From Candidatus Heimdallarchaeota archaeon (lineage in GTDB: Archaea; Asgardarchaeota; Heimdallarchaeia; Heimdallarchaeales; Heimdallarchaeaceae), in contig DAOVET010000069.1 in the NCBI GenBank assembly GCA_030668825.1, positions 1-13,908 on the forward strand: DNA of 13,908 nt, given 5' to 3'. The notes under the pieces were generated by a model, which did no database searches, had not been told where the DNA came from, and saw only the letters and a list, made by a program, of their open reading frames with translations. Of the stretch, positions 1 through 13,908 are shown piece after piece. Numbering within the stretch: position 1 is the stretch's first letter; each line of letters opens with the position of its first letter. A program made the translations under genes and the position numbers.

Positions 1-956
1 AGTTCCTCGTTACTTGCTATCCTCAGCTGTTCTACAACTAAGTCAATTCCTGTGATCATCTCAGTAACAGGATGTTCAACTTGAATTCTTGGATTAATCT
101 CATTGAAAAAAATATCACCATCTTTCCATAGAAACTCTGCTGTTCCAGCATTCTTATAGTCAATCTTTTCAGCAAGACTGCAAATCTTTTCACCCAAGCT
201 ATTTCTTTTGCGAACTGAAAGAAAGGATGGAGCTTCTTCAATGATTTTTTGATAAGAACGTTGGATGGAACATTCTCTATCTCCAATGTGAATTGAATTT
301 TGATGATTATCAGCTAGAAATTGTATTTCAACATGTCTAGGAGCGGAAATATATTTCTCAATAAACACTTTATTATTTCCAAAGAATTTGTCAGCGATTG
401 TTTGACAACCTAACAAGCTTATTTCAAGAGCTTCTGGATTTTCAACAATTTCCATCCCTCTTCCTCCTCCTCCGAAAGCTGCCTTTATGATAATTGGATA
501 TCCAATATTTTCACCAATTTTTTCTGCTTCAGATAGTGACGATACATAACCATCAGAACCAGGAATTGTTGGAATACCGATTTCCTTTGCTATTCTCTTT
601 GATTCAACTTTATCGCCTAAATTCCTTAGAACTGTAGGAGAAGGTCCTACAAATACCATTCCCTCCTTCTCAACCCTCTCAGCAAAATCTGGGTTTTCAC
701 TAAGAAAACCGTAACCTGGATGGATTGCATCTGCACCAGAAGTTAATGCGATTTCAATTATTTTTTCTACATTCAGATAAGTTTCTTGTACCGTACCTTT
801 GCCAAGACTATATGCTTCATTGGCCATTTTTACATGGAGAGAAGTAGAATCTTCTTTAGAAAAAATAACTATGCTTTTTAGGCTGAGTAAACGACATGCT
901 CGTATAATTCGAACAGCTATTTCTCCACGATTGGCTATAAGCACAGTACCAAGCAT
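1..956 (-). CDS. Biotin carboxylase subunit (acetyl/propionyl-CoA or pyruvate carboxylase; AccC/PycA family), partial, runs off the left edge
   Basis: Absent from the ORF track because there is no stop in the window. Manual translation from ATG 956 gives MLGTVLIANRGEIAVRIIRAC...ADAIHPGYGFLSENPDFA...YPIIIKAAFGGGGRGM...EKYISAPRHVEIQ...DRECSIQRSYQKIIEEAP...NAGTAEFL...NEINPRIQVEHPVTEMITGIDLV. All the hallmark biotin carboxylase motifs are present. Confidence 0.96.
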   Translation of the reverse strand, partial: MLGTVLIANRGEIAVRIIRACRLLSLKSIVIFSKEDSTSLHVKMANEAYSLGKGTVQETYLNVEKIIEIALTSGADAIHPGYGFLSENPDFAERVEKEGMVFVGPSPTVLRNLGDKVESKRIAKEIGIPTIPGSDGYVSSLSEAEKIGENIGYPIIIKAAFGGGGRGMEIVENPEALEISLLGCQTIADKFFGNNKVFIEKYISAPRHVEIQFLADNHQNSIHIGDRECSIQRSYQKIIEEAPSFLSVRKRNSLGEKICSLAEKIDYKNAGTAEFLWKDGDIFFNEINPRIQVEHPVTEMITGIDLVVEQLRIASNEE

Positions 957-979
957 AAAGGTATAAATCCCTTGACATT

Positions 980-987
980 TATATAAA
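980..987 (-). promoter_or_regulatory. Archaeal TATA box (TTTATATA) for the biotin carboxylase gene, likely leaderless mRNA
   Basis: TTTATATA on the minus strand begins 31 nt before ATG 956, with an A-rich BRE-like run upstream. Confidence 0.6.
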
Positions 988-1044
988 ATTTTTGTGTTTT
1001 ATAGCCCAAAAAATACTATTCCTGAAATAACATTTAGAAGACTT

Positions 1045-2274
1045 CTAATTAATGAAATTAGTACTCTTATCAGAAGTAATTGTTTTAGCTTTTAGCATGT
1101 TTTTCCATCGTTCTACTAAATTGATAAAAGCAGTTTCTGTACTATTATCTAGTTCAAAATTATCCTCTAATTGTAAGTTGAAGAATTCTAGATTCAAAGT
1201 TTTTTTATCAAAATTAACCTCTATTCTGCCTATGAGTTTACCTTGGAAAAGCAATGGGTAGACATAGTACCCCCATTTTCTATCTTTAGGAATTTTGTAG
1301 ACTTCCCAAACATAATCAAAATTAAATACCTTCAGAGTTAAATCTCTGTCCCAAATTAATGGATCAAGTGGAGCTATAGCTCTCATATTACCATCTAAGT
1401 CTTCTTTAAGAAAATCTTTCCAATTATAGGGAACAGCTACACCCCATTGTTCTCCTTCTGTTTTTAAGATGTGAGGACCTTTATCAGAATAATTTGTTCT
1501 AAACCATTCAGGTGAGATTCTTTTCTTTTTTCCAACAAATAAAGAACCAGTCTTTGAAATTGAAACCTTGCCTAGAGTAATCAGAGGATAAGATTTCTGT
1601 TTAATGAGAAATTTCTCATAACTAATTTCTTCATGTGTTAAATCTATTTTTTCTAGTAACACTGATTCGAAATATTCTTCTGTTAAGTAGTAAATTTTTC
1701 TCCAGTTTTCATCTCTACAAGAAATAATAACTCTGCCTTGAACCCACAATATCTCAAGAGACATACCTGCCAAATTACTAGTTTTCCAGAAGGAGAACTC
1801 TGGTTTGATTTTAGCCATTTCTCCAATATCTGAAGCTTTTGAAGGTCCATTTTCTTGAAGGAATTTCACTGCTTCTTCAAGTATCCCTAAATGTATTTTT
1901 TCTACTTTCTCTAAACGAGATTGATAATATTTTTGTAAATACTCTTTCTTCATTTGAGATAAGAATAAAGGAAAATGCTCTTTTGAAATTGCCATTAAGT
2001 TTGGGAAGTAAGCCTCAAAAACTAATTTCTTTGGGTAAACTATTTTCTGAAATGTATCTATTTCATAATTTCTTATTCTGCTCTGAAAGAAAAGGTCATG
2101 ATTCCTTCCAGCTGGATTCAAAGGATCTAGCTGAACCAATGCTTGTTGCTTGAAAACAGATTGTATATCTTCTGTACTCTCCCCTTGCCATTTATGAAGA
2201 TGTGTTCCAACAACAGCAATATGTTGCAAATCTTCTTTTGTCACTTCATGAATTTGAAATTCAGACACATTCAC
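1045..2274 (-). CDS. ycaQ: YcaQ/AlkZ-family (HTH_42) interstrand-crosslink DNA glycosylase
   Basis: N-terminal QxD catalytic motif in LVQLDPLNPAGRNHDLFFQSRI; central wHTH; C-terminal APLDPLIWDR...FNFDYVWEVY...RKWGYYVYPLL...LIGRIE signature. GTG start. Confidence 0.88.
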   Translation of the reverse strand: MNVSEFQIHEVTKEDLQHIAVVGTHLHKWQGESTEDIQSVFKQQALVQLDPLNPAGRNHDLFFQSRIRNYEIDTFQKIVYPKKLVFEAYFPNLMAISKEHFPLFLSQMKKEYLQKYYQSRLEKVEKIHLGILEEAVKFLQENGPSKASDIGEMAKIKPEFSFWKTSNLAGMSLEILWVQGRVIISCRDENWRKIYYLTEEYFESVLLEKIDLTHEEISYEKFLIKQKSYPLITLGKVSISKTGSLFVGKKKRISPEWFRTNYSDKGPHILKTEGEQWGVAVPYNWKDFLKEDLDGNMRAIAPLDPLIWDRDLTLKVFNFDYVWEVYKIPKDRKWGYYVYPLLFQGKLIGRIEVNFDKKTLNLEFFNLQLEDNFELDNSTETAFINLVERWKNMLKAKTITSDKSTNFIN

Positions 2275-2341
2275 ACCAGCGGAATAAGTTAATGATGTCT
2301 CAGAGGACCTTTTTGAATATTTAAAGAAAATGGAAGATTTG

Positions 2342-3592
2342 TTAACTTACTTGAAGAAAATAATCTAACTTTGTTTGCCTTTTAGTCAAATCATAGAGCT
2401 TGGAACGGTATTTCCAATTTTTGAGAGGATAATCAAACTTCTTCCCAGCGACCTCAAAAGCAGAATCTATATTATCAAAAGTCATGTATTTACTTTTCAT
2501 TGCTTCTCTTACAGCTAATCTGATTACCCAAACCCCTAGTGGGAATCTATATTCATCAGAAATTTCTCTTAAAACTATTGCTTGAGACTGTCTCTTGATT
2601 TTAAGCAGATATTCAGTTATACCTAACCTTGCTGCGTAGTAAGCTCCAGTGATGTTTGAAGCATAATCTGTACGACCATTATACCCTTCCCAATCTTCAA
2701 CTGCTATATCTTTATCACTAGGATTCATGAAGGCTCCTCTGAACCAAGTTTCAATCATTTCATAGGACCAAACATCTGGAATTAGAATAATAACAAATCT
2801 ATTTCCAAAGAAGTTGTAGGTAAAAACTCTAAATTCTCCTAATTCAGGAAGAAGTTTTACCTTCTCTACATTTTGTTTTGAAAGAATATCGTCTACAGCT
2901 GTTATACTCCATCTGGTTGGAACAAGTTTGCGATTATCCTTTCGTCCTATCATACCTGCTGAAAAGACTCTAGTGATGGTACTTTCATCTAACTTCTCTT
3001 TCCCCATGTAGGAGACAGCATCAGTAGCTAAGAGATCTGTATCATAATAGCTCCTTTCAATAGCATTAATCGGAGATTGATTTTCTGTTATGTCCATTGT
3101 TTTTATAGGTACAATAGGTCCATGTGGCGCCATTCTCTCATCAAGACTAATTCTGGGAATAATCTTTCTTTCAAGTTGAACTTCTACATCAATAGCTTTT
3201 TTTCCTAAAAGCAATTCTTGACTTTTTTGGACAATATCAGAATCAAGAGGTCGTTTAACATTAATTTTAGCATGGGTTCTCAGAAGAGAAATACGCATTT
3301 TTACAATATCTTCTTGAGACTTCTTCAACCAATTCCGAGAGTTGTCAATGACATCAGAAGCAACTCTATTTGCAGTTAACATGGGACCTGCATTTATTCT
3401 AGGATACCCTGTCCATCCAACAAAGAAGGAAGGGGGAGAAAAGGTTTCGTCAAGATTCTGGATTTTTGGCTGCTCAATGCTGTATTGTTTTGACCAGTTC
3501 TGTAATAAAGGACATGATTTCCTCCCACATAAACCTCTGGAGGTTTTGCAAATTACACATAATTCGAAATTTATATCGGAATTATCATCCAT
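2342..3592 (-). CDS. nreA: Nre-family archaeal DNA repair protein with C-terminal PCNA-interacting (PIP) motif
   Basis: Motifs CVICKTSRGLCGRKSCP, SPPSFFVGWTGYP, RKLVPTRWSITAVDD, GAYYAARL, LREISDEY..PLGVWVIR and C-terminal QTKLDYF. The start was moved from the track's TTG at 3667 to ATG 3592 (MDDNSD...), which sits just before the Cys cluster and 37 nt downstream of TTTTAATA (3629-3622). Confidence 0.93.
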   Translation of the reverse strand: MDDNSDINFELCVICKTSRGLCGRKSCPLLQNWSKQYSIEQPKIQNLDETFSPPSFFVGWTGYPRINAGPMLTANRVASDVIDNSRNWLKKSQEDIVKMRISLLRTHAKINVKRPLDSDIVQKSQELLLGKKAIDVEVQLERKIIPRISLDERMAPHGPIVPIKTMDITENQSPINAIERSYYDTDLLATDAVSYMGKEKLDESTITRVFSAGMIGRKDNRKLVPTRWSITAVDDILSKQNVEKVKLLPELGEFRVFTYNFFGNRFVIILIPDVWSYEMIETWFRGAFMNPSDKDIAVEDWEGYNGRTDYASNITGAYYAARLGITEYLLKIKRQSQAIVLREISDEYRFPLGVWVIRLAVREAMKSKYMTFDNIDSAFEVAGKKFDYPLKNWKYRSKLYDLTKRQTKLDYFLQVS

Positions 3593-3621
3593 ACTGGTCA
3601 GAATAACTGAATTTTTTTTAC

Positions 3622-3675
3622 TATTAAAAGCTGATGTAGATAAAATAATATTGAAAAAAGGCAACACTTTTATTC
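3622..3675. promoter_or_regulatory. Divergent promoter region with back-to-back TATA-like boxes for nreA (-) and the Rag-like GTPase (+)
   Basis: TTTTAATA on the minus strand at 3629-3622; TTTTATTC on the plus strand at 3668-3675, 30 nt before ATG 3698. Confidence 0.45.
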
Positions 3676-3697
3676 TTCTTTACTTCAAGATTATAAT

Positions 3698-4285
3698 ATG
3701 AGCTATCTTGAGAATGAAATAGCTGATGATGATGTTCTAATCAAAGATTTAGATAAAGGCGAATTTGGTTCTAAATTGCTCTTCATAGGTTTAGCTCAAA
3801 CAGGTAAAACTTCTATAATTCAGGTTGTTTTCGAAAATAAAGCTCCTGAAACAACTTCAAAAATACCTGCAACTGTTGGAGTAAGAAGAAAATTGGTAGA
3901 TTTTTCAGATATTTCTCTGAATGTCTATGATGTAGGGGGACAAATAACCTACTTAGAAGAAGCTTTTGTTGATTTGCGCGAGAGTATATTCACGAGAATT
4001 AAAATTCTGTTTTTTGTAGTTGATTCTTCTAAATATGGAGATTTTGAAACAGCAAAGATGTATTTTAGAAGAGCTATTAGGAATCTTAATGAATATAGCC
4101 CTGAAGGAAAGATGGTTGTTTTAGCTCACAAAATGGATTTAATTCCAACAGAAGAAAGAGAAAAAACAATTAGTTTTATATCTAAAATTTTCGAATTGGA
4201 AGATTATTCAGAAGTAGAAATATTTGAAACTTCAATTTATGAGGAAACTTTAGTGGATGCTATAGAGAAAGCTCTTGGGATATAA
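3698..4285 (+). CDS. Rag/Gtr1-like small GTPase (G domain only)
   Basis: G1 GLAQTGKTS, G2 PATVG, G3 YDVGGQ, G4 HKMD, G5 TSIYEETL. HKMD and TSIxxETL match RagA/Gtr1 (HKMD, TSIWDETL). There is no C-terminal roadblock domain. Confidence 0.88.
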   Translation: MSYLENEIADDDVLIKDLDKGEFGSKLLFIGLAQTGKTSIIQVVFENKAPETTSKIPATVGVRRKLVDFSDISLNVYDVGGQITYLEEAFVDLRESIFTRIKILFFVVDSSKYGDFETAKMYFRRAIRNLNEYSPEGKMVVLAHKMDLIPTEEREKTISFISKIFELEDYSEVEIFETSIYEETLVDAIEKALGI

Positions 4286-4345
4286 TTATTGTCTATACAA
4301 ATACTAAAATAGTTATTTACATTTTTTCTTCGACAAAAAGAATCC

Positions 4346-4462
4346 CTTATAAAACTATCTGTTGACCTCGAAGAGAGAGAAGAACATCAAGAAGGAAAAT
4401 TTGGTTGGATTATGGATCCTGAGGGTAATAAAATAGAATTATGGGAACCACCAGAAAAATAA
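4346..4462 (+). pseudogene. C-terminal remnant of a VOC/glyoxalase-family gene
   Basis: The frame reads ...SVDLEEREEHQEGKFGWIMDPEGNKIELWEPPEK*, a classic VOC C-terminus. An in-frame TAG lies at 4310-4312 and there is no usable start upstream of the conserved part. A T-rich terminator follows. Confidence 0.8.
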
Positions 4463-4463
4463 T

Positions 4464-4482
4464 CTCCTTTTTTTTCTCTCTT
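4464..4482 (+). terminator. Oligo-T/pyrimidine-tract terminator
   Basis: CTCCTTTTTTTTCTCTCTT lies directly after TAA 4462. Confidence 0.5.
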
Positions 4483-4549
4483 AAAAAACTCCATGACTTT
4501 TGGAATAAATTTTTAATACTTCATTTTACACTAAACTAAAGGTGTTATT

Positions 4550-6736
4550 ATGGTTATCAAGGAATTTACATACAAAGTTCCTGAAATGTCTAATGGATAT
4601 GCGAATCAAACTCTTTACATTAATCTAGATAATTATGAGATTAAGACTGAAGAAGTAACAGATGAAATGAAAAAGAAGTTCACTGGCGGAAAAGGGTTTG
4701 ATTTATTTCTAATGTGGAAATATCTTCCTAGATATGAAAGAACAGAATGGGATGATTCAGCTAATGTTTTGTGTATTGCAGGGGGACCTTTAGGTGGTAC
4801 TACCAACTTTCCTGGATCTGGAAAGAGTATAGTAACTGCTATATCTCCTCTTACAGGTTTAATAATTGACTCTAATGTCGGAGGCTATTTCGGACCTTTT
4901 GCAAAGCATTCAGGTTTTGATGCTATTGCTATCCAAGGAAAAGCTGACAAAGAAGTTTACATCTACATTGACGGTGAAGAAGGAAAGATAATAATTGAAG
5001 AAGCTGAAGATCTTCCTTCAGAAACCTACAAGATTGGAACGATTCTTACAGAAAAGTATTGTGGAGAAGAGAAATTTAAGCGAGATGTTTCAGTTGTTTC
5101 AGCAGGACCAGGAGCTAAAAATACTCGTTGGGGCTGTTTGAATTTTAGCTATTATGATCCGCGAAGAGGATATGTAAGGTACAAACAAGCAGGACGAGGT
5201 GGAACTGGAACTGTCTTCAGAGATAAAAAACTGAAAGCTCTAGTTGTCAAAAAAATAGGTGTTGTAACCAGGACTAATAATCCAGCTGACCCAGAAGCAC
5301 TGAAAGAAATAGGTAAAAAGCACACTAAAGAAATGATAGACCTCGATCCTAAACAAAATGAAATGAGAATGGTTGGTACTACTCATCTTGTACCAATAAT
5401 GAACGATTATGATCTATTACCAACTAAAAACTTCAAGTATGGGCGCGATCCTCAAGCTATTAAAATAGGATCGGAAGTATATAGACAACTTTTCTTGAAA
5501 GGTCCTGATCCATGTTGGAAAGGTTGTGCAGTTGCATGTACACACGGTGTCAATGGATTTGAACCAAGAACTGGGCCTTATGCAGGTCAGAAGGTTTCAG
5601 TTGATGGACCTGAATATGAAACAATTGCTGGTGTAGGTTCAAATTGGTATGTTTGGGATCCCGAAGATATCATTGAAACAAACTTCTATTGTGATAATTA
5701 TGGATTAGACACAATTTCTATAGGAACTGGGATTGCTTTTGTCATGGAATGTTATGAATATGGCATTCTAGATAAAGAGAAAACTGGAGGGCTTGAACTC
5801 AACTGGGGAAATCAGGAAGCTGCTATGGAACTAATTCATCAAATGGCAAGGAATGAAGGTTTTGGGAAGATTGTAGGTCAAGGTATTCGAAGAATGAAAA
5901 AATACTTTGCAGAGAAATTTGGTGGAGATCCCAAATTACTAAATGACATTGGTATGGAATCTAAAGGTTTGGAGTTTAGTGAGTATATGACTAAAGAATC
6001 TTTAGCTCAGCAAGGTGGATATGGGTTTGCACTCAAAGGACCACAACATGATGAGGCTTGGTTAATCTTCGAAGATATGGTTAGAGGGAATCTACCAACT
6101 TTTGAGAAAAAAGCAGAAGCACTACATTGGTTCCCAATGTGGAGAACCTCCTTTGGACTTCTGGGGTTATGTAAATTGCCTTGGAATGACATTGTTCCCG
6201 AAGATAATAGAGATTTTGCAGCAGGAAAAATACGCAAGGAAGGGGCATTTGTTCCTGATGATTTAGCTGATCCTGCAAAAATTCCTGAACACGTTCAAAA
6301 TTATGTTAAATACTATACAGCTGTAACTGGTAATGAAATTGATTCAGTTGAATATATCCGTATGAGTGAGCGAGTTTACAATTTCCAAAGAACACTTAAC
6401 TTAATGCTCATTCCCCCAGGTGTAACCTTTAGAGATCTAGACTCTATCCCTTATAGAGCAATGGGTCCAGTAACAAAGGAAGAATTTCTATCACGTGAAG
6501 AAGAGTATTATTCCAAACAACTGAGAGAAGAGATTGGTGTTGATCCAGATGAGATGAGCATTTCAGAAAAGATGAATGCTATTCGTAAATTTAGAGAAAG
6601 CAATTATGAGAAACTCAAGAACGCTGTTTACGAAAGAAGAGGATGGGATAAAAACGGTGTGCCTACAAAAAAGAAAATCAAGAAACTAGGTATGGATTAT
6701 CCTGAGATTATTGAGCTAATTGAGCAGAATCAATAA
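4550..6736 (+). CDS. aor: Tungsten-dependent aldehyde:ferredoxin oxidoreductase (AOR/WOR family, long type)
   Basis: Motifs SPLTG..DSNVGGYFG, SGFDAI.IQGKA, AGRGGTG.V...KKLKA, Fe-S Cys motif CWKGCAVAC, GPEYET, CDNYGLDTIS, GLCKLPW and YERRGWDKNGVP. SD-like AGGTG lies just upstream. Confidence 0.95.
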   Translation: MVIKEFTYKVPEMSNGYANQTLYINLDNYEIKTEEVTDEMKKKFTGGKGFDLFLMWKYLPRYERTEWDDSANVLCIAGGPLGGTTNFPGSGKSIVTAISPLTGLIIDSNVGGYFGPFAKHSGFDAIAIQGKADKEVYIYIDGEEGKIIIEEAEDLPSETYKIGTILTEKYCGEEKFKRDVSVVSAGPGAKNTRWGCLNFSYYDPRRGYVRYKQAGRGGTGTVFRDKKLKALVVKKIGVVTRTNNPADPEALKEIGKKHTKEMIDLDPKQNEMRMVGTTHLVPIMNDYDLLPTKNFKYGRDPQAIKIGSEVYRQLFLKGPDPCWKGCAVACTHGVNGFEPRTGPYAGQKVSVDGPEYETIAGVGSNWYVWDPEDIIETNFYCDNYGLDTISIGTGIAFVMECYEYGILDKEKTGGLELNWGNQEAAMELIHQMARNEGFGKIVGQGIRRMKKYFAEKFGGDPKLLNDIGMESKGLEFSEYMTKESLAQQGGYGFALKGPQHDEAWLIFEDMVRGNLPTFEKKAEALHWFPMWRTSFGLLGLCKLPWNDIVPEDNRDFAAGKIRKEGAFVPDDLADPAKIPEHVQNYVKYYTAVTGNEIDSVEYIRMSERVYNFQRTLNLMLIPPGVTFRDLDSIPYRAMGPVTKEEFLSREEEYYSKQLREEIGVDPDEMSISEKMNAIRKFRESNYEKLKNAVYERRGWDKNGVPTKKKIKKLGMDYPEIIELIEQNQ

Positions 6737-6741
6737 TCGGA

Positions 6742-6760
6742 TTTTTTTTTCTTTTTTTTC
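6742..6760 (+). terminator. Oligo-T archaeal terminator
   Basis: TTTTTTTTTCTTTTTTTTC starts 5 nt after the aor stop codon. Confidence 0.7.
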
Positions 6761-6933
6761 AATTTTCATTCATTTGTCAACAGGTTTAGCTTAATAAGAA
6801 AATTTTTCTTTCGTGGACATTTGTACTAGGAATATACTAAAGGTTAAATAGTTCGTTTCAACTTATGCTTAAACTAGAAGTGTTAGCGGGGATTCAAATT
6901 TCTAGCATTTTTAGGTGATGGGGTAATACCAAA

Positions 6934-7485
6934 ATGAGTTTCTTAGCGAATTTATTTTCCAGAACAAAGATGGAAAAAAAAGCTAAAGTACTGATACTAG
7001 GTTTAGCTTCTGCTGGAAAGACTACTCTTACTAAATATCTAAGATACGGTGAATTTGTTTCAGATACAATACCAACAATAGGTCAAAATATCGATTCTTT
7101 AGAACATGAAGGTTGGAAAATTACAACTATAGATGTAGCAGGACAACAAGATTTTCGCTTTTTGTGGGATGCCCACTACCCAGGAACATCTGCAGTCATC
7201 TTTGTAATTGATGCAGCTGATATTGAAACTTTACCTGAAGCAAGAGATATTTTCAAGCAACATGTTTTCAATAACCCTACACTTCAAAAAGTTCCAGTGT
7301 TAATTCTGGCAAATAAACAAGATCTTCAAGGTGCAGTTGATGCTCCTCTTCTAATACAATTATTAGGATTACATCTTGATATGCATAATAGAACCTTTGC
7401 TGTGTTTGACTCAAGTATCTTGTATGGTAGAGGTGTTGTTGAAGCTTTTAGTTGGATTGTTAATCAGCTTGAAACTAATGAATAA
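6934..7485 (+). CDS. Arf/Arl-like small GTPase with N-terminal amphipathic helix
   Basis: MSFLANLFS helix; G1 GLASAGKTT; switch I TIPTIGQN (Arf has TIPTIGFN); DVAGQ; RFLWDAHY (Arf has RPLWRHY); VIFVIDAAD; ANKQDL; G5 SSILYGRGV..AFSWI. SD-like AGGTGAT at 6913-6919. Confidence 0.92.
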   Translation: MSFLANLFSRTKMEKKAKVLILGLASAGKTTLTKYLRYGEFVSDTIPTIGQNIDSLEHEGWKITTIDVAGQQDFRFLWDAHYPGTSAVIFVIDAADIETLPEARDIFKQHVFNNPTLQKVPVLILANKQDLQGAVDAPLLIQLLGLHLDMHNRTFAVFDSSILYGRGVVEAFSWIVNQLETNE

Positions 7486-7487
7486 AT

Positions 7488-7504
7488 CTTTTTTTATCTC
7501 TTTT
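7488..7504 (+). terminator. Oligo-T terminator
   Basis: T-tract CTTTTTTTATCTCTTTT lies just after TAA 7485. Confidence 0.5.
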
Positions 7505-7586
7505 ACTAGTTATATTGAAATTTCTGACAAAAATACTTCGCTTTAATTTGTCAGTTATGAAGCTTTAAAAACAGTCCAAAACTTGA

Positions 7587-8108
7587 ATGAGTATGAAAAA
7601 AGCGTTAAAGATTTTCTTTATTGTATTTATACCTCTGATACTGGGTATTGCAGCATTTGGAGGTACAATACTTTACTCGTACTTGAAGGTAGATTACTCT
7701 GTTGGAAATCCAGCAGTAACATTTGATATCACACCAGATTTTGTCGAAGGATATATCGGTTTTATAACTCTAACAACTCCTGCGGAAATAAGTAATAATG
7801 GTGTTTACTCGATAAGAGATCTGAATATTACAATTACAGTAGTTGGTGCCAATTTTTCTTTATCCTCTTTGAATGGTGCTCTTCTAGCTAGTGGTGAGAA
7901 TCTTCTAGGGGATATTAATCCTGGAGAAATTTGGGCTGATGATATCATCTTACAAGTAACTTATTCAATCCCTCTTCTAGCAATTCAAGATGGTGATTTC
8001 ATTATAACAATTTATGTTGGCTTAAAGGTAGATTTCTATATTTTTAAAATTCCTATTAATATTGAAACTGTATCTTATGTTGAATGGGATTCTCCTTTTG
8101 GATTCTAA
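7587..8108 (+). CDS. Hypothetical protein with one N-terminal TM anchor and an acidic beta-rich domain (possibly LEA_2/Ig-like)
   Basis: Basic N-terminus, a hydrophobic helix (IFFIVFIPLILGIAAFGGTILY), then alternating beta-strand patterns (ISNNGVYSIRDLNITITV). The true start may be ATG 7593, 29 nt after TTTAAAAA at 7564. Confidence 0.7.
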   Translation: MSMKKALKIFFIVFIPLILGIAAFGGTILYSYLKVDYSVGNPAVTFDITPDFVEGYIGFITLTTPAEISNNGVYSIRDLNITITVVGANFSLSSLNGALLASGENLLGDINPGEIWADDIILQVTYSIPLLAIQDGDFIITIYVGLKVDFYIFKIPINIETVSYVEWDSPFGF

Positions 8109-8165
8109 TTCTTCTTTTTCAGAAATCTATTTATTTAAGCTAATTAATCGCCATTTGAAGAAGCT

Positions 8166-9275
8166 ATGAGCACAGAAGACCAGTATATAGATAAAGATAA
8201 ATTGCACACATTTATGAAAGCTGTTTTTGTTGGTTTAGGCTACCCTGAAGAACAAGCTAAAGTCAGTGCTGATGTATTGATTGAATCAGATCTTAGAGGG
8301 ATTCGTTCACACGGTGTTCAGAGGTTAAAATATTATTATGTGAGAGTTAAATCTGGTCAACACCTTGTTGCAGATTTTGAAATAATCAAAGATAAAGAAG
8401 CAACAGCTGTAATTGATGGAAAACATGGGAATGGACATTATATCTCCTACCAAGCAATGGAATTAGCAATAGATAAAGCTAAGAAGTATGGAATAGGAAT
8501 GGTTGTTGTTAGAAATAGTACTCATTATGGAATAGCGGGTTATTATCCTTTAATGGCAATTAAAGAAGGATGCTTGGGAATAACAGGAACTAATGCACGT
8601 CCAGCTGTTGCACCAACTTTTGGAGGAGAGCCAATGTACGGAACAAATCCACTAACATTTGGTTTTCCAACAGATGAGGATTTTCCATTTGTCTTGGATT
8701 GTGCTACATCAATTATCCAGAGAGGAAAAGTGGAAATTGCAGCAAGAGATAATACTCCTTTACCCGATGGAGTTGTTATCGATAGAGAAACTGGTCAGAG
8801 TAGGACTGATGCAGCTCAGTTGCTAAAAGATTTTGTTGAAAACAAAGCTGCTCTACTAGCATTAGGTGGAGCTGGGGAAGAGTTGTCTGGGCATAAAGGA
8901 TATGGATATGCAACAGTAGTAGAAATTTTATCTGCAGCTTTACAAGGGGGAGTTTTCCTGAAAGAACTGTCTGGACTAGATAAAGATGGGAACAAAGTTC
9001 ATTTCAAAGTAGGTCATTTCTTCATAGCAATTGATCCTGAATTCTTCATGGGTCTTGATAACTTTAAATCAATAGCTGGAGGTATCTGTAGAGGGCTAAG
9101 GAATTCAGACAAAGTACCAGATGCTATTAGAATCTACACTGCTGGAGAAAAGGAATTTGATGCAGAAAAAGAGGTTAAGGAAAAAGGTGTTCCATTGAGT
9201 AGGAGCATCCAAGAAGATCTAGTATCCATGAGAGATGAGTTAGGATTAAAGGAATATACTTTCTCTTTTGAATAA
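8166..9275 (+). CDS. Ldh_2-family (malate/L-lactate/L-sulfolactate type, ComC-like) NAD(P)-dependent oxidoreductase
   Basis: Motifs SDLRGIRSHGVQRL, AIDKAKKYGIGMVVVRNSTHYGIAGYY, GTNPLTFGFP, FVLDCATS, GHKGYG, GHFFIAIDP and IYTAGEKE. Confidence 0.93.
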   Translation: MSTEDQYIDKDKLHTFMKAVFVGLGYPEEQAKVSADVLIESDLRGIRSHGVQRLKYYYVRVKSGQHLVADFEIIKDKEATAVIDGKHGNGHYISYQAMELAIDKAKKYGIGMVVVRNSTHYGIAGYYPLMAIKEGCLGITGTNARPAVAPTFGGEPMYGTNPLTFGFPTDEDFPFVLDCATSIIQRGKVEIAARDNTPLPDGVVIDRETGQSRTDAAQLLKDFVENKAALLALGGAGEELSGHKGYGYATVVEILSAALQGGVFLKELSGLDKDGNKVHFKVGHFFIAIDPEFFMGLDNFKSIAGGICRGLRNSDKVPDAIRIYTAGEKEFDAEKEVKEKGVPLSRSIQEDLVSMRDELGLKEYTFSFE

Positions 9276-9284
9276 AATATACTC

Positions 9285-10421
9285 TCAGACTCTATCTCTA
9301 ACTATCTCTTCTGGAGGAACAAAGGGGAAAACTTGGCGAACGATATCATCTGCTCTTTCAAATTGTGCAACATTCCCATCAAATTTGCTGATAGCAGATT
9401 TGAACATTTCACAGAAGTTCTCAGTGAAATGCTTTGCAGCTGTTTGAAGGATCCACGCATCGCTATCACTGATGATTAGGGTAGTGATATTTCTCTCTTT
9501 ATTCTCTACAACAATGAGTTTCTTATCTCTAAAACTAACTTTTCTTAAGTCCGTTTTAGCACCCGTTGTTTCAGAAATAAGGTACTTCAAAGCAGTAACT
9601 GTACCAGTGACGAGAATATCTTGATGAACTCTTTCAATTTCCTTAGTTCCTATACTTACAGAATAAAGCAAGAGTCCAGCATCATTGAAGATGAGTATTT
9701 TGTTGATTTTAGCAGGTAAGAGATAAACGTAGAAAGGATTGAAGATGAAAGCTAAAGCTAAAATGCCAAAAGTCAAACTGAAAGGGATGGCTCCATATAC
9801 TTGAAAGTAATTTTGTGTCCATCGTTCAAAAATCTTTAGAAAAGCTGCAATAAAGCCAATTCCTGTAGCAGTAGCAATGATAAAGCTAACACGTTTGAGT
9901 TTCTTATATTCTGCACGTATTGTGTCTTGTATATAAACATAAAACGCTTCACCTAAAACAAAAGCCTGGAAGATATTAAGGATAATTCTTGATACTCTGT
10001 ATTCAGGTTCAATCAAACTATATTCAATTTTGTAAACAAGTTCAAGAATAAGCACAATAAGATAACTTCCAATCAATGTTGAAGCTGTAGCTAGCAAGAA
10101 TGTATTGGGTTTTTCATGACGCATGAATTCCAAATAGAGAAACAGAACGAACAAAGCAATTGCTGAAGGGATCATATGAATCTCTAAAAGGGAACTTGCG
10201 TTAACTCTGTCACTATAATCCAAATAACCATAAACATACCAAAGAATGAAAATAATTATCTCAAATATACCTTGTAAGATAACTAGTCCAAATAACCAAA
10301 TAAACCAAGTGAAGCCAGTAATTTTATCCCTATATCTTCTATACATGAAATAACCTAGAATTAAAGAGATTATACCCATTTGAACAAGCTTAATCCATAG
10401 TTCACTAAGACTAGAAGCCAT
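9285..10421 (-). CDS. Seven-TM membrane protein fused to a C-terminal longin-like domain
   Basis: Seven hydrophobic segments in about aa 8-232, ending FIFNPFYVY. These are followed by ILIFNDAGLLLYS...DILVTGTVTALKYLISE...LRKVSFRDKKLIVVE...TTLIISD...AKHFTENFCEMF, the beta-beta-alpha-beta-beta-beta-alpha pattern of Asgard longin-like domains. Confidence 0.78.
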   Translation of the reverse strand: MASSLSELWIKLVQMGIISLILGYFMYRRYRDKITGFTWFIWLFGLVILQGIFEIIIFILWYVYGYLDYSDRVNASSLLEIHMIPSAIALFVLFLYLEFMRHEKPNTFLLATASTLIGSYLIVLILELVYKIEYSLIEPEYRVSRIILNIFQAFVLGEAFYVYIQDTIRAEYKKLKRVSFIIATATGIGFIAAFLKIFERWTQNYFQVYGAIPFSLTFGILALAFIFNPFYVYLLPAKINKILIFNDAGLLLYSVSIGTKEIERVHQDILVTGTVTALKYLISETTGAKTDLRKVSFRDKKLIVVENKERNITTLIISDSDAWILQTAAKHFTENFCEMFKSAISKFDGNVAQFERADDIVRQVFPFVPPEEIVRDRV

Positions 10422-10443
10422 AGCATAAATTATAACGTGCCTT

Positions 10444-10451
10444 CATATAAA
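10444..10451 (-). promoter_or_regulatory. TATA box for the 7TM-longin gene (leaderless)
   Basis: TTTATATG on the minus strand begins 30 nt before ATG 10421. Confidence 0.6.
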
Positions 10452-10470
10452 TTTAGCGTAGTATAAGCTA

Positions 10471-10571
10471 GAAGGAAAACGAGTTGGGAAGGGATGGGGG
10501 TCCCTTCCATAAGCTCTGCTGGTGGTTAAAAACTAGCGAGGATGCTAGCGGTGATATGTGGAGCATATCAC
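10471..10571 (-). ncRNA. Candidate ~100-nt structured small RNA with three hairpins
   Basis: GC-rich island with perfect stems at 10551-58/10564-71 (8 bp), 10533-37/10544-48 (5 bp) and 10487-94/10501-08 (8 bp plus a basal extension). A minus-strand TTTAAATA at 10600-10593 begins about 29 nt before the first stem, and a U-rich tail (GUUUUCCUUC) follows the last. Confidence 0.45.
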
Positions 10572-10713
10572 ATTAGATATGCAAGAAATAAGTATTTAAA
10601 CACCAAGATTTTTGGAGAAGTTGAAAAACCAGTCAATTTTTAATCTTAACGTCTCCAAACGTTATTTTGTGTAGTTAAGGACACAATAAACACTATATGT
10701 TTGTGATGGAAAT

Positions 10714-10721
10714 TTTATATA
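10714..10721 (+). promoter_or_regulatory. BRE-TATA promoter for the wHTH gene (leaderless)
   Basis: GGAAAT followed by TTTATATA, which begins 30 nt before ATG 10744. Confidence 0.65.
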
Positions 10722-10743
10722 GAGTCTTTCATTAGATATTTCG

Positions 10744-11112
10744 ATGGATTCTGAAGTAGAGAAAAATGATTACGAACTATTCCTATTACTGAGTACTCTA
10801 GGAGCAAACAAAATAAGAGCAGTGCTGATACTAGCTCATCTCTACCCAAAAGCCATTACAGCAACCCAATTATCTACTCTACTAGGATATTCGATGAAAG
10901 CTAGAACAATCTACAGAGGAATACTAGATGACTTGCAAGAAAGAGAACTGATCTTTCTAGACAAACTGACTCCGAAGGTGGCAAGCATTAGATTAAATCA
11001 TGAAAATGATCTCCTTAAGCGTTTAATAGAATTAGCTAAATCACATGGTGCGGACTACCTTAAAGTGATAGATGATTTGATGGGAAAGAAAAATGAAGAT
11101 GAGAACTACTGA
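10744..11112 (+). CDS. Winged helix-turn-helix protein (ArsR/TrmB/MarR-like), putative regulator
   Basis: NKIRAVLIL...KAITATQLSTLLGYSMKARTIYRGILDDLQERELI followed by a beta-hairpin wing (FLDK...ASIRLN). Confidence 0.72.
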   Translation: MDSEVEKNDYELFLLLSTLGANKIRAVLILAHLYPKAITATQLSTLLGYSMKARTIYRGILDDLQERELIFLDKLTPKVASIRLNHENDLLKRLIELAKSHGADYLKVIDDLMGKKNEDENY

Positions 11113-11707
11113 AGTCCAGTCATTGCTTAGGGCGGACAAAGGGATATCCAGAAATTGGATGAAGATTATTCTCTATACCATTTTAGGCGTATCAATAATC
11201 TTGTTAACGGTTTTTCTAGCTTCTTTTAGTGCTTCAGATTCAAGAGTACCCTTTACTATTTTTACACGAGAATTTCAAGATCAGGTAATAATTTTTACAG
11301 GCATAGACGCCCCAAAAGTTGAAGGGCTTGGTAAGCTGTTTAATGAACAATTACCTGGATGGTCTGTTTACCCCTTGATTTTCGCATGTTTGGGATTCTT
11401 GTCTTATCTCTCAGTAACATATATTAGTAGAAAAATGATCTTTGAAAACAAAAATTGGTTAACAAATTTACAAAAACAAGGATTGGTTCAAAATTATAGT
11501 GCTTTTAGCGATTTAATAATAACAACTAAAGCTGGGAAAATAATCATCTCTAAAAGCAATATGAGATACAAAATTAAACTACCAAAAATGGACAATTATG
11601 ATTTAACTAAATTCGGTTTAGTGCTTTCAGATCATACTCTAACAGGTTTCTGTTCTAAAGAGGAATTATCTAGTATAATTCACATCTATCTTTCGAAGGT
11701 TAACTAA
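11093..11707 (+). CDS. Hypothetical two-TM membrane protein with a basic cytoplasmic C-terminal domain
   Basis: TM1 IILYTILGVSIILLTVFLASF and TM2 WSVYPLIFACLGFLSYLSVTYI. It overlaps the wHTH gene by 20 nt, suggesting translational coupling. Confidence 0.7.
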   Translation: MKMRTTEVQSLLRADKGISRNWMKIILYTILGVSIILLTVFLASFSASDSRVPFTIFTREFQDQVIIFTGIDAPKVEGLGKLFNEQLPGWSVYPLIFACLGFLSYLSVTYISRKMIFENKNWLTNLQKQGLVQNYSAFSDLIITTKAGKIIISKSNMRYKIKLPKMDNYDLTKFGLVLSDHTLTGFCSKEELSSIIHIYLSKVN

Positions 11708-11854
11708 ATACTTCTCAGAATATCCTGTGATTCTATATCCTACTGTCATTAACTTGCTAATTCCACTCTCCATTTAGAGGTAGACTAGTAGGTTTCCAGT
11801 AAGGAGAATATTCTCCAATTCAATCAATCTTTTGTGTAGTTGCTTTATAGTTGC

Positions 11855-13246
11855 TTAACTGCCCTTTATAGTTATTTCAGTTGGTGGTTGAGCTGTAGTT
11901 GCAGTTACGTCATTACCATTACCATTTCCATTAGTGGCGATGTGCTCACGGAGATAGGATCCATTTTTCTTGTAGTCACCGTATGTTCCATTTGCAAGCT
12001 TATAGTTGATGTTTTCAATGACACTATCGTACATCCATTCATCATCTGTTTTCCAACCTTTCTTAGCCCAATCATAGCTGTCAAATTCGAATGTCCAATA
12101 CGTTCCATGTTTTCCAAAGAAATCTAGGGAGTATATTTTATAATCCTTAAATGAACTCCAGATAAGATAATTTATCTTAGAATCATAGTAAGGAGGCATT
12201 GAGAGCCTAAGAAATATTCCTTTGTTAAAGAGTTCAAAAAATGTTTGGAAGGGAATTTTTTCTTCATTTAAGAAGCGGAAAATTTGTGCTTTTTCTTGTT
12301 CAGGAATGTTCTCAATAAAATATGCTCTAGTTACATGTTGTTCAGACAGTTTTCGACTAAAGTTCCATCTAGGATTAGTTATAAGGTTGTTGAAAACCAA
12401 GCTGTAATACTTTCTGCCGAATTCTACTTTAGCTGCATCAGAGACGATGACTTTACCGTTTTCATTTTTAGGCATGTTCTTAGTATCGAAAAACGAACTA
12501 AGATTGTAAAGACAGGCTTCTTCAGCATCTGTTAACTTAATCTTCTTTGCCAAACTCTCGTAATAATCTCTATAATGTTTGACAAGTTCAGTTTGTTTTG
12601 ATCGGATATCAATAGTGGTACCATTTCTAACAGATGTTGTTAAGTCTCTTAATAGCATGAAATGAAGTGGTTCAATTAAATTAGAATCTATAGCAGAAGG
12701 TAGTCTAGGTAGTGTGGTACTCTTGTTAAGTCTCTTTTCCCAGAAAGAGATTACATCGAATTTTAATTTTTCAGGTTCGGAGGAGTAGCTTTTAAGTGGC
12801 TCAGGTTGAGACAAACGATAGCCCATAGATTTCATGATGAAATAGCTATCACAATACTCTTCGTTCAACAGATATTCAAGATATTTGGTGAAAATTGCTT
12901 CAGTGTTTGGTGGAAGATCAAAATGGGCATAAATTCCGAAGTTTTCCCCATAAAAGCGATTATACGCTCGAATATATTTGTGTTCAGATAGGGCGTTCTG
13001 TAACAATGTAAACTGGTGGAGAGAAGAAATTGAGAACATTACACCATATCTGGATAGGGAAAGTCTTTCAGGAATAAATGAAGCAATTGGAAAACGAAGT
13101 ATCTCTTTTTTCTTAAGTGATTCAACGCGACGAATCATGGTCTGTGGAGAAATACCAAGCCTTTCAGCCTGTTTAGAGTATGGTTCAAGTGTATAGTTTT
13201 GCAACACATTTAAGATTTTTTGATCAAGTATGTTCAGTTGATCCAT
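11855..13246 (-). CDS. Large Lrp/AsnC-like transcriptional regulator (N-terminal wHTH plus RAM-like domain, apparently duplicated)
   Basis: LNILDQKILNVLQ...EPYSKQAERLGISPQTMIRRVESLKKKEIL is an Lrp/AsnC HTH. A ferredoxin-like segment follows (YNRFYGENFGIYAHFDLP). The second half starts IEPLHFMLLRDL and has another beta-alpha module. SD-like GAGG lies 8 nt upstream of the ATG. Confidence 0.75.
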   Translation of the reverse strand: MDQLNILDQKILNVLQNYTLEPYSKQAERLGISPQTMIRRVESLKKKEILRFPIASFIPERLSLSRYGVMFSISSLHQFTLLQNALSEHKYIRAYNRFYGENFGIYAHFDLPPNTEAIFTKYLEYLLNEEYCDSYFIMKSMGYRLSQPEPLKSYSSEPEKLKFDVISFWEKRLNKSTTLPRLPSAIDSNLIEPLHFMLLRDLTTSVRNGTTIDIRSKQTELVKHYRDYYESLAKKIKLTDAEEACLYNLSSFFDTKNMPKNENGKVIVSDAAKVEFGRKYYSLVFNNLITNPRWNFSRKLSEQHVTRAYFIENIPEQEKAQIFRFLNEEKIPFQTFFELFNKGIFLRLSMPPYYDSKINYLIWSSFKDYKIYSLDFFGKHGTYWTFEFDSYDWAKKGWKTDDEWMYDSVIENINYKLANGTYGDYKKNGSYLREHIATNGNGNGNDVTATTAQPPTEITIKGS

Positions 13247-13311
13247 TTAAGTTCCTCTTTATTTTTTGTGTAGTTTTTTTGAAGTGCAAGAAACAACAGG
13301 AACGAAAGTAG

Positions 13312-13375
13312 GGAGTTATACAAGAAATGCATATATGTATAGTAGATACAATATGCGAAATCCTGTACAAGCTCC
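13312..13375 (-). promoter_or_regulatory. Long imperfect RNA hairpin upstream of the Lrp-like gene (candidate 5' leader element)
   Basis: Minus strand: GGAG-C-UUGUACAGGA-UUUC-GCAUAU-UGUAU-CUACU-AUACA-U-AUAUGC-AUU-UCUUGUAUAA-CUCC. This gives 25 bp, including two G-U wobbles that only form on the minus strand. Confidence 0.45.
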
Positions 13376-13403
13376 TCTCTTTTTTCCCCAGTTGAGAGAA
13401 CCC

Positions 13404-13419
13404 ATTTAGACCTCTAAAT
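13404..13419. promoter_or_regulatory. Perfect 7-2-7 inverted repeat, candidate operator
   Basis: ATTTAGA-CC-TCTAAAT. Confidence 0.3.
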
Positions 13420-13608
13420 ATTGTTTCTTGTGGTTTGACCCCTTGTTTTTGAGTTCAGTTTTAACTGGTGTGCCAGAACCTTTCCAAAGGAAATCAGGAG
13501 GGACGTCACGACCTCACGGACGTCTCCATATTCCTTTATTCGCCGAGAATTTGAGGAAAGGGGGTGGGGTTTTCTGGCGATTCTTAGTTTTAATTTTTGT
13601 CAGCGTGA

Positions 13609-13908
13609 TTAGATCTTGAAAGCTCCATATGCGTGAGAACCTATTGGCTCTAATGGACCTGCTCCTCCAGGAAGTAATTCTCCTATTGGTTCATCTTGTA
13701 CTGGACCTGCTCCTCCAGGAAGTAAGTCTCCTATTGGTTCATCCTGTACTGGACCTGCTCCTCCAGGAAGTAATTCTCCTATTGGTTCATCCTGCACTGG
13801 ACCTGCTCCTCCAGGAAGTAATTCTCCTATTGGTTCATCCTGCACTGGACCTGCTCCTCCAGCAAGTAATTCTCCTATTCGTTCATCATGCACTGGACCT
13901 GCACATAC
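13609..13908 (-). CDS. 3' end of a protein made of 16-aa tandem repeats (VQDEPIGELLPGGAGP); start lies beyond the window edge
   Basis: The frame is open to position 13908 (VCAGPVHDERIGELLAGGAGP...), so the track's GTG 13893 is probably not the start. Differences between the four inner units fall on third codon positions (GTG/GTA, CAG/CAA, GAA/GAC), which supports this frame. Confidence 0.75.
   Translation of the reverse strand, partial: VCAGPVHDERIGELLAGGAGPVQDEPIGELLPGGAGPVQDEPIGELLPGGAGPVQDEPIGDLLPGGAGPVQDEPIGELLPGGAGPLEPIGSHAYGAFKI
13655..13902. repeat. 48-bp tandem repeat, five full units plus partial units
   Basis: GGACCTGC recurs at 13655, 13703, 13751, 13799, 13847 and 13895, an exact 48-bp period with no spacers. 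Confidence 0.97.

Follow-up and report, generated by a model that had tools for sequence, protein, structure and literature searches.

Can a prokaryote carry a seven-helix membrane protein whose only output is a longin domain, and could such a protein act on small GTPases? The question is raised by a single gene in a stretch of 13,908 nucleotides from a Candidatus Heimdallarchaeota archaeon (contig DAOVET010000069.1; the whole stretch is here called the window), which an earlier note had read as a candidate receptor that could couple an extracellular signal to a small GTPase in the manner of a GPCR. The gene and a short element upstream of it are the following:

9285..10421, reverse strand: the whole 7TM-longin gene, P0001 (ORF, translation, 41 homologues, 27 genomic loci)
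10445..10454, reverse strand: putative TATA-like AT-rich element AAATTTATAT, about 28 nt 5' of the ATG, read from the sequence

According to the ORF list and the translation, the frame is open over 378 codons from an ATG start, in a window with a G+C content of about 34%. A word-indexed search retrieved the 41 homologues at 45-94% identity, most of them spanning 99-100% of the query and all of them, where a source is named, from Heimdallarchaeota or Heimdallarchaeaceae; the 27 loci of the genome collection include those of both complete Ca. Heimdallarchaeum genomes (48% identity). Given these homologues and loci, P0001 is clearly a real, conserved gene, and the AT-rich AAATTTATAT in front of it is a possible archaeal promoter. 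Short contigs on 9391-9682 from two runs labelled RNA-Seq were judged "probably DNA" and offer no evidence of expression either way. The Pfam content of the window is typical of the Heimdall group (biotin carboxylase, AlkZ-like, Nre, aldehyde:ferredoxin oxidoreductase, and Ldh_2). Divergent from the 7TM-longin gene lies an overlapping forward-strand pair without a Pfam family, encoding a 122-aa protein (10744-11112) and a 204-aa membrane protein (11093-11707); the former is kept at 74-98% identity in 13 of the 27 related loci, where it is more conserved than the 7TM gene, and is missing from the Ca. Heimdallarchaeum loci. Farther along, a reverse-strand gene (11855-13246) encodes a protein of 463 aa that begins with an AsnC/Lrp-type HTH, and adjoins another reverse-strand ORF (13609-13908) that extends past the window edge and holds a 48-bp tandem repeat (13654-13902, 5.2 copies, 96% matches) encoding the 16-aa repeat GELLPGGAGPVQDEPI.

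The first part of the question concerns the membrane domain, in which three features recur throughout what follows:

9726..10409, reverse strand: membrane domain, residues 5-232, predicted to have seven helices with the N-terminus outside
9891..9917, reverse strand: basic TM5/TM6 turn RAEYKKLKR, residues 169-177, probably cytoplasmic, with five K/R in loop 165-180 (translation)
9708..9797, reverse strand: TM7 plus junction, residues 209-238 (YGAIP...NPFYVYLLPAKI), the region of lowest column entropy

Seven hydrophobic segments stand out in a 19-residue hydropathy scan (about 8-26, 37-60, 77-99, 108-128, 146-164, 180-198, and 208-234), and an AlphaFold2 (AF2) model of the full-length protein, built on an alignment of 23 orthologues (mean pLDDT 74.9, pTM 0.75), places helices at 5-32, 37-63, 77-101, 107-130, 143-169, 173-197, and 211-232, in keeping with the seven helices of the earlier note. 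Loop 27-36 holds 4 lysines and arginines, loop 100-108 holds 2, and loop 165-180 holds 5, whereas the N-terminus and the remaining alternate loops have 0, 1, 3, and 2; by the positive-inside rule this distribution suggests an N-out/C-in topology, as had been proposed, which would put the longin side in the cytoplasm. The basic loop RAEYKKLKR would then be an inner turn, as the note had placed it between TM5 and TM6; among the 23 orthologues its L175 is invariant and its basic character is retained. The motif NPFYVY does end TM7, at its inner end (residues 228-233), with N228, P229, V232, and Y233 invariant. TM7 and the junction form the best conserved stretch of the protein (column entropy 0.59-0.60, the lowest of all regions), and it is also what every distant relative has in common with P0001, its motif (YGAIP...NPFYVYxxP) being aligned in the wide-family set (A2). 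Variation among the orthologues peaks in the first outer loop. Within the helices the orthologues share invariant polar or charged residues (E7, K11, Q14, Q50, E54, E80, H82, E98, N149, Q152, D166, K196, and E199), which are not retained in the wider family (alignment A5).

The modelled membrane part appears to have a GPCR-type arrangement of helices: its best structural match is the bitter-taste receptor TAS2R46 (7xp4_R), and Ste2 and class C and class A receptors, all eukaryotic, match as well. The likeness to GPCR-fold receptors consists in seven helices, an outer N-terminus and an inner C-terminus, the topology of P0001 being that given by the positive-inside rule alone. Pfam assigns the protein to no GPCR family, it has no sequence match to the solved receptors, and a search of PDB sequences with the whole-family profile gave no match for the membrane part. 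The signature motifs of class A GPCRs are DRY and NPxxY; in the translation no DRY is seen at the inner end of TM3, and NPFYVY stands at the end of TM7.

Behind the bundle follows a soluble part of 143 aa (residues 236-378), close to the 140 or so announced. It comprises:

9330..9707, reverse strand: predicted cytoplasmic longin-fold domain, residues 239-364, in the order strand-strand-helix-strand-strand-strand-helix-helix
9306..9329, reverse strand: C-terminal tail motif FPFVPPEE, residues 365-372, from the invariant columns of the orthologue and wide-family alignments

The domain was assessed from the full-length AF2 model only, in which strands 239-246 and 251-257, helix 268-286, strands 292-297, 300-307, and 312-318, and helices 323-345 and 351-364 compose a five-stranded sheet with the longin order of elements and no N-terminal helix; block pLDDT in this part is 42-83, with 260-271 and 284-290 below 50. 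In a Foldseek search of the PDB the top matches are all longins, namely AP-2 sigma (6owo_S, E 3.4e-3, TMt 0.61), Trs23, Sec22b (TMt 0.65), sedlin, COPZ1, and Mon1-Ccz1, and the best matches also include the VAMP7 longin, the AP-1/2/3 sigma subunits, and SRX; none of the matches to this domain reached E≤0.001. Whole-domain superposition on solved longin domains ranks above that on other folds, and the roadblock proteins LAMTOR, MglB, and dynein LC7 fall below the longins in the Foldseek ranking; among the 50 matches listed by VIA there is no roadblock chain. Profile searches of PDB sequences gave weak signals in the same direction (Bet5 E 0.023, Trs23 E 0.036). P0001 has no match to the Pfam longin families Sybindin (PF04099), Fuz_longin_1 (PF19036), or Intu_longin_1 (PF19031), and matches to these three in relatives and paralogues (E 6.7e-4 to 0.09) all lie under the cut-off; the Sybindin model finds nothing in the organism's own genome, nor in the controls, so that it is uninformative. 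The predicted fold of the C-terminal domain as a longin, rather than a roadblock or PAS domain, is thus supported at the level of the model, in line with the earlier note. Pfam and NCBIfam searches of P0001 returned no match, and therefore no kinase, cyclase, or other catalogued output domain, again as the note had stated. In the tail, F365, P366, F367, P369, P370, and E372 are invariant among the orthologues (A1), and F365 (domain column F130) is the sole residue invariant across the wide family (A2).

How does this domain relate to longins already described? Those of eukaryotes comprise Sec22b/VAMP7/Ykt6, AP sigma, COPI zeta, the TRAPP subunits Bet5, Trs23, sedlin, and synbindin, Fuzzy-Inturned, Mon1-Ccz1, and SRX; P0001 remains under the Pfam thresholds and, unlike the eukaryotic proteins, has its longin behind a seven-helix bundle. 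Longin SNAREs show the opposite order, with the longin first and a single C-terminal anchor, and they have a SNARE motif. With the roadblock/LC7-MglB platforms (MglB-MglA and Ragulator-Rag) the predicted domain shares the strand-strand-helix-strand-strand-strand core, and against six Robl_LC7-type proteins of its own genome (five over the Pfam cut-off, one below) hhalign gives a probability of 62% (E 7.4e-5, 78 columns), a value that fits the longin/roadblock kinship described in the main text of Tran, Akil, Senju & Robinson 2024 (PMC10933270). As modelled, two C-terminal helices and the lack of a soluble N-terminal helix correspond to the longin arrangement as that text defines it. Membership of Roadblock/LC7 (PF03259) was rejected: P0001 has no Pfam match to it, the predicted topology differs from that of a roadblock (a helix ahead of the sheet and no more than one C-terminal helix), and the similarity is a remote one of the core. 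The Asgard longin/roadblock proteins and GTPase-longin fusions of the same text come from the same phylum and belong to the same fold class as P0001; since that main text does not use the word "transmembrane", the proteins it describes are apparently soluble (PMC10933270).

The domain is not peculiar to this gene. The orthologue profile matches 324 of 400 Asgard genomes, which carry a unit of last helix, junction, and longin, mostly in multi-helix proteins of about 350-380 aa. Full-length orthologues (E<1e-150) occur only in family f1, confined to Heimdallarchaeaceae, where 28 of 30 genomes match at E≤1e-5; sister families of the same order have full-length homologues with 25-29% identity, and distant relatives and paralogues align from about residue 200-235 onward, that is, over the last helix, the junction, and the longin. 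An exhaustive search yielded 310 representative clusters at E≤1e-3, the named members being Loki-, Hel-, and Heimdallarchaeota, with one record labelled Methanomassiliicoccales. Among 148 clusters examined, 146 have the domain, which ends within 40 aa of the C-terminus in 139 of them; 87 of the 146 have at least five upstream hydrophobic segments by a crude hydropathy count, most at 350-380 aa, and the others have 0-2 such segments or a length of 750-1640 aa. The 7TM-longin architecture, the structural half of the note's proposal, is confirmed. Within a large Asgard family that is not catalogued, and whose constant unit is the last helix, junction, and longin, P0001 represents the Heimdallarchaeaceae branch. 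Its own genome yields 18 matches to the domain profile, among them TPR-longin fusions (six clear by their TPR matches and a possible seventh with a weak one), stand-alone proteins of about 145 aa, a second 7TM-type paralogue, and a fusion to an Arf domain. Three of the TPR-longin genes, of about 680-730 aa with TPR repeats and a C-terminal longin-like domain, are consecutive (L040, L041, and L042; C67:5-6307), and more lie on contigs C102, C33, C109, and C137. In Ca. Heimdallarchaeum a second, diverged multi-helix-longin paralogue lies near or next to the first (L021 10974-12080; L026 9279-10439).

The second part of the question concerns the GTPases. Two are encoded in the window, as the earlier note had recognized:

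6934..7485, forward strand: Arf-like small GTPase, 183 aa, candidate partner (Pfam Arf, E 3.5e-42)
3698..4285, forward strand: Gtr1/RagA-like small GTPase, 195 aa, candidate partner (Pfam Gtr1_RagA, E 3.9e-36)

The Arf-like gene lies 1.8 kb from P0001 on the opposite strand, with two genes between. One is Ldh_2; the other, between the Arf-like gene and Ldh_2 (7587-8108, forward strand), encodes a 173-aa protein that has a single hydrophobic segment, at its N-terminus, and matches no family; it is retained at 65-94% identity in 9 of the 27 related loci. The N-terminus of the Arf-like GTPase, MSFLANLFSRTK, is conserved in the orthologues, has no glycine at position 2, and resembles the N-terminal amphipathic helix of eukaryotic Arfs. 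An orthologue (65-97% identity) occurs in 15 of the 27 related loci, all among close relatives, and is absent beside the more distant homologues of P0001. The block of regulator, wHTH, 7TM, Ldh_2, Arf, and AFOR is syntenic within the family; at one locus with a sufficiently long flank (L026) it is present without the Arf gene. For the Gtr1/RagA-like gene an orthologue (87-93% identity) is confined to L001 and L002, the closest two of the related loci; the remaining matches of this query are cross-matches at 23-25% on the Arf gene. The Gtr1/RagA-like product has HKMD in place of NKxD and, unlike eukaryotic Rags, which carry a C-terminal roadblock domain, has none in its 195 aa.

Beyond the window, the neighbourhoods can be counted at several depths. 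Of the 15 domain-family genes counted in the own genome, 2 have one of its 30 small GTPase genes (Arf/Rag/Rab-like) no more than 3 kb away, as against 6.9% of all ORFs. The 55 ORFs at seven loci that hold full-length homologues from the same order include no GTPase by Pfam. Across 67 phylum-wide loci, hand-picked from the profile matches listed with family f1 excluded and several from one genus, GTPases occur at 0.177 per 10 kb within 3 kb of the gene and at 0.188 per 10 kb beyond, and one is found within 2, 3, and 5 kb at 4, 6, and 11 loci, respectively; the GTPase models were read at E≤1e-8, a cut-off that divergent GTPases may escape. No neighbour is conserved across genera in these 67 loci, where synteny is confined to single genera. 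Gene context thus gives no support to a tie between the 7TM-longin family and GTPases, and the coupling half of the note's proposal finds no backing there. In the main text of Tran et al., Asgard GTPase genes are described as generally not sharing operons with longin/roadblock genes, so the missing enrichment is only weak evidence against binding (PMC10933270). The same text reads longin/roadblock-GTPase fusions as a sign of functional interaction, and one of that kind is present in the own genome, where an Arf-family GTPase of 321 aa carries at its C-terminus a domain from the longin-like family of P0001 (L052; C97:27866-28831). At another locus (L171) one ORF matches both the GTPase profile and the longin-family profile. 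A 339-aa protein encoded 2.7 kb from the former fusion (L049; C97:31532-32551) carries a domain of the family at its N-terminal end and matches Folliculin_C faintly (E 0.008).

What, then, might the protein do? We suggest that the seven-helix bundle, with its N-terminus outside, is joined to the cytoplasmic longin through the conserved last helix and junction, a fusion that would keep the longin on the cytoplasmic side of the cell membrane. So tethered, it may serve as a membrane-resident docking platform for a soluble partner, most plausibly, by analogy with well-studied longin platforms, one of the roughly 30 Arf/Rag/Rab-like GTPases of the genome. The longin would then recruit or regulate this GTPase, in the part of an anchor or of a GEF or GAP co-factor. 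The bundle would fix the site of action and may also relay a signal; the latter may apply because polar and charged helix residues are kept in the orthologues and the pTM of 0.75 suggests a fixed packing of the domains. A GTPase as the docked partner is argued for by the known role of longin domains, which are docking platforms of many GTPase regulators according to the main text of PMC10933270, and by the GTPase-longin fusions among the paralogues; longins without a GTPase role, SNAREs and adaptor sigma subunits, also rank among the best structural matches of the domain. As the single most likely mechanism of P0001, with a probability of roughly 45%, we take a longin platform that is tethered to the membrane and on which a small GTPase docks. 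The stronger version, in which these proteins would be widespread Asgard receptors of GPCR fold with a built-in longin output that recruits or switches Arf/Rag-like GTPases at the cell membrane, seems to us a long shot.

Three other explanations can be weighed against the docking platform. The bundle itself could carry the activity, as a transporter, channel, or membrane enzyme, with the longin as a regulatory or dimerizing module that engages no GTPase. The many invariant charged and polar helix residues are of the sort found along ion or substrate paths, conservation is no lower in the membrane part than in the longin (entropy 0.9-1.28 versus 1.12), and GTPases are not enriched in the neighbourhoods; moreover, tandem paralogue pairs at 5 of the 67 phylum-wide loci (L123, L135, L148, L154, and L169) would fit hetero-dimers formed through the longins. 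We consider this explanation rather unlikely. Alternatively, the longin could be tethered as in SNAREs, adaptor sigma/zeta subunits, or SRX, as a structural or a cargo- or adaptor-binding piece of a remodelling or targeting machine. Sec22b, VAMP7, AP-1/2/3 sigma, COPZ1, and SRX do stand among the best structural matches, the own-genome TPR-longin fusions look like scaffolds, and TPR-longin genes lie near a TM-longin gene at four loci (L091, L142, L161, and L173); yet no SNARE motif or coat-subunit partner is found in the gene or its surroundings, and SRX owes its own function to the binding of an Arf-like GTPase, so this analogy returns to GTPase docking. We judge a SNARE- or adaptor-like role distinctly unlikely. 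Descent from prokaryotic 7TM sensors such as HisKA_7TM (PF16927) and 7TMR-DISM_7TM (PF07695), likewise N-terminal seven-helix modules followed by a cytoplasmic domain, with the output domain lost or swapped, is most improbable: an automatic Atlas name for two neighbouring clusters ("Histidine kinase N-terminal 7TM region") and under-cut-off matches to HisKA_7TM (E 0.0074, over nearly the whole profile) and to 7TMR-DISM_7TM (E 0.085), each in 1 of 60 relatives, point that way, but 58 of the 60 match neither model, P0001 has no Pfam match and no kinase, cyclase, or HD output, and the HisKA_7TM comparison proposed in the earlier note, made by hhalign between 32 family members (A5) and 15 true HisKA_7TM domains of the same class, almost all from one genus (A4), gave a probability of 0.9% over 32 columns, hence no profile-profile homology, which largely refutes the kinship at the sequence level.

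We found no published description of a 7TM-longin fusion, in a search that covered the text of papers; supplements may list the family. In its text, a 2026 preprint (10.64898/2026.10.28.762692) places "7TM proteins" and a "class C GPCR" cluster among Asgard-eukaryote families and names Eme 2023 or Liu 2021 as the source of the former; the main text of Eme 2023 contains neither "7TM" nor "longin". Asgard genomes encode eukaryote-like small GTPases by the dozen, along with many longin/roadblock proteins; according to a study of Asgard Arf proteins, their native regulators "remain to be established" (PMC11914678). The family described here fixes a longin to the membrane behind a receptor-like bundle in most of the Asgard genomes searched, and so offers concrete, clonable candidates for bringing GTPase switches to the membrane in the closest prokaryotic relatives of eukaryotes. 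Were the receptor version true, it would place a relay from receptor to G protein in a prokaryote and would provide Asgard Arf proteins with the native regulators they have so far been missing. Even if no GTPase binds, the family would stand as an uncatalogued, phylum-wide group of membrane proteins with a eukaryote-type domain.
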